Source: an uncultured Chloroflexia bacterium (GTDB lineage: Bacteria; Chloroflexota; Dehalococcoidia; DSTF01; JALHUB01). Taken from it: DNA of 64,000 nucleotides. The stretch spans positions 1,760,001 through 1,824,000 of the forward strand of contig OY969814.1 of the NCBI GenBank assembly GCA_963703345.1. The letters run 5' to 3'. Under the pieces are notes generated by a model. The model was not told the DNA's origin. It saw only the letters and a list, made by a program, of their open reading frames with translations, and ran no database searches. Shown here piece after piece: positions 1 to 64,000 of this stretch. Both the position numbers and the translations under genes were made by a program. How positions within the stretch are numbered: the stretch's first letter is position 1; the number at the start of each line of letters is the position of its first letter.

Positions 1-134
1 GCGATGAACAGGAGACAGGCGACGGCGACCTTCTTGCGCAGGAGACGTCGCAGGGCGAGGGCCAGCGGGCCGCGCGCCGGCCGCTCGGCTTCGAGGCCTT
101 CTTCGAGGTAAGGGCTAGAACTGCTGCCGCTCAT
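1..134 (-). CDS. oppC: Oligopeptide ABC permease OppC/DppC, 5' part (runs off window)
   Basis: ATG at 134 reads MSGSSSSPYLEEGLEAERPARGPLALALRRLLRKKVAVACLLFI, typical of the OppC N-terminus; overlaps the end of oppB. Confidence 0.75.
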   Translation of the reverse strand, partial: MSGSSSSPYLEEGLEAERPARGPLALALRRLLRKKVAVACLLFI

Positions 135-1065
135 AGCGCACCCGCGGGTCGATCAGCGTGTAGGCGATGTCGATGGCGATGTTGGCGACGACGAAGGCGA
201 CCGCCAGGATGACCGTAAGCGCCAGAATAACGTTGTAGTCGCGGCTCTGGACAGAATTGAAGGCGAACTGGCCTATTCCCGGCACGCCCAGGAGCGTCTC
301 GGCGAAGAAGGCACCTTCCACCAGCGTCGCCAGAGAGATGCCGATGACGGTGATGAGCGGCAGCAAGGAGTTGCGCACGACGTGCCGGCTGATGACTCTG
401 AACTCGCTCAACCCCTTGGCGCGGGCGGTGGTGACGTAGTCCTCCCTCAACACGGACAAGGTCGTCGCCCGGGTGAGGCGGGCCACACCGGCGATTCCCG
501 GCAGGGAGAGCGCCAGCGCCGGCATGACGATGCGCTTGTCGAAGATACCGCCCCAGCCGGAGGCGGGCAACCAGTGCAGCTTGAGCGTGAACACGAGGAG
601 CATGACGGGCACGGCTACTACCACCGGAATGGACTGGAAGAACAGGAAGACGCTGATCGAGAAGGGGTCGGTCCATTTGCCCTGGCGAAGGGCGGCGAAC
701 ACGCCAACAGGCACGCCCACGGCGAAGACGATGAGCAGCGCCACGAGCCCCAACTGCGCCGAGCGCCAGACCTTGGGAAAGATAACCTCGGAGACGTCAC
801 GGTTGCGGTAGATCAGGCTTTCGCCCAGGTTGCCGTGCGCCAGGTTCTTCAGGTAGATGGCGTACTGCTCGAAGAACGGCTTGTCGAGTCCTTCCGCATG
901 GCGGACGCGCTCCCAAGCAGCGGGGTCGCTGTACTGGCCCTGGATGACACGAATCGGGTCGCCCGGGCCGAAGCGCACGACGGCGAAGGCGATGAACGTG
1001 ACGGCGAGGAGGATGACAGGCGCCCAGAGAAGTCGCCGGACTATGTAGGGGAGAAGCCCTTGCAT
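115..1065 (-). CDS. oppB: Oligopeptide ABC permease OppB/DppB
   Basis: PGDP, GLDKP, G-LG-S and EAA loop (DYVTTARAKGLSE) motifs; C-terminal DPRVR. Confidence 0.92.
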   Translation of the reverse strand: MQGLLPYIVRRLLWAPVILLAVTFIAFAVVRFGPGDPIRVIQGQYSDPAAWERVRHAEGLDKPFFEQYAIYLKNLAHGNLGESLIYRNRDVSEVIFPKVWRSAQLGLVALLIVFAVGVPVGVFAALRQGKWTDPFSISVFLFFQSIPVVVAVPVMLLVFTLKLHWLPASGWGGIFDKRIVMPALALSLPGIAGVARLTRATTLSVLREDYVTTARAKGLSEFRVISRHVVRNSLLPLITVIGISLATLVEGAFFAETLLGVPGIGQFAFNSVQSRDYNVILALTVILAVAFVVANIAIDIAYTLIDPRVRYERQQF

Positions 1066-1092
1066 CGCCTAACGCTCCCGCCGCTGTCGCGT

Positions 1093-2713
1093 CTAAGTTT
1101 CGATCGTCACGTATCGCAGGTAGGGCATGACGATCGGCGGCAGGAAGAAATTCTTCACGTAGGGTTTCACAACCACGTTGTCGCGGGCGTTGTAGAGCGG
1201 TATCCAGGGTGCGTCGCCCACGATTATCTGTTCGGCCTGCTGGTAGAGGGCCATGCGCTTGCTTGTATCCTGCTCCGTTCGCGCCTGAAGGAGCAGATTG
1301 TTGAACGTCCGGGTTGTTGTAGTGCGAAGTGTTCTGGTGACTCTGGCTGTAGAAGAGAATGTCGAGAACGTCCTCGGGATCGGGGTAGTCCATCACCCAG
1401 CCGGCGGTGAACATCTGGTACTGCCCCTTGTCGAGGTCCTGCCAGAAGGTGGCCTGCTCGGTCTGCTGGATCTCCACTTCGACGCCGAGATTCTGCTTCC
1501 ACATCTCGACCATCGCCTGGACGTCGTTGCCCGCGCTGGCGCCGGCGCCCACTTCGCTTATGGTGATCTTGGGCAGGCCCGAGGCCCCGCCGTAGCGAGA
1601 TTCGGCCAGCAACTGCTTCGCCTTGTCCGGATCGTACGGTTGAGCGGTCACGGTTGAAGTGTAGCCGGGCACGCCCGCCGGCATGACACCGGTGGCGGCC
1701 GACATCATGTCCTTGAGGACGACGTCGACGATCTTCTGGCGATCGATGGCGAGCCCGAAGGCCTGGCGCACCTTCACGTCGTCGAAAGGCGCCTTCTGGG
1801 TGTTGAAGCCGATGTACCAGACGGACATCTCGTCGGCGGAAACGTACTCGCTGTGGAGGGGATCGTTAGGGTCGCGCACACGGTCGATGTCATTGGAGCT
1901 GACGCCAGCCACGTCGACCTCGTCGTCCTGGTACTGAGTCATTTGGGAGCCGCCGGAGAGGAGGAATTGGACCGTTTTCAGAGCCGGCACGCCGAGGTGA
2001 TAGCGCGGGTTGGCTTCCAGGGTCATGCTCTCGCCCAGCTTCCATTCCTTCACCTGGAAGGGGCCGGTGCCGCGCGGTTTCTTCAGCCAGTTCGTGGGGT
2101 CGCTTTCCACCTGCGTGCGGTCGACGACGAAGGCCGTGGGCGAGGCCATCTTATCGATGAAGAAGGGCTTGGCGGCGTCGATCGTTATGCGCAGCGTAAA
2201 GTCGTCCACGGCTTCGATGCCGCTAATCGATTTCGCGTTGCCGTTGATCATGTCCGTGGCGCCGACGATGTCGCCGAGGTAGGCTTCGGCGACGGTTGAG
2301 GCGGTAGCCGGGTCGGCGGCGCGCTCGATCGAGTACTTGAAATCGGCGGCGGTAACCTGGCGGTAGGTCTGCTGAAATACGACATCGTTGCGTAGGTGGA
2401 ATGTGTAGACCGTGCCGTCGGCGCTGATGTCCCAGCTCTTGGCGATGTCGGGCGCGATCTTGAGGTCTTTATCCAGGGTTACGAGGCCGCCGAAGATCTC
2501 GACGATGTAGCTGGCGGAGGTGGCGTCGGTGGCGATGGCCGGGTCGAGGGTGAGCGGGTCGCTGCCAGTGAGGCGAAGGGTGGGACCGGAGCCGGAGCCG
2601 CCGGCGCTGTTGCCTGCGCTCTGGCTGCTATTTCCGCCGCCGCCGCAACCTGTGACAGCGGCAACAAGCGCGAGTCCTGACAGTAACGCCGCAACAGCAA
2701 GCAGCCTCTTCAT
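1093..2713 (-). pseudogene. oppA: Peptide ABC substrate-binding lipoprotein OppA with an apparent +1 frameshift near 1304
   Basis: Lipobox AVTGC, TLDPA, GTGPF, W-MDYPDP. After NNPDV an OppA-like C-terminus (NNLLLQARTEQDTSKRMALYQQAEQII...YVTIET*) continues in another frame to the stop at 1093. Confidence 0.8.
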
Positions 2714-2756
2714 CGCTTCGGTCTCCTTACTACCGATCTCCGGTCATCGAACCTAT

Positions 2757-2801
2757 CGCCGAGGCTGGAAAGCCATGCTTGCGCAGGCAGGCCCCGGCTA
2801 C
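2757..2801. repeat. REP-like palindrome interrupted by a second small palindrome
   Basis: CGCCGAGGCTGGAAAGCC is identical to 35541-35558; it is followed by ATGCTTGCGCAGGCAGGC and then CCCGGCTAC. Confidence 0.55.
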
Positions 2802-2820
2802 GTCTCCTTGTTTCTTGACT

Positions 2821-4665
2821 CTACTGAAGATCGGCCTGCGGCGCTCCCTCCACAGGGGCGATCACCTCCGTTTGCTTCGTAATGGCTATGCCGAGCTCTT
2901 CCAGTTGCTTCGGCGATACGGGTGACGGCGCGCCCATCATCGGGTCGTAGGCGCTTTGCGTCTTCGGGAAAGCGATGACTTCGCGGATGTTGGGCGCGCC
3001 AGTCAGGAACGCGACGATGCGGTCGAGGCCGGCGGCGATTCCGCCGTGGGGCGGCGCGCCGTACTCGAAGGCTTCGAGCATGTGGCCGAAGCGATACTGC
3101 GCCTCTCCGCGCGCGATGCCCAGCAGGTCGAACACCTTCTCCTGGACTTCGCGGCGGTGGATCCTGATGCTGCCGCCGGCGCCCTCCATGCCGTTAATGA
3201 CGAAGTCGTAGGCTTTGCTGCGCGCCTTCCCTGGATCGCTTTCCAGGAGCGCCACGTCCTCGTCTTTCGGCGCGGTGAACGGGTGATGGACGCTGTCCCA
3301 GCGCTGCTCGCTCTCGCTCCAATCGAACAGCGGGAAGTCGACGACGAAGCAGCAGGCGGCGGTCTGCGGGTCGGCAAGCTCGAGACGGGCGGCCATCTCG
3401 CGTCGCAGGGCGTCGAGGGCGGCGCTGGCGATCTTCGGCTGATCGGCGACGATGATGAGCAGGTCGCCGCGCCTGGCGTCGGTGCGCTGCGCGAGCCCCT
3501 TTATCAGCTCGAGGCTGAGGTGGCTGTGCATCGGCGAGCGCACATCCTCCATCGTGAGGCCGTCGATGGGCCCTTCGCCGAGGAGGGCGACGGAGATGAG
3601 TCCTTTGCCGCCCTGGTCTTCGACAAACTGCGTCAGGCTGTCGACGTCGCGGCGGGTGAAGACGGAGGCGCCCGGAGCGGCAAAGCCGCGTATCTGGCCG
3701 CCGGCGGCAATGACGTCGCGGAAGACGGCGAAGTCGCAGGTTGGGCCCAGGTCGGTCACGTCGGCGAGCTCCATGCCGTAGCGGATGTCGGGCTTGTCGG
3801 TGCCGAAGCGACGCATTACGTCGTCGTAGGCGAAGCGCGGGAAGGGCACTGGACTGAGCTTGATGTCGGGTCGCAGCTCGCGAATCATGCCGGCGAACAG
3901 CTCTTCGATGAGGTCCAGGATGTCTTTCTGGTCTATGAAGCTCATCTCCATGTCGAGCTGCGTGAACTCGGCCTGGCGGTCGGCGCGAAAGTCTTCGTCG
4001 CGGAAGCAGCGGGCTATCTGGTAGTACTTTTCGAAGCCGGCGACCATCAGCAACTGCTTGAGCTGCTGCGGCGACTGCGGCAAGGCGTAGAAGTTACCGG
4101 GATAGACACGGCTGGGCACGAGGTAGTCGCGGGCGCCCTCCGGCGTGCTCTTGGTCAGGATGGGCGTCTCGATGTCGTAGAAGCCGCGGGCGTCGAGGAA
4201 GTCACGGATGTACTTGGTGACGCGATGTCGCATGCGGAAGCGGTCGTGGACGGTGATTCGGCGCAGGTCGAGGTAGCGATAGCGCAGCCGCAACAGGTCG
4301 TCGACTTCGACTTCTTCATTTATGTAGAACGGGGGCGTCTTGGCGACGTTCAAAACGCTCGCCTCGCGGGCGACGACTTCGACTTCGCCGGTTGGGAGGG
4401 CTGCGTTCTCGGTGCCGGCGGGCCGCGGCGAGACTGTGCCGCGCACCTGGAGGACGTATTCGTTTCGCACCTCGCCGGCGGCTTCGTGGGCTTCGGGAGC
4501 GGTCTTGGGGTTGAAGACGACCTGGACGAGGCCGCGGGTGTCGCGCAGGTCGATGAAGATGAGACGGCCGTGGTCCCTCCGGCGATGCACCCAGCCGGCG
4601 AGCAGCACTTCCTGGCCGCTGTCCTCTTTGCGGAGGTCGCCGCAGTAGTGTGTCTTATGGTGCAC
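2821..4665 (-). CDS. aspS: Aspartate--tRNA ligase, probably non-discriminating
   Basis: THYCG, RRDHG, LPQSPQ, FRDED-RADRQ-EFTQ, HHPFT, GLDR motifs; GTG start at 4665 with GAGGAG RBS. Confidence 0.96.
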   Translation of the reverse strand: MHHKTHYCGDLRKEDSGQEVLLAGWVHRRRDHGRLIFIDLRDTRGLVQVVFNPKTAPEAHEAAGEVRNEYVLQVRGTVSPRPAGTENAALPTGEVEVVAREASVLNVAKTPPFYINEEVEVDDLLRLRYRYLDLRRITVHDRFRMRHRVTKYIRDFLDARGFYDIETPILTKSTPEGARDYLVPSRVYPGNFYALPQSPQQLKQLLMVAGFEKYYQIARCFRDEDFRADRQAEFTQLDMEMSFIDQKDILDLIEELFAGMIRELRPDIKLSPVPFPRFAYDDVMRRFGTDKPDIRYGMELADVTDLGPTCDFAVFRDVIAAGGQIRGFAAPGASVFTRRDVDSLTQFVEDQGGKGLISVALLGEGPIDGLTMEDVRSPMHSHLSLELIKGLAQRTDARRGDLLIIVADQPKIASAALDALRREMAARLELADPQTAACCFVVDFPLFDWSESEQRWDSVHHPFTAPKDEDVALLESDPGKARSKAYDFVINGMEGAGGSIRIHRREVQEKVFDLLGIARGEAQYRFGHMLEAFEYGAPPHGGIAAGLDRIVAFLTGAPNIREVIAFPKTQSAYDPMMGAPSPVSPKQLEELGIAITKQTEVIAPVEGAPQADLQ

Positions 4666-4901
4666 TTTTTCTCCTCGAGGCGGTTGTTTTGCGCTTGCGT
4701 TAGAGTGTCGCATGGGGAGAGCGGCCAAGTCAATCTGGGGGGAGGGGAACAGGGCCACGCGGGAGGGCGGGTGGGAAGATCGTCGCAGATGTTACGAGAA
4801 GCGGCAGCGAGCAGCGCCGGCAGCGCCGGCAGCGTCAACCGCTATTCGGCGGCCGCCTGCCCGTGGAACGCGGCGGCAGCGGGTGCTACGATCGGACAGA
4901 G

Positions 4902-6080
4902 ATGAGCGAGTGTCGAAGCATCTACGTCCACATCCCGTTCTGTCGCAGTAAGTGCGCCTACTGCGACTTCAACTCGTATGCGAGACAGGCACGCCTCATT
5001 CCCAGCTACGTCGACGCCCTGCTGCGCGAGGCGGCGTTTTGGGCGGAGACAGGCGCCGTCGGAGGCGTCGACACGCTGTACGTCGGTGGCGGGACGCCCA
5101 GCCTGTTGCCGGGGGAAGCGGCGGAACGCCTCCTCGCCGGCCTGCGACGTCTCTTCACCGTCGCCGGCGACGCGGAGATAACGTTCGAGGCGAACCCGGA
5201 GAGCGCGGCAGCCGACCACCTGCGAGCGCTCCGTGGCATCGGCGTCAATCGCCTCAGCCTCGGCGTCCAGAGCTTCGACGACGGGGAGTTGCGCCTGCTC
5301 GGCCGCATCCACGACGTCGCGACGGCAGAGACGGCGTTCCGGGCCGCGCGGGAGGCCGGATTCGAATCTGTCAACCTGGACCTGATCTTCGGGCTGCCGG
5401 GGCAGGCGCTGTCAGGGTGGCAGCAGTCGCTGGAGAAGGCGGTCGAGCTGTCGCCGGAGCACCTGTCGCTGTACGCGCTGACGCTGGAAGAGGGGACGCC
5501 GCTGGCCCGCCGCGTCGCGAAGGGCGAATGCGCGGAGCCGGACGACGATGAGCAGGCGGAGATGTACGCCTGGAGCAGCGGGCGGCTGGCCGTCGCCGGC
5601 TACGAGCAGTACGAGATATCGAACTGGGCGAGGTCCGGCCACCGCTGCCGGCACAACCTGACTTACTGGCGCTGCGAGCCATACCTGGGCCTGGGCGCGG
5701 GCGCTCACTCGTACCTCAGCGAATGGCGATTCGCGAACGTGAAGTCGCCGCGACGCTACGTCTCGGCAATCGAGAGGGTTGGCGCGTACGCGGTCGATTC
5801 GATGGGCGGGCCGGCGAAGCTGCCGCAGGTGGAGTCGGCGGAGCGGCTGGACGCGGCGACCGCGCTGGCGGACGCGATCATCCTCGGTCTGCGACTGAAC
5901 GACGGCGTATCACTCGCGGCGGTGGGCCGTCGCTTCGGCGTGGACGTCGGCGAGCGGTATCGCGGCGAGATTGCCTATCTGACGGATGTAGGCTTGCTGG
6001 AGGCGGTCGACGGGCGAACGCGGTTGACGGCGCGCGGCCGGCTTCTCGGCAACGAGGTTTTTCAGCGCTTCCTGCCCTAG
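4902..6080 (+). CDS. hemW: Radical SAM heme chaperone HemW (HemN-like)
   Basis: [35 protein letters not shown]. Confidence 0.9.
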
Positions 6081-7132
6081 GCGAAGGCCTGCGGCGAGAC
6101 CGTCAGCCCGTGCAGCGACTTCACGGCTGACAGCACCTTGTCGATCTCACAGGCGGGCCTCTCAGGCGCCTTGCCGAACGGATCGGGCGTCGGCGCATCG
6201 CCCAGCAGCACTTCCAGGCACGTCCGCACGGACCACGCCTCGGCCAGCAGGTGGTAGCCGCCCTCCAGGACGCACACCAGGCGCCCCTCGCAGTGCTCCG
6301 CCGCTTTCCGGCGTAGAAACGACATCATCTCGCCGTAGCCGGCGACGCTCAGCGTCATGCTGGCCAGCGGGTCGTCGAAGTGGCCGTCGTAGCCGGCGGA
6401 GACGAGGATCAGCTGCGGCGCGTAGCGGTCGAGCAGCGGCTCTAGCGCTTCGCTGAAGACGCGTCGGTACTCGTCGTCGCCACAGCCGGCGGGAAGCGGC
6501 ACGTTGACGTTCAGACCGCGGCCCGCGCCGGCGCCCGTCTCCTCCAGGTGGCCGGTGCCCGGGTAGTAGGGGTACTGGTGCGTGGAGAAGTAGAGGACGG
6601 CGCCGTCCTCGTAGAAGGCGGCCTGAGTGCCGTTGCCGTGATGGATGTCGAAGTCGACGATGGCGACGCGTTCGATGCCGCGCCGTCTGATGGCGTGGCG
6701 GGCGGCGATGGCGACGTTGTTGAACAGGCAGAAGCCCATCGCGGCGTCCGGCATGGCGTGGTGTCCGGGCGGTCGCACGAGGCAGAAGGCGCTGTCGACG
6801 GCGCGGTCGAGGACGGCATCGGTCGCCTCGATGCAGCCGCCGCCGGCGCGCAGGGCGACGTCGTAGGAGCGCGGCGAGATGTAGGTGTCGGGGTCGGCCC
6901 AGGCGCCGCCGTGCTGCGCCATGTCGCGAATGGAGGCGATGTAGCGCTCGGAATGCACCATCGCGACCTCCTCGACGGTGGCGTCGCGGGCGGCCAGGGG
7001 GACGAGGCGGGCGGTGAGGCCGGCTTCGGTAAGGACGTGCATGATTGCGGTGAGCCGGAGGGCGCTTTCGGGGTGGGCGCCGGTGTCGTGCCAGAGGTAG
7101 AGGGGATCGTAGACCAGGCCGACGTTCGTCAA
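6077..7132 (-). CDS. Histone deacetylase family amidohydrolase
   Basis: [38 protein letters not shown]; probable TTG start with GGAGG RBS. Confidence 0.92.
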
Positions 7133-7331
7133 GATGTTGCGCCTCCCGCTAGGTCGCGTGCCCAATACAAGAATAAGACTTCCGCGGTGTAGATGCCACT
7201 TCCGGGCATAAGCGTAGGGAAACCGACGGAGAAGCGTCGGCTAAGCGTCAAGCAACGAGACGTCGAAGCCGCTAGAGTGGGGTGAGAGCCAGATGATCTT
7301 GGGCAAGTGTCTTGCGGTTTACGTACGCGCC

Positions 7332-7359
7332 TTGACAAGCGTCACGCAAAGGCTATGCT
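7332..7359 (+). promoter_or_regulatory. Candidate sigma70 promoter
   Basis: TTGACA-16 nt-TATGCT upstream of the 7379 ORF. Confidence 0.5.
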
Positions 7360-7378
7360 CGGATACTAGGGGAATAAG

Positions 7379-8137
7379 GTGAACAAGGAGGCACCTTTGA
7401 TGAAACGAATGCTCCGGCCGAAGACCCTCTCGATTGTTTTCGTCGTCGTCGCGGCCATAGCCGTTGGCGTAGGCATAGCCTGGGTGTTGGCCAGACCCAG
7501 CGATAGCGCGACCTCCCAGAGCAGAGGCCCAAACGTCCCTGACTTCTCGAACATCCCCCTGACGCCACCGTTTGCGATCCCAACAGCGCTTGCTACACCC
7601 CTGTCCCCCGAACAGCGAAGCTTGGAGCCGCCGCCGGGAGACCTGCCCACGCCTAACCCGGCAGCGCGAAATGCGGCTATACCGAACACCCGAAACGTGC
7701 CTGAGGGGTGGAAAGTGTATGACAACCCAAAATTCCAGTACACTTTCGCGCTCCCGCCTGACTGGCAGACGGACATGAAGCCCGAAGGAGGCTATTTCAC
7801 GGTCAGCAATCCTGCTGCCGTAGCGTCCAACACGGGGGGCACGGTCGTTCCCGGAGTCGTGGGCGGAGTTTTCGTTGGGGAACTCCGAATTGCGGCTGAC
7901 GCGTCGGCGGTTGATCATCTGTCTCAGCCCAACACTTCGTTTGGTCCATATCCAGGGGTAGTCTGGGAGAGTCTGAGTGAGGCAGACAAGGAGTACGGCG
8001 GCGCAAACACCGTGCACTTTGCATTCGCCAGGGGCGATCTCGTGTTCGATGGGCGACTGAACTTCCGCGTGGAGGGGTATTCGGCCTCCAGCGTGGAGGT
8101 TGCCTACCAGATCTTCAATAGCATCACTCCATACTGA
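7379..8137 (+). CDS. Hypothetical membrane-anchored exported protein (PsbP-like WKVYDNPKFQYTFALP segment)
   Basis: N-terminal TM helix and Pro-rich linker; the real start may be the ATG at 7400 after AAGGAGG. Confidence 0.65.
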   Translation: MNKEAPLMKRMLRPKTLSIVFVVVAAIAVGVGIAWVLARPSDSATSQSRGPNVPDFSNIPLTPPFAIPTALATPLSPEQRSLEPPPGDLPTPNPAARNAAIPNTRNVPEGWKVYDNPKFQYTFALPPDWQTDMKPEGGYFTVSNPAAVASNTGGTVVPGVVGGVFVGELRIAADASAVDHLSQPNTSFGPYPGVVWESLSEADKEYGGANTVHFAFARGDLVFDGRLNFRVEGYSASSVEVAYQIFNSITPY

Positions 8138-8211
8138 CGGAGAACCACGATGTTGCGAAGGATCGCCCGCTGATGCCGATGTGACGCTTCGTCGATTCTG
8201 AGAAGCTGAGT

Positions 8212-8973
8212 CTAGCCGGCGGCGAGCTTCTGCGTCTCCTGGAGGTAGGTGATGACGGCCAGCACCCGCGGGTGAATCGACGGGTCACGGCTGGAGACGA
8301 CCTGGCTGAAGATGGCGTTGATGTGGTTCTCCACCGATTTCTCTTCCAGCACGAGCGCCCGTCCGATGGCGCCGTTGCTGTAGCCCTTCGCCATCAGGTG
8401 CAGGACGTCCATCTGGCGGGGCGTCAGCCGGCCAAGGCGAGGGCCATGGGCGTCGTTTCGGCCGGAGAGGATGGCGGGATCGAGGACGACGAGTCCGGCG
8501 GCGGCGGCTTCGATGGCGCGCACGAGGCCCGTGGCGTCGGCAAGCGATTGCTTGATGATGTACGACCAGCCGGGCGTGTTCGGCGGCGGGTTCGTCGAGA
8601 GGTACTCGCGGTCGGTCTCGGCGGCGAGGACGACGATGCCTATGTGCGGCCACTCGGTCTTGACGGCGTGTACGGCGGCGAGCGCCTGGGTGTTGCCGTC
8701 GAGGCGGACGTTGACGAGGAGGACGTTGGGCTGGAGCGAGACGCACAGGCCGCGAAGATCGTCCTTGCTCGTCGCGGTGCCTGCGACCTCCATATGCGGC
8801 TGAGTCGACAGGGCCAGGCGGAGCATGTCACGCCAGAGGCCCTCGTCCTCGACGATTAGTAGACGCAGCCTGTCGCCGTTGAGCTGTCCTTGCATGCGCT
8901 CAGACCAGTCTCCTGAAAAGCTTCCTGCCTTCGCGGCAGAGGAATCGACGCCTGCCGTAGGATGTCCTTCCAT
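8212..8973 (-). CDS. NarL/LuxR-family response regulator with atypical receiver domain
   Basis: LLIVEDE receiver start; C-terminal HTH LTPRQMDVLHLMAKGYSN...SVENHINAIF; start may be further downstream. Confidence 0.88.
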   Translation of the reverse strand: MEGHPTAGVDSSAAKAGSFSGDWSERMQGQLNGDRLRLLIVEDEGLWRDMLRLALSTQPHMEVAGTATSKDDLRGLCVSLQPNVLLVNVRLDGNTQALAAVHAVKTEWPHIGIVVLAAETDREYLSTNPPPNTPGWSYIIKQSLADATGLVRAIEAAAAGLVVLDPAILSGRNDAHGPRLGRLTPRQMDVLHLMAKGYSNGAIGRALVLEEKSVENHINAIFSQVVSSRDPSIHPRVLAVITYLQETQKLAAG

Positions 8974-9375
8974 CGATAGAGCCCGAGTCTGTTATCGGGC
9001 AGAGGACATGTATCTTTAGGGCTAAGGGACCGATTCCGACGTTGAGCCGAAAATCGCTCCTTTTCCCCTAGGCAAGCTCCCTTAAGACGAGCAGTTTCCC
9101 CGGAAACGATTCAGGTTCGTTTGGATTCAGCCGTGGGTGCCAGCACCCAGGTCAAATTGGGTACGGGCACCATGCTGTTCTCTCTCAGGGAGGACGAAAA
9201 AACCAGCGGCAAGGAAAAGGATTTCTGGTCCTGAACGCCGCCGGCGCCGTGTCTTCAAGAGATACGACGAATCGGCGAAGGACAGCGGAATCGAGAGTCG
9301 AGACGCTGGCAAACAGGACGCCGTGGCGGACCAGAGAATCCCGCCATTAGCAAGCAATAACAGGGAGGCAAGCGA

Positions 9376-9963
9376 ATGAAGACATTAATGAGGCTCTTTG
9401 GGAGAGCCACTCACGGGGAGGATGGCATCACCGGCCTGGAGACGGCCATCATCCTGATCGCGTTCGTAGTGGTGGCGACTGTCTTTGCGTTCGTCGTGCT
9501 GAGCACAGGTCTGTTCAGTTCTGAGCGAGGCAAAGAGGCGGTCTACTCCGGACTCGCGAAAACCGAGGGTTCGCTGGAGTTGAGGGGCAGTGTCATCGCC
9601 AACACCGACGGCACGATCGTGGATAATATCGTCTTCGACCTGGCCAACGCGGCCGCCGGCGAGCCCGTCAACCTCGATCCCGCCGCTACGAGCAACAAGA
9701 TGGTCATCGCCTACCGCGACGCCAGTACCAACATCCCCAGCATCGACTGGAGCGTCACCTGGCTGGTGCCAGCAACGCCGGTAGCGAACCAGGGCAACCT
9801 GCTGTCGGAAGGTAAGCTGGCGGAGATAAAAGTCGACGTCACCGCCCAGAACCTGGGGCCCAACCAGCCTTTCGTCATCGAGGTGAAGCCACCGCTCGGC
9901 GGCACGATGGTGATCGCCAGGACCACGCCGGCAGGACTGGACACGGTGGTCGACCTGCACTAG
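9376..9963 (+). CDS. arlB: Archaellin (archaeal flagellin)
   Basis: Class III signal EDG|ITGLETAIILIAFVVVATVFAFVVL; LLSEGKLAEI and FVIEVKPPLGGTMVIARTTP archaellin C-terminal patterns; GGAGG RBS. Confidence 0.93.
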   Translation: MKTLMRLFGRATHGEDGITGLETAIILIAFVVVATVFAFVVLSTGLFSSERGKEAVYSGLAKTEGSLELRGSVIANTDGTIVDNIVFDLANAAAGEPVNLDPAATSNKMVIAYRDASTNIPSIDWSVTWLVPATPVANQGNLLSEGKLAEIKVDVTAQNLGPNQPFVIEVKPPLGGTMVIARTTPAGLDTVVDLH

Positions 9964-10052
9964 CAAGAGTTCATTGCCGCGAAGGCGGCGCGGCGACGCC
10001 AAAGTGAGGGGTCGCAGCCGGAAAAGCGCCGTCATGGCAGGGAGGCAGAAGC

Positions 10053-10841
10053 ATGGAACTCAACGCAAAGATCGCTTCTCTTGAGGACGAGGTGAAACTC
10101 CTCAAGGGAGAAGTCAAACTAATACTGAGCGAGATCCGCACGGCGATACTTGGCCAGGACAATCCCTTCGCGGAGCCTGGCCAAGGATTGCGTCTGGACC
10201 CGAGCGCTCTCGACTCGCGGCCGCCGATAAAGGTCGTGCGGGTGTCGAACGAGGCGCCTGAGGCCGAAGAGGAAGCCGAGGCGGCCACGGCGCTGCCCGA
10301 GGATGTCTGGGAGAACGAGCCGGAGGAACCGACTCCCATGCCGGAGCCGGTGGCGATGGAGAAGCCGCCGGAAGCGCGGCAGGTGGAGGAACCTCCCCCG
10401 GTCGCGAAACCGGCCATGAGCTACCCGACACCGCCGCCGCTGGTCCCGCCGCCGAAGCCGATCGCCGTTCGTCCGATTGAAGCGGCGGTCGCGCCGAAGC
10501 CGCAGGCGGTGCCGCCTCAGCCGGTCGGAAGGCCGCATTGGAGCCTGATAACGATCGCCGGTCTGGCTGTCTGGGCTGAGGAGGCCATCAAGCAGATCGG
10601 CGTGAAGCGGCTTCGCATTCTCCTGGACCTGTGCGAGTTCACGGGCGATCTCTCCCCGGACGCGAAGGAGGCGCTGCTCAAGGTATCGACTCTGGCGCAC
10701 GCGACGTTGGAGAGGAAGACGCCGCCCTCAACGAACGAGTGCCTGGTAGTGCTCTGCCAGCTCGACGCGCTTCTGCGGGGAGAGCAGCCGGCCAGCCTCA
10801 GTCTGCATGGCCCGGCTGAAAAGTGGCAGCAAACGGCCTAG
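10053..10841 (+). CDS. Putative ArlC/D/E-like archaellum accessory protein
   Basis: N-terminal coiled coil ending in DNPF (FlaC-like), Pro/Glu linker, C-terminal W..EAIKQIG...ILLD...GDLSPDAKEALL (FlaD/E-like); sits between arlB and arlG. Confidence 0.65.
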   Translation: MELNAKIASLEDEVKLLKGEVKLILSEIRTAILGQDNPFAEPGQGLRLDPSALDSRPPIKVVRVSNEAPEAEEEAEAATALPEDVWENEPEEPTPMPEPVAMEKPPEARQVEEPPPVAKPAMSYPTPPPLVPPPKPIAVRPIEAAVAPKPQAVPPQPVGRPHWSLITIAGLAVWAEEAIKQIGVKRLRILLDLCEFTGDLSPDAKEALLKVSTLAHATLERKTPPSTNECLVVLCQLDALLRGEQPASLSLHGPAEKWQQTA

Positions 10842-10894
10842 GAGGGCCAACAGATCCGTCCCCCTAGGATGACGGAGCAAGAGGGGGTGCCGCC

Positions 10895-11371
10895 ATAGAA
10901 AAGGCCATTACCACTATCCTGCTAACCGTGGCGGGAATCGTAGCCGTCGTAGCGGTCGTCAACGCGGTGTTGCCCAGCGTCGACCGGACGAGCGGCGCCC
11001 TGACCTCCACGGCCAGCGTCATCGACGACCGGCTGGGCAGCCAGGTCGAAATCGTCCATGCCACCGGCGAGAACGGCGCTACCGTTGCCGACGTGTGGGC
11101 GAAGAACGTCGGCTCAACCATCATCGACCCGCTGGACAGGATAGACATCTTCTTCGGGCCGGAGGGGCAGTTCGTCCGCATCCCATACGGCGGCGCCAGT
11201 TGCAGCGCGCCTTGCTGGGAGTACAGCCTCGAGAACGACACGAAGTGGAAGCCGACCGCGACGTTGCACATCGTGATCCATCTCGGCGACGCGCTTCAAT
11301 CGAACACTGTCTATTACGCCAAGGTCGTCGCGCCAAACGGGTCGAGCGACGCGAAGTTCTTCACCGTGTAG
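10895..11371 (+). CDS. arlG: Archaellum stator protein ArlG (FlaG), probable ATA start
   Basis: (M)EKAITTILLTVAGIVAVVAVVN TM helix, WAKNVGS motif, IDIFFG; position in operon. Confidence 0.82.
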   Translation: MEKAITTILLTVAGIVAVVAVVNAVLPSVDRTSGALTSTASVIDDRLGSQVEIVHATGENGATVADVWAKNVGSTIIDPLDRIDIFFGPEGQFVRIPYGGASCSAPCWEYSLENDTKWKPTATLHIVIHLGDALQSNTVYYAKVVAPNGSSDAKFFTV

Positions 11372-11383
11372 GGGCGAGAAGGT

Positions 11384-11890
11384 ATGGAAACGAGCATTCC
11401 CGCCCTTCTCATCGCCGCCATTATGATGATCACCACCGTAGTCATGGCGAGGAGCGGCTACAGCTCCGTCGACCGGTTGGGACAGTCGTGGCAGGGGATG
11501 GAGCAGCGCCTGGAAGAGCGCGTACGGACGCAACTGACGGCGGTGAGCTCGCAGGTGGACAGCAGTCACGCCAACATTACGCTGCAGTTACGCAACGACG
11601 GCCAGACGACGGTGGCGGACTTCGCGCGGATGGACGTGGTGGTGCAGTACCTGTCGGAATCGGGGACGCGCTACGCCCACTGGATACCGTTCACGTCAGG
11701 GGCGCTCCAATCGAACACGTGGCGGGTGGCGTCCATCGCCAACGACACTTTTGAACCGGGCGTCCTGAACCCCGGCGAAATCTTGCAACTGGAGATAAGA
11801 ATCAATCCGCCGATGGGACCCGGCACGAACGGCTGGGTCATTGTATCAACCGAGAACGGCGTCACCGTTTCCGCGGACGTGACAGGATAG
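11384..11890 (+). CDS. arlF: Archaellum stator protein ArlF (FlaF)
   Basis: N-terminal TM helix, LRNDGQT, LNPGE, VSTENGV motifs; position in operon. Confidence 0.82.
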   Translation: METSIPALLIAAIMMITTVVMARSGYSSVDRLGQSWQGMEQRLEERVRTQLTAVSSQVDSSHANITLQLRNDGQTTVADFARMDVVVQYLSESGTRYAHWIPFTSGALQSNTWRVASIANDTFEPGVLNPGEILQLEIRINPPMGPGTNGWVIVSTENGVTVSADVTG

Positions 11891-11901
11891 GAGCCAGAAC
11901 C

Positions 11902-12618
11902 ATGTACCAGGCAGCTTACGGCGAGCCGAGACGGATGGTGGCGACGGGCAACCCGGAGGTGGACAAAAAGATCGGCGGCGGCATACCGGTGGGATCGCTG
12001 TCGCTCATCGAAGGGCAGTCGGACTCCGGCAAGAGCGTGCTCCTGCAGCAGCTTGTCTGGGGCGCGCTATCGGAGAACTTCCGCGTCGCCTACTACACGA
12101 CGGAGAACACTACGCGGAGCCTGCTGCGACAGATGGAGAGCCTGGGGATGAACATCATGGACCACTTTCTCCTGGGCAGGCTCAACATTTACGTCGTGCC
12201 CTCAGCGATGTCGGCGGACGAATCGCTGACGTTCTTCAGCCGGTTGCTGGACCACGTTTCGCGGCAGGCGAGCTACGACATCATCGCTATGGACTCGCTT
12301 ACCTCATACGTGTCGCACGTGCCGGAGCGCGACACGCTGACCTTCTTCAACGCGCTGAAGAAGATCTGCGACGAGAACAAGACCCTGCTGATAACCCTGC
12401 ACGCCTACGCCTTCGACGAATCAATGTTTATCCGCATTCGGTCGATCTGCGACGCCCACCTGCGACTGCGGATCGAGGAGGTGGGCGACCAGCTCGTCAA
12501 GGTTCTGGAAGTTGCCAAGGTGCGCGGCGCCGAGAAGACGACGGGGAACGTCGTCAGCTTCGAGGTCGAGCCCGGCATGGGAATGAGGATAGTGCCGATT
12601 ACAAAAGCAAAAGCCTGA
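11902..12618 (+). CDS. arlH: Archaellum KaiC/RecA-like ATP-binding protein ArlH (FlaH)
   Basis: GGGIPVGS, Walker A GQSDSGKS, YYTTE, MDSLT, FEVEPGMG. Confidence 0.93.
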   Translation: MYQAAYGEPRRMVATGNPEVDKKIGGGIPVGSLSLIEGQSDSGKSVLLQQLVWGALSENFRVAYYTTENTTRSLLRQMESLGMNIMDHFLLGRLNIYVVPSAMSADESLTFFSRLLDHVSRQASYDIIAMDSLTSYVSHVPERDTLTFFNALKKICDENKTLLITLHAYAFDESMFIRIRSICDAHLRLRIEEVGDQLVKVLEVAKVRGAEKTTGNVVSFEVEPGMGMRIVPITKAKA

Positions 12619-12619
12619 T

Positions 12620-14362
12620 ATGCCGAACCTGCTGCCCTTTCCCTGCGAGAACGTCGTCGACGACCACAAGAACGGCGCCGGCGACTGTGCTCTGAAGAAG
12701 CTTGTCTCCAAGGAGCTGCTGGAGCGCGCCGAGGCTTCGCCGCACCTGATGGACTACCTCCACATGGTGCCGATGGCGCTAGTCGGCGTACCCGACTTCT
12801 ATCCAGAGATCAGCCGCAAGCTGGGCGAGCTGGAGCATCCTAATTTGATCTATCCGGTCGGCGACGACATGTTCGTCCACATCTTCCCGGACACGGAAGA
12901 CCCCCGCAACTACTATCTGGCGGTCGAGCCGCCGGTGGGAATGGATGTCGAGGAACTGCTGCGGGAGGTGGAGCGACGGCTGCTGGACTACGTCGACATT
13001 CTGGCGCTGGCCCAGACGGAGGAGGAGAGGGCGCAGGCGCTTTGCGATGCCGTGGAGCAGTGCTGCACGGTAAAGGGCGGCGGGCATGCCGCCAACGGCG
13101 AGAAGAAGCACGGCGGGCACTTCCCCTTCGGCGGCGGCGGCCATGAAGCGCGAGTGCCGGTCACGCAGCGGGAGCTGAACATCATCAAGTATACGATTCT
13201 GCGCGACAAGATAGGCATGGGGGCGCTGGAGCCGCTGATCAAGGACTCGAACATTGAGGACATCAGTTGCAGCGGTATCGGTGCTGTCTTCGTCGAGCAC
13301 AAGATCTTCAAGGGGCTGAAGAGCAGCATTATGTTCCACACGCACGAGGAGCTGGACGACTTTGTGCTGCGTCTGTCGGAGAACATCAGGAAGCCGGTCA
13401 CGTTCAAGAACCCGATCGTGGACGCGGCCCTGAACGACGGCTCCCGTATCAACATCGTCTACGGCGGTGAGGTGTCGAAGCGGGGCAGCAACTTCACCAT
13501 CCGTAAGTTCGCCGAGACGCCGATCAGCATAGTCGACCTCATCAACTTCGGCGCCCTCGATCACAAGATGGCGGCCTACCTGGCGATCATCGTCGGCGAT
13601 GGGCTCAACCTGTGGGTCTCCGGCGAGACGGCGTCCGGCAAGACAACGCTGCTCAATGCGATAACGACCTTCATTCGCCCGGACGCCAAGATCGTGACGA
13701 TTGAGGACACGCCGGAGCTGCAGGTGCCACACAAGAACTGGATCCGCGAAGTCGTGCGCATGTCCGGCGACACGACGCAGGGCGCCTCCGTCGACATGTT
13801 CGGCCTGCTCAAGGCGGCTCTGCGGCAGCGGCCCAACGCCATCCTCGTCGGCGAGATCCGCGGCGAGGAGGGCGCCGTCGCCTTCCAGGCGAAGCAGACG
13901 GGCCACCAGGTGATGTCGACATTCCACGCCTCGACCGTCGAGAAGCTGATCCAGCGTGTCACCGGCAACCCGATCAACGTGCCCAAGCCCTACATCGACA
14001 ACCTCAACGTCGTGGTGATCTGCAGCGCCGTCCGGCTGCCGTCCGGGAAGCTGGGGAGGCGCATCCTGAGCATCAACGAAATTATTGGCTATGACCTGTC
14101 GTCGGACTCGTTCTCCTTTGTCGAAGCGTTCCGCTGGAATCCGGCAGACGACGTGTTCGAGTTCACGGGCAACATGAACAGCTACCTGCTGGAGAACCGC
14201 GTGGCGCCGCGGCGCGGACTAACGCCGAAGGACAAGCGTAAGATCTACCTGGAGCTAGATAAGAAGGCGGCGATTCTAGAGAAGCTGCAGCAACAGGGTA
14301 TCGTGAACTTCTATGATCTCTATCAACTCCTTGCTAAGGCGCAACGCGAAGGACTCTTCTAG
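12620..14362 (+). CDS. arlI: Archaellum motor ATPase ArlI (FlaI)
   Basis: IEDISCSG, GSNFTIRKF, GETASGKTT, IEDTPE, ALRQRP, VGEIRG, TGH-V-STFHA. Confidence 0.94.
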   Translation: MPNLLPFPCENVVDDHKNGAGDCALKKLVSKELLERAEASPHLMDYLHMVPMALVGVPDFYPEISRKLGELEHPNLIYPVGDDMFVHIFPDTEDPRNYYLAVEPPVGMDVEELLREVERRLLDYVDILALAQTEEERAQALCDAVEQCCTVKGGGHAANGEKKHGGHFPFGGGGHEARVPVTQRELNIIKYTILRDKIGMGALEPLIKDSNIEDISCSGIGAVFVEHKIFKGLKSSIMFHTHEELDDFVLRLSENIRKPVTFKNPIVDAALNDGSRINIVYGGEVSKRGSNFTIRKFAETPISIVDLINFGALDHKMAAYLAIIVGDGLNLWVSGETASGKTTLLNAITTFIRPDAKIVTIEDTPELQVPHKNWIREVVRMSGDTTQGASVDMFGLLKAALRQRPNAILVGEIRGEEGAVAFQAKQTGHQVMSTFHASTVEKLIQRVTGNPINVPKPYIDNLNVVVICSAVRLPSGKLGRRILSINEIIGYDLSSDSFSFVEAFRWNPADDVFEFTGNMNSYLLENRVAPRRGLTPKDKRKIYLELDKKAAILEKLQQQGIVNFYDLYQLLAKAQREGLF

Positions 14363-15869
14363 CGAGGTCGCGAAGGAGCGCGACAAGCTAGATAAGCCGG
14401 CCCGTTTTTTCGGTCGGCAGCCCCTGGCGTTCGACCTAGTGACGCAGCTCACCTACATGTCCGCCATTGCGACGGCTGGTATCTCGCGCGCGCAGCTCTT
14501 CGAGCACACCGCCAACCTCAGCTACAGCACGTCGGTCCTGTTCCGCCGCATTCACTGGGCAGCGCAGCGACTGAACTACGACTACGCGCAGGCCTGCGAA
14601 GTCGTCGCGGAGACGCTTGCCGACGAGAACATGCGCAGCCTGCTGCTACGCTTCGCCAGCGCCCTCGCTTCCGGCGAAGGCGAGGCGCCCTTCCTGGCGC
14701 GGGAGATGGAGGTGCAGCTCGAACTGTACGGCAAGCAATACGAACGCGACCTGGAGACGCTGCAACGGTGGACGGACGCCTACGTGGCGTTGATGGTGTC
14801 GGCGGCGCTGATCGTGGTCATCTCGCTCGTCTCGATGATGATTTACAGCATGGGCGCCGGCCTCATCGTTGGACTGGCGGTTGTGGTCATCGCGACCACC
14901 TTCATCGGCTCGTATATCGTCTACACGGTGGCGCCACTGGAGGTGAAGGCCTGCACGCTGGCCGAGTTCTCGCACGAACGGCATTTCGCCGCCCTACTCG
15001 CCAGATATGTGCTGCCGGTGGGACTGGCAGCAAGCGCCGGCGTGATGCTATTGGGGTTCGGCATAGCGATAGCGTTCATAACGATGTCGATCTTCCTCCT
15101 GCCGGTGGGCGTGCTGGCGTTCCGCGAGGACTTGCAGATCGACCGGCGGGACCGGGACGTGGCCAGCGTGCTGCGGGCGATGGGCAGCATGGTCGCGGCG
15201 ATGGGCAGCACTGTCAGCGAGGCGCTGACGCGGCTCAACCGCCGCTCTCTCGGCTCGCTGGAGCCGCAGGTGAAGCGACTGCACGTCCGGCTGCGCAACG
15301 GGCTGCGGTCGGACCTGTCGTGGTCACGGTTTGCGGCGGAGTCGGGCAGCGAGATGGTGACTCGCAGCGTGCGCATCTTCTGGGACGGACTGCGGCTGGG
15401 CGGCGACGCGGATCGCATCAGCTACCTGGCGTCGATGCTGGCAATGAAGGTCTCCCTCCTGCGGGCGAGCCGCAAACTGGTGTCTTCGACCTTCACGTTC
15501 ATCATGATCCCACTCCACGTGGCGCTGCTGTCGATCCTGCTGTTCGTGTCACAGGTGCTGGTCATATTCGGGGCGAAGATGATGGAGGTACAGGCCCAGG
15601 GGATGGACACCAGCGTCGCCAATGACGCCAGCGTATCGACGACCTTGCTTTTCAGCGCGCCCAACATGGATTTCGTCCGCTCGTTCATCGTCGCCGTCAT
15701 ACTGGTCTTGACGCTGGCCAACACTTTCGCGCCGTACGCGGCATCGGGAGGTCATCCCTATAAGCTGTGTCTCTATGGCTCCGTCATGTGCTTTTTGTCC
15801 GGCGTGGCGATGCTGGTGATCCCGGCCGTCGTGCAGGCCCTTTTCGCCAGCGTCTCAGCACCGATCTAA
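14313..15869 (+). CDS. arlJ: Archaellum platform protein ArlJ (FlaJ)
   Basis: LTYMSAIATAG, LLRFASALASGE, WTDAYVALMVS; polytopic membrane protein overlapping arlI. Confidence 0.9.
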   Translation: MISINSLLRRNAKDSSSEVAKERDKLDKPARFFGRQPLAFDLVTQLTYMSAIATAGISRAQLFEHTANLSYSTSVLFRRIHWAAQRLNYDYAQACEVVAETLADENMRSLLLRFASALASGEGEAPFLAREMEVQLELYGKQYERDLETLQRWTDAYVALMVSAALIVVISLVSMMIYSMGAGLIVGLAVVVIATTFIGSYIVYTVAPLEVKACTLAEFSHERHFAALLARYVLPVGLAASAGVMLLGFGIAIAFITMSIFLLPVGVLAFREDLQIDRRDRDVASVLRAMGSMVAAMGSTVSEALTRLNRRSLGSLEPQVKRLHVRLRNGLRSDLSWSRFAAESGSEMVTRSVRIFWDGLRLGGDADRISYLASMLAMKVSLLRASRKLVSSTFTFIMIPLHVALLSILLFVSQVLVIFGAKMMEVQAQGMDTSVANDASVSTTLLFSAPNMDFVRSFIVAVILVLTLANTFAPYAASGGHPYKLCLYGSVMCFLSGVAMLVIPAVVQALFASVSAPI

Positions 15870-15884
15870 TAGTTGGAGGTTCCG

Positions 15885-16238
15885 ATGAAGCTCATACCAT
15901 TCCTAAGGTTTGGCGGCAGTCACGTCGGAGAGGATGACGTGCCTAACGCGCCCCTGCCCGTCGATCCACTGGAGGCGCCGACGGACGAAGAGCAGGAAGA
16001 GGAAGAGGAAGAGGAAGAAGAGAAGCCGGAGGAGGAGAAGCCGGCGGAAGAGGCGTCGCTTGGCGGCGACGATGACATGCTGAAGATCTTCACGGCGGTG
16101 GACGAGGAGTTCGTGGACAACACCGGCCTCACCTCGGACATGGAGGAGGTATCGGCGGATGACTTGCTCGAGGAGGCACGGGCGCTTGGGCGGGTCCTCG
16201 GCGTGCAAGTTGTCCACGAGGAGGAGCAGGCAGTCTAG
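15885..16238 (+). CDS. Small acidic hypothetical protein directly after arlJ
   Basis: GGAGG RBS; poly-Glu tract; C-terminal DMLKIF...EEVSADDLLEEARAL. Confidence 0.65.
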   Translation: MKLIPFLRFGGSHVGEDDVPNAPLPVDPLEAPTDEEQEEEEEEEEEKPEEEKPAEEASLGGDDDMLKIFTAVDEEFVDNTGLTSDMEEVSADDLLEEARALGRVLGVQVVHEEEQAV

Positions 16239-16250
16239 CGGGAGGCCTGG

Positions 16251-17249
16251 ATGAACGCCCGCCTTCGCATCGTCGCTCCCTGCTCGCTGGCGATTGCGGT
16301 GAGCCTGGCAGCAGCGTCGGTTGTGGCGGCGCACGAGCGACTGCCGGCAGCGGTGAACGTCTCCCCGCCACAGGAAGTGGCGACATCCACTGTCGCCCCG
16401 CCACCGGAGGCCACTCCGACGCCAACGCTGGGCGACGTCGAGGCAGCGCCCGCGAGTAGCGGCGGAGGCGAACCGCGGTTGTTGCCGGTCCCAGCGGAAG
16501 CGCAACCGTCGACGAACGCGCAGGTGCTGGCGGGCCCCGGCACGCTCCTTCAACAGGCGCCCACGCCGCGACCGCATCGCCCGACCATCGTCCTCGACCC
16601 GGGGCACGGCCGCGGCGACCCGGGAGCGGTGCATCATCTGCCCGACGGCAGCGTGGACCTGACGGAGGCGGAGGCAAACCTGGACATCGCGGAGAAGCTG
16701 CGTCATTTCCTCGAGGCGAAGGGATACGACGTTTACGTGACGCGCTCAGGATTCGGCAAGCCGCTGGCCGCGGGGCCGCTTTCGCAGTCGCTGATCTCGC
16801 GCGACCTGATGGACCGCGTCCGTCTCGCGGCGGCGGTCGACGGCGACGTATTCATATCGATTCACAACAACGGCTCGCCGCATCCGGCGCAGTCGGGCAC
16901 GGAGATATGGTATTGCGGCCAGCATCGATTCGGTACGGAAAGCGCCCGTCTGGCAGAGCTCATCCTCGACGCTGCCGTGCAGGGGCTGAAGGACTACGGC
17001 TATGAGACGGTACGGCGCGGTACGCAGGAGGACTCGACGGTGCATGATTCGCCGGGCTTCTGCCAGTTCCTCGTCACGCGCGAGGTGCAAATGCCGGCGG
17101 TCCTCACGGAAATCCTCTTCCTGACGAATGACGCCGACGCGGCGGTGCTCAAGGACCCGGTGGCGAGAGAGGCGGTCGCGGACCGGGTAGCGCAGGCAAT
17201 CGATACCTTCCTCCGCGAACGAGGCTCCGCGCCTCAGCAGCCCAACTGA
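16251..17249 (+). CDS. N-acetylmuramoyl-L-alanine amidase (Amidase_3)
   Basis: IVLDPGHG, TEAEANL, FISIHNN, PAVLTEILFLTN zinc motifs; signal peptide and Pro-rich linker. Confidence 0.9.
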   Translation: MNARLRIVAPCSLAIAVSLAAASVVAAHERLPAAVNVSPPQEVATSTVAPPPEATPTPTLGDVEAAPASSGGGEPRLLPVPAEAQPSTNAQVLAGPGTLLQQAPTPRPHRPTIVLDPGHGRGDPGAVHHLPDGSVDLTEAEANLDIAEKLRHFLEAKGYDVYVTRSGFGKPLAAGPLSQSLISRDLMDRVRLAAAVDGDVFISIHNNGSPHPAQSGTEIWYCGQHRFGTESARLAELILDAAVQGLKDYGYETVRRGTQEDSTVHDSPGFCQFLVTREVQMPAVLTEILFLTNDADAAVLKDPVAREAVADRVAQAIDTFLRERGSAPQQPN

Positions 17250-17258
17250 CGAAAGGCG

Positions 17259-18335
17259 TTAGTGCGTCAAAGCGATCCGTAGCGGCGCCAGGGGTGTGTC
17301 ATCGACGCCTACGAGGTTGACTTCGTTGACATTCAGGCGCGCGCGATCGAAGAAGATGCCGTAGACGCGTTGACCGGCAGAAGCTCCGCGGTCCCAGGAA
17401 GCGAGGTAAAGCGAAGTGAGGCCCAGGATCCGCGCGCTCCCGTCGTGCGGAGATGAGACGATGGGCACGACGATGAGTCGCCCGACGCCGCCGTCGCCGC
17501 TGCCGCGCACGCATTCAGTGCGAGGCGGTTGGGCGTAGGGATCGAAGCCGGTCACATGTCCGGCGCCTGCTCCTCCATCAGGGGCGAAAGTCACGTCACA
17601 CCACTCGTTGCCGAGGTAGTCGGCCGTTCCGTCCCCTGACTCGAACTGATAGTGGACTATCAAGGCGCGGAGCGTCGCTTGATCGGCTTCGTTGCCGGGC
17701 GGCAGCAGGTGAACGACGTCGCCGGCAGACCAGATGCCGGTCTCTTCCTTTCGGCAACCGGCGGCCACCATCTGCTCGTAGGCGGCAACGCCACCGCCGG
17801 CCAGGTCGAGCGGGACCAGTGTGCCGCCGTCGCCGGAGTGGTCAGCGAGGTTGAAGGAGTAGACGCGTCCGGGCACGAAGCCGAAGTCGTCGCTGCCCTG
17901 CGCTGAGGATGCGGCGACGATGCCGAAGGGACAGACCGGCGCGCCTTTCGCCCCCACGACCTGCGCCGTCGCCGACCTTTCGATGGAAGAAACCCCCGGC
18001 AAGCCGAAGTAGTGCAGGAGCAACGTGCTGTGGTCAACGCGGGCGGTCGCAGTAACGGTATCGAGGATGCCGTCCGGGTGCTGAACAGGGCGCCAGTCGG
18101 CGAAGGTGCAGCATTCGGCGGTGGAGAGGCCGCGTTGGTTGTTCTCCAGCCAGTGATTGGCAGCGGTAAGGGCGTCGGCTTGGCTGCCGTTGATGCTAAG
18201 CTGGCGGGCAGCGGCCGTGGCCATGCCCTCCGCCTCCCACTGCGCCTTGCCGATGCGCGCGAAGTAGATGGCGAGGTCGAACATCAAGGCCGCGATGACG
18301 ACGGTGGCCATGAGCAGGAGAGCACCCTTGACCAT
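17259..18335 (-). CDS. TadG/Tad-domain pilus-associated protein
   Basis: Pilin-like N-terminus (ALMFDLAIYFARIGKAQWEAEGMATAAA), ERSATAQV, RLIVVPIV. Confidence 0.65.
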   Translation of the reverse strand: MVKGALLLMATVVIAALMFDLAIYFARIGKAQWEAEGMATAAARQLSINGSQADALTAANHWLENNQRGLSTAECCTFADWRPVQHPDGILDTVTATARVDHSTLLLHYFGLPGVSSIERSATAQVVGAKGAPVCPFGIVAASSAQGSDDFGFVPGRVYSFNLADHSGDGGTLVPLDLAGGGVAAYEQMVAAGCRKEETGIWSAGDVVHLLPPGNEADQATLRALIVHYQFESGDGTADYLGNEWCDVTFAPDGGAGAGHVTGFDPYAQPPRTECVRGSGDGGVGRLIVVPIVSSPHDGSARILGLTSLYLASWDRGASAGQRVYGIFFDRARLNVNEVNLVGVDDTPLAPLRIALTH

Positions 18336-18545
18336 GGTTGCCGGACTGCTTCACCCGGAGAAGGCAGCACGAGCCGGCGGGGGCGACATCGTGACGTCGC
18401 ACCCATGGTTAGAGTCGTCCAAAAGGCGGATTCCTGTTGGGGGACGCCACCGGCTTTCTGAAGGCCGCTGAGGGATTCATGCCGTGCTATGCGCCTGTCG
18501 TCGGCGGCGACTGGCGTCAGGGTTTGGCGGTGATAGAATGAGGCA

Positions 18546-21104
18546 ATGCGAGAAAGCGCGGAGGCACGGGACTCGAGCGGAGGCGCGTCATCGGCCCCGG
18601 CGCCGCTGCGCTGGCTGGCGCTGCTGGCGGCGGCAAGCTGGCTGGGCTATCTCATCTGTAGCGGCGTGCCGCAGGTCCAGCCGGAGGTCTTTCGCGCGAC
18701 GATCGCTTTCCAGGCCGTCGCGCTGGCGCCAGCGATTCTCTACGCCGCATACCTTCTCTTCAGACGCCGACTGCCCGGCGGCTCCGGGCTGGACTGGCCG
18801 TTGCTCCTCCTGCTGGCGGCGTACGGCGTCGCGACCGTCGCTTCCATCGCCTGGAGGGTCAGCCTGGAGAGCACGCTCATCTTCCTGCTGGCGATCCTCG
18901 TCTTCTACGCGCTGAGCGACCTCGACCTGCTGGACGCGACCGGCCTGCAGGCGGCGTTCATGCTCGCGGCTTCCGCGGCGGCGGTCTGGGCGTTGTGGAT
19001 CGTCTTCGGCGACTATCGCGATTGGCTGAGCTTCGCGCAGTCAACCTCCGGCGGCTTCCACATCGGCGATCTGATCCCGCCGACGGTACCGAAGGTGCAC
19101 GACGTGAGCGACCACCCGAACATACTGGGCATGACGCTGGTGCTGGCGATGCCCTTCTACGTCCTGGCCGTCTACCGCAGGGCATCCTTGTTGCTGCGCA
19201 TCTTCTGGGGAGTCATGCTCTTCGCGGCGCTCTGGGCCGTCTTCCTCACCCTGTCGCGCGGCGCCTGGATAGGGGCGGCCGTGGCCGTCGCGCTAACAGT
19301 CGCCGGCGTCGGGGCTGTTCGCGGTTCCTGGTCGGTCCAAAAGCTTCGACGGCCTTTCGGGCAGAGACTGCGCGAAAGGCCGTCGCTCGCGGTGGCGGGC
19401 GGCGTCCTGGCGCTGCTCGTCGTCGCCCTGGCGGTCGCGGTGCTCGCGGCGCGCTGGAACGTGCGACCGCAGTGGCTTTTCCGCGAGTCGCTCTCGCCGC
19501 GGCATGACGTGTTCGACGCCGGCGTCAGCATCTTCCGCGACCACCTGCTCTTCGGCGGCGGCCCGGGCACGTTTGCGCTGCTCTATCCCCAGTACAGCGG
19601 CGAGTTCCCGATCCACGCCATCCACGCGCACAACGGCTTCCTGCAGTTGGCCGACGACACGGGCATGGTGGGGCTGGCGGCGCTGGCGGCGCTCCTCGTG
19701 ACGCTGGGCTGGATGATCTGGCGGAGCTATCGCCGCGGGAACGTGGAGCAGCGGCTGCTGGCGGTTACGTGCGCGGCGGCGCTGATCGGTTTCGCCGTGC
19801 ACAATCTCGCCGACGCGGCGAACATCTGGAAGGCGACGCTCGTCGCCGTGGCGGCGGTTACGGCCATCGTCGTAAAGAACTACTGCTCGCTGGCGCCGCG
19901 CGCCGAGGCGAAGGCGATACGCTTGCCTCCCTGGGCCGGTCGCCTGCGCTCGCTGCTGCCGCGCGGCCTGCTGGTGGTCGCCTTCGTCGCCCTGCCGCTC
20001 GTCTGGCTGCGCATTGACGTCGCTCATCGCCACTACTCGCACAGCCTCAGCCAGCTCGGGATGGGACACATCGCGCAGGCGATCAGCGAGGGGCAGCAGG
20101 CGGTGGATGAGGACCCTGATTTCGCGATCTATCAGTTGCAGCTTGGCGTCGCGGAGGGAACGGCCGTGATGCAGGGAGAGTTGACTTCGCCGGAGCCGGC
20201 GATCGCCAGCCTGAAACGAGGGCTGGAGCTCGAGCCGCGAAGCGCCATCGGCTACGCCAACCTGGCGCGGATGTTCGTCGTCGCCGGGCGCAACAGCGAG
20301 GCGCGCGACGCCGCGCTCCAGGCGCGTCGCTACGCCGGCGCCGACGCGACGGTGCTTCTGGCGGCCGCCGGCGTCCTGGAAGACGTGGGCGCGCCGGAGG
20401 CCGTGCCGACCTACGGCATGGCGCTCTCGCGGATGCCGTCGCTTGGTGATTCGCAGTTCTGGCAGGGAAGCGACTTCCGCCGCTCCCACTACAAGGAGAT
20501 CGTCGGGAACTCACTCATCTCACTCAGCCCCTGCGCGACGGGGACGCTTGTTGCGCGGGCCGGCAACGGCGGCTCCCAGGCGACGACGCTGGGGCTCGCG
20601 GAGCTGCGGGACGGCTGCCGCGACGCCGTCGCCGCCGACCCGGCCAGCCTGGACGCGCGCGTCAACCTGGCGGAGATATCGATGGCGCTGAATGACTACC
20701 AGACCGCCTACGACCTGCTGAGCTACGTGACGAGCCGTCAGCCGGACCTGGCGCGGGCGCGCACCGTCATGGGCGAGTGGTACGCAGCGCAAGGCGACGT
20801 CACCCGAGCGCGCGCTGAATGGACGACGGGCGGTCAGCTCGGCGAGGCGGAGTCGCTGCTATTGCTGGGCGATTCGTATCCGGCGAAGCAGGTGCCGCCG
20901 GAGGTCGTGAAGCGTCTAGGCGAACTGGCGCCCGCCGTCGCGGAGGGGCCGCGCGACTATCTGATCGGCTACCTGTACTATCGAATGCGTTTCTCGCGGG
21001 AGTCGTCGCCTATCATACTGCTGCCGGGCGAGTGGCAGGACGCGATCCCGGGCCTGTACGACCGGATACAGCAGGCGCTCGCGCGCTGGCAGCCGGCCGG
21101 CTAG
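18546..21104 (+). CDS. O-antigen ligase (Wzy_C) family membrane protein with C-terminal TPR repeats
   Basis: HPNILG, LTLSRGAWIG, GGGPGTF, HAHNGFLQ motifs; TPR-like helices. Confidence 0.85.
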   Translation: MRESAEARDSSGGASSAPAPLRWLALLAAASWLGYLICSGVPQVQPEVFRATIAFQAVALAPAILYAAYLLFRRRLPGGSGLDWPLLLLLAAYGVATVASIAWRVSLESTLIFLLAILVFYALSDLDLLDATGLQAAFMLAASAAAVWALWIVFGDYRDWLSFAQSTSGGFHIGDLIPPTVPKVHDVSDHPNILGMTLVLAMPFYVLAVYRRASLLLRIFWGVMLFAALWAVFLTLSRGAWIGAAVAVALTVAGVGAVRGSWSVQKLRRPFGQRLRERPSLAVAGGVLALLVVALAVAVLAARWNVRPQWLFRESLSPRHDVFDAGVSIFRDHLLFGGGPGTFALLYPQYSGEFPIHAIHAHNGFLQLADDTGMVGLAALAALLVTLGWMIWRSYRRGNVEQRLLAVTCAAALIGFAVHNLADAANIWKATLVAVAAVTAIVVKNYCSLAPRAEAKAIRLPPWAGRLRSLLPRGLLVVAFVALPLVWLRIDVAHRHYSHSLSQLGMGHIAQAISEGQQAVDEDPDFAIYQLQLGVAEGTAVMQGELTSPEPAIASLKRGLELEPRSAIGYANLARMFVVAGRNSEARDAALQARRYAGADATVLLAAAGVLEDVGAPEAVPTYGMALSRMPSLGDSQFWQGSDFRRSHYKEIVGNSLISLSPCATGTLVARAGNGGSQATTLGLAELRDGCRDAVAADPASLDARVNLAEISMALNDYQTAYDLLSYVTSRQPDLARARTVMGEWYAAQGDVTRARAEWTTGGQLGEAESLLLLGDSYPAKQVPPEVVKRLGELAPAVAEGPRDYLIGYLYYRMRFSRESSPIILLPGEWQDAIPGLYDRIQQALARWQPAG

Positions 21105-21276
21105 CGCCCCTGGCGAATCGCCGTCTTTTTACAAACTGTTTGCGCAACGTTGACCCCCCGTGCCCCCGGCGGCGGCCGGATTCGATTGACCGGCAGTCGG
21201 CCGCCACCATATGATCTTTACTAGGTTGGATTCGCGCTCTGTGGGGCGCAGGGCCGACCTGCCAGGAGACTTCTTG

Positions 21277-22014
21277 ATGACAACTTCTCAGGAGAAGGAA
21301 CGCGTGGAGACGACGACGCCAGCGACCGACTTCATCGTCGAGGCGAAGGACGTGGCCAAGACGTACGACACGGGCCGGATTCAGGTGCGGGCGCTGCGGG
21401 GCGTGAACCTCTCGGTCAAGCGGGCGGAGATAATCGCCATCATGGGGCCGTCCGGCTGCGGCAAGACCACTCTGCTCAACTGCCTCAGCGGCCTGGACAG
21501 CATCGACTCCGGGACAATCCTCGTCGACGGCTCCGACATCAACCGGCTATCGGATAACCAGAAGACAAGCTTCCGCGCGCGACGCATGGGCTTCGTGTTT
21601 CAGTTTTACAACCTGCTGCCCGTGCTGTCGGCTATCGAGAACGTGGAGCTGCCGTTGCTGGTCTCGGGCACAAACGCCAGGGAGGCGCGGCGACGGGCGC
21701 ATGCGGCGCTGGAGCAGGTGCATCTGACGGACTGGGCGCACCACCGGCCGGCGGAGCTTTCCGGCGGCCAGCGCCAGCGGGTAACCGTGGCACGAGCGCT
21801 GGTCAACGACCCCGCGATCGTCTGGGGCGACGAGCCGACGGGCGACCTGGACAGCACGAACGCGCAGGAGATCATGGACCTCATTTGCGACCTGAACGCG
21901 CAACGCGGCCAGACCTTCGTCCTGGTGACCCACGACGCCAAGATAGCCGCCCGCACGAATCGCACCGTCTTCATGGTCGACGGCCTCATCGTCGACGAGA
22001 AGCTGAACGCCTGA
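21277..22014 (+). CDS. ABC transporter ATP-binding protein (LolD/MacB-like)
   Basis: [25 protein letters not shown]. Confidence 0.93.
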
Positions 22015-22051
22015 TGCCTCGAAAGACCGTCGCGGTCGCCCAGGAGACACA

Positions 22052-25000
22052 GTGAAAAGCCTCTTCGGCATCCCCATGAACGACGTCATGTTCGCCTTGC
22101 TGGCGCTGCTGGGCATTTCGCTGGGCGCCCTGGGGCTCATCGTTCTCCGCAACCGGGTGATGTTCCGCATCGGCGTGCGCAACATACCGCGGCGCGTCGC
22201 GCAGACCGTGCTGATCGTCATCGGTCTTATGTTAAGTACGACCATTATCTCGGCCGCCTTCACGACAGGCGACACGGTGGACCACAGCATAACGAAGATG
22301 GTCTACGATTCGATGGGACATGTAGACGAGACGATCCAGCGCGGCCAGAAGCCGAGCGAGAACGGCGCCGGTGACCGCGGGAACGCCCCTGTCGAAACGC
22401 GCAGGGAAGCCGTGCCGCAATCGCTGACAGCGGACCTGGAGCAGAAGTTCCAGGGCGACTCAGAGATCAGCGGCTTCCTGCCGCTAATCACCGAGCCTGT
22501 CGCGGTATCGAACCCGACGACGAAGCTGCATACGCCACAAGGCGTCATCAACGGGCTCGACGCGTCCCGGCTCGGCGCTTTCCCAGACGTCGTCAACACG
22601 AACGGCAAGCCGGTGGACGTCGGCGCGCTGGCAGACGACGAGATCCTGGTGAACAAGAGCATGGCGGACAAGATCGACGCCGTGCCCGGGCAGACCATCG
22701 ACGTCTACTATCAGAACCAGCAGTTCAGCTTCCGGGTGGCGGCGATCGTCAAGGATTGCGTTCTCACTGGGGCCATCGCGTATCCGAATCTGGGGCTGTC
22801 AACACGGCTAGACACACTGCAGAAGCTCTTCAACCGTCCAAACGAAATCGACTATATCGCCGTCGGCAATCACGGCGGCGTACAGGGCGCGACGCAGTAT
22901 TCCGACAGCGTGACGGCCAAGCTGGAGAGCGCGCTCAAGAACACGCAGTACAGCGTCGATCCCCTCAAGGCGAACGGCGTTCATACGGCGGAGCTGGCGG
23001 GCAACATGCTGATGACGTTCTTCATGGTGCTAGGGCTGTTCTCCATCGGCGCGGGCATCCTGCTGACGGTCATGATCTTCGTCATGCTGGCGGCGGAACG
23101 GAAGACGGAGATGGGCATCAGCCGGGCCGTCGGCATGAAGCGTCGGCACCTTATCGAGGCGTTCGTGTCGGAGGGAATGGGCTACAATCTGCTTTCGGCG
23201 CTGGTCGGCGTGACGCTGGGCGTGCTCGTCGCCACGCTGATCGCCGGCGCAATGACGATCCTTCTCGGGCAATACGTGAGCATCGAGTCGGCGGTCACGG
23301 CGCGGAGCCTCATCATTTCGTACTCGCTCGGCGTGACGCTTTGCTTCATCACCGTCATGTTCTCGTCGTGGCGGGTCAGCAACCTGAACATCGTGCGGGC
23401 GATTCGCGACCTGCCGGAGCCGGAGAAGCGGCCGGGTTGGCGCTCGCTGGTCTTCGGCATAGCGTTGGTGCTATTCGGCGGCCTGTTCATGCTCGGCGCG
23501 CTGTCATCGAAACAGGCGGCGCTCTGGACGATGGGCATTTCGTTCATTCTCATCGGCGCGGCCCTAGTCGGCCGTTATCTGCACGCGCCGGAGAGACCGA
23601 TATTCACGGCCGTGGGGATAGCGATCCTTCTCTACTGGGCGCTGGGGGCGGGCGGGCGGCTTCCGGGCCCGGACCTGCACGGCGGCATGGAGCTGTTCTT
23701 CATAAGCGGCATTATGATGGTGGCGGCGGCGACGTTCGTCGTCATGTACAACGCGCACTTGCTGCTCAACCTGCTGGCGCTCGGCGGCAGGCGGATGGGA
23801 CGCGTCTTCCCGTCGATAAAGACGGCCATCGCTTACCCGCTGGCAAGCAAGTTCCGCACCGGCATGACGATGGCGATGATAGCGCTCGTCGTCTTCTCTC
23901 TGACAATGATGTCGGTGATGAACGGCAACTTCGACCGGGCGTTTCTGACGCAGGAGGCGCGCGGCGGCTGGGACATCCTGGTGACCGAGAACCCTTCGAA
24001 CCCCATCGGCGACCTGAAGCAGGCGCTGAACGGCTCCAACGTCGACACGTCGAAGTTCGAGGCCGTGGGGAGGATCGCCGTTGCTGGAAGCTCAGGCAAC
24101 CGGCTGCAGCAGGCGTCGGATAGCGGCAAAGCGCTGACGGACCTGCCGGTCTACCGAGTGGGCGGCATGGACCCGTCGTTCTTGACGCAGAGCAGCATCA
24201 AGCTGCAGTCGCGGGCGACAGGATACGACAGCGACGCGGCAGTCTGGGCGGCGGTGGCGAAAGACCCGTCGCTGGCGATCATCGATGACTTCGCGGCCGG
24301 CGGCAGCGGTTATTCGATGGGCGAAGGCGGCTTCAAGCTCAGCGGCGTCGATCCGGGCAGCACGACCTTTGACCCGATTTCGTTGAGTATTGTCAACGCA
24401 TCGACGCGTGGGACGACGCCGATCAAGGTTATCGGCGTGATGGCGATTGGGCCCAGCAACAACTTCTTCGGCCTCTACACCAACGCCAGCGTGGTGGACG
24501 GGGAGCCGGGCGGCCCTGCCTACAACGAATACTACGTGCGGCTCGCGCCCGGGCAGGACTCGAAGGCGACGGCCAAGGCTATTGAGGCGGCGCTGTTCAC
24601 GAAGGGTGCCCAGGCGGTCTCGCTGCAGGCGCAGATGAACGACCAGATGTCGCTGTCGAAGGGCTTCTTCTATTTGATGGAGGGCTTCATGGGGCTGGGA
24701 CTGGTGGTTGGAATAGCGGCCGTGGGCGTGATAGCCTTCCGCACGGTCGTCGAGAGGCGGCAGCAGATCGGCATGCTGCGGGCCATCGGCTACAGCCGCG
24801 GGCAGGTGGCGTTGAGCTTCCTGCTGGAGTCGTCGTTCGTAACGCTGCTTGGCATCCTGACCGGCCTGGGGCTCGGCATCATGCTTTCGTACTTCCTGCT
24901 GACGAGCAAGACGATGTCGGACATGGGGCTTCACGGCTTCTACGTCCCCTGGCTGGAGATCATACCCATCTGCTTCATCGCCTATGTCGCCGCGCTGATC

Positions 25001-25066
25001 ATGACGTATATTCCGTCGCGGCAGGCGGCGAGGATTCCCATCGCTGAAGCGCTGAGATACGAGTGA
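22052..25066 (+). CDS. FtsX/MacB-like ABC permease with two FtsX domains
   Basis: ERKTEMGISRAVG and ERRQQIGMLRAIG motifs; ends EALRYE. Confidence 0.9.
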   Translation: MKSLFGIPMNDVMFALLALLGISLGALGLIVLRNRVMFRIGVRNIPRRVAQTVLIVIGLMLSTTIISAAFTTGDTVDHSITKMVYDSMGHVDETIQRGQKPSENGAGDRGNAPVETRREAVPQSLTADLEQKFQGDSEISGFLPLITEPVAVSNPTTKLHTPQGVINGLDASRLGAFPDVVNTNGKPVDVGALADDEILVNKSMADKIDAVPGQTIDVYYQNQQFSFRVAAIVKDCVLTGAIAYPNLGLSTRLDTLQKLFNRPNEIDYIAVGNHGGVQGATQYSDSVTAKLESALKNTQYSVDPLKANGVHTAELAGNMLMTFFMVLGLFSIGAGILLTVMIFVMLAAERKTEMGISRAVGMKRRHLIEAFVSEGMGYNLLSALVGVTLGVLVATLIAGAMTILLGQYVSIESAVTARSLIISYSLGVTLCFITVMFSSWRVSNLNIVRAIRDLPEPEKRPGWRSLVFGIALVLFGGLFMLGALSSKQAALWTMGISFILIGAALVGRYLHAPERPIFTAVGIAILLYWALGAGGRLPGPDLHGGMELFFISGIMMVAAATFVVMYNAHLLLNLLALGGRRMGRVFPSIKTAIAYPLASKFRTGMTMAMIALVVFSLTMMSVMNGNFDRAFLTQEARGGWDILVTENPSNPIGDLKQALNGSNVDTSKFEAVGRIAVAGSSGNRLQQASDSGKALTDLPVYRVGGMDPSFLTQSSIKLQSRATGYDSDAAVWAAVAKDPSLAIIDDFAAGGSGYSMGEGGFKLSGVDPGSTTFDPISLSIVNASTRGTTPIKVIGVMAIGPSNNFFGLYTNASVVDGEPGGPAYNEYYVRLAPGQDSKATAKAIEAALFTKGAQAVSLQAQMNDQMSLSKGFFYLMEGFMGLGLVVGIAAVGVIAFRTVVERRQQIGMLRAIGYSRGQVALSFLLESSFVTLLGILTGLGLGIMLSYFLLTSKTMSDMGLHGFYVPWLEIIPICFIAYVAALIMTYIPSRQAARIPIAEALRYE

Positions 25067-25095
25067 CGGACGGCTACGGCTGAGACCGTCGCTGA

Positions 25096-26103
25096 ATGGA
25101 GTCAGCGGCAGTGCACCGAATCCGCGAAGCCACGCCAAACGACAACGACGCGCTGCTTGAACTGGAGCGCAACTCGCCCCTCGATCTAGGCGACACGATA
25201 CTCTCGTTCGAACGGGCGCCCAACTATTTCGCGCACCAGGAGATGCAAGAGCACGGGCGCGTGCTCGTGGCCGAGGAAGACGGGCGGCTGGTAGGGGTTG
25301 TCGCGGGCGCGTGGCACGACGTGGTCATCAGCGGCCAGCGGCATCGACTCCTCTACGTCCACCAGGGCCGTGTTCTGCCCGAATACCGACGGCGGCACGT
25401 CGCCACCAACCTGGTCGTGCAACAGATTGTCCTCGCCGAGGAAGCCAACTTCGAAGCGCCCTACTGGCTGATCAGCCCCGAAAACGACACTTCGCTGGCA
25501 TTCAACCGGCGGGCGAGAGTGGAGAGCTGGCCCGTGGACGGGCGATTGGACGCCTTCGACATCGCCGCAAGGCGCGAGGCGGAACGCGAAGTCGGCAGCG
25601 TCGGGCCCAGCGACTTGCCGCGGGTAGTGGAGCTGGTCAACGAGACTCACGCTGGTCGCGAGATGTTCCTGCCCTACACGATGGCCAGCCTCGCAAAACG
25701 GCTCAGCTTGAGCCCAACATACGGCTGGCAGCACTGGCGAGGTTATCGGTCAAAGGGCGCGCTGGTGGCGGTGGCCGGCGCATGGGACTTCGGACGGTCG
25801 CTGCGGGTCACTGAGCGAGAGAAGGCCACCGGCAGTGAACGCGTGGCGCTGCCGGCCTACGTACTTGACTACGGCTATGCCGCGGGCGCCGAGGAGGCGA
25901 TGGTGGAGGTGTTCATGGCGCTGATGGCAATGGTAGCCGAATGCCAAAGGGACCGGCTTTCGATAGCGCTGCCGATGGAGAGCCGCCTCTTCTCGCTGAT
26001 GGCGGGCCTGCCCCACTTTACGACGCTCCTCCAGATACTGACGCCTCGCATTCCTGCGCCGGAATTGAGGGGCTCGGTATACCTCGATCCCGTCTACGTC
26101 TGA
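25096..26103 (+). CDS. GNAT family N-acetyltransferase
   Basis: IREATPND, VAEEDGRLVG, RVLPEYRRRHVA. Confidence 0.75.
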   Translation: MESAAVHRIREATPNDNDALLELERNSPLDLGDTILSFERAPNYFAHQEMQEHGRVLVAEEDGRLVGVVAGAWHDVVISGQRHRLLYVHQGRVLPEYRRRHVATNLVVQQIVLAEEANFEAPYWLISPENDTSLAFNRRARVESWPVDGRLDAFDIAARREAEREVGSVGPSDLPRVVELVNETHAGREMFLPYTMASLAKRLSLSPTYGWQHWRGYRSKGALVAVAGAWDFGRSLRVTEREKATGSERVALPAYVLDYGYAAGAEEAMVEVFMALMAMVAECQRDRLSIALPMESRLFSLMAGLPHFTTLLQILTPRIPAPELRGSVYLDPVYV

Positions 26104-26185
26104 CCGCCTTCGGGCGCGCTTGATCGCCGCCGCCAATCTCGGCTATGCTCGCGGCACGAATGTCGTCAGTATAGGAGTGCGCTCC

Positions 26186-27289
26186 ATGGGTCACCGCGCG
26201 CCTCGACTGGTCGTCTGGCTTGCCGTCGCCGCCCTCTGCCTTGTCGTGACGGGCTGCAGCTCCGGCGAGAGCAAGGAGTCGAACGATTCGACGGCCCAGC
26301 CAACCGCAGTCAGCGCTCAGAACGCCGTCTTCCCGACAAGTGACTGGCAGACTTCTTCGCCCGAAGCGGAGGGAATGGATGCGGCGCGCCTGGACGAGAT
26401 AGATCCGTACTGCGTCGAGCACGGCTGTCGGGCGGTGGTCGTCCTGCGGCACGGGCGGATCGTCTGGGAGCGCTACTGGGGCGGCTGGAACGAGACCTCG
26501 ACGGACAATAGCTGGTCGATGGCGAAGAGTGTGACCAGCGCCCTGGTGGGAATCGCCATCGGCGAGGGCAAGATTAAGGGTGTCGATGAGAGCGCATCGG
26601 ACTTCATACCGGAGTGGCGCAACGACGTTCGCCAGAAGATAACGATTGGGGACCTGCTATCGATGGAGTCGGGCCTAACGTGGAGTATGACGTACGATCC
26701 GGTGTCCGGCGATACCGTCAACATGCTGGAGCAGAACGACCAGGTGGGCTACGCCGTCAATCGCTACCAGTACCGCGAGCCCGGCACCGACTGGTACTAC
26801 TCCGATGGAGACGCGGAGGTCTTGTCGGGCACCATCAAGGCGGCAACGGGCATGGATGTCGCGCAGTACGCGCAGGAGAAGCTGTTCGGGCCGATAGGCT
26901 TCCACGTCAGCGAGTGGTCGAAGGACAACGTTGGCCACAGCACGACCTTCTGCTGCATCTTCAGCACAGCGCGAGATTTCGCCCGCTTCGGTTATCTCTT
27001 CCTGCGCGACGGTCAGTGGGCGGGAGAGCAGGTGGTGCCGGCCGACTGGGTGGCGCGCTCGACGCAGGCGTCGCAGATCGAGAACACGAACTACGGCTAC
27101 TTCTGGTGGCTGTGGCAGTTCGCGGGGCTGCCGAAGGGCTCGTACGAAGCGATGGGCTTCGCGACGAAGCGCATCTACGTCATCCCTAGCCTCGATATCG
27201 TCGCCGTGCGCCTGGGCGACGCGGACGACGCCGCCTGGAGCGACGACTCGTTCCTGAAGCCGATTGTGGACGCGACTAAGGGCGGTTGA
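26186..27289 (+). CDS. Beta-lactamase-family serine hydrolase lipoprotein
   Basis: Lipobox VTGC; SMAKS (SxxK), LLSMESGL, YSD, ARFGYLFL. Confidence 0.88.
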   Translation: MGHRAPRLVVWLAVAALCLVVTGCSSGESKESNDSTAQPTAVSAQNAVFPTSDWQTSSPEAEGMDAARLDEIDPYCVEHGCRAVVVLRHGRIVWERYWGGWNETSTDNSWSMAKSVTSALVGIAIGEGKIKGVDESASDFIPEWRNDVRQKITIGDLLSMESGLTWSMTYDPVSGDTVNMLEQNDQVGYAVNRYQYREPGTDWYYSDGDAEVLSGTIKAATGMDVAQYAQEKLFGPIGFHVSEWSKDNVGHSTTFCCIFSTARDFARFGYLFLRDGQWAGEQVVPADWVARSTQASQIENTNYGYFWWLWQFAGLPKGSYEAMGFATKRIYVIPSLDIVAVRLGDADDAAWSDDSFLKPIVDATKGG

Positions 27290-27336
27290 CCCTTCGACTT
27301 GCCTTCCTTCAGATGTGGCGCATACGCCGCTAGTGC

Positions 27337-27366
27337 TTGACGACCTCGAAAAACGGCTGCTATACT
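27337..27366 (+). promoter_or_regulatory. Sigma70 promoter of tRNA cluster
   Basis: TTGACG-18 nt-TATACT just upstream of tRNA-Trp. Confidence 0.65.
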
Positions 27367-27377
27367 CCTCCTGATCT

Positions 27378-27453
27378 AGGAGTGTAGCTCAGTTGGGAGA
27401 GCAGCGGTCTCCAAAACCGCCGGTCGGGGGTTCGAGTCCCTCCACTCCTGCCA
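27378..27453 (+). tRNA. tRNA-Trp (CCA)
   Basis: Cloverleaf; anticodon loop CTCCAAA; GTTCGAG; 3' CCA. Confidence 0.95.
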
Positions 27454-27509
27454 TTGAGCATTCGCGTTCGGGGCAAGGTTGCTCCGGACAGGTGGGCAAT
27501 TGCGCTCGG

Positions 27510-27594
27510 GCCGAGGTGGTGGAACTGGCAGACACGCGGTCTTGAGGGGGCCGTGCCTTCGGGCGTAGGGGTTCAAATCCCCTCCTCGGCACCA
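27510..27594 (+). tRNA. tRNA-Leu (GAG)
   Basis: Long variable arm; loop TTGAGGG; 3' ACCA. Confidence 0.94.
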
Positions 27595-27625
27595 GGACTG
27601 AGCGGGACGGGCGAAGCGAGATTGG

Positions 27626-27699
27626 GGCGACGTAGCCAAGTGGCAAGGCAGGGGTCTGCAAAACCCCCATCACCGGTTCGAATCCGGTCGTCGCCTCCA
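27626..27699 (+). tRNA. tRNA-Cys (GCA)
   Basis: Loop CTGCAAA; GTTCGAAT; 3' TCCA. Confidence 0.95.
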
Positions 27700-27752
27700 G
27701 CACGATGTGAAGGCTCAGGACTTTCGGGTTCTGAGCATTGTCATGTTTGGGC

Positions 27753-27838
27753 GCCGGGGTGGCGAAACGGTATACGCGGCGGACTTAAAATCCGCTGGCC
27801 TCACGGCCGTGTGGGTTCGAGTCCCACCCCCGGCACCA
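27753..27838 (+). tRNA. tRNA-Leu (TAA)
   Basis: Loop CTTAAAA; long variable arm; 3' ACCA. Confidence 0.95.
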
Positions 27839-27860
27839 GCAAATTCGACAGAGCGGGACG

Positions 27861-29357
27861 ATGACTACTGAGACGAAAAAGGCGGTTGAGTACGAGACGG
27901 TAATCGGGCTGGAGGTGCATGTGCAGCTCCGCACCCGCAGCAAGATGTACTGTCGCTGCAGCGCCGACTACGCGAACACGCCGCCGAACACGCACGTCTG
28001 CCCGGTCTGCCTCGGCATGCCAGGCGTACTGCCCGTCATCAACCAGCAGGCGGTCGAGTTCACGATAATGACGGCGCTGGCGCTCGACTGCGAGATCCCG
28101 GAGCACGCCAAGTTCGACCGCAAGAACTACCCCTATCCCGACCTGATGAAGGGCTACCAGATATCGCAGTACGATATGCCATTCTCGCGCAACGGGCGGC
28201 TGGAGGTCGAGGCGGACGGCAAGCGAAGCGTGATCGGCATCACCCGCGTGCACCTGGAGGAGGACGTTGCCAAGCTGATGCACCGTCAGAACGAGGCCGG
28301 CGAGACGTACAGCCTGGTCGACGTCAACCGCGCCGGCGTCCCGCTGATGGAGATCGTCTCTGAGCCGGACATCCGCTCGCCCGAGGAGGCGCGCCAGTAC
28401 CTGATGAAGCTACGCCAGATCCTCCGCTACATCGGCGTGAGCGAGGCGAATATGGAGGAGGGCAGCTTCCGCTGCGATGCCAACATCAGCCTGCGACCGG
28501 CCGGCACGACGGAGCTCGGGCCGAAGGTCGAGGTCAAGAACATGAACAGCTTCCGGGCGGTGTTCCGGGCGCTGAGCTTCGAGGTGGAACGTCAGCGAGA
28601 CGTGCTTGCGGCCGGTGGAACGCCGGTGCAGGAGACGCGCGGCTGGGTGGAGGAGAAGGGTGAGACGGTCTCGCAGCGCACGAAGGAATACGCGCACGAC
28701 TATCGCTACTTCCCGGAGCCTGACCTGCCGCCGCTGCGACTGGAGCGCGAGTACGTCGAGAAGATACGGTCGTCGCTGCCGGAGCTGCCGGACGCGAAGG
28801 AGCGCCGCTTCATCGGCGAGTACGGCCTCAGCGAGTACGAGGCGCACCTGCTGACGGAGACGCGGGCCCGCGCCGACTTCTTCGAGGCCTGCCTTTCGTC
28901 GTCGCCGGCGGGCGCTGACGCGGAGGCGATGAAGCAACGGGCGAAGACGGTCAGCAACTGGATGCTGGGCGATTTCGCCAGGCTGCTGAACCAGGCCGGG
29001 ATCGACGTCGATGAGTCGAAGGTTGAGCCGCGCCACTTGTGTGATATGATAGGCTTAATCGAGCAGGGCGCTCTCAGTGGCAAGAGCGCCAAGGCCGTCT
29101 TCGAAGAGATGTTCAAGACCGGCAAAGCACCGGCGGAGGTGGTGCGCGAGCTGGGCCTCACCCAGATCAGCGGCGAAGAGGAGATAGCGGCTGTCGTCGA
29201 CAAGGTGCTGGCGGCAAACCCCAAAGCTGTGGAAGACTATCAAAGCGGTAAGGCGGAGGCTGCCAAGTTCCTCATTGGTCAGATCATGAGGGAGACGCGC
29301 GGCCGCGCCAACCCGGCGGTTGTCACGGAGCTTCTACGAGAGAAGCTGAAGTCCTGA
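27861..29357 (+). CDS. gatB: Asp/Glu-tRNA amidotransferase subunit B
   Basis: IGLEVHVQL, RKNYPYPDL, HLEED, NRAGVPLMEIV, EVKNMNS, YRYFPEPDLPP. Confidence 0.97.
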   Translation: MTTETKKAVEYETVIGLEVHVQLRTRSKMYCRCSADYANTPPNTHVCPVCLGMPGVLPVINQQAVEFTIMTALALDCEIPEHAKFDRKNYPYPDLMKGYQISQYDMPFSRNGRLEVEADGKRSVIGITRVHLEEDVAKLMHRQNEAGETYSLVDVNRAGVPLMEIVSEPDIRSPEEARQYLMKLRQILRYIGVSEANMEEGSFRCDANISLRPAGTTELGPKVEVKNMNSFRAVFRALSFEVERQRDVLAAGGTPVQETRGWVEEKGETVSQRTKEYAHDYRYFPEPDLPPLRLEREYVEKIRSSLPELPDAKERRFIGEYGLSEYEAHLLTETRARADFFEACLSSSPAGADAEAMKQRAKTVSNWMLGDFARLLNQAGIDVDESKVEPRHLCDMIGLIEQGALSGKSAKAVFEEMFKTGKAPAEVVRELGLTQISGEEEIAAVVDKVLAANPKAVEDYQSGKAEAAKFLIGQIMRETRGRANPAVVTELLREKLKS

Positions 29358-29396
29358 TGTCCTTCGTCCCTCCTGTTAGCTAATGATTGGCGATAA

Positions 29397-30725
29397 ATGA
29401 GGGCAATCCGAGAGAGCAACCTGATCAAGTGGCTCTACCTGGGCATTAACATCAAGCGCTGGCTCTTGCTGATGGCCCTGGGGGTCGCGGCGATGGGCCT
29501 CGGCTTCTCCTACCTCCTGCGCGAAGTCTACGTTTCCTACACCTTCCCCGAATCAGTCTACTACATCACCCTCCAGTTCATGCCGCGCTGGTTCAGGGGC
29601 ATGATGTTCATCGGCGCCAGCGGCGGACTCATCCTCGTCGCGTTCTGGCGGCTGAACAACTCGCTGCTGTCAGCGCTTGTGCGCCGGAGCGGCGACGAGA
29701 GCCTCGTCAACATCCTCTACAGCAATCGCTACCTGGCGAGAGGTCCGAAGGTCGTCGCTGTCGGCGGCGGCACGGGCCTGTCGACGTTGCTGCGCGGGCT
29801 GAAGGAGTACTCCGGCAACCTGACCGCAGTGGTGACCGTGGCGGACGACGGCGGCAGCTCGGGCAGACTGCGCCGCGAGCTGGGCATCCTGCCGCCGGGC
29901 GACGTGCGCAACTGCATCGCCGCCCTCGCGGACGCCGAGCCGCTGATGACGAAGCTCTTCCAGTACCGCTTCAGCGAGGGTTCGGGGCTAGAGGGACACA
30001 GCTTCGGCAACCTGTTCATCGTCGCCATGTCCGGCGTCACGGGCAACTTCGAGGAGGCCGTGCGCGAGACGAGCCGCGTCCTCGCCGTGCGCGGGAACAT
30101 CCTTCCCTCCACGCTGGCGAACGTCACGCTCTCCGCCCACACGGAGGATGAGGAGATCATTCACGGCGAGTCGAACATAACCGACTCGCCGAGCCGCATC
30201 CGCGAGGTCTATCTGCAGCCGGCGAACGTGGAAGCGAATCCGGATGCCGTCCGGGCGATACTGAACGCCGACATGATCGTCGTTGGGCCGGGCAGCCTGT
30301 TCACGAGCGTCATGCCCAACCTTCTCGTCGAAGGGATACGGCAGGCAATCCAGGCTTCGCCCGCGCTCAAGGTTTACGTCTGCAACGTGGCGACGCAGCG
30401 CGGCGAGACCGATTCCTTCGCCGTCAGCGACCACTTTGAAGTGCTCCGACGCCACATGGACGGCCATCTCTTCCACTACGTGCTGGCGAACAGCAACGTG
30501 CGCGGCCGTCTGCCGGAGAAAGCGCGGTCGCAGGCGGTCCTCGTCGACAAGACTGCTCTCGACGGCGCTCGCGTCATAACCGCAGACGTCGTAAGCGAGG
30601 ACAACCGCTATCACCACGACCCCAAGAAGCTGGCCGACACGCTCGTTCACCTCTACTACGAGCGCAACCAGGTCGAGCAGCTCATCGACAAGGCCGCAAC
30701 CGAGAGCGTGATGAGCGCGGGGTAG
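29397..30725 (+). CDS. yvcK: YvcK/GlmR (UPF0052) family protein with N-terminal TM segments
   Basis: GGGTGLS, VADDGGSSGRLR, PPGDVRNC, GHSFGNL, GPGSLFTS. Confidence 0.9.
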   Translation: MRAIRESNLIKWLYLGINIKRWLLLMALGVAAMGLGFSYLLREVYVSYTFPESVYYITLQFMPRWFRGMMFIGASGGLILVAFWRLNNSLLSALVRRSGDESLVNILYSNRYLARGPKVVAVGGGTGLSTLLRGLKEYSGNLTAVVTVADDGGSSGRLRRELGILPPGDVRNCIAALADAEPLMTKLFQYRFSEGSGLEGHSFGNLFIVAMSGVTGNFEEAVRETSRVLAVRGNILPSTLANVTLSAHTEDEEIIHGESNITDSPSRIREVYLQPANVEANPDAVRAILNADMIVVGPGSLFTSVMPNLLVEGIRQAIQASPALKVYVCNVATQRGETDSFAVSDHFEVLRRHMDGHLFHYVLANSNVRGRLPEKARSQAVLVDKTALDGARVITADVVSEDNRYHHDPKKLADTLVHLYYERNQVEQLIDKAATESVMSAG

Positions 30726-30761
30726 CGCCTACGCCGAGGATGGGTTAGATTAGTGGGTGCT

Positions 30762-31001
30762 ATGAATCTGAGCCTGTTCCTCGCGGCAGTCGGGCTGACG
30801 TACATCAACTACATACAGATCATCATATCCACGGTCCTGACGGTGGTGATCCTTCTTCAGGTTCGCGGATCGGGTTTCGGCGAGTTGGGCACGCAATCCG
30901 TGTTCCGCACGCGTCGTGGCGTCGAGAAGACGCTCTTCCAGTTGACGATCGTCCTGGCGGCGGTGTTCATCCTCGTCTCCATGTGGAGCGTCACTTCCTG
31001 A
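30762..31001 (+). CDS. secG: Preprotein translocase subunit SecG
   Basis: ILLQVRGSG...FRTRRGVEKTLFQLT; two TM helices. Confidence 0.88.
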   Translation: MNLSLFLAAVGLTYINYIQIIISTVLTVVILLQVRGSGFGELGTQSVFRTRRGVEKTLFQLTIVLAAVFILVSMWSVTS

Positions 31002-31144
31002 GGCAACGGCTGAACAGCATGCCGGCGAAGGCTGTTTCGCCGCTTCTCAGAGGTTAACCAGCGAGTGAAGGCCGAGGTCGAATGGCAAGCAGGCCTCGGC
31101 TCCGATGTCTTTCAGCGCCCTTCTCCGGTCGCTGGTCCCTCGAA

Positions 31145-32791
31145 ATGCGGGTCCTCGACGTGACAAGCATAGCGCGCTCGCGATGGCTCCTGCCGGTGAT
31201 CGTGGCGTCCGGAGTGATCGTCCTCTCCGTGCTCTGGTACCAGACCTCGCGCTCGTCGCACATGAGCGCCTCCCTTCCCGTCGCCACCCACAAAGAAGGC
31301 GTGGCCGGTAGCTTCAGCCGCATCAACCCGCTCTATAGCTCGTCAAATGAAGTCGACGCCGACCTGACGACGCTCATCTTTTCCGGCGTAACGCGCCTGG
31401 GGCCGGACGGCCAGGTGCTGCCGGACCTGGCGGAGAGCTGGGACGTCAGCGGCGACGGCCTTACCTACACGTTCCACCTGCGTCAGAACGTGTCCTGGCA
31501 TGACGGCGAGCCGTTCACGGCCGACGACGTCATCTTCACGTACGACGCGCTTCGGGACCCCGACTTCCAGGGCCAACCGGCACAAGCGGAGCTATTTCAC
31601 AACATAACCGTCACGAAGGTGGACGACGCGACGGTGCAGATCCGGCTGACGCAGCCGTTCGCGCCGCTGCTGGCGCATCTGACCGTCGGTATCCTGCCGT
31701 CGCACCTGCTGCAGGGACAGGACGCGGAGGCGCTGTACTCCAGCCCCTTCAACCAGCAGCCCGTCGGCACGGGGCCGTTCCGGCTGACCGACCTGTCGCC
31801 GCAGCGGGCGGTGCTGGAGGCAAACACCGGCTACTATCTGGGCGGCCCCTATCTGCGGCGCTTCGAGTTCCGGTTCTATCAGGATGAGCCTTCGCTCTTG
31901 AAGGCCTTGAAGGCCGGCGAGGTGCAGAGCGCCTTCTTCCGCTCGCCACTGAACGCCGATGACAGCCAGTACCTGCAGACCGACGCGAATCTGCAGTTGC
32001 TCGCCCTTCCTTCGACCACGTCGACCGTGCTTTACTTCAACGACGCCTGGCCATCGCTTCAGGACAAGAAGGTGAGGCAGGCGCTGGCCTACGCGACGAA
32101 CCGGCAGGGCATTATCTCAGACATCCTCCAGGACCAGGGGGTAGAGGCCGACAGTGCCATTGCCGCCGGCACCTGGTCCTATTACCCGGTGCTCGACCGC
32201 TATGCCTACGACCCCAATCAGGCGGCGACACTCCTCGACGAGGCCGGCTGGACACTTCAGCCAAACGGCATCCGCGCCAAGGACGGAGTGGAGTTGCGCT
32301 TTCGCATCATAACGAACGACGATGCGTTGCGAACGGCGGCGGCGGACGACATCGCCCGGTCCTGGTCGGCGCTGGGAATTCCGACGGACGTGTCTGTACA
32401 GGGGCCGACGACGCTGCTGCGCGACATGCTGTTGCCGCACGATTTCATCGTCGCTATCTACGGCTTCGACGGCGGGCCGGACCCTGACCCTTATCCCGCC
32501 TACCACAGCTCGCAGGCGAGGCCCGGCGGCGAGAATCTCTCCGGCTTCAGCGATCCGACGGTCGACCTCCTCCTCCAGAACGCGCGGCAAAGCAGCGACG
32601 CAGAGGCGCGAAAGGCGCTGTACCGTCAGTTCCAGGAGGTGTTCGCCGGCGAACTGCCGAACCTTCCCCTCTACCAGCGCACGTTCACCTATGCCGTGGA
32701 CAAGCATCTCCAAGGCGTGGCGCCGGCGGTCCTGTTCGACTCGAGCTCTCGCTTCTGCCAGGTAAACGAGTGGCGACTGGAGGGCGGCTAG
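31145..32791 (+). CDS. Peptide ABC transporter substrate-binding protein (family 5)
   Basis: PDLAESW, WHDGEPFTADDVIFT, PVGTGPF. Confidence 0.9.
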   Translation: MRVLDVTSIARSRWLLPVIVASGVIVLSVLWYQTSRSSHMSASLPVATHKEGVAGSFSRINPLYSSSNEVDADLTTLIFSGVTRLGPDGQVLPDLAESWDVSGDGLTYTFHLRQNVSWHDGEPFTADDVIFTYDALRDPDFQGQPAQAELFHNITVTKVDDATVQIRLTQPFAPLLAHLTVGILPSHLLQGQDAEALYSSPFNQQPVGTGPFRLTDLSPQRAVLEANTGYYLGGPYLRRFEFRFYQDEPSLLKALKAGEVQSAFFRSPLNADDSQYLQTDANLQLLALPSTTSTVLYFNDAWPSLQDKKVRQALAYATNRQGIISDILQDQGVEADSAIAAGTWSYYPVLDRYAYDPNQAATLLDEAGWTLQPNGIRAKDGVELRFRIITNDDALRTAAADDIARSWSALGIPTDVSVQGPTTLLRDMLLPHDFIVAIYGFDGGPDPDPYPAYHSSQARPGGENLSGFSDPTVDLLLQNARQSSDAEARKALYRQFQEVFAGELPNLPLYQRTFTYAVDKHLQGVAPAVLFDSSSRFCQVNEWRLEGG

Positions 32792-32792
32792 C

Positions 32793-33647
32793 GTGCCGCC
32801 GGACCCGCCGGTAATCACCCTCACGACCGATTTCGGCGTCTCGGACCACTACGTTGGCGTGATGAAGGGCGTCATCCTCTCGATCAACCCTCGCGCAACT
32901 ATCGTCGACATCACGCATCAGGTACAGCCGCAGCGCGTTGAAGAGGGCGCCTTCCTGCTCGGAGCGGCCTGGCCGCACTTTCCGCCGGGCAGCGTTCACG
33001 TCGTTGTCGTCGACCCCGGTGTCGGCACGGACCGGCCGGCGCTGGCGCTGTCGACGCCGTCGGCCTTCTTCGTCGGACCGGACAACGGCGTCCTTTCAGC
33101 CGCCTTGCCGGACAGCGCTCGCCCGCGCGGCCTTCGCCCGCTCCCGAGGTCGGTGGAGCTTCCGGAAGGGTACAATGCCGTCGCCATCAGCAATCCCGGC
33201 TACCTGCGACAGCCTGTGAGCGCCACCTTCCACGCCCGCGACGTCTTCGCGCCGGTGGCGGCTCACCTCTCTTTGGGCGCGAGCCTCGATAGCTTCGGCG
33301 TAAAGGCGTCTACGATGCGGGCGCTGCCGCCGTTCAAGGCGGTCCGGAAGAGCGACGGGACTCTCGAGGGGCGCGTCGTCCACATCGATCAGTTTGGCAA
33401 CCTGATCACGACCATCCGCGGGACGGACATCGCCAAGAGCGACGTGACTGTGGAGATAGCCGGGGCCAGTATCCACGGCATCGCAAGGACCTACGGCACG
33501 GGCGAGGAGATGGTTGCGGTTATCGGCAGCAGCGGCTATCTGGAGATAGCGCTTCCGCTGGGCAGCGCGGAGCAACTGCTGGACGCGGAGTTGGACGCGC
33601 CTGTGGGCGTGCGGCCGGTCATCGTGCGGACGAAGCGGTCGCAGTAA
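32793..33647 (+). CDS. SAM hydroxide adenosyltransferase / SAM-dependent halogenase family (DUF62)
   Basis: ITLTTDFG, VVDPGVG, GPDNG, TFHARDVFAP, DQFGNL. Confidence 0.92.
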   Translation: MPPDPPVITLTTDFGVSDHYVGVMKGVILSINPRATIVDITHQVQPQRVEEGAFLLGAAWPHFPPGSVHVVVVDPGVGTDRPALALSTPSAFFVGPDNGVLSAALPDSARPRGLRPLPRSVELPEGYNAVAISNPGYLRQPVSATFHARDVFAPVAAHLSLGASLDSFGVKASTMRALPPFKAVRKSDGTLEGRVVHIDQFGNLITTIRGTDIAKSDVTVEIAGASIHGIARTYGTGEEMVAVIGSSGYLEIALPLGSAEQLLDAELDAPVGVRPVIVRTKRSQ

Positions 33648-33659
33648 GCTTCCGAACCC

Positions 33660-34451
33660 CTACGGCATCAGCATGACGGGCACGGCGAAAAGGTTGATGA
33701 CGCTGCCATCCTCGGGGCTCAGGCTGTAGCCCTCTATGGTCCCCTGCTGTGCCCCTCCCGACAGCGAGAACTTGAGATCCTGAGAGAACGTCCCTTTTGC
33801 CGGCGCACCCTCGGATGCCATGACGTGCGCGCTTGCGAGCTCGTTGCCTGTTGAGTCCTTGACGGCGACCGTTAGCGACGCCTCGAAAACAGAGGCGGTG
33901 CCGCTTATCGTGACGGGACTCTGCACAATAGAGCCGCACAACGGCGAATCGATGACTATGTTCGGCTCTTCGCCGGACACTTTTATGGGAACAACGGCCT
34001 CGCCGGCAACGCTGCCATCCTTTGGGCTAAGGCTGAGGACATGGACGCGAGCGGCCTCGGCCAGAGGCGGAGTAAAGGGCGGCGGCGGGAAAGCAAGCGT
34101 CACTTCGAAGGTGCCGGTCCCGGGCGCGCCTTGGCTGGCAGTAGTGGTAACGCGGCAGAATGTGCGGTCACCTTTGGAGCTTTCTATGGCGACAGTGAGC
34201 GCCCCTTCGAAGACGCTGGCGGTGCCGGAAACCGTTATCGGCACAGAGACGACCTCATCGTTCTGCGGCTTGTCAATCGTTATGGCGCCGGGTTGAACGG
34301 TCTCCTCGGGCGACGGCGTGCCGGCCACCGTCGGCGCCGTCGGCGTTTTCGGCGTCACGTCCGCCTTCTTGCTGCTGCCGCAGGCCGTCAGTACCATTAC
34401 TGAGGCGACCGACAGAACGAATATTGCCGCCAGATGGGTAGCCTTAGTCAT
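33660..34451 (-). CDS. Lipoprotein with two Gmad2-like immunoglobulin domains
   Basis: Lipobox LTAC; duplicated SGTASVFE...GTF...SP(K/E)DGS. Confidence 0.8.
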   Translation of the reverse strand: MTKATHLAAIFVLSVASVMVLTACGSSKKADVTPKTPTAPTVAGTPSPEETVQPGAITIDKPQNDEVVSVPITVSGTASVFEGALTVAIESSKGDRTFCRVTTTASQGAPGTGTFEVTLAFPPPPFTPPLAEAARVHVLSLSPKDGSVAGEAVVPIKVSGEEPNIVIDSPLCGSIVQSPVTISGTASVFEASLTVAVKDSTGNELASAHVMASEGAPAKGTFSQDLKFSLSGGAQQGTIEGYSLSPEDGSVINLFAVPVMLMP

Positions 34452-34532
34452 GTTCTCCACCTCTTTTCGCCACCATAGTATAATCCGCCTCGTCAACACG
34501 TAACAACTTTCTTATCGACTGCGGAGGGAGAA

Positions 34533-35486
34533 TTGCGTATCGTCTTTCTCGGAACGTCTGAGTTCGCGCTTCCGGCGCTGGAGCGGCTGGTCAGCAGCGA
34601 TTACGAGGTGGTGGGCGTCTACACGCAGCCGGACCGACCGGCGGGTCGCGGCCGACGTGAGCGGGCGTCGGCGGTGAAGGAGACGGCGGTGCAACATCGC
34701 CTGGCGGTCTTCCAGCCGTCGCGACTGGGGGCGCCCGAGGCGATGGCGGATCTGGCCGAGCTGCGACCGGACGTGATGGTCGCCGCCGCGTACGGCCAGA
34801 TCCTGCGGCAGACGGTGCTGGACCTGCCGCCGTACGGCGTGCTGAACATCCATCCCTCTCTCCTGCCGCGTTACCGCGGCGCATCCCCCGTGGCCGCGGC
34901 GATTCTGAATGGCGACGAGGAGACGGGAGTGACGATCATGCGAATGGTCCTGGCGCTCGACGAGGGGCCGATTCTTAGCCAGCGGAAGGTCCCCATCGAG
35001 GCGCAGGACACGACCGGCAGTCTGACGCATCGCCTCGCTGAGGAAGGTGCAGACCTGCTGATGGCGATGCTGCCGGGTTATGTCAACGGAACACTTGCGC
35101 CCGTGCCCCAGGACGATTCTCTCGCCAGCTACGTGTCGATGGTGAAGAAGGAGGACGGTATCATCGACTGGCGATTGCCGGCATCGCAGATCTGGCGGCA
35201 GGTACGGGCGTACAACCCCTGGCCCATCGCCTTTACGCATCTCGACGGCGCTATACTACAGATTCGCGAGGCCTGGCCGCTCAAAGGCGACGCCGCAGGG
35301 CCGGCCGGGACGATCGTACCTGCGCCATCGGACGCCGAAGGGCCGGCGAGCGAAGCGGGCTTCGCGGTGCAGACGGGCGAAGGGCTGCTGGCGGTGATTC
35401 GTGTCCAGAAGCAAGGTCGGCAGGCGCTTCCGGCGAAGGAGTTCGCGCGCGGCGAGCGAGGGCTGCTGGGGCGACGAATGGGCTGA
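34533..35486 (+). CDS. fmt: Methionyl-tRNA formyltransferase
   Basis: RIVFLGT, TQPDRP, NIHPSLLPRYRGA, RAYNPWP. Confidence 0.96.
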   Translation: MRIVFLGTSEFALPALERLVSSDYEVVGVYTQPDRPAGRGRRERASAVKETAVQHRLAVFQPSRLGAPEAMADLAELRPDVMVAAAYGQILRQTVLDLPPYGVLNIHPSLLPRYRGASPVAAAILNGDEETGVTIMRMVLALDEGPILSQRKVPIEAQDTTGSLTHRLAEEGADLLMAMLPGYVNGTLAPVPQDDSLASYVSMVKKEDGIIDWRLPASQIWRQVRAYNPWPIAFTHLDGAILQIREAWPLKGDAAGPAGTIVPAPSDAEGPASEAGFAVQTGEGLLAVIRVQKQGRQALPAKEFARGERGLLGRRMG

Positions 35487-35541
35487 ACTCCTGCCTGCCG
35501 GGCAAGCAGGACTCCCCATCTGTTGAACTCCCGGCCCGAGC

Positions 35542-35566
35542 GCCGAGGCTGGAAAGCCTCGGCTAC
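35542..35566. repeat. GTAG-type REP-like hairpin between convergent genes; may act as terminator
   Basis: GCCGAGGCT-GGAA-AGCCTCGGC followed by TAC; reverse strand starts GTAG. Confidence 0.6.
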
Positions 35567-36234
35567 GTTGTTTCGGGCCTACCGGGCTCTTTCTTGGACT
35601 CCGCGGTCTCTGCTGCTTCGCCCTCTTCCGCGGCAGCCTCTTCGGCGGGTCCAGCCGCTTCGGCTTCGACGACCTTGCGCGGCGGCGCGACGCTGGCGAT
35701 GACCGATTCGGGATCGGTCAGCAGGTGGACTTTGGGATCGATCGCGAGATCGCGGACGTGGACGGAGGCGTAGAACGAGGCGAGCCCTGAGATATCGACT
35801 TCCACGTGCGGCGGAATATCGGCGGGCAGCGCTTCGACGCTGATGGAGTCGAGCCCTTGAAGCAGGATGCCGCCCAGGTCTTCAACGGCGGGCGCTTTGC
35901 CGATGAGGAGAAGCGGCACGTCCGCCTTCATCTTCTCGGCGAGGGACACCTGGTAGAAGTCGACGTGCAGTACCGTGTCGTTGAGGACGTCGCGCTGGAT
36001 GTGACGGACCATGACGGGTCGCGCAGTCTTCTCGCCCTCGATGCTCAGCGACAGGATGGCGTTGCGCTCGATCTTCTTCAGGGCGTGCGCGAGGATGAGG
36101 CTATCGACCTGCACGGCCTGCGATTCGAGACGGTGGCCGAAGATGTTAGCGGGCGTTGTGCCACCGCGCCGGAGGGCGCGCACTTTCTTGCCGAGAACGG
36201 ACCGGCGCGAGACCGTCAGTTGCACTTGGTCCAC
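35563..36234 (-). CDS. rplY: 50S ribosomal protein L25 (Ctc form)
   Basis: GKKVRALRR, PANIFG, HVDFYQV, LPADIP; GTG start with GGAG RBS. Confidence 0.93.
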   Translation of the reverse strand: MDQVQLTVSRRSVLGKKVRALRRGGTTPANIFGHRLESQAVQVDSLILAHALKKIERNAILSLSIEGEKTARPVMVRHIQRDVLNDTVLHVDFYQVSLAEKMKADVPLLLIGKAPAVEDLGGILLQGLDSISVEALPADIPPHVEVDISGLASFYASVHVRDLAIDPKVHLLTDPESVIASVAPPRKVVEAEAAGPAEEAAAEEGEAAETAESKKEPGRPETT

Positions 36235-36247
36235 GATACTGCTCCTA

Positions 36248-36646
36248 CTAGCGGCCGAACAGGCGGCCGACGGACTTGACAAGCCATCTCCCGAAGAAGA
36301 AGCCGGCCCCGAGAGCGAAGGCGCTTGGCACGGTAAGGACGGGTCGCACGTTGCCGCCGCGGAGGGACGGCGTGACGAGCAGCCCGACGTGAACCCCATC
36401 CGCGGAGACCTCCCGTCCGACGACCAGCAGGGCGCCTCCCTGAGTTAGCGACACCCGCTCTCCCTTGACCGAGCCGACGCTGCTCTGCCGCACGTCGGCG
36501 TCGGCGGCGAACAGGTTCTGCACCGCCGACTGCGTCACAGTCACCTGGCCGCCGGACAAGACGCGGACGGCGCTCTGAGTTATGTCCAGCCGTTCCCGCG
36601 GCAACTCGTCGAATGGGGGCTCTTGCACCCGCTGCCTCCTCTGCAC
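36248..36646 (-). CDS. Hypothetical protein with short QSA/QSS repeats and C-terminal TM helix
   Basis: Fills the gap upstream of rplY; repeated I/V-T-Q-S-A-V units. Confidence 0.6.
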   Translation of the reverse strand: MQRRQRVQEPPFDELPRERLDITQSAVRVLSGGQVTVTQSAVQNLFAADADVRQSSVGSVKGERVSLTQGGALLVVGREVSADGVHVGLLVTPSLRGGNVRPVLTVPSAFALGAGFFFGRWLVKSVGRLFGR

Positions 36647-36725
36647 ACGCAGGCCAGCGTCCGGGGGACTAAATGAAGTTATCAGAATGTCGGCTCGCCC
36701 GTCAAGGAGGAGGGACGCGACTCGA

Positions 36726-38480
36726 CTAGGCAGCCTGTTCCTCGAACTGGGTCAGGAAGCGGTCGATGACGCGCAGGAAGGCGTCAACGGCGTCCGGGTC
36801 GAACTGGCTGCCGGAGTTCGCTGTGATCTCCTTCAGCGCCGCCTCGTGCGAGATCGCCTTGCGATAGGGGCGGTCGGAGGTCATGGCGTCGTACGCGTCG
36901 ACTACGGTGAAGATTCGCGCCTCCAGGGGAATGCGGTCGGCGGCGAGTCCGAAGGGATAGCCGCGGCCGTCGTAGCGCTCGTGATGGTACATTAGTATGG
37001 GCAGCGCGCCCTCGAGGAAGCCGACTTTGGACACGAGGACTCCCGCCAGAAGCGGGTGCTTCTGCATGGTCTGCCACTCGCGACGGGAGAGCGTCGCCGG
37101 TTTTCGCAGGATTGCATCTGGGACGCCTATCTTGCCGACGTCGTGGAGCAGGGCGCCGCGTTCGATGTCGATGAGCTTCTCCTCGGGCACCTGCATCTCG
37201 CGGGCGATAGCGACGGTCAGCTTCGCGACGCGCTCGGAGTGGCCTTCCGTGGCGGCGTCCTTGGCATCGAGCGCGGCGGAGAGCGCCTTGAGCGTGGCGT
37301 CATAGCTCAGCTCGAGCTCGCCGGCGTAGGCGCGGACCCTGGCGAAGAGGTTGGCCTGCTCGACTGCCATCGCCGCCTGGCCGGCCAGCTCTTCTAACAT
37401 CGTCACCTCGGCGCGGCCGAATCCATTCGCCGAGGAGCGTCGTAGGACTGCTATTACGCCGGTGGCTTTGCTGCGCAGCTTCATCGGCACGCAAAGGATA
37501 GCCATGGGCTGCTGCTCGACGTCCACGCCGAATACGCGCCGATAGTCCGCCCGCCAGTTCCGCAACACGTTCGTCTCGCCGGTCGCCAGGACGCGATGAA
37601 ACAGCCACTCCTGGACCTCGCGATTGTGAAGTGCCACCGTGTCGCGCTTTTCGTCGTGGCTTGCGCGCGCGGCCAGCGCTCGCGACTCGGGGTCGACGAG
37701 ACAGACGACGCTGTACTGTCCCTGAACAAGCAGCGTCGCATCTCGGACGATCTGGCTCAGAACCTCCTGCGTGTCCAGCGATGAACGAACGTGCTCGCCC
37801 GTCTGGTAAAGGTACGTTAGGCGGGCGTGGTCCTGGGCGAGGACGCGCGTGACACCCCAGGCTCCCGCCTGCAAGACCGCGTACAGCGCAAGTAGTCCTA
37901 CAGCGATCTCGACGTAGAGCAAACGCTGCGCTGAGGCGATGCTGGAAGCGACTGCGGCGTAGTCCTGGTGAATCTCGACTGCCGCGGCGACCTGTCGGCC
38001 ACTCGAGTAGAGCGGCGCATAGACGTCGAGGACGGGCCCTTTCCGAGCGATGCCGCCATCGCCGCTGGAGCCGGCATCCAGCACTGTGCCGCTCGTCTTG
38101 TCGCCCAGCGCGTCGAGAATCGCCTGCTGGTCGGAAGGGGTCCGGCCTATTTCCGATGAATCAGTAGAATAGACCGTCTGGCCCTGCCGGTTGTAGACGC
38201 GCAATCGCTGCGTCTGGCCGGAGAGAACGAAGCGGGCAACCGTCTGTTGAAGCTGGTCGTAGGCCGGGCCGGACAGGGGCGTCGAGAGGTCCAGGGCGGC
38301 GACCTGCGGCTGCAAGACGGCGACGACGGAAGCGGCCGCGGTGTCAGCGGTCGATGTCCTCACTTGCGTCTCGATCTCGCGTCCGGCCAGGAGTGCGAGC
38401 GCCACGCCTGCAAGCACGAACGCGATGAGGCTCAGTGTGGCGAAGGGATAGAGGATATCGCCCTTGACGCTTCTTGGCAT
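36726..38480 (-). CDS. Membrane-bound GAF + HD-GYP cyclic-dinucleotide phosphodiesterase
   Basis: GHSERV, LHDVGKIG, HHERYDGRGYP, DAYDAMTSDRPYR. Confidence 0.92.
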   Translation of the reverse strand: MPRSVKGDILYPFATLSLIAFVLAGVALALLAGREIETQVRTSTADTAAASVVAVLQPQVAALDLSTPLSGPAYDQLQQTVARFVLSGQTQRLRVYNRQGQTVYSTDSSEIGRTPSDQQAILDALGDKTSGTVLDAGSSGDGGIARKGPVLDVYAPLYSSGRQVAAAVEIHQDYAAVASSIASAQRLLYVEIAVGLLALYAVLQAGAWGVTRVLAQDHARLTYLYQTGEHVRSSLDTQEVLSQIVRDATLLVQGQYSVVCLVDPESRALAARASHDEKRDTVALHNREVQEWLFHRVLATGETNVLRNWRADYRRVFGVDVEQQPMAILCVPMKLRSKATGVIAVLRRSSANGFGRAEVTMLEELAGQAAMAVEQANLFARVRAYAGELELSYDATLKALSAALDAKDAATEGHSERVAKLTVAIAREMQVPEEKLIDIERGALLHDVGKIGVPDAILRKPATLSRREWQTMQKHPLLAGVLVSKVGFLEGALPILMYHHERYDGRGYPFGLAADRIPLEARIFTVVDAYDAMTSDRPYRKAISHEAALKEITANSGSQFDPDAVDAFLRVIDRFLTQFEEQAA

Positions 38481-38634
38481 GGCAATCCTAACGAGTACGG
38501 CGCGCGCCTCCGTTCATATAGGTATCGGCCGGACCCGATGGAACCTTTATGATGGCGGGGGCCGATGGTGATACAGGTGACCGCCTCCAGCCGCCAGTGC
38601 TAAGATGAATACAACTTGTCTGAAGGAGAGCGCC

Positions 38635-39459
38635 TTGACGTTGGACGAGAAACAGGCGGAGTTGCGCCGGCTGCTGCGCGAGATCGGCTCAACGGTCGTG
38701 GCGTTTTCCGGCGGCGTCGACAGCGCTCTTCTCGCCGCCGTCGCCCGCGAGGTGCTGGACGGTCGCGCGCTGGCCGTGACGGCGCTATCGCCGGCGGTCC
38801 CGGCATCGGAAGTGGAAGCGGCGCGCGAACTGGCGGCAGCCATCGGCGTGCGGCACATAATCGTCGAGACGGCAGAGATGGAATCGCCGGCGTACCGGCG
38901 GAACGACACCGACCGCTGCTATCACTGCAAGAGCGAGCTGTTTCACCGTCTGCGGGCGCTGGCGGACGAGCAGGGGCTGGCGTGGGTTGTCGAAGGCAGC
39001 AACGTGGACGACGAGGGCGACTTTCGCCCGGGAAGGCGCGCCGCTTCGGAGCAGGGCGTGCGGTCGCCGCTGCGAGAGGCGGGCCTGACGAAGGAAGAGA
39101 TACGGGCGCTATCGCGGGAGCGCGGTATGCAGACGTGGGACAAGCCGTCGATGGCGTGCCTGGCGTCCCGCATTCCCTACGGGACGCCGATCAACCGCGA
39201 GGCGCTCGCCCAGATAGAGGCGGCGGAAGAACTGCTGCGATCGCTGGGGCTGCGTCAGCTCCGCGTGCGCCATCACGGCACGCTCGCGCGCATCGAGGTG
39301 GAGGTCGGCGGCATGCCGACGTTCCTGGACGACGAGACGCGGCGCCGCGTCGTCGAAGGGCTGAAGTCGCTGGGGTACACGTACGTGACACTGGACCTGG
39401 CGGGCTTCCGTAGCGGCAGCATGAACGAGGCGATTCGCGGGTCAGCCGAGTCGTCCTAG
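38635..39459 (+). CDS. larE: LarE-family ATP-dependent sacrificial sulfur transferase
   Basis: AFSGGVDS PP-loop, RCYHCK, RPG, ACLASRIPYG, RVRHH, GFRSGSMN. Confidence 0.9.
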   Translation: MTLDEKQAELRRLLREIGSTVVAFSGGVDSALLAAVAREVLDGRALAVTALSPAVPASEVEAARELAAAIGVRHIIVETAEMESPAYRRNDTDRCYHCKSELFHRLRALADEQGLAWVVEGSNVDDEGDFRPGRRAASEQGVRSPLREAGLTKEEIRALSRERGMQTWDKPSMACLASRIPYGTPINREALAQIEAAEELLRSLGLRQLRVRHHGTLARIEVEVGGMPTFLDDETRRRVVEGLKSLGYTYVTLDLAGFRSGSMNEAIRGSAESS

Positions 39460-39497
39460 GCGCGGGACCTGACAAACATCAAGCTTCTGAAGATGGA

Positions 39498-39533
39498 GCA
39501 ACGGGTCGCCCGTGGACCAAGGCGACCCGTTGC
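39498..39533. terminator. Hairpin between convergent genes
   Basis: GCAACGGGTCGCC-10 nt-GGCGACCCGTTGC, perfect 13-bp stem. Confidence 0.7.
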
Positions 39534-39595
39534 GTCGCGGGGTATGTTGCCTGCTCTCGCGAGGTCGGACGAGAGACAAAGCCCAAATCAGATAG

Positions 39596-40342
39596 CTACA
39601 TGAAGCTCATGCCCATGCCCGAGCGGTTGCGCTGCATTCCGCCGTGCCACATGGGCGAGTTGCTGTTCTGACCGTTGCTCTCCGGCGTGGCGGAAGGCGT
39701 CTTGGACGTGTCGCGCTTTTGGTCGATGATCTGGTCTAGCTTGCTGCTCAGGTTGCTCTTGATCTGGTCGGCGCGCGTTTGGGTGATCTTGCCATCGGTC
39801 ACGGCCTTGTCGACCTGCTGATCGACGGCGGTGGTGATGTCGCTCTTCAGGTCATCGCGGGAGACGCCCTGCGCGGAGGCGATCTCCGCCAGGCTCTTTC
39901 CGCTCTTGAGCTGGTCCTGGATCTGCTGCGGCGTGAGGTTGAGCTTACCGGCGACCGCCTGGACTATGCTCTGGAGGCTGGCGCCGAACTCGCCCTTCCC
40001 CATCATGCCGAATCCGCCGAACCTACCGCCCATACCCAGTAGGCCAGGGAAGTTCCCGTTCTGAATCTCCTGGTTGAGCTTGTCGGCCTGCTGCTGGGTG
40101 ATGGTGCCGTCCTTCAGCATCTGGTCTACCGTGTCGCTGGCGGCACCCTGGACGTCGGTCTTGAGCTGGTCGGAGGAGATACCGAGGCGGGTGGCGAGGA
40201 AGCCGAGGAACTGGTCTACCCTGGTGCTCGAGCCCGATCCGCCGCTACCGCCTCCCTGTGCCAGCGCAACGCCCGTTAGGACTCCCGCCACGACTACGGC
40301 GAGCAACGCGAAAGGCAGAACGAACTTCAGTACCCTCTTCAT
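39596..40342 (-). CDS. Exported helical-repeat hypothetical protein
   Basis: Signal peptide; repeated DGTITQQQAD/DGKITQTRAD; GKSLAEIA. Confidence 0.75.
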   Translation of the reverse strand: MKRVLKFVLPFALLAVVVAGVLTGVALAQGGGSGGSGSSTRVDQFLGFLATRLGISSDQLKTDVQGAASDTVDQMLKDGTITQQQADKLNQEIQNGNFPGLLGMGGRFGGFGMMGKGEFGASLQSIVQAVAGKLNLTPQQIQDQLKSGKSLAEIASAQGVSRDDLKSDITTAVDQQVDKAVTDGKITQTRADQIKSNLSSKLDQIIDQKRDTSKTPSATPESNGQNSNSPMWHGGMQRNRSGMGMSFM

Positions 40343-40461
40343 CACGCTTCTCCTTACATACAGCACAAAGCTACAACACAAAGCTTAAGGAGGCACGGCT
40401 AAGGCGTCAATAAGGATGTGTAAAAAAACGGTTAAGACCGCTGCTGAGGTAGTCGTAGAGG

Positions 40462-42036
40462 CTAGATTCGAGCACGGCGGACGGAGAAGATGTCGGGGAC
40501 GGTGGTTAGCTCCTGGACGACTTCATCGGAGGGCGCGCTATCGAGGCCGAGCACCATCATCGCTTTGCCGCGCTCGCCGGCGACGCGCATGGAGTTGATG
40601 TTGACGTTGTGCTTGCCCAGGATCATGCCGACGGTGCCGATCATGCCGGGCCGGTCGACGTTGTTGCAGATGAGCAGGTGGCCGGCGCCCGGCGACACGT
40701 CGACCCAGAACTCGTTGATCTGGACGATGTGCGGCCCGTCGTGGCCCATCGTCCCGGAGACGGTGGTCATCCCGTCTTTCGTCGCGGCGCGCACCTGCAG
40801 GAGGTTGCTGAAGATGCCCTCATAGGCGCCCTTGCGCTCGCTTATCCGCAGGCCGCGGTGCTCGGCGACCAGGTTGGCGTTGACGATAGTAACGTTCTCT
40901 TCGCTGACCGGCTCCAGCAGGCCTTTGATGACGGCGGCTTTGAGCGGCGTCACGTCGTGGTCGGCGATCTCGCCCAGGTACTCCACTTCGACCGCACTTA
41001 GCTGACCAGCGCTGAGCTGAGTGGCCAGCGACGCCGTCATAATGGCGACGTTGACGTAAGGCCCGATGATCGCCATCGTCTCCGGCGGCAGGAGCGGCGC
41101 GTTCACGGCGTAGGCGGGCGGCTGGCCGCGGAAGACGGCCGCTATCTGATCGGCGACGTTGACGGCGACGCGCTCCTGCGCCTCGGCCGTAGACGCGCCC
41201 AGGTGCGGCGTAACGATGATGCGGTCGCTCTTGAAGAGGATGTTGTCCTGCGCCGGCTCCTTGCTGAACACGTCGAAGGCGGCACCGGCGACGCGTCCCT
41301 CTTCGACGGCGTTGTACAGCGCCTCTTCGTCGACGATGCCGCCGCGCGCGACGTTGATTATGCGGACGCAGGGCTTCACGAGCCGCAGCTCTTTCTCGCC
41401 GATGAGGCCGCGCGTCTGTGGCGTGAGCGCGGTATGGATGGCGATGTAGTCGGCGCGCTGGAGCAGCTCTTCGAGCGAGACCATCTCGACGATGAGCGCC
41501 TGCGCCCGCTCTTCAGAGACGAATGGGTCGCAGGCGATGATGTGCATGTCCAGGCCGCGCGCCCGCTTCGCCACTTCGGAGCCGATCTGACCGAGGCCGA
41601 TTATGCCCAGCGTCTTGCCGCGCACTTCGACGCCCATGAAGCGCTGCCGCTCCCACTTTCCGGCCTTGAGGGCGGCGTTGGCCTGCGGGATGTAACGCGA
41701 GAGCGCGAGCATGAGGGCGATGGCGTGCTCAGCGGCGGAGATTGAATTCCCCAGGGGCGCGTTGACGACGATGATGCCGCGTCGAGTGGCGGCGTCGAGG
41801 TCGATGTTGTCGACGCCGGCGCCGGCGCGGCCGATCACCTGCAGTCGCCTCGCCGCGTCGATAACGGGCGCAGTGACCTTCGTCTCGCTGCGGACGACGA
41901 GGGCGTCGTACTCGCCGATGATGCTTATCAGCTCCTCGACAGGGATGCCGAGCTTGACGTCGACCTGGGCGCAGCGCTGTAAGGCGGCGATGCCGTCCTG
42001 CGAGATCGGATCGGTAACGAGAACCTTGCGGTCCAT
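40462..42036 (-). CDS. serA: D-3-phosphoglycerate dehydrogenase
   Basis: VRSETKV, RAGAGVDN, GLGQIG, PHLGAST; ASB and ACT domains. Confidence 0.96.
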   Translation of the reverse strand: MDRKVLVTDPISQDGIAALQRCAQVDVKLGIPVEELISIIGEYDALVVRSETKVTAPVIDAARRLQVIGRAGAGVDNIDLDAATRRGIIVVNAPLGNSISAAEHAIALMLALSRYIPQANAALKAGKWERQRFMGVEVRGKTLGIIGLGQIGSEVAKRARGLDMHIIACDPFVSEERAQALIVEMVSLEELLQRADYIAIHTALTPQTRGLIGEKELRLVKPCVRIINVARGGIVDEEALYNAVEEGRVAGAAFDVFSKEPAQDNILFKSDRIIVTPHLGASTAEAQERVAVNVADQIAAVFRGQPPAYAVNAPLLPPETMAIIGPYVNVAIMTASLATQLSAGQLSAVEVEYLGEIADHDVTPLKAAVIKGLLEPVSEENVTIVNANLVAEHRGLRISERKGAYEGIFSNLLQVRAATKDGMTTVSGTMGHDGPHIVQINEFWVDVSPGAGHLLICNNVDRPGMIGTVGMILGKHNVNINSMRVAGERGKAMMVLGLDSAPSDEVVQELTTVPDIFSVRRARI

Positions 42037-42058
42037 TCTTCCTTTCGCCGGAAGCAGT

Positions 42059-43156
42059 TTAGACGGCGGCGGCCGCGAATCCGACCCTCGGCAGCGCCAG
42101 CTTCAGGGCGTCGAGGCAGGCGGTGATGTCGGCGTCGCTGACGAGGCCGAGGTGGCCGATGCGGAAGATCTTGCCCGCTAGAGCCGCCTGTCCGCCGGCG
42201 AGGACCGTATCGTACTCCTCGCGCATTAGCTTGACGAGCGCCTTGCCGTCGACGCCTTCCGGCACCTTGACGGCGGTGACGGTGTTGGAGGCGAACTTCT
42301 CGTCGGCCAGCAACTTCAGCCCGAGCGCCTTCACGCCATCGCGGGTGAGCTTGCCGATGCGCTGGTGCCGGGCGAAAATGCCGGGCAGGCCTTCGGCAAG
42401 CATCATCTTGAGAGCGACGTCGAGGGCGAAGAAGACGGAGATGGCGGGAGTCCAGGGCGTCTGGTCGGTCTCCATGTACTTCTTCGCCTTCCCCACATCG
42501 AAGTAGTAGCGCGGCATCTTTGCCACGTCGTAGGCCTTCCAGGCGCGTTCGCTCACCGAGATCATGGCCAGCGCCGGCGGCACCATCCAGCCCTTCTGCG
42601 ACCCGGTGACGACGACGTCGAGGTCCCAGGCGTCGACCGGGCAGGGCACGGCGCTGAGGCTGCTGACAGCGTCGACGATCACTAAGGCGTTGTGCTTGCG
42701 GGCGACGGCGGCCAGCTCCTTCAGGGGGTTGGTCACGCCGGTGGAGGTCTCGTTGTGCGTGAATAGGACGGCCTTGTAGCCGGGCGCGGCGGCAAGCGCC
42801 TTGTCGAGCTCCGCGGGATCGGCGGCGGTGCCCCAGGCGAAAGGCAGCTTCGTCACGTCGGCGCCGTAGGTCTTGGCGATGTCGGCGAAGCGGTCGCCGA
42901 AAGCGCCGATCGACACGACGAGCACGCGGTCGCCGGGCGAGAGGAAGTTGACGACGGCGGTCTCCATGCCGCCGGTGCCGGAGGTGGTGAGGATGAAGAC
43001 GTCGTTTTCGGTCTCGAAGACCTTCTTGACGCCGGCAGTGAGTCGCTGCAGTATGCCGCCGAACTCAGGGCCGCGGTGGTTGATCATCTGGCGGGACATC
43101 GCCTTCAGGGCTTCGTCGGCACAGGGAGTCGGTCCGGGGATTCGCAGGTTCGTCAT
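42059..43156 (-). CDS. Class V PLP aminotransferase (alanine-glyoxylate/serine-pyruvate family), probably phosphoserine aminotransferase here
   Basis: IPGPT, HNETSTGV, VDAVSS, GSQKG, FRIGHLG; directly upstream of serA. Confidence 0.9.
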   Translation of the reverse strand: MTNLRIPGPTPCADEALKAMSRQMINHRGPEFGGILQRLTAGVKKVFETENDVFILTTSGTGGMETAVVNFLSPGDRVLVVSIGAFGDRFADIAKTYGADVTKLPFAWGTAADPAELDKALAAAPGYKAVLFTHNETSTGVTNPLKELAAVARKHNALVIVDAVSSLSAVPCPVDAWDLDVVVTGSQKGWMVPPALAMISVSERAWKAYDVAKMPRYYFDVGKAKKYMETDQTPWTPAISVFFALDVALKMMLAEGLPGIFARHQRIGKLTRDGVKALGLKLLADEKFASNTVTAVKVPEGVDGKALVKLMREEYDTVLAGGQAALAGKIFRIGHLGLVSDADITACLDALKLALPRVGFAAAAV

Positions 43157-43269
43157 GGCTGCCTCCGTGTGTAGTGTGACTTCATGGTAGTCATTAGTGA
43201 AAATTGGATCAAGTGAATGGACTGCCGACTGTGTTAGAATAGCTGATACTCCAATCGAAGGGAAGCGCC

Positions 43270-44649
43270 GTGACAAGCCCCTATCGCCGGTTGCCCAGCG
43301 TCGAGCGCCTGCTGAGCGACGAGCGACTCAGCGGCTTCAGAGACGTCTACGCGCCGCACATCGTCGTCGAAATGGCGCGCGAGGAGCTGGAGCGCATCAG
43401 GGCGGCCATCGCCGGAGGCAAGGCAGCGCCGTCGTACGAGGAGATCGTCGCTTCGCTCGTCGACCGGCTGAAAGCGGCGACGACGCCCGGCCTGCGGCGC
43501 GTGATCAACGCAACGGGCGTAATCATCCACACCAACCTCGGCCGCGCGCCGCTTTCGGCGGAGGCGATGGCCGCCATGAGCGCCGTCAGCGGCGGCTACA
43601 GCAACCTTGAGTTCGATCTTGCGGAAGGCGAACGCAGCAACCGCCACGTCCACGTCGAATCGCTGCTCCGCCGGCTGACCGGTGCGGAAGCGGCGCTGGC
43701 GGTCAACAACAACGCCGCTGCCCTCCTCCTGGCGCTGTCGGCGCTCGCGCGTGAAAGAGAGGTCGTCATCTCCCGCGGCCAGCTCGTCGAGATCGGCGGC
43801 GGCTTTCGGATACCGGAGATCATGGCAGAGAGCGGCGCCCGCCTCGTCGAAGTGGGCACGACGAATCGCACCTACCTGCGCGACTACGAGGCCGCCATCA
43901 CGGAGAGGACGGCGGCCTTCCTGCACGTCCACACGAGCAACTTCCGCATGGTCGGCTTCACGGAGTCGGTATCGACGGCGGCGCTGGCGCGGCTGGCGCA
44001 CGAACGCGGGCTGCTGCTGCTGGACGATCCGGGCAGCGGCTGCCTGCTAGATACGACGCAGTTCGGCCTGGGCAAGGAGCCGACGCTCCAGGAGACCCTC
44101 GCGGCGGGTGCGGACCTGGTCTTCTCATCCGGCGACAAGCTGCTCGGCGGGCCGCAGGCGGGCATCGCGCTGGGCCGGCGCGAGCTCGTCGAGACGCTGA
44201 AGAAGCACCCGCTGGCGCGTTCGGGACGGCTGGACAAGGGCGCGATTGCGGCGCTGGCGGCGACGCTTCTGCATTATGTAAAGCAGGAGGCCACCGAGAA
44301 GGTGCCCGTCTGGCGGATGATCGCCCTGCCGGCAGCGGAGATCGAGGGGCGCGCGAAGGCGTGGGCGAAAGCGCTGGCGAAGGCGGCGCGCGTCGTCGAC
44401 GGCCGGTCGATGGTCGGCGGCGGCAGCTTGCCGGAGGAAAGCTTGCCGACGAAGCTGCTGGCGCTCGGCGGCGACTCGCTGGACGTCACGTCGCTTGCCC
44501 GACGGCTGCGGCTCGGCGATCCGCCGGTCGTTGCGCGAGTGGAACGCGATACGCTGCTCCTCGATCCGCGCACGGTCAACCCGAGCGAGGACGCGCAGGT
44601 CGTCGCCGCGCTGCAAACCGCGATACGTACTTCCCCAACGCCTGACTGA
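43270..44649 (+). CDS. selA: L-seryl-tRNA(Sec) selenium transferase
   Basis: INATGVIIHTNLGRA, VNNNAAA, EIGGGFRIP, SGDKLLGGPQAG. Confidence 0.95.
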   Translation: MTSPYRRLPSVERLLSDERLSGFRDVYAPHIVVEMAREELERIRAAIAGGKAAPSYEEIVASLVDRLKAATTPGLRRVINATGVIIHTNLGRAPLSAEAMAAMSAVSGGYSNLEFDLAEGERSNRHVHVESLLRRLTGAEAALAVNNNAAALLLALSALAREREVVISRGQLVEIGGGFRIPEIMAESGARLVEVGTTNRTYLRDYEAAITERTAAFLHVHTSNFRMVGFTESVSTAALARLAHERGLLLLDDPGSGCLLDTTQFGLGKEPTLQETLAAGADLVFSSGDKLLGGPQAGIALGRRELVETLKKHPLARSGRLDKGAIAALAATLLHYVKQEATEKVPVWRMIALPAAEIEGRAKAWAKALAKAARVVDGRSMVGGGSLPEESLPTKLLALGGDSLDVTSLARRLRLGDPPVVARVERDTLLLDPRTVNPSEDAQVVAALQTAIRTSPTPD

Positions 44650-44723
44650 TCCACCATCGAGCGGAAAACGACTGAGCCCCGATATTGTGGGGGCCCAGTT
44701 GTTCAGCGCGACCCGTTCTCAGT

Positions 44724-47192
44724 TCAGTGGTTGCCAAAGGGGTTAATCGGACAACCAGCCTCGTTCGCGGCCTCAAACATGTTCGTTGTCGCCGCATAGT
44801 CGCCGCTGTCGAACGCCGCTTGGAAGGCGGCAATTACCTCCGCCGGCGTATCGATTGCCGGTGGAGGAGAGGTGTAAGGGTTGGTGGCATTCAAGAGAGC
44901 CGCGACGGCCTGCCGGCCCAAGGCGCTCAAGCCACCGCCACCGTACCAAAGGACGTGAAGCAACGGAGGGTCTCCGGCAAACGCATTACGCCCAAACACG
45001 CGGTTGAAGGAATCTGACGGCCTATAGAGCGTCTCCAGCCAGGGCCAGGTCCATCGCCTCCAGAAGCCAAGCGAGCAACCGGTCACTCGTGAGGGTGTTG
45101 TGGCCGGCGTGGGCGTTGCCGTCTTCGTTGGTTTCGGCGTTACCGTTTGACACGGCGGTTTTGGCGTTGGCGTCGCCGTCTTCGTCTTCATCGCCGTCGG
45201 CGTAGATGTCTTCGTTGGTTTCGGCGTTGCCGTCTGACACGGCGGTTTTGGCGTTGGCGTCGCCGTCTTCGTCTTCGTCGGGGTCGGACTCGCCGTATCC
45301 GTCGGCGTCGGCGTAGCGGTATCCGTAGGCGTCTGAGTGGCAGTGTCGGTCGGCGTTGGCGTCCACGTGTCCGTCGGCGTGTTCGTCGGCGTGTTCGTCG
45401 GCGTGTTCGTCGGCGTGTTCGTCGGCGTGTTCGTCGGTGTGTTCGTCGGCGTATTCGTCGGCGTGTTCGTCGGCGTATTCGTCGGCGTGTCCGTCGGCGT
45501 GTTCGTCGGCGTGTTCGTGATCGTCGGCGTGTTGGTCGGCGTGATCGTCGGCGTGTCCGTCGGCGTGTTCGTCGGCGTGTTCGTGATCGTCGGTGTGTCC
45601 GTCGGCGTGTTCGTGATCGTCGGCGTGTTCGTCGGCGTGTTCGTGATCGTCGGCGTGTTGGTCGGCGTGATCGTCGGCGTGTTCGTCGGTGTGTTCGTCG
45701 GCGTGTTCGTGATCGTCGGCGTGTTGGTCGGCGTGATCGTCGGCGTGTTCGTCGGTGTAATCGTCGGCGTGTTCGTGATCGTCGGCGTGTTGGTCGGCGT
45801 GATCGTCGGCGTGTTCGTCGGTGTGTTCGTCGGCGTAATCGTCGGCGTGTTCGTGATCGTCGGCGTGTTGGTCGGCGTGATCGTCGGCGTGTTCGTCGGT
45901 GTGTTCGTCGGCGTAATCGTCGGCGTGTTCGTCGGCGTGTTCGTCGGCGTCGCTGTAGCGGTATTCGTCGGGGTGGGAGTAGGCAGGCAATTGTAGAAGT
46001 CAAGATCACTGCTGTTGCCGTCGGCCGCAACCGTCCGCTCGTAGCAGACACCATAGGGCAGATGCAAGCCGGTACCGCTGGAAGGCGTTGGGGCGCTCTG
46101 TATGCGACCGGGCTGCGCCGACAGGTCCTCGCAGATGGCGTAAGTGCCGGACGGCACGTTCTCGAAAGTGTAGACGCCCGTGTTGTCGGTGGTTGTTTCC
46201 CCCGCCAGCGTTTCGCCGGGAAGCTGCAGCAGCTTGATGGGCACGCCGGCGAGCGGCGAATTGATTCCGGCACTGCCGTCGCAGTTCTGATCGTCGTACT
46301 TGTGGCCGGAGAGGTTGACGCAGATGTCCGCCATCTCCAGCGATATCTCACTGTAGATGTCAGGAAGCGTCGAAGCGTCCTGGACGATACGCGTGTAGCC
46401 GGGGCTCTTGGCGATGTCCGTGAGAAGGGAGGTGTCAAGCTCGTCGGGGTTGCACGACATGGGATCGCAGGGCAGGTGATAGGCGCCGCATGTCGAGCTG
46501 CCGATGCCGACGGTGTAGACGGTGTCAGCGGCGGCGTGAAGGCCCGGGATGGCGTTCTCTGTGTCCGCTCGCCTCTGATGAGTCGCGTCGCAGGTTGTGC
46601 CGTAAGTAGGATCGCCGTCGGCGTAATTTCTGCCGTCTGAGAGGACGACGACGGCCTTGTAGGAGCCGTTAGGGCCGCCATGGACGTGCGCATTCAGGTC
46701 ATTCGTCGCCCTCGTGAGGGCGGGAGCGATGTAGGTGTCGGTTTGTGGCGGAGGATTGGTGATTCCGTTGACTGCCGCACGAATGGCGTCGGCGTCGCTG
46801 CTGAAAGGGATGACGAGATTGATGGGCGCCCCTCCGTCGAAAGTCATCACCTCGACGTGGTCGTTGCCCAGGCTGTGACCGGAGGGCCCGCCGGCAATCG
46901 CGTCGACAAGCGTTACCGCGGCTATCTTAGCCCAGTAAAGGCGGGTCTTTGGCGGGCTGCCGCTGTAGTTGGTGATCATGCTGCCTGTCCGGTCGATGAT
47001 GATGACCACGTCGAGGTCGGCCGGGACGAGACATTGAGCCGGCGGAGTCGCATCAACGACTCCCGCGGACTGCGACATGGTGGCCGCGCTGCCCCTGGCC
47101 GAGTTGACGATACATAAGGCGACAACCGCGGCAAGCACTATGATGAACGAGGGCACAACTAATCGAGCCCGGAGAAGCTTCTTGCGACTCAT
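44724..47192 (-). CDS. Exported VWA-domain surface protein with CnaB/SdrD-like domain and long Thr/Pro stalk
   Basis: MIDAS DRTGSM...VVLSDG; SGHKYDD...[11 protein letters not shown]; long TPTN run; C-terminal GCSLGFW...AVAALLNA domain. Confidence 0.85.
45110..45975 (-). repeat. Coding tandem repeat (12-nt TPTN-type units, interspersed TITN units) plus a duplicated [14 protein letters not shown] block
   Basis: GTCGGCGTGTTC and variants repeated many times. Confidence 0.95.
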
Positions 47193-47435
47193 TTTTCGCT
47201 CCTCTTCCCATAAGGACGCACTGAATGACTTCTCCGGGGCGGGGGCAGGAGCAAGCCTGGTCGGGGATTCTTGCTTGCCTATTAAAGCACAAATTCTCTC
47301 GTATGTCTATACGGCCATCGCCGTCCGAAGCTGAACATGACCACTTTCTTCGTGTTGGGAGGCAAAGACGGAGGCCGGCGCCGGCCGCGACAGATTCGGC
47401 GAGCAGCAACGCCTCGCGGAGGCGAGAGATGGAGG

Positions 47436-47451
47436 ACTGGCTCCCCGAGCA
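47436..47451 (-). repeat. att-like copy of the tRNA-Asn 3' end
   Basis: ACTGGCTCCCCGAGCA is identical to 50381-50396. Confidence 0.6.
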
Positions 47452-47508
47452 CCAGGGAGGGGCGCCAGTTGTTACCGGCGAGGCCCTAACTTCTCACGCG
47501 CGACCGAT

Positions 47509-48069
47509 CTGATCATCGCCGACACGGGCAACAACGTCGTCCGCTGGGTCCACGGCCCTTCCGGCCTGATCGGTACCCTTGCCGGCACGGGAACCGCCGG
47601 TTTCTCCGGCGACGGCGGCGTTGCCGTTCAGGCCAAGCTCAACGGCCCGGAGGCCCTGGCGTCCGATGGTTCCCTCGCTGTCCTCATCGCCGATACTCAG
47701 AACAACCGGCTGCGCCGCGTCACCTTCGGTGATGCCACGATCACCACCGTCGCCGGCGGCGGCAGCGGCTGCGATGCGAATCAGACGGCGCCCTACGACG
47801 GCTGCCCGGCGACGGACGCTGTCCTCGATCATCCAGCGGGAGTCGCTCTCGGAAGTTGCCAGACCTCGGATACCGGCAGTCAGGCTATCCGCGGAATCGA
47901 TTCGTGCACCGGGTTGCCCGTCGGCGGCTTCACCGGCTCGACAGGTTGCACATACGGCACGACGGCCACTATCGACGTTGTATTCATGCTCCTTCCTCTC
48001 GGGCTGGTCCTCAGCCGAAGGCGCATCAGATCCATGTTCGGACAGATTCGGAGGGTGAGCAAGCTATGA
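47509..48069 (+). pseudogene. 5'-truncated NHL-repeat surface protein fragment
   Basis: Frame lacks a start codon; LIIADTGNNVVR...LAGTGTAGFSGDGG...IADTQNNRLRRV; ends in a TM helix + RRR with ATGA overlap to the next gene. Confidence 0.8.
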
Positions 48070-50072
48070 GCTTCGTCAGGCGCGGGGCCCGAACCGTCTT
48101 GGCGTTCGCAATCTCGGCAGCCGTCCTTGGTGCGGCCGCAAGCGCCCTAATGGCGGTATTCCCCGCATCGGGAAGGACGGCCGTCGCCACCACCCCCTAC
48201 CCTACGCCGGCTCTGAAGTGGGACGTGTCCATGTCGGACAAGATACCCACTCCCGCTATAACATGCCCGCAGCAGCCGCCGGGGGACAATGATGGAAACA
48301 TCGACCCGGGCGAGTCTCCCAACGTGACCAACGAGTTTTGGATTCAGCCGAACGGTGGTGTGGGCGGAGCTCAGCCCATGTTTGATAGAGCAAATGTCAT
48401 ATGGATGACGGGGCCGCTTCTTGGGAGCGATGTGACGGCGCCGCAAGACGGCTTGGCCCCCAAGCGGGTCAATACGGTGGGCGCCAAGGTGGGCATGGTC
48501 AGCATTCAGATGCAGTCGAACATGTTCACGGGAACGTTGACCACAAACAACATCGATGATATCGCCAGCGCCGCAGACTCCACGCTTAACGGCCAGCCGC
48601 CGCGCTGTGGAGCCGACGTCACCGGCGACGGCCGTCCGGACACGCTTGCTCTTACGGACTCCTTCGAGCTTTGGAACGCCGCCTTCCACACGGACGGCAG
48701 CGACCCCATCATCGAGTACGGGGAGGCTCAGGCGCCGGACAGTGCATTTCCGTCCGGCTGCGACGTGAGTGGCAGTACTCCGAATCATGCGTGCGCTCCC
48801 CGGGCCATACGCGGACTACCAAGGCCCATACTGGCCCTCGAGACCGCCATGGGCTTGACGTCGGCTTCCAGGGTGAGTCGCGCCTACGGTATCGCCAAGC
48901 TTCCCATCGTCGGCGGCATCACCAGTAATCTCGACGTCAACTTCCTGGTCTACAGCCTGCATAACAAAGGGACAAACGGCTACTTGAGTGTCACCCTCAT
49001 CCAGTATCCGGGCCTGCCCTCAGCAGATCCAACCAACGCGAACTACAACCCGCTGTCGCAGAGCGTCCAGACCTGTCCTCCCTATTGGAGCTCGGCCACC
49101 GTCTACGGCGTCACTTCCAGCCCTGATTTCGATGAGGACGGAGTGTCTGACCTAGCCGTGACGTCGGAGATCAACCGCCTAGTTCAGCCGCAAACGGTGA
49201 CGGGGAAGTCCTACGACTACTACATCGAGACCTCCATGGCCGCCGACTACGACGGCGATGGGATTCCCGCCTATGCCGACCGCTGTCGCACCGATCCCGC
49301 TTCGGGCAGCGCCACCAGCGACAGCGACGGCGACGGCCTATCGGGGACCTGCGACACGAACGGCCAGAACAACACTCCAGCGAGTGGGAGCTGGAAGAGT
49401 AAGCCGCCCTGGGACGACAACCAGGACGTGGACCATGACGGGATCCTGAACTCTGTGGACAACTGCCCGACCGCCTGGAACCCCGACCAGAAGGACACAG
49501 ACGGCGACAGCGTGGGGGATGCCTGTGACCCTGCCCCCACAATCCCGGGCGACGGGCACGGCTACGCTAGCCCGGCCCCCGGCATGTTCGTCCGCTATGT
49601 CGACATCTGCCGGGATCCGTGGACTGTCGGCCAGCCTGAGCTGAGCGGCAGCGGCGACCCCGGTCGACAGTGCTTGAAACAAGACGGCGTGATCACGAAC
49701 TGGCAGGACTCCAATAATGACGGCGTGCCCGACTACCTAGACATGAGATCCTTAACCCCACCCGGCCCCCTTCTGGCTGACTGCCACAGCGATAGCGACC
49801 ACGACGGATTCGTGGATGCAATGGAGGCGGCGCCCACTAATGTGGAGCCCTGTCCGGCATTCGGGTTTGCCAAAGCCAGCGACCCACTCGATGCCTCCTC
49901 TCCAGGAGGTGGGGTAGCTGTTGGCGGGATAGCGGAGCCACCCACCGAATCAGGCTCCTACGCTGAACATGGTTCCGCGCTTCCCTTCAGTGTCCTCGCC
50001 GCGCTCATGCTTCTCGCCGCCGTCGCCGTCCTCATCGCGTTCGGAGACTGGTACCGTCGCCGGCACAACTGA
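48066..50072 (+). CDS. Secreted surface protein with thrombospondin type-3-like Ca-binding repeats and C-terminal membrane anchor
   Basis: Signal peptide; DYDGDG, DVDHDGILNSVDNCP, DTDGDSVGDACD; VAVGGIAE + TM helix + RRRH. Confidence 0.85.
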   Translation: MSFVRRGARTVLAFAISAAVLGAAASALMAVFPASGRTAVATTPYPTPALKWDVSMSDKIPTPAITCPQQPPGDNDGNIDPGESPNVTNEFWIQPNGGVGGAQPMFDRANVIWMTGPLLGSDVTAPQDGLAPKRVNTVGAKVGMVSIQMQSNMFTGTLTTNNIDDIASAADSTLNGQPPRCGADVTGDGRPDTLALTDSFELWNAAFHTDGSDPIIEYGEAQAPDSAFPSGCDVSGSTPNHACAPRAIRGLPRPILALETAMGLTSASRVSRAYGIAKLPIVGGITSNLDVNFLVYSLHNKGTNGYLSVTLIQYPGLPSADPTNANYNPLSQSVQTCPPYWSSATVYGVTSSPDFDEDGVSDLAVTSEINRLVQPQTVTGKSYDYYIETSMAADYDGDGIPAYADRCRTDPASGSATSDSDGDGLSGTCDTNGQNNTPASGSWKSKPPWDDNQDVDHDGILNSVDNCPTAWNPDQKDTDGDSVGDACDPAPTIPGDGHGYASPAPGMFVRYVDICRDPWTVGQPELSGSGDPGRQCLKQDGVITNWQDSNNDGVPDYLDMRSLTPPGPLLADCHSDSDHDGFVDAMEAAPTNVEPCPAFGFAKASDPLDASSPGGGVAVGGIAEPPTESGSYAEHGSALPFSVLAALMLLAAVAVLIAFGDWYRRRHN

Positions 50073-50169
50073 AGCTGCCCAATAGCGGAAGCGACCGGAG
50101 ATCCGCCTTCGCGAAGCCCTTCTCGCAGTCGAAGGAGCTCCCCTGTTCCCAGTCCCTGGCCCGCTCGAG

Positions 50170-50424
50170 ATGGGCTTCGTCGCGACGGAGACAGTGCGGA
50201 CGGCTCTTGGCGAGTTCGGCAGGGTTTACGAGTGTCTCACGCCGTACGAGCGGAAGGAACTCGTACGGCTCGTCCTGCGCCGCGTCGAGGTGAACGACCG
50301 ACAGATCGCGATGGAACTGTACCCCTTCGACTTGCCACAAACGGAGGTGGCCCAGAGCAGTTTACGCTCTGAGCCACCAAACTGGCTCCCCGAGCAGGAC
50401 TCGAACCTGCAACCTAGCGGTTAA
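50170..50424 (+). pseudogene. C-terminal remnant of a probable large serine recombinase reading into the tRNA att site
   Basis: LTPYERKELVRLVLRRVEV pattern; tail WLPEQDSNLQPSG is encoded by antisense tRNA-Asn; no catalytic domain visible. Confidence 0.65.
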
Positions 50425-50451
50425 TCCGCCTCGGGCGGACCCGCTCTACCG
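50383..50451 (-). repeat. Partial tRNA-Asn copy (D-arm to CCA) with palindrome-disrupted anticodon arm
   Basis: 42 nt identical to the tRNA 3' half, then TCCGCCTCGGGCGGA, then CCCGCTCTACCG. Confidence 0.9.
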
Positions 50452-50690
50452 CTTAGATGGTCAGCAAGCAAGCGCCGCCCGCGACCGGTCTTCAGTTGGC
50501 GCTCACGGCCCATCGCCTCGCCGCGGCTGGCGAAATGCTCGGAGTAGACTAGATGCCAGGGTCCCCGGCCACGCGTCCAGCCAGCCTCGTCGTTCTGATG
50601 CCGCGCCACACGGCGGTCGATCTCCGCTGTCGAGCCGACGTAGAGGCGTCCCTGCGCATTCCTAAGCACGTAGACGGAGAATCTTGTCAC
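50421..50690 (-). CDS. Small GIY-YIG nuclease (UPF0213-like)
   Basis: VYVL...LYVGST...RR..H...T....PW.LVYSE...EA..RE.QLK; 89 aa. Confidence 0.9.
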   Translation of the reverse strand: MTRFSVYVLRNAQGRLYVGSTAEIDRRVARHQNDEAGWTRGRGPWHLVYSEHFASRGEAMGRERQLKTGRGRRLLADHLSGRAGPPEAD

Positions 50691-50703
50691 GAGAGGTTGA
50701 GAT

Positions 50704-50779
50704 TGGCTCCCCGAGCAGGACTCGAACCTGCAACCTAGCGGTTAACAGCCGCCCGCTCTACCGATTGAGCTATCGGGGA
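50704..50779 (-). tRNA. tRNA-Asn (GTT)
   Basis: Intact 76-nt cloverleaf; loop CTGTTAA; 3' GCCA. Confidence 0.95.
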
Positions 50780-51092
50780 GCACCCGATATCCATCTATAT
50801 TCCGCTGGCCATCGAGCCACGTCTAGACCTAGCGGTTAATCCGCCTCCGGCGGACCCGCTCTACCGATTGAGCTATCGGGGAGCACCCGATATCCATCTA
50901 TATTCCGCTGGCCATCGAGCCACGTCTAGACCTAGCGGTTAATCCGCCTCCGGCGGACCCGCTCTACCGATTGAGCTATCGGGGAGCACCCGATATCCAT
51001 CTATATTCCGCTGGCCATCGAGCCACGTCTAGACCTAGCGGTTAATCCGCCTCCGGCGGACCCGCTCTACCGATTGAGCTATCGGGGAGCAC
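50752..51092 (-). repeat. 103-bp tandem repeat (about 3.3 copies) derived from tRNA-Asn
   Basis: Units start at 50752, 50855, 50958 and 51061 and are identical as read. Confidence 0.95.
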
Positions 51093-51107
51093 TTCGGCCC
51101 TCTGGCG

Positions 51108-51181
51108 TGGCTGCCGAGCCAGGACTCGAACCTGGACTAAGGGATCCAAAGTCCCTGGTGCTACCATTACACCACTCGGCA
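51108..51181 (-). tRNA. tRNA-Gln (TTG)
   Basis: Loop CTTTGGA; 3' GCCA. Confidence 0.94.
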
Positions 51182-51244
51182 GCGGATGAGTCTATCCGCA
51201 CATCAATGAAGGCGGGTTCTCCCGCCTTCCGCCTGATCGTGAAC

Positions 51245-51333
51245 TGGTGCCGAAGGCCGGGATCGAACCGGCACGAGGGTCGCCCCTCAACAGTTTTTGA
51301 GACTGTCGCGTCTACCTGTTCCGCCACTTCGGC
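51245..51333 (-). tRNA. tRNA-Leu (CAA)
   Basis: Loop CTCAAAA; long variable arm; 3' ACCA. Confidence 0.94.
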
Positions 51334-51335
51334 TT

Positions 51336-51410
<75 letters not shown>

Positions 51411-51464
51411 CCCCGACTCTGCCGCTGCGAACGCAAGCAGCGTCGCCCTTCACAGAGCGACCCT

Positions 51465-51493
51465 ATTATAGTCAAAGGCAGGTCGCTCGACAA
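51465..51493 (-). promoter_or_regulatory. Sigma70 promoter of the Gly-Leu-Gln-Asn tRNA operon
   Basis: Minus strand TTGTCG-17 nt-TATAAT. Confidence 0.7.
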
Positions 51494-51518
51494 GCAAGCG
51501 GCAGCCGGACACGCGCTG

Positions 51519-52295
51519 CTACCGCCCTTTGTAGACCGGCGGACGCTTCTCGGCGAAGGCCTTCGGGCCCTCCCTGCCGTCCTCAGTGGTGTGGACGAAC
51601 AGGGAGAAGAGTGACTCCAGTCGCAGGCCCTCCATGAGCGGAAGGTCGAGGCCGCGAAGGGCGGCTTCTTTGACGAGGCGGACCGCGATGGGGGCGCTCT
51701 CGTTGATGCGCTGCGCCAGCGCCATCGCTTCCGCCATCAGCTCGCCTCGCGCGACGACGTAGTTTACCAGGCCGATACGGCACGCCTCCTGGGCGTCGAT
51801 TCGCTCGCCGGTGAACATGAGCTGGAGCGCGACGCCGGCCGGGACGACGCGCGGCAAGAGCTGCGTGCCGCCGTTCCCCGGTATGATGCCGCGGGTCACC
51901 TCCGTCAGGGCAAAGGAGGCGCTGTCGGCGGCGATGCGGATGTCGCAGGCAAGCGCCAACTCGAGTCCACCTGCAAGGCAGTAGCCATTCACGGCGGCGA
52001 TGATCGGCTTCCAGAGCTCGATGTTGCGGAGAAGGGAAGCCATCGTCAGGCCGGCAGGGTCGACGCCCGGCTCGCGTTGCAGGTCGCTCATCTCCTTGAG
52101 GTCGGCGCCTGCGGAGAAAGCCTTGTCGCCGGCGCCGGTGAGGACGAGCGTGCGGGCATCCTCGTCGTCGCGGAACCGCAGGAAGGAGTCGCGAAGAGCC
52201 TCGCGCACCTCCGTGTTGATGGCGTTCATCGCCTCCGGCCGGTTGAGCGTAAGGACGACCGTGCGGCCGCGCTTCTCGTAGAGAACGACGGGCAT
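51519..52295 (-). CDS. Enoyl-CoA hydratase/isomerase
   Basis: LNRPEAMNA, AFSAGADLKE, AAVNGYCLAGGLELALACD. Confidence 0.93.
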   Translation of the reverse strand: MPVVLYEKRGRTVVLTLNRPEAMNAINTEVREALRDSFLRFRDDEDARTLVLTGAGDKAFSAGADLKEMSDLQREPGVDPAGLTMASLLRNIELWKPIIAAVNGYCLAGGLELALACDIRIAADSASFALTEVTRGIIPGNGGTQLLPRVVPAGVALQLMFTGERIDAQEACRIGLVNYVVARGELMAEAMALAQRINESAPIAVRLVKEAALRGLDLPLMEGLRLESLFSLFVHTTEDGREGPKAFAEKRPPVYKGR

Positions 52296-52364
52296 GGGCA
52301 ACCTCCTGTCGCCTGTCTGATGTCGAATCGCCGACCCTTGTTGGCGCGCTGCCTTCGCGGGTGC

Positions 52365-52937
52365 CTACCAGTTCTCGGCGAGCAGCTCGAAGTGGGCGCG
52401 GACGTGCTTGCAGGCGGGGCAGACGTCCGGCGGCTCGGTGCTCGTGTGGACGTAGCCGCAGTTGCGGCACTTCCACTGCACGGGCTGGTCCTTCTTGAAG
52501 ACCTTTCCTTCTCGCACGTTCGCGACCAGCTCGTTGTAGCGCTTCTCGTGCTGGCGCTCGGCGACGGACACGGCGCGGAAGGTCTTGGCGATCTCGGGAA
52601 AGCCCTCGTCGAGTGCGGCCTTGGAGAAAGCGGGGTACATCTCGCTGTGCTCATAGCGCTCGCCGGCGGCCGCTTCTTCCAGATTAGCCGCGGTGTCGGC
52701 GATGACGCCGGCGGGGAAGGACCACTTGACTTCGACGGCGCCGCCCTCAAGGTACTTGAAGAACTGCTTGGCGTGCTCGCGTTCGTTATCCGCCGTCTCG
52801 AGGAAGATTTCGGATATCTGCTCGAAGCCTTCCTTGCGCGCCTGCGAGGCGAAGTAGGTGTAGCGGTTCCTGGCCTGCGATTCGCCCGCGAAGGCCGTCA
52901 GCAGGTTGCGTTCCGTGTTCGAACCCTTGAGATCCAT
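52365..52937 (-). CDS. rbr: Rubrerythrin
   Basis: AFAGESQARNRY, EREHA, ERQH, CRNCG...CPAC. Confidence 0.95.
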   Translation of the reverse strand: MDLKGSNTERNLLTAFAGESQARNRYTYFASQARKEGFEQISEIFLETADNEREHAKQFFKYLEGGAVEVKWSFPAGVIADTAANLEEAAAGERYEHSEMYPAFSKAALDEGFPEIAKTFRAVSVAERQHEKRYNELVANVREGKVFKKDQPVQWKCRNCGYVHTSTEPPDVCPACKHVRAHFELLAENW

Positions 52938-53078
52938 CGCATGCTCCTTTGGAATGTCGGGCTTCCGTTGCCCGCGGCGGGCTATGGTCCCATTTTACGT
53001 GACGCGGACGCCTCAAGGCGAGCAATCGGACACGGCGGGCGAGGTTGGCGCTCAGCCGCGAAGATCAGGAGACCTGAT

Positions 53079-54185
53079 TTAGCGCGTGTATCGCTCTCTT
53101 GTGGCCGCCTGGCTCTTTGATCGAAGAGACGGCTGAGTAATGAGGCGCTCTCCGCTGATTGACTCGACGATCCGCTCGTAGACTTCAAGGTAGCCGTCGA
53201 CCATGACCGGGACGTCGAAGCGTTCTTCGACGTAGCTTCGGCAGCGCCTGGGGTCGATGTCGCCGATGTGCCGCACTGCCTCCGCCATTCCATCGACGTC
53301 GTCGACCAGGAAGCCGGTCTCGCCGTCCGCAACGATTTCGGGCGCGGCCCCGCGAGCAAAGGCGATGACGGGCGTGCCGCAGGCCATTGCCTCTGGCATT
53401 ACCAGGCCGAACGGCTCTTCCCAACTGATCGGCGCCAGAAGGCAGCGGGCCCTGGCATACAACACTCGCTTCTCCTCGGCGTTGGCTTCGCCGAAGAACC
53501 GCACGAGCCTGCCGTCGATCTGAGGTTCTATCATCGCCTCAAAGTACGCCCGATCAACCGCGTCGACTTTGCCCGCAATAACAAGCGGCATAGAGAGACG
53601 GCGCGCCACTTCGATGGCGAGATGTGTTCCCTTTTCCGGCGAGACGCGGGCCAGGCAGAGTAGGAAGTCCTCCTTGTCCGGGCGGAACGGGTACGTTTGG
53701 ACGTCGATGGCGTTGTGGACTACCCCGGCAAATTGCGCGCTTGGGAAACCGACGAAGCGCTTCGCCTGCGACCAACTGATCGTGTTGTAGAAGCCGTGGT
53801 AGCGCTCCCAAACGAAGCGGCTGTCCGGCGTCAGGTTGCCATGGGTCGTCGTTAGCATGGGTACATCTATGAGGCCGGTGAAGGCCATCAGGATCTCGCC
53901 CGTGTGGTTGTGGACGATGTCGAAGTCCTGGGCATCGCGCAACGCCTCAGCGGCGTGCACCAGCTCGTAAGGAAGAGGATTCTCGATTCCTGTCGCGGTC
54001 CTTAAGCTGCGCGGGTAGACCGAACGCAGCCGCGCCAGGGTGATGGAGTCGCCGGAGGCGCGGAGTACTACGTCATGTCCCCGCCGGACCAGGCCATCCG
54101 CCAGCAAACCCACGATAGCCTCGGTGCCGCCATAGGCTGGGGGCGGGACTCGTTCCGCGAGCGGTGCAACTTGCAGGATTCTCAT
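53079..54185 (-). CDS. Glycosyltransferase family 4
   Basis: VPPPAYGGTE, EEPFGLVMPEAMACGTPV. Confidence 0.92.
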   Translation of the reverse strand: MRILQVAPLAERVPPPAYGGTEAIVGLLADGLVRRGHDVVLRASGDSITLARLRSVYPRSLRTATGIENPLPYELVHAAEALRDAQDFDIVHNHTGEILMAFTGLIDVPMLTTTHGNLTPDSRFVWERYHGFYNTISWSQAKRFVGFPSAQFAGVVHNAIDVQTYPFRPDKEDFLLCLARVSPEKGTHLAIEVARRLSMPLVIAGKVDAVDRAYFEAMIEPQIDGRLVRFFGEANAEEKRVLYARARCLLAPISWEEPFGLVMPEAMACGTPVIAFARGAAPEIVADGETGFLVDDVDGMAEAVRHIGDIDPRRCRSYVEERFDVPVMVDGYLEVYERIVESISGERLITQPSLRSKSQAATRERYTR

Positions 54186-54331
54186 GTCTTTCTCTGTTTC
54201 TTCCCTCAATTCAAGTATACCCTTCCCCGGTCGCCCGAAGGCTACAGTCGTGTTAAGGAGGGGTTAAATTCAGGGGGCTGCTTGGGGCGAAAGAGTAACG
54301 ACAGGGTCCGGGCTGTGCTGGGGCTACAGGC

Positions 54332-54407
54332 TGGTGCCGAGGGGCGGAATTGAACCGCCGACACCATCATTTTCAGTGATGTGCTCTACCAACTGAGCTA
54401 CCTCGGC
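54332..54407 (-). tRNA. tRNA-Phe (GAA)
   Basis: Loop CTGAAAA; 3' ACCA. Confidence 0.95.
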
Positions 54408-54533
54408 ACCGGTTCGACGACAAGGGGCGACGACCGCGGCCGCATGATACGCCAGCCCGATCGCCGGAGTCTATTCAAGCATGCGCGGGGACAGCTGTCA
54501 ACGCCGAAGCGCCGCCGACGCGCTTCCGGTGCC

Positions 54534-55979
54534 TCAGTACCCGACCGAGGCGGGCCCCGGAGGCGGATTCTGCTGTAGAACTAGCGGCGAGCGTGGTGAC
54601 TGCGAGAAGTCGAACTCCTTGAGCAGGTCACCCATGTCCGGTGTTTGATCCCGGGTGCCGGGACGCGGGTCCCACCTGCCGTCGCTCTCACGGTCCATCC
54701 GCCAACTCTTCATGAACAGGTCCTCTATCAGCTTGGCGTAGGCATCGAAGCTGAGCATCTGATTGTCGATAAAGCCTTGCTTGGCGTAGGGGCTTATCAT
54801 CAGCCCGGGGACGCGCAGACCATAGCCGTTGGCATCGACCGTCGGCGGAACGTAGTGGTCATAGAAGCCTCCCCAGTTGCTCCAGGAGATAAAGATTGCC
54901 GTGCTGTCCCAGTCCGGCCCCTGCATTAAGGCGTTGACGAGGCCGGTGACGTACGCCTGGCCGTCGCTAACGAGGGCAGGCGGCTGCTCACTGCTCTGAC
55001 GGTCTGGAGCGACCCAGGACACCGCCGGCAGCTTGCCGTCCCTGGCAGCCTGATAGAAGTTGTCAACCGTTTGTATGTTCCCCATCTGCCCATCTCTCTG
55101 GACAGTCGTAAACCAGGGGAGCGGGTTCCAGACGCCGGGCGTACCGGTGGTCGGTGGTTTGGGGATGCAGACGAGCGGATTGTTCACACAATCGGGCTCG
55201 GTACCATTGGCTACGTAGTAGGCCCAGCTCACGTTCCCGCGGTACAGCAGGTAGGTGAGGTCGGTCCAGGCATAGTTCGGGATCTTCACCGCGCCCTGGG
55301 AGTCGGCCCGCTTAGCGGTCTCGAAATCAGGCGGCAAATCGATCGACCGGAGAGCAGTGACGCAACTTGTGGGATCATTCCTGTGGCTGCATTGGGCGGC
55401 CCATTCCGAGACCAGGTAAAGATGTGCGGCCAGACTGGAGGAGGCAGCCGGTTCGAACATGTGGTCCTGAAGGACGAACTGCTGGGCGTACGTCCAATAG
55501 TTAGGGATCTCGCGGGCGTCGTGATAGCCCATCACGTCCGGTTGACCGTTGTTTGCGCTGCAGTTCGGGTCGTCGGGGAGAGAAGCGCAATCAGCGGTGC
55601 GGCTCGCCAGCTCCTGGCTGATGAAGCCGTCCATCTTGCCACCGTTGATGTCGGCGGCGGCGGCGGCTTCGCTCTGCGGACCGCCCATGTTCTTGTCCTG
55701 TGAGTCGTGATAAGGCTTCTGGCACTGGTTCGTGCGCGGGTCGGGAACGCAGACCGTGGGGACGCCGTTCTGCATCGGAATGCCGTCTGCGGCGGGGAAA
55801 GTGCCAAAATAGGAATCAAAGGAGCGATTCTCCTGCATTATCACGACGACGTGCTTAATCTTGGCACGTGCCGTGTCGAGCAGGGACGGGGCGGCAGTGG
55901 GAAGGACCGGGCCGTTGGAGGTGCAGGCGCCGCTGAGCAGAGCTAAGATAGCCAGAGTAAGAAGGTGTGTTTTCCGCAT
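54534..55979 (-). CDS. Phospholipase C / AcpA phosphoesterase-family lipoprotein
   Basis: Lipobox SGAC; IKHVVVIMQENRSFDSYFG, GGFYDH, GLRVP..ISPYAK. Confidence 0.88.
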   Translation of the reverse strand: MRKTHLLTLAILALLSGACTSNGPVLPTAAPSLLDTARAKIKHVVVIMQENRSFDSYFGTFPAADGIPMQNGVPTVCVPDPRTNQCQKPYHDSQDKNMGGPQSEAAAAADINGGKMDGFISQELASRTADCASLPDDPNCSANNGQPDVMGYHDAREIPNYWTYAQQFVLQDHMFEPAASSSLAAHLYLVSEWAAQCSHRNDPTSCVTALRSIDLPPDFETAKRADSQGAVKIPNYAWTDLTYLLYRGNVSWAYYVANGTEPDCVNNPLVCIPKPPTTGTPGVWNPLPWFTTVQRDGQMGNIQTVDNFYQAARDGKLPAVSWVAPDRQSSEQPPALVSDGQAYVTGLVNALMQGPDWDSTAIFISWSNWGGFYDHYVPPTVDANGYGLRVPGLMISPYAKQGFIDNQMLSFDAYAKLIEDLFMKSWRMDRESDGRWDPRPGTRDQTPDMGDLLKEFDFSQSPRSPLVLQQNPPPGPASVGY

Positions 55980-56123
55980 TTCCGCCCCCATGCTGATTCC
56001 GCCCGTCCCGGGTCGGTCTGCGTCCACACCTCAGGCTACTCAACATAGCGCCTGCGAGTGTGACGGTCAACATGGAGACCACGTCTCGCAGGCGCTGTTT
56101 TCGAACGGAAAAGCGGCTGCTTG

Positions 56124-56939
56124 CTACAACGGCTGTTCGGCCAGGCCGACTTTGCCCAGCATCGCGCCGCCGTCGATGAGAATCTCGGCGCCGGTGGCGT
56201 AGCTGGAAGCGTCGGAAGCCAAATAGATCGCGGCGCCGACGATCTCGTCAACGTTGCCGATGCGGCCCATTGGGGTCAGCTTGGCCATCGCATCCTTCGC
56301 GGCCTTCGCCTCTTCCGGCGGCAGGTTGAACCAGTGGGAGTCCATCATCTTCGTCGTGATGGCGCCGGGGGCGATGGCGTTGACCTGGATGTTGAAGGAG
56401 GCAAGCTCCATGGCGAAGCTCTTCGTGATCATGCGCACGCCGGCTTTGGAGATGCTGTAGACGCTGACGAAGGGCTCCGGCTTGAAGGCGTCGATGGAGG
56501 CGATGTTGACTATCTTGCCGCCGCCTTGCTCCTTCATGAGACGGGCCACGGCCTGGCTGGTGAAATAGACGCCCTTCAGGTTCAGGTTCATGATCGTGTC
56601 CCAAAGGCGCTCATCCGTGTCGAGGACGCTGGCCATGGCTGGGCTGGCGCCGGCGTTGTTGACGAGGATATCGATGCGACCAAAACGCTCTTTGACGGTC
56701 TCCACCATCCGATTGATCTCTTCCATCTTGCCGAGGTGCGACTGGACGACCAGCGCCTCGCCGCCGAAGGCAGCTATCTCGGCAGCGGTCGCGTTGAGGT
56801 CGTCGACCTTGCGGCTGGTGAGCGCCACTTTCGCGCCGGCCCTGGCGAAGCCGACGGCGATTCCTTTGCCGATGCCACGACTGGCGCCGGTAACAATGGC
56901 TGTCTTCCCCTCAAGTGAGAACCGCGAAAGCTCAAACAT
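56124..56939 (-). CDS. Short-chain dehydrogenase/reductase
   Basis: TGASRGIG, NNAG, YSISK. Confidence 0.93.
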   Translation of the reverse strand: MFELSRFSLEGKTAIVTGASRGIGKGIAVGFARAGAKVALTSRKVDDLNATAAEIAAFGGEALVVQSHLGKMEEINRMVETVKERFGRIDILVNNAGASPAMASVLDTDERLWDTIMNLNLKGVYFTSQAVARLMKEQGGGKIVNIASIDAFKPEPFVSVYSISKAGVRMITKSFAMELASFNIQVNAIAPGAITTKMMDSHWFNLPPEEAKAAKDAMAKLTPMGRIGNVDEIVGAAIYLASDASSYATGAEILIDGGAMLGKVGLAEQPL

Positions 56940-56977
56940 CGGTCCGTCCTTTCCCGTTTCTGGAATTCATGCCGCTC

Positions 56978-58714
56978 TCAGTCAATTGCGCTCAGTCTCA
57001 TCCGCTTGGCCTTTGCCGCGAACTCAGCGATGTTGCGGCTGATGACGAGCTTGTTGAACTTGCCGACGCTCGTCTTCGGGATGTCGCTGGTGATGAGAAC
57101 GAAGTCCGGGAGCATCCAGCGAGTGATCTTGCCCTTGTCCACGCCTTCCGCCAGGAGGTGGCGGATGACGTCCTCTTCCGTCTCCGTCGCGCCAGGAACG
57201 AAAGTTACCAGAGCCATCGGCCGCTGGCCCCACTTGTCGTCGGGCACGCCAACGATGGCGGCCTCGAGGATGAAGTCGGCCGAGGCGACGATGTTCTCCA
57301 GGAGCACCGTTGGCACCATCTCCGAGCCGCTGCGGATGATGTCGGAGATGCGGTCGGCGATCGTTATGTAGCCTTCCGGGTCCACTTTGGCGACGTCGCC
57401 GGTATGGAACCAGCCGTCGCGCCAGACTTCCGCGGTTCGCTCCGGGTCCTTGTAGTACTTGTCCATGACCCAGGGACCCCTGAGGACGATTTCGCCAATG
57501 GCGGCGTCGTCATGGGGCACGGGCCGCATGTTCTCGTCGACAACCTGCGCCTCGATTCCCGGGACGGCGATGCCGGTCTTGACGGCAAGCTTTTCGCGCT
57601 CTTCTTTCGGGAGGTCGGCGTCGTTCTTCTTGATGAAGGCCATTATGCTGACGGGCGCCGTCTCGGTCATGCCGTAGCCGGAGGCGGCGCGGAAGCCGGG
57701 CAGGAGCTTTTCTGCCTTGTTCTTGAGACCGAGCGAGAGAGCGGCCCCGCCGACAGCGCACGTCTTCAGGCTGGTCAGATCGTATTTCGTAAGGTCCGGG
57801 TACTCGATGAGCATTGCGAGCATCGTGGGCACAAGCGCGGTCATGCTGACCTTCTCGTTCTGGACGAGCTCGCAGAAGCCCTCCACGGTGAACGCGCCGG
57901 GCAGCACGATCCGTGTGCTGGCGAACACCGCCATGTAAGGGGCACCCCAGCCGTGGATGTGGAACATCGGGATGTTCATCAGCGTAACGCCCGCCTCGCC
58001 GAGCAACTCACGTTCCGGGTCGTTGTTGAGGACGCCGGTTGTCACGAGATGCAGGGTCATGAGGTAGAGCGCCCGGTGGGTGAACATCACGCCCTTGGGA
58101 AGACCGGTCGTGCCCGTTGTGTAGCAAAGCGTGGCGTACGTGTCTTCATGCAGCAGCGGCCAGGCGAAGTCGTCCGTCGCCTGCGCGATCAAATCTTCGT
58201 AGCTGTAGAGGTTCTCGATCTTCGACGGCGGTATGCCGGGCCCGTCGGAGATGCAGACGAACTTCTCGACGCAGCCCTTGATGCGGTCGTAGATCTGCTC
58301 GACCAGCGGCAGGAATATGTCGTCGAAGAACAGGACTCTGTCTTCGGCGTGAGTGATCGTGTAGACCATGTGGTCGAGCGAGAGTCGCATGTTGATCGGA
58401 TGGAGGACGGCGCCGTAGCAGGAGACGCCGTAGTACAGCTCGAGGTGGGCGTTGTGATTGAGGGCGATGGTCGCGACTCTGTCGCCGGGCTCGCCGGGCT
58501 TGCCGGGGCGGACGCCGAGAGTCTCAAGGGCGTTGGCCAGTCAACAGGTGCGCCGGTACCACTCCAGCCAGGTGAAGCGATAGGTCTGGCCGGTCCGGAA
58601 GCTGCGATAGACGACGCCGATATCGTCCGGGTAGAGGTTGATGGGCCTGTTCATGAGATTCGTGAGCAAGAGGGGATAGTTTACGCTGTATTCGGGATGG
58701 GGTGCGGTGTCCAT
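56978..58714 (-). pseudogene. Long-chain fatty-acid--CoA ligase with an in-frame TGA at 58541-58543
   Basis: YTTGTTGLPKGV, GYGMTET, WFHTGD; the N-terminal ORF is in the same frame (YRRTC*LANALE). Confidence 0.85.
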
Positions 58715-59077
58715 GGTTCTCTCCCTCGACAGGTCGGCGTGATTCCAGTGCCCGCCGGCGTTCCAAGTCCGGCAGGCGTGACATCGACAACGCCCTTCGT
58801 CGTGTCGATTGTCGCTTCCGGCGGGCTTGACGGCAAGTGGCGCGCTCGCCGGGGGAGCGGCGTGATGTCGGCGCGATGCGTCCGCCTGGGGCGGGTCCGC
58901 CTCGGCGGACGCAACCAGAACGCGATCAACGCACGCCGCCCCTGCCGATCGAACAAGCCATGGATCGGAGTCGCCGCAAACAGGTGACACGATGTCGCCC
59001 ACCGTATATTCTTAGGGAAGACTGGGAAGGAACCGGCCATACTTCCCGCTCTATTCTCCTGACGAAGAGGTGGACAA

Positions 59078-60145
59078 ATGCGCATTGCTGTACTCACAGG
59101 CGGCGGCGACTGCCCCGGTCTCAACGCCGCCATTCGCGCCGTGGCCCAGCGGGGCTGGACGATGGAAGACGAAGTGTGGGGTATCCACAATGGCTGGGCG
59201 GGGCTGCTGGGCGAGGGAGAGATGCACCGCCTGATACCCATGGAGGTGAGAGACATCTTGCACGAAAGCGGGACGATGCTCGGCACCTCTCGCACCAACC
59301 CGGGGCGCAGCGCGGCGGACATGGCGACGGTCGTGGAGAACCTGCGACGTCATAGCATCGATGGCCTCGTGGCGATAGGAGGCGACGACACCCTTAGCGT
59401 CGCCGCAAAGCTGAACGATGCCGGGGTCAAGGTCGTCGGCATACCGAAGACTATCGACAACGACGTGCCGGAGACTGACTTCTGCATCGGCTTCGACACG
59501 GCGACGGGCGTCATTGCCGACGGCCTGGACCGGCTGCTCTCCACCGCCAAGTCGCACGGGCGCATCATGGTGATGGAGGTGATGGGCCGCGACACCGGCT
59601 GGCTGGCGATCGTCGGCGGCATGGCGGGCGGCGCCGACTTCATAGCCATCCCGGAGGTGCCGCTCGAAATCGACTACGTCGTCAACCACGCTCGCCATCG
59701 CATGGAGACGCACCACTTCAGCGTCATGGTCGTCGCTGAGGGGACTCAACTCCAGGGGTTGGACCTTCCGGTCGGAGAAGTCAACGTCTCGGACCAGTTC
59801 GGCCACGTCCGCCTCGTCGAAAGGGGGATCGGCCAGCACGTCGCGGATGAGATCGAGCGGCGAACGGGAATCGACACGCGCGTTACCGTCCTCGGCCACC
59901 TGCAGCGCGGCGGCACTCCGTCTGTGCACGACCGCTACTACTCGACGCTGCTGGGCTCCGCCGCCGTCGATTTCTTGCACCGCGACCTCGCCGGGAACAT
60001 GACGGCGCTGAAGGGCCAGGCCATCGTGCCCGTGCCGCTGGCCTCGATAGCCGGCAAGACGCGCTTCGTTCCGCCCGAGCTCTACGAGATGGGCCAACGG
60101 TTTTTTCGCACCATAGCCGTCCTCGAGAGCATGCCCGATAGATAG
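59078..60145 (+). CDS. pfkA: 6-phosphofructokinase (PfkA family)
   Basis: TGGGDCPGLN, GGDDT, PKTIDND, EVMGR, LGHLQRGG. Confidence 0.93.
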   Translation: MRIAVLTGGGDCPGLNAAIRAVAQRGWTMEDEVWGIHNGWAGLLGEGEMHRLIPMEVRDILHESGTMLGTSRTNPGRSAADMATVVENLRRHSIDGLVAIGGDDTLSVAAKLNDAGVKVVGIPKTIDNDVPETDFCIGFDTATGVIADGLDRLLSTAKSHGRIMVMEVMGRDTGWLAIVGGMAGGADFIAIPEVPLEIDYVVNHARHRMETHHFSVMVVAEGTQLQGLDLPVGEVNVSDQFGHVRLVERGIGQHVADEIERRTGIDTRVTVLGHLQRGGTPSVHDRYYSTLLGSAAVDFLHRDLAGNMTALKGQAIVPVPLASIAGKTRFVPPELYEMGQRFFRTIAVLESMPDR

Positions 60146-60265
60146 GAACGGCGGGCAAACCCGAACGGTCAGGACCGCTGCCCGGCCTGTCGCCACAACC
60201 ACGTGAGCGGGCCCCTCAGCCAGAGCTCCTCCGCATTCAGCCAGAACGGCGAGGGGCGGCAAGCG

Positions 60266-61351
60266 TTATCTCTCGTCTGGCAAGCGCTGAATTCGTCGCA
60301 GAACGACCAGGCTTGCCGCCCCCAGCGCGATAGGCAGCCACAACGCGAAGAAGCGGTAGCCAAGGGCGGCGGCGATGGCTGTGTTCCGGGATACGCCGAA
60401 TGAGACCAGCAGCACGCTCAACGACACCTCGACGAAGCCGAGCCCCGAGGGCGTGACGGCCACCAGCGAAAAGAGCAGCGCGACGGCGTAGGCGGAAAGC
60501 GCCTGCTGGACGTTGATATCGGCGTGGACGGCGTGCGCCATCAGGTAGAGCAGCGCCGCAGCCAGCACCTGGATGCCGAGGGCATGGATGAAGGGCAGCA
60601 GATACTTGCCTGGGCGCTTTCTAACGAAGGTTATCGCCTCGTACAGCTCGTCGGCGGCAACGCGGGTGGAATCGAGGTCGACGACCTGCTCGCGGCGAAC
60701 AAGGAGTGCCAGCAAGTTCACCGCCTTCGCGCCGATGACGTACATCCGCTCCAGTCCCTTCCTGCTGCTCAGAGCGGCCACAGGCACGGCGCCGACGACA
60801 ACGATTATGACGGTGATGATCAGCGAGGCAATGACTTCAGCCTGTGTCAGCGAGCCCTGAAGATAAAGCAGGGCCAGTGCGACGACGAGGACGACGAGGA
60901 AGGCCGCATAGCCCAGAACGTAGGCAGCCATGTAAGCGGCGCCGACGCGGGCCGCCGGCTGATCGCTCCAACGCGCTTCCCGCAAATAGAACGCAATGCC
61001 GCCGATGCCTCCCGTCTTCGACACGAGGTTCACGAAATATGATGCCTGGGTGATGAAGACGAATCGCCAGACAGAGGCGCGCAGGCCGGTCGCCCAGAAC
61101 GTTGTCGCGTAGAAGAGCGTCAGGTTGAGGACGAAGAGTATCTCCACGACGGCGGCCGCGCCCAGATACAGCGGGCGGGCGGAGCGCAACTCGGAGGCGA
61201 TCTGCTTGGCTTCGTTGAGATTCGTGGCTATGACAACGGCGACCAGCAGGAAGAAGGCGAGCCAGATCAGTCGGACCAGGGTGAGGCGCTGCCGGCGTCG
61301 CTGGGACGACGCGTGATGACCCTCGTGCTCCATCATCGATACATGGCTCAC
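60266..61351 (-). CDS. Lysylphosphatidylglycerol synthase TM / flippase-like protein (UPF0104)
   Basis: TPSGLGFVE, YRFFALWLP; polytopic. Confidence 0.8.
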   Translation of the reverse strand: MSHVSMMEHEGHHASSQRRRQRLTLVRLIWLAFFLLVAVVIATNLNEAKQIASELRSARPLYLGAAAVVEILFVLNLTLFYATTFWATGLRASVWRFVFITQASYFVNLVSKTGGIGGIAFYLREARWSDQPAARVGAAYMAAYVLGYAAFLVVLVVALALLYLQGSLTQAEVIASLIITVIIVVVGAVPVAALSSRKGLERMYVIGAKAVNLLALLVRREQVVDLDSTRVAADELYEAITFVRKRPGKYLLPFIHALGIQVLAAALLYLMAHAVHADINVQQALSAYAVALLFSLVAVTPSGLGFVEVSLSVLLVSFGVSRNTAIAAALGYRFFALWLPIALGAASLVVLRRIQRLPDER

Positions 61352-61424
61352 GCTTGCAGCTGGGAAAAGCCGGCTGAGAGGAACTCAACCAAATCATAGC
61401 ACAGGCGAATGAGACGGCAGGAGG

Positions 61425-62678
61425 CTAGAGCGCCCGCACGTCGCGGGAGGCGAGGCCGCTAACCAGCGACAGCAGCAGCGCCGCCAGCACGAAGACGGCG
61501 ATCGTGTGCGCTGTCCCCAGGTAGCGGTCGGCAATGAAGCCCATCATGAGGGCGCCGAAGGGATTGAGCCCCTGCGACATCATGTACAGCGCGAGCACCC
61601 GGCCGCGGAACTCGTCCTCGGCGTGGAGTTGAACGAGCATCTGGTTGAACGCCGTGAACGTCACGAAACCAATACCGCCGATGATCAGCAGCAACAGCGA
61701 GAGGAAGTAGCTGCGGGAGAAGGAGAACGCCAGGATCATAAACGCGTAGAAGACTAGCGCCACACTCATGATGAGGCCCTTGTAGCGCACGTTGGCAAAC
61801 CGGGCGACCACAAGACCGCTGCCGAAAGCGCCGATGCCGACGCCGGTCAGCAGCCAACCGTAGCCCCGCGAGCCCACGTGAAGGTAGTTCTTCGCCATGA
61901 TGGGCATTAGCTGGATGTAGGGGTATATGAGCATCGTGGGAATCGCCTGCAGAAGCGTCAGCCGCAGCAGCGCGCGGTGCCGCAGCAGGTAGGCCGTGCC
62001 GCGTCGCATCGCCGTCCACGCCGGCTCAGACGCCACCGCCGCCGTTTGCTCGAGCCGCATCGCGATCAGGCTGGCGATCGCGCATAGGAAGAAGAACGCT
62101 TCGCTGAAGAACGCGCCCGAGATGTTGTAGCCGACCAGGAAGCCGGCAATCCCCGGTCCGACAACCCTCGCCATGTTGTTGACCATCGCGTTCAAGGCAA
62201 CCGCGTTCGGCAGGTGCTCGCGGTCCACGACGTCGTAAACCAGGAACTGCCGGACCGGGTTGTAGACGCTGGCGGAAAGGCCGCCCGTGAAGGCCGTTAT
62301 GTAGAGCTGCCACATCTCGATGCGGCCCATCACGATGAGGATGGCGATGGCGAGAGCGCCCAGGCCGTTGACGGCGGACGCGACACCGGTCAGAAGGCGT
62401 CGGTTGGTGTGCTCGGAGAAACCGCCGACGAACGGCGAGACGAAGATGATGCTGATGCCGCGAATGAACTGGACGAGCCCCAACTGGAAGGGCGAGTCAG
62501 TAAGCTGGGCGACCAGCCAGCCCTGGCCGATCTGCTCCATCCAGAAGGCGAAGCTGGAAGCCGCCGTGCCGCTTAGCAGATAACGAAAGTTGACGATGGA
62601 CAGCGACTGGAAGGCATGCGAGCCGGAAGCGCCCGTGCTCGGCATGGCGCCTTCAGCGGAATCGGCGGATTCGGCCAC
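61425..62678 (-). CDS. MFS transporter
   Basis: About 12 TM helices; NAVALN...ARVVGP, FRGRV. Confidence 0.9.
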   Translation of the reverse strand: MAESADSAEGAMPSTGASGSHAFQSLSIVNFRYLLSGTAASSFAFWMEQIGQGWLVAQLTDSPFQLGLVQFIRGISIIFVSPFVGGFSEHTNRRLLTGVASAVNGLGALAIAILIVMGRIEMWQLYITAFTGGLSASVYNPVRQFLVYDVVDREHLPNAVALNAMVNNMARVVGPGIAGFLVGYNISGAFFSEAFFFLCAIASLIAMRLEQTAAVASEPAWTAMRRGTAYLLRHRALLRLTLLQAIPTMLIYPYIQLMPIMAKNYLHVGSRGYGWLLTGVGIGAFGSGLVVARFANVRYKGLIMSVALVFYAFMILAFSFSRSYFLSLLLLIIGGIGFVTFTAFNQMLVQLHAEDEFRGRVLALYMMSQGLNPFGALMMGFIADRYLGTAHTIAVFVLAALLLSLVSGLASRDVRAL

Positions 62679-62746
62679 TGGACGCTCCCCCTTCGGCTAT
62701 GCGTCCATTCTATGCTTCCGCTCCGAAGAGGAGAATCGTCGTGAAG

Positions 62747-63418
62747 TCAGAGGTCGAAGCCGTGCACTGAGTAGCCGAGGTAAGCGAGAGCCAGCCCTCG
62801 CACGAGCTTCCCCAGCATGACGGGCACGAGAAAGCGCCAGAAGCTCATGCGGACCGCCCCGGCGCTGAACCCTGCCACCTCGAAGAGCGGGTTTGGGATC
62901 GCGGCAAGCAAGAAGAGCGTCACGCTGCCATGGTGGGCGAGAAGCCACGTTATGCCGGCGCCCACGCCTTCAACGCTGCGGCGGAACCAGGCCGGGCCGC
63001 CGATGCGACGGCCGTGCGCGAGGTCGCGTCCGACGGAGCCGACGACGTAGGTGGTGATTTCGCCGAGGCCCATGCCCAATCCACCGGCAATACCGACCCG
63101 GAACGCTCCCAGCGACTTGGCGTCGCTGACTATGAGCGCCTGGCCGGCGAGAGTAAGGCCGGGAATGAACAGGAATGAGATCGCTGTGCTCGCCAGGTTG
63201 ACAAAGAAGATGCCGGCGTAGCCCAGCCCCTTGAAGCGCTGCTGGAGGATGAGCACGGCGGCGGCAAAGACGATGAGTACGACGGTGACGATTGCGCCGG
63301 CAACAATACGCCGTCGGCGGTCTTGGACGATCCACTCGGCGAAACGCGTCAACCGGTTCGGTCGGCGGTTTTCGATCTCTGCTTCTCGCTCCACCTTGTT
63401 CTCGGGGCGTTCGTCCAT
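62747..63418 (-). CDS. VTT (DedA/SNARE-associated) domain membrane protein
   Basis: GEITTYVVG, IPNPLFEVAG, FWRF...GK. Confidence 0.75.
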   Translation of the reverse strand: MDERPENKVEREAEIENRRPNRLTRFAEWIVQDRRRRIVAGAIVTVVLIVFAAAVLILQQRFKGLGYAGIFFVNLASTAISFLFIPGLTLAGQALIVSDAKSLGAFRVGIAGGLGMGLGEITTYVVGSVGRDLAHGRRIGGPAWFRRSVEGVGAGITWLLAHHGSVTLFLLAAIPNPLFEVAGFSAGAVRMSFWRFLVPVMLGKLVRGLALAYLGYSVHGFDL

Positions 63419-63570
63419 GAGCGCCTCCCTGCTGTCTGTCTCAGGATACCATCACGAGAGCGTCGAATCGAGGCATGGGAAGGGAAAGGAGAGGCGACCA
63501 GCGTGGGGTCTCACGCTGGTCGCCTGAAAGGGGCGGGCGGGGCAACGCCGATAGGTTCGGAGAGGAGCCG

Positions 63571-64000
63571 TTACTCGCCGCCTACGCCACTCAATATTCC
63601 ATCCTGGTCGGCCGCTTTCTCGGCCGGGGTCTCTTCCGTCGCCTTCTCGGCAACGGTCTCGGTCGCAACCGCTTTCGGCTCCGGCAGGGCCGAGCGCTCC
63701 AGCAGCTCCACGAGGTCGAGAGCTTCCGGCGGCTCTTCCAGGCCAAGGCCGGTCAGTCCGTCTTTGAACATCTGGAGGCAGAACGGACAGGCGGTCAGTA
63801 CTTTGTCGGCGCCCGTGTCCACGGCTTCCTTGGCGCGCAGCCGGTTGACGCGCTGCTCCGGCTCTTCCTCCATCCACATCCGTCCGCCGCCGGCGCCGCA
63901 GCAGATGCCGTCGGCGCCGCAGTGGGCCATCTCCACAAGCTCGACGCCCGGGACGGCGGCAGCCAGCTTGCGCGGCGCGTCGTAGATGCCGTGATAGCGG
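63571..64000 (-). CDS. CCG-domain Fe-S oxidoreductase (GlpC/HdrD-like), 3' part
   Basis: RYHGIYDAPR, CCGAGGG, TACPFC; starts beyond the window. Confidence 0.85.
   Translation of the reverse strand, partial: RYHGIYDAPRKLAAAVPGVELVEMAHCGADGICCGAGGGRMWMEEEPEQRVNRLRAKEAVDTGADKVLTACPFCLQMFKDGLTGLGLEEPPEALDLVELLERSALPEPKAVATETVAEKATEETPAEKAADQDGILSGVGGE

Follow-up and report, generated by a model that had tools for sequence, protein, structure and literature searches.

Organization of the tRNA-Asn locus

The source genome (G000; other G numbers denote comparison genomes and L numbers pooled loci) is a single contig of 2.28 Mb, and its closest protein relatives are labelled Dehalococcoidia. Within the window, by which we mean the whole 64,000-nucleotide stretch that was analysed, an intact tRNA-Asn(GTT) gene lies on the minus strand at 50704..50779 (ARAGORN; Rfam 71.4 bits; cloverleaf fold) and is the sole intron-free tRNA-Asn call in the genome. 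On the same strand follow a 13-nt pyrimidine-rich leader without an SD-like word (50691..50703), a gene with a GTG start for a single-domain GIY-YIG nuclease of 89 aa (50421..50690; Pfam PF01541), and an altered copy of the tRNA into which this gene runs. The copy is composed of a short arm that matches tRNA positions 17-28 exactly over 12 nt within the last codons of the ORF (50440..50451), a hairpin, TCCGCC-CGA-GGCGGA, in place of tRNA positions 29-34 (50425..50439), and a long arm covering tRNA positions 35-76 to CCA, which contains the TAA stop of the ORF (50383..50424). CGGCTG at tRNA 29-34 has been replaced by TCCGCCCGAGGCGGA at 50439-50425, a 6-3-6 hairpin. The long arm (50424-50383) is identical to the intact tRNA-Asn at 42/42 positions, with an offset of exactly 321 bp, and the original chromosomal junction comes directly after it. 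The last codons of the nuclease gene, SGRAGPPEAD, are D-arm sequence and hairpin in translation, and its TAA stop corresponds to tRNA positions 36-38 in the anticodon loop. Nuclease gene and tRNA share their orientation, and expression from the tRNA operon would fit.

These features had been described in an earlier sequence-only reading (an intact tRNA-Asn, 13 nt, an 89-aa GIY-YIG gene without SD, a 3' copy at 321 bp, a tail encoded by the D-arm and the palindrome, a stop in the anticodon loop, and a substituted CGGCTG in the anticodon arm), and all of them are present in the sequence. Its description of a minimal tRNA-associated element without integrase or intron also stands, since the 321-bp unit contains one ORF and no integrase of its own, and Rfam found no intron family in 47000-52000 (E up to 1). 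A tRNA intron with a homing endonuclease was rejected, as the tRNA is whole and uninterrupted.

The feature proved larger than described, since three identical ORF-less units of 103 bp upstream had been missed. Sequence comparison places unit 1 at 50986..51088 (hairpin 51046-51060), unit 2 at 50883..50985 (hairpin 50943-50957) and unit 3 at 50780..50882 (hairpin 50840-50854), all on the minus strand; the copy number, three at 51088-50780, is as assembled. Each unit is made of tRNA 1-28, the hairpin TCCGCC-GGA-GGCGGA, tRNA 35-47 and a 47-nt spacer that holds the new leader. Unit 1 occupies the resident tRNA-Asn position behind tRNA-Gln, so that the order on the minus strand is tRNA-Gly, -Leu, -Gln, the three 103-bp units, the intact tRNA-Asn, the leader, the GIY-YIG gene and the altered copy. 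Both an altered 3' copy and an altered 5' copy are therefore contained in the window. Matches to TCCGCC-N2-6-GGCGGA numbered 5 in the window versus 0.10 expected, and at least 5 were reached in 0/100 shuffles. Tandem upstream units are also found in unrelated assemblies, at L215 (two copies, one base apart) and L069. When folded, the altered copies gave an extended hairpin and no cloverleaf; as the z-scores were only -1.6 to -2.0, this fold was not used as evidence.

The encoded protein

The 89-aa protein matches Pfam PF01541 with 53.1 bits (cutoff 22.6), and GIY-YIG is the sole Pfam family above cutoff. No NCBIfam family scored above its cutoff (TIGR01453, 19.1 bits against 56), and matches in the ESM Atlas were restricted to generic GIY-YIG clusters. 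Across 38 aligned relatives, Y7, Y17, G19, R27, H31 and E63 are invariant, and residues 67-72 form a K-x-G-x-G-R motif. The AlphaFold model consists of a single domain (pLDDT 83.6) with a disordered tail, and in these 89 aa neither Pfam nor the model gives a C-terminal DNA-binding domain. The closest solved relatives are UPF0213 proteins and Slx1: 1zg2 is the closest solved sequence (E 5e-16), and Foldseek returned 1zg2 (E 1.5e-5) and Slx1 (TM about 0.6). A GRAGPPxAD-like tail, which is the translated D-arm plus hairpin, ends about half of 48 homologues. The coding sequences point to purifying selection, with dN/dS values of 0.05-0.34 in 18/20 close pairs, the remaining 2 being saturated.

Filled and empty alleles

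We then compared the locus among related genomes. The tRNA-Asn was seen in 17 genomes, namely the source genome and 16/17 family members; G009 yielded only a distant tRNA match and stands outside this count. The sequence-only reading had proposed a comparison of filled and empty loci. The GIY-YIG gene at tRNA-Asn and the altered tRNA-Asn copies occur together, in the same 3/17 genomes (G000, G011 and G017; up to 260 nt viewed per side, with the flanks of the gene-free G004 and G005 ending early at contig ends). G017 has the layout of G000 on an identical tRNA-Asn; its hairpin, however, is of the TCCTTC type, and its protein belongs to another subtype. In G003 and G007, the tRNA-Asn is joined directly to the end of the recombinase island that neighbours the cassette in G000, and no cassette is present (90-92% identity over 243 nt). 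Because these two genomes carry the island end without the cassette, the cassette is a 321-bp insertion independent of the island, and in sequence comparison a clean one relative to congeners.

The island end itself is a C-terminal remnant of a gene (50170..50382, plus strand), which, judged from a longer copy in G003, is probably a large serine recombinase; the piece in the window had no Pfam or NCBIfam match. Since this remnant is also present in the empty alleles, it lies outside the cassette. A 16-bp att-like copy of the tRNA-Asn 3' end (47436..47451, minus strand) closes this separate island of 2.9 kb, and G002 appears to represent the allele without it. The island (47452-50382) lies between tRNA-Asn 3' ends and, along with the recombinase remnant, encodes one secreted-looking protein, 738 aa long, in which Pfam identifies a thrombospondin type 3 repeat (TSP_3). 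Beyond it, at 44724-47192 on the minus strand, an 822-aa VWA plus SdrD-like protein has a long Pro-Thr repeat of 12/18-bp units.

A clade of nucleases linked to tRNA genes

Loci were pooled from a GTDB scan with a narrow peptide seed (49 loci), 41 relatives, 301 genomes of the phylum and viral contigs. In a quick maximum-likelihood tree of 170 proteins (209 before clustering at 85%; 79 columns), the tRNA-linked proteins fall within a clade of 134 rows with an SH-aLRT of 99. Among the loci found by protein search, tRNA sequence lies within 300 nt on the same strand at 73/76 clade loci versus 0/39 outgroup loci, and a full tRNA at 61/76; among the loci counted here, two are from G000, and one genome can contribute several. 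For two of the three misses (L009 and L052), altered tRNA pieces are visible by eye. The enrichment of homologues at tRNAs and hairpins that the sequence-only reading suggested looking for is thus strong. The targets comprise eleven tRNA types (Asn, Met, Gln, Lys, Val, Ile, Ala, Ser, Leu, Pro and Glu), with subclades restricted to one tRNA each in this tree, and the loci come from seven phylum-level groups (Chloroflexota, Saccharibacteria, Verrucomicrobiota, Planctomycetota, Acidobacteriota, Calditrichota and Peribacteria). The GIY-YIG gene of the window is therefore one of a family that sits at tRNA genes beside hairpin-substituted partial tRNA copies.

The altered copies follow a two-type geometry. 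Where an intact tRNA is present, 17/18 upstream copies begin at tRNA position 1 and reach 8-23 nt beyond the hairpin. Downstream, 66/80 arm pairs extend to the 3' end and start 8-22 nt before the hairpin, while 0/80 begin at position 1; in this table a copy can appear in more than one row, parsed differently, and the lower limit of 8 nt comes from the seed. The segments replaced by hairpins lie in the D-loop, the anticodon arm or the T-loop, and some copies have two hairpins. On tRNA-Asn, the 3' junction of the hairpin lies nearly always just before TTAACC, with any hairpin type, and the 4 bases beside the hairpin agree with the local tRNA allele in 42/46 copies. Tandem arrays are common and identical (five genes at L022, three at L051 and two at L005). 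Occupancy is patchy: among 9 congeneric genomes it is 1 for Asn, 4 for Val, 3 for Ser, 1 for Met and 1 for Leu, and G001 has none. Because only 1/4 pattern matches in viral material is a cassette and 0/3 viral homologues fall in the clade, no transfer vehicle was identified.

Several smaller features accompany these loci. SD-like words occur near 48/101 genes, a count that we set aside, since GGAG is part of the tRNA's own 3' end. At L004, L025 and L031 the start codon is only 4-8 nt past the tRNA CCA, which places this GGAG at SD distance; at the tRNA-Asn of the source genome it is too far from the start codon. Stop codons supplied by the tRNA recur across subfamilies. L065 and L068, both at tRNA-Met, consist of irregular arrays of hairpin-bearing tRNA pieces in which the gene stops on the TAA or TAG of the tRNA. 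In altered copies at L215, L071 and L052, the stretch from the anticodon-arm hairpin to the T-loop hairpin is deleted, which suggests hairpin-to-hairpin recombination.

Outside the clade, several genes lie in longer REP-like arrays, and two match the Ssn SRM consensus. In particular, small GIY-YIG genes of Chloroflexota (L072, L074-L077, L269 and L273) are found within arrays of longer REP-like palindromes; L269 and L273 are the two that match, and the others seem to have SRM variants outside the published pattern.

Hairpin type follows protein type

We also searched metagenomes with a pattern blind to both hairpin and gene, whose sole requirement was additional bases between the D-arm and the anticodon of tRNA-Asn. 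At least 118 loci were found. Among the matches listed, 106/118 loci contain a TCC..GGA-type hairpin, a GIY-YIG gene adjoins it in 92/106, and where 300 nt of flank is available on both sides the gene is present in 75/81; of the remaining 12 loci among these matches, 10 look chance-like and have no gene, and 2 have a degenerate hairpin and a gene.

Among the matches listed, 72 distinct proteins end at an altered tRNA-Asn copy and have a classifiable C-terminal motif. K.G.GR pairs with TCCGCC in 10 of these, K.G..NQ with TCCTTC in 15 and K.[WMRLK][KT]S with TCCCGA/G in 46, so that in this set the stem type agrees with the C-terminal motif in 71/72 proteins, the exception being a degenerate TCCGCC. 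Two nuclease types stand in tandem at L176 and at L227, each followed by its own hairpin. A mismatch occurs at L178, where an upstream unit with TCCTTC lies beside a G.GR-type gene. The upstream units of L178, L195 and L245 are near-identical and bear different hairpin types, and hence hairpins appear to be exchangeable while the flanks stay. As the motif is only about 45 nt from the hairpin, the match at the gene could reflect linkage alone.

Dispersed hairpin copies

The only evidence that escapes this linkage is provided by dispersed copies, with counts taken from related genomes. Unlinked TCCGCC-N3-GGCGGA had a median of 8 (1-72) in 17 G.GR-type genomes versus 1 (0-14) in 19 genomes without a clade member, in a comparison that omits 5 genomes with other or unclear types and includes non-independent kin. 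The two NQ-type genomes have 15 and 27 TCCTTC hairpins, and G017 has only 2 of the TCCGCC type. Genome-wide hairpins therefore tend to match the resident nuclease type. Some genomes depart from this pattern: 14 TCCGCC hairpins are found in G001 (330 contigs) and 19 TCCTTC plus 10 TCCGCC in G015 (240 contigs), with no clade member found in either, and G029 and G006 have clade members and only 1-2 TCCGCC. Counts of GTCGCC hairpins in the 41 genomes had a high background. The source genome has 14 TCCGCC copies, of which 4 belong to the tRNA-Asn locus; the reversed control gave 3. Two of the three hairpin types have mostly 3-nt loops ending in A (28/34 and 34/43).

Forty regions with dispersed copies were fetched (20 from G009, 12 from G016 and 8 from G017), some of which align as insertions in genes. 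For the 12 sent to Rfam, hairpins were located inside RNase P RNA, 23S rRNA, a T-box leader and a c-di-GMP riboswitch (L315). One RNase P position has TCCGCC in G000 and TCCTTC in G017. In the source genome, TCCGCC hairpins are also nested in longer REP-like intergenic repeats (G000:C1:1004305, 2042075, 2074448, 2074576, 2137080 and 2156782).

Relation to known systems

Integrative elements that target tRNA genes restore the tRNA and leave part of it duplicated at their far end. The cassette likewise has an intact tRNA with a partial duplicate at the other end, but it is 321 bp long, lacks an integrase, has duplicated sequence on both sides of the hairpin, and comes in 5'-end and 3'-end forms.

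The closest functional likeness is to the Ssn nucleases (cd10448), which are also single-domain GIY-YIG proteins of about 90 aa with two Tyr and a Glu. According to the text of Chenal et al (2025; PMC11893778), SsnA is a 94-aa single-domain protein that binds its hairpin solely in ssDNA, ignoring dsDNA and RNA, and makes its cut a few nt upstream. Y7, Y17 and E63 of the 89-aa protein correspond to Y6, Y17 and E64, which are mutated in SsnA there (PMC11893778). In the same account, the Ssn gene is flanked by its cognate hairpin (NTS/SRM), which is also dispersed, and hairpin variants are enzyme specific (PMC11893778). The SRM consensus had 0 matches in 49900-51200, whereas the same pattern matched L269 and L273 three times each; as it misses the other REP-flanked outgroup genes, the pattern is narrow. 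In the tree of 170 proteins, which was built without SsnA itself, our clade is separate from the SRM-flanked L269 and L273 (37-40% identity), and its hairpins are much shorter (15-20 bp) and dock at tRNA genes with partial duplication. The word 'tRNA' occurs 0 times in the main text of Chenal et al (PMC11893778).

In its location, the gene resembles T4 SegB, a free-standing GIY-YIG gene in a tRNA cluster that is described as co-transcribed with the tRNAs (PMC2330249). However, as reported in that text, SegB is phage-borne, has a C-terminal NUMOD3 DNA-binding part that the 89-aa protein lacks, and makes double-strand breaks at tRNA 3' ends, and the text mentions no partial tRNA copy with a substituted arm (PMC2330249). 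The REP/REPIN-RAYT system and CGTC repeats also tie a nuclease gene to short dispersed palindromes, some of them in genes, but RAYT is an HUH tyrosine transposase (PMC3733652), and the tRNA-docking hairpins have no GTAG or CGTC tags. At our locus an HUH Y1 transposase gene is absent, Pfam giving only GIY-YIG above cutoff, and 'GIY' occurs 0 times in the text of the RAYT/CGTC paper (PMC3733652). As for the bacterial Slx1-like/UPF0213 proteins (1zg2, 1ywl) and Slx1, which are the closest in solved sequence and fold, the text consulted reports no tRNA or hairpin context for stand-alone bacterial members (PMC1564403). Because the SRM test failed and neither a DNA-binding domain nor an integrase or HUH transposase is present, we file the cassette in none of the Ssn, SegB and REP-RAYT groups; its action may be Ssn-like, and its location is SegB-like.

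A literature search with subscription papers mostly outside its scope found no description of tRNA-docking, hairpin-flanked GIY-YIG cassettes, and Ssn supplements may list members of the clade. The feature is real, mobile-looking and of the nuclease-hairpin kind, and what we add to this kind are the hairpin-blind test and the match between motif and hairpin.

A model for the cassette and its alternatives

From the layout, the filled and empty alleles, the link between clade and tRNA genes, the hairpin-protein matching, the dispersed hairpins and the purifying selection observed above, we consider it somewhat probable that the cassette is a selfish one in which, by analogy with SsnA, hairpin-directed cutting would make tRNA-homologous ends recombinogenic, leaving it to host repair to dock and amplify the cassette. 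The gene would be transcribed from the tRNA operon and end in tRNA-derived sequence. Its product would bind the hairpin in single-stranded DNA and nick beside it, as SsnA does, and the segment after the catalytic Glu helix would read the stem or co-vary with it. Because stem type follows the protein and hairpins are dispersed genome-wide, the hairpin is more likely a putative recognition site of the enzyme, as in Ssn ssDNA nucleases, than a protective mark. The unit would then offer two arms, a long one reaching a tRNA end and, on the other side of the hairpin, a short one of about 8-23 nt, and one crossover in the long arm (ends-in, Campbell geometry) would restore a whole tRNA while the hairpin stays in the spare copy. 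With the crossover 3' of the hairpin, the product would be tRNA, gene and altered 3' copy; with the crossover 5' of it, altered 5' copy, cargo and tRNA. The observed arm geometry would fit a long-arm crossover, because only that product should keep the tRNA whole. If such events recur, tandem arrays and ORF-less units could result, as could stray hairpins within other stem-loops and genes. Survival would be limited to products that keep a tRNA intact, and the hairpin would serve as the enzyme's handle and not as a shield. Against this model, a hydrolytic nuclease cannot join DNA, the first writing of the hairpin into a new site is left unexplained, and arms of 8-20 nt are short for RecA. In addition, the Neisseria SsnA is described as lowering integration of hairpin-bearing DNA (PMC11893778).

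A bolder version, which is possible but which we hold with real doubt, would make the cassette an integrase-free mobile element of ~0.3 kb. Its GIY-YIG protein would read the 15-20 bp hairpin via an exchangeable C-terminal motif, the tRNA arms would do the targeting, new arms would retarget it, and the hairpin would be written into stem-loops genome-wide. If true, nuclease-hairpin pairs would form a natural code, and there would be a mechanism by which tiny palindromes spread.

Other explanations account for part of the evidence. The sequence-only reading had proposed a homing-type element whose nuclease cuts the intact tRNA gene at the anticodon arm, the hairpin marking or protecting used sites. 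We regard homing at this or another arm as unlikely. T4 SegB does provide a GIY-YIG enzyme that cuts tRNA genes, with tRNA-Asn as the preferred T2L site in the published text (PMC2330249), and the near-constant junction before TTAACC and the restriction of subclades to one tRNA would suit it. Yet hairpins also sit in D-loops and T-loops, an intact tRNA persists in cis at 61/76 loci, and any disruption would protect, while stems are conserved and loops variable. On tRNA-Asn, identical in G000 and G017, the stem type goes with the protein, the protein has no DNA-binding domain, and hairpins are present far from tRNAs, so the proposal of cutting and protection is disfavoured. Also improbable is a domesticated, slow host nuclease-repeat pair of the REP-RAYT or Neisseria SsnA kind, with the gene parked at tRNAs for expression and hairpins collecting passively. 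Purifying selection, the tolerance of hairpins in RNase P RNA and 23S rRNA, and the domestication of SsnA proposed by Chenal et al (PMC11893778) speak for it, but patchy occupancy among the 9 congeneric genomes, the identical arrays at L022, L051 and L005, and the precise two-type geometry do not. The suspicion that the duplication was left by the recombinase island as att-site debris, or is an artefact of assembly, can practically be dismissed. It would draw on the contact between island end and altered copy, the 16-bp tRNA end at 47436-47451 and the identity of the three upstream units as assembled; nevertheless, the empty alleles G003 and G007 refute an att-site origin, which the sequence-only reading had itself named as the rival source of the duplication, and dozens of independent assemblies show the same layout at other tRNAs.

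Control at the RNA level, with altered tRNA transcripts neutralizing or regulating a toxic nuclease, seems very unlikely to us. Type III toxin-antitoxin systems offer a likeness, and the orientation common to gene and tRNA, the tandem ORF-less units upstream and the protein-hairpin matching are compatible with it. However, many loci have a single copy that overlaps the stop codon, and the 3-nt loops ending in A that prevail in two hairpin types suit DNA mini-hairpins. SsnA, moreover, is described as showing no RNA interaction (PMC11893778). Less probable still is DNA-guided targeting, in which an arm-hairpin-arm strand would anneal to the tRNA gene as a three-way junction, direct a nick in the target strand and prime copying of the cassette. 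Both layouts have arms on both sides of the hairpin, the 4 bases beside it agree with the local tRNA allele in 42/46 copies, the closest solved folds include the junction cutter Slx1, and SsnA is reported to cut with the hairpin split over two oligos (PMC11893778), but the local tRNA match is equally explained by local origin or gene conversion. This alternative overlaps with the host-repair model that we prefer, the sole difference being which strand is cut.

On the spread of very short palindromic repeats in bacterial genomes, Chenal et al go no further than to hypothesize that Ssn-hairpin pairs are mobile (PMC11893778). Since the family offers both filled and empty alleles, derivatives without the ORF, tandem arrays and no fewer than three motif/hairpin pairs on one tRNA, this mobility hypothesis becomes directly testable. 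If confirmed, the cassette would count as one of the smallest mobile elements with site specificity, and it would supply ssDNA nucleases that are sequence-specific and have a candidate specificity motif. A class of false or odd tRNA calls in annotation, and of C-terminal GRAGPPxAD tails, is explained by it as well.

Related features elsewhere in the source genome

A second locus, L274 (G000:C1:1147895-1148970), is found at tRNA-Ser(GCT), with two related GIY-YIG genes and a duplicated promoter. Both genes are flanked by partial tRNA-Ser copies with a CCCGCC-type hairpin inserted in the T-loop, and the KTPEGG protein subtype recurs at tRNA-Ser in G007, G008 and G009. The intact tRNA-Ile in the rRNA spacer is directly preceded, at G000:C1:1263520-1263580, by a degenerate 5' copy of itself that has no ORF and in which a hairpin takes the place of the anticodon arm. 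Finally, repeated tRNA-Val 3' ends (G000:C1:1255397, 1257376, 1258599, 1920594, 1921899 and 1981954) lie 1-2 kb apart in a manner resembling a cassette array, and a conserved stretch of about 60 nt comes after each of them.

Follow-up and report, generated by a model that had tools for sequence, protein, structure and literature searches.

The window, as we call the whole 64,000-nucleotide stretch of DNA that was analysed, carries a minus-strand tRNA cluster in which the tRNA-Asn gene is interrupted by a 636-bp insert. Upstream of the cluster lies a sigma70-like promoter match (TTGTCG-17-TATAAT, 51465..51493, minus strand), a match to the consensus only and the one promoter-like site in 50200-51600. 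It is followed on the same strand by tRNA-Gly(GCC), tRNA-Leu(CAA) and tRNA-Gln(TTG) (51108..51410), the native cluster common to relatives, and then by three units of 103 bp: unit 1 at 50986..51088 (hairpin 51046-51060), unit 2 at 50883..50985 (hairpin 50943-50957) and unit 3 at 50780..50882 (hairpin 50840-50854). Next come, still on the minus strand, an intact tRNA-Asn(GTT) gene (50704..50779), the gene for an 89-aa, single-domain GIY-YIG nuclease (50421..50690; PF01541, E 4e-14) and the right junction (50425..50451), composed of 12 nt of tRNA (positions 17-28) and the hairpin TCCGCC-CGA-GGCGGA (50425-50439). Beyond it are the native tRNA-Asn 3' part (positions 35-76; 50383..50424, minus strand) and a trailer common to relatives (50170..50382, no strand assigned). 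The insert itself holds the remainder of the array after the head of unit 1, the complete tRNA-Asn, the nuclease gene and the second hairpin junction. An 84-aa ORF remnant on the plus strand (50170-50424) runs backwards into the tRNA-Asn 3' end; it has no Pfam match, may be a serine-recombinase end, and probably represents one end of an integrated element of greater age. The window also encodes two long predicted surface proteins, one with vWA, SdrD-B and a long Pro/Thr/Asn repeat (44724-47192, minus strand) and one with a TSP3 repeat (47856-50072, plus strand). A GC-rich hairpin in the gap between tRNA-Leu and tRNA-Gln (51207-51228, minus strand), kept in same-genus relatives, is a possible processing or attenuation signal.

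The initial annotation had described the array as three identical 103-bp units, and both Tandem Repeats Finder (50752-51092: period 103, 3.3 copies, 100% matches) and a letter-by-letter comparison bore this out. Its account of the unit also held in our alignment: read on the minus strand, each unit consists of tRNA-Asn positions 1-28, a 15-nt palindrome (TCCGCC-GGA-GGCGGA) that takes over from CGGCTG at positions 29-34, the first anticodon base among them, then positions 35-47 and a 47-nt spacer. The units are flanked, as claimed, by tRNA-Gln (51108-51181) on one side and the intact tRNA-Asn on the other, and the array is bordered by a 32-bp direct repeat (51061..51092, minus strand) made of native tRNA-Asn 1-28 and 4 leader bases. 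The far hairpin, beyond the nuclease gene, had been said to differ by 2 nt in its loop; the loops differ by 1 nt (CGA against GGA), the other mismatch lying in the flank. The TGGC/GCCA hairpin that the annotation placed in the spacer is present but nothing out of the ordinary, since at least one 4-bp hairpin appeared in 45% of 5000 spacer shuffles. At this chance level we rejected it as a mimic of the T arm; it is also absent from the MFE fold of the unit.

Both junctions of the insert have lost tRNA positions 29-34 (6 bp) and gained a 15-nt hairpin. The tRNA cluster was matched in all 60 relatives searched, and in most of the loci retrieved from them the intact tRNA-Asn directly adjoins the leader on one side and the trailer on the other. 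None of the conclusions draws on the unpublished genome G045. The trailer follows directly after an intact tRNA-Asn in 5 of the 14 relatives compared. Empty sites from the same genus gave a trailer identity of 176/200 (G003, locus L008) and 181/200 (G007, locus L009), and at the empty sites L010, L016 and L019 the first 40-46 nt of the trailer were matched, 37-40 of them identical. Moreover, one soil contig connects 50424 to 51061 via exactly the 6 missing bases. The placement of the trailer in relatives and the junction in the soil contig indicate that the native tRNA-Asn gene was split. Judged from these alignments, the original gene survives as two halves, a relation that the initial annotation had overlooked: its 5' part is the head of unit 1, and its 3' part is the copy past the nuclease gene. 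The trailer predates the insert. The intact copy inside the insert is the sole tRNA-Asn among the 54 tRNA calls in the genome, and ARAGORN and Rfam called only 50704-50779 as tRNA-Asn at the locus.

We found no second copy of the 47-nt spacer in the window's genome. An alignment hinted that the spacer could be a decayed tRNA 3' end, a candidate rejected for lack of significant likeness (p 0.42-0.61). The leader of a donor relative was suggestive as a source, the end of the spacer being common to L011, L013 and L025, and was not adopted: the likeness to relatives' leaders was weak, with p 0.04-0.05 before correction in 3 of 9. The locus's own leader was likewise set aside as a general source; among 22 loci it was clear only in L058 and L094, the likeness in L075 was weak, and the match in L073 proved to be a further unit.

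The GIY-YIG gene is physically joined to the right junction, its last codons crossing the hairpin and its stop codon being supplied by the tRNA remnant. Residues Y7, Y17, G19, R27, H31 and E63, which we take to be the GIY-YIG active-site positions, are invariant across 49 aligned proteins. The predicted structure comprises one domain (pLDDT 82.8), and a fold ranking of this model put UPF0213 proteins and Slx1 ahead of I-TevI and UvrC. UPF0213 (PDB 1zg2, 1ywl) and Slx1 (6seh, 7cq2) gave the best matches in sequence and in fold; the UPF0213 entries are titled hypothetical, whereas Slx1 is a structure-specific repair nuclease, eukaryotic and larger than the 89-aa protein. NCBIfam returned nothing above cut-off for this protein (TIGR01453 reached 19 bits against a cut-off of 56), and the CDD label for proteins like it is presumably cd10449.

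Searching a collection of genome contigs with a DNA pattern that fixed both tRNA flanks, we recovered inserts at the hairpin position in 60 genome stretches, by title 19 from Chloroflexota and 41 from Planctomycetota, a count in which the pattern itself restricts the phyla and which includes three pairs of stretches that share an assembly. Because the flanks were fixed, the constancy of the insert position is partly built in; L240 and L243, found via the protein, have different boundaries. In 66 of the 77 inserts the stem is perfect over 6 bp or more, and the hairpins are mainly of three types, starting TCCGCC, TCCTTC and TCCCG. Together with three metagenome loci the set comprises 63 loci, 52 of which carry a GIY-YIG gene on the same strand. 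Their commonest arrangement is tRNA, nuclease and plugged 3' copy, found in tandem in L046, L075 and L084. Upstream units occur at 20 of the 63 loci in 1-4 copies, two to four of them in 6 loci; a single unit accompanies the full layout in L097 and L015, three units are present in L052 and four in L039, and L064 is not an independent case, its unit being the same as in L015. Across loci the units measure 77-157 bp and their spacers are largely unrelated.

The annotation had proposed looking for such arrays near GIY-YIG genes elsewhere, and a GIY-YIG gene lies within 500 nt downstream at 15 of these 20 other loci. It had also named arrays apart from such genes as part of what would count against its idea, and these do occur: at 4 of the 20 there is no GIY-YIG gene in a downstream flank of at least 500 nt. 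The genomes of such nuclease-less loci contain a GIY-YIG relative elsewhere in 2 of the 3 searched, and that of L060, possibly incomplete, gave no match to the family. These four loci and the L060 genome suggest that the units need not rely on an adjacent nuclease.

When we started from the protein, 44 of the 251 genomes of the class gave a match. Among the best 29 non-self loci found in this way, which partly overlap the DNA-pattern set, 20 lie no more than 500 bp from a tRNA (by a rough estimate, about 3% would do so by chance), 16 have duplicates of tRNA fragments and 14 have an abutting hairpin, the last count being one without a matched control; 9 have no intact tRNA nearby. The tRNA genes involved are those for Asn, Ile, Ala and Val, and tandem upstream units recur in L242, L252 and L258. 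More distant small GIY-YIG genes (L247, L248, L251, L254, L257, L259, L261) do not lie at tRNA genes; their flanks carry other hairpin-like repeats, which likewise recur.

The T-loop region is altered in 22 of the 51 matches of 3' copies, most with a hairpin. Such second hairpins were seen in the dead 3' copies of L023, L037, L039, L041, L044, L061, L064, L084 and L091-L093, and in L093 the T-loop hairpin is of a different type from the one in the anticodon arm. They suggest repeated site-directed insertion of hairpins.

The window's genome contains a second locus of this kind, a tRNA-Ser(GCT) gene split by two GIY-YIG genes (C1:1147895-1148968; L001 1359-2432), with CCCGCC-type hairpins in the T-loop of partial copies and an intact tRNA in mid-locus. 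Dispersed intergenic copies of the TCCGCC-type hairpin with similar flanks, REP-like in appearance, lie at C1:2042075, 2074448, 2137080 and 2156782. Exact copies of the 3' halves of tRNA-Val(TAC), Lys(TTT), Pro(GGG) and Gly(CCC) are also numerous across the genome; they start at about positions 27-41, resemble att scars and are partly clustered, for example at C1:1252833-1258632, 1919362-1921910 and 1028807-1040849.

We consider it probable that the insert is a selfish nuclease-hairpin element lodged in a tRNA gene, and that the array is its gene-less left scar, recently multiplied. This agrees with one branch of what the initial annotation had proposed, nuclease-linked insertion and recent amplification, the units and the GIY-YIG gene lying in one insert; the mimic-RNA branch fares worse, as discussed below. 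By analogy with the Ssn nucleases, the small protein would bind its own hairpin where the DNA is single-stranded or extruded, and would nick beside it. Repair through the short tRNA homology flanking the hairpin (12-28 nt on the 5' side, 13-42 nt on the 3' side) could then insert or duplicate the segment, and the survivors would be only those outcomes that keep one intact tRNA-Asn. A single unit between 32-bp direct repeats could expand by slippage or unequal crossing-over, possibly nick-primed, and the identity of the units suggests that the expansion was recent. The cutting and amplification steps are those that we infer. We also put forward, tentatively and with well under even confidence, a broader proposal: that an 89-aa GIY-YIG domain may alone mobilise a minimal selfish element, recognising its own hairpin, opening tRNA stem-loops (anticodon arm, T-loop, D-loop), writing the hairpin into the break and keeping the host viable by duplicating the tRNA, with the gene-less units as non-autonomous, self-amplifying derivatives comparable to REP arrays and their transposases.

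Three other explanations have to be weighed against the nuclease-hairpin element. The least improbable of them holds that the hairpin is an independent REP-like mini-element which settles in the spare tRNA copies that ordinary duplications leave behind; the nuclease would act in trans or be a passenger, and the array would be a neutral minisatellite. Congruently with this, the genome has 14 copies of TCCGCC-N3-GGCGGA where 1.65 would be expected, and 10 of them are away from the tRNA-Asn locus; many 3' copies have the second T-loop hairpin; the left and right hairpin loops differ; and some loci have units with no adjacent nuclease. It leaves unexplained, however, why this nuclease clade is sited at tRNA genes (20 of 29), why the nuclease reading frame ends in a hairpin remnant and why the hairpin type matches the nuclease lineage, and we regard it as unlikely. 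On the tree of the nucleases, built after one duplicate of the window's protein had been dropped and the tails trimmed, the hairpin type follows the branching with 4 changes, the minimum, L043 and L080 having been lumped into type A by prefix despite their differing hairpins; with few alignment columns and with kin sharing labels, this fit speaks for joint inheritance only and not for co-evolution. The triplication could also be an assembly artefact with one real unit, since the copies are 100% identical and, among the records listed in four runs (assembled contigs only), none spans the array. Against this, the assembly of the window's genome is one contig of 2.28 Mb, and arrays with non-identical copies occur elsewhere (L039, L052, L092). 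In the short-read run X1, possibly the source sample, a 133-nt contig with an exact unit match has a depth of 11.9, about three times that of its neighbours, and the other near-identical contigs listed have depths of 2.6-6.9. Depth in X1 is low and contig depth is no copy number; such a contig could also come from one unit at low depth, so that only its depth counts, as a weak pointer to about three copies. Taken together, we find an artefact very improbable.

The remaining explanation, a form of the mimic-RNA idea of the initial annotation, sees the units as working tRNA mimics that are cut from the operon transcript and serve the nuclease as guides or act as decoys for anticodon nucleases. 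The units lie on the operon strand downstream of the promoter-like site, and for one unit the predicted fold has an acceptor-like stem of 7 bp, a complete D arm and two further arms (z -1.9), an acceptor-like pairing also present in L015. There is precedent in some tRNA-linked repeats of E. coli, which passages of PMC8144298 describe as processed RNAs that bind Hfq and CsrA. On the other hand, the units have no CCA or processing end, no T arm, no anticodon and no conserved acceptor stem; at the locus only the four tRNAs scored above the Rfam gathering thresholds, and no family covers the unit. An acceptor-like helix of at least 6 bp is missing in 16 of 18 units, and the pairing bases are present in the plain leaders of the unit-free loci L011, L013 and L025. 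Since neither the spacer, nor the T-arm-like hairpin, nor the acceptor-like pairing is conserved across loci, and unit length varies as well, the mimic-RNA reading is disfavoured; what is conserved, as far as the sequences tell, is the DNA junction and not an RNA shape. Moreover SsnA, the nearest tested analogue, neither bound nor cut RNA in the experiments described in parts of PMC11893778. We hold a functional RNA to be quite unlikely. The units are probably transcribed, given the promoter-like site before tRNA-Gly, the lack of any terminator match between it and the units on the minus strand, and the essential tRNA downstream; no promoter was found within a unit, and they would probably be passengers of the tRNA operon that are then degraded.

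The array alone is probably a by-product, and it is the nuclease-hairpin element behind it that appears widespread. If correctly read, the element would account for many 'pseudo-tRNA' arrays of uncultured bacteria. Its loci give matched sets of protein, hairpin and target, with three hairpin types on one tRNA site, which would allow a simple in vitro test, and they are possibly a source of very small sequence-specific ssDNA nucleases.

Integrative elements that target tRNA genes (attL/attR) also interrupt them near the anticodon arm, an intact copy being restored. Here, in contrast, the intact copy lies inside the insert, a hairpin has replaced 6 bp at each junction and there is no clean att duplication; the 636-bp insert contains no integrase or recombinase gene and no ORF long enough for one. 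Tandem repeats with a tRNA-derived piece are known inside tRNA operons of E. coli, where, according to passages of PMC8144298, one to five of these TLRs repeat 18-19 bp of the tRNA 3' end downstream of the gene. Unlike them, the units of the window repeat the 5' part, lie upstream of the intact gene, are plugged by a hairpin and belong to a nuclease insert. Phage T4 SegB, a free-standing GIY-YIG gene among tRNA genes, is another partial parallel: it cuts double-stranded DNA at a target that includes a tRNA T-loop motif and homes between phages (abstract of PMC2330249). There is no word there of a split tRNA, a hairpin plug or an array, and the gene studied here encodes a bare catalytic domain in a bacterial chromosome. 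Characterised GIY-YIG proteins join the catalytic domain to a separate DNA-binding extension, as parts of PMC11893778 state; of the features of homing endonucleases such as Seg and I-TevI, this extension is absent from the 89-aa protein, which is catalytic domain only, and occupied and empty alleles of one site are present.

The closest resemblance is to the Ssn nucleases (cd10448), which combine a single-domain GIY-YIG gene of about 90 aa with hairpin repeats that flank it and are dispersed in the genome. SsnA, of 94 aa, binds and cuts only ssDNA near the hairpin repeat flanking its gene, and the authors liken the hairpin-gene-hairpin arrangement to insertion sequences and REP/transposase pairs (Chenal et al. 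2025, PMC11893778, in part). The protein of the window falls within the single-domain size range of about 90-100 aa at 89 aa, and its locus has four hairpins, of which one overlaps the gene's 3' end; by analogy, we infer that it would bind and cut single strands specifically, as Ssn does. However, the hairpin TCCGCC-N3-GGCGGA differs from the Ssn NTS consensus quoted in PMC11893778, and the present element is lodged in tRNA genes with duplication of the tRNA, whereas the word tRNA is absent from the main text of that paper. As proxies for Ssn we took 6 GIY-YIG proteins beside an NTS motif, from 133 NTS-bearing viral loci. In an unrooted tree these six clustered together at the end of a long branch (100/100), apart from the 53 tRNA-linked rows, and their C-terminal motif differs from that of the tRNA-linked proteins. 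In listings of the openly accessible literature, read as far as the start of each abstract, we found no description of tRNA-lodged GIY-YIG/hairpin cassettes; the supplements of PMC11893778 list SRM contexts, which may bear on novelty. In view of the different C-terminal motif and the separate group of proxies, we regard the element as Ssn-like by anatomy and do not file it as a member of Ssn. It is apparently an undescribed variant of nuclease-hairpin elements, and through it the pairing of nuclease and hairpin known from Ssn would reach a distinct clade, one resident in tRNA genes.
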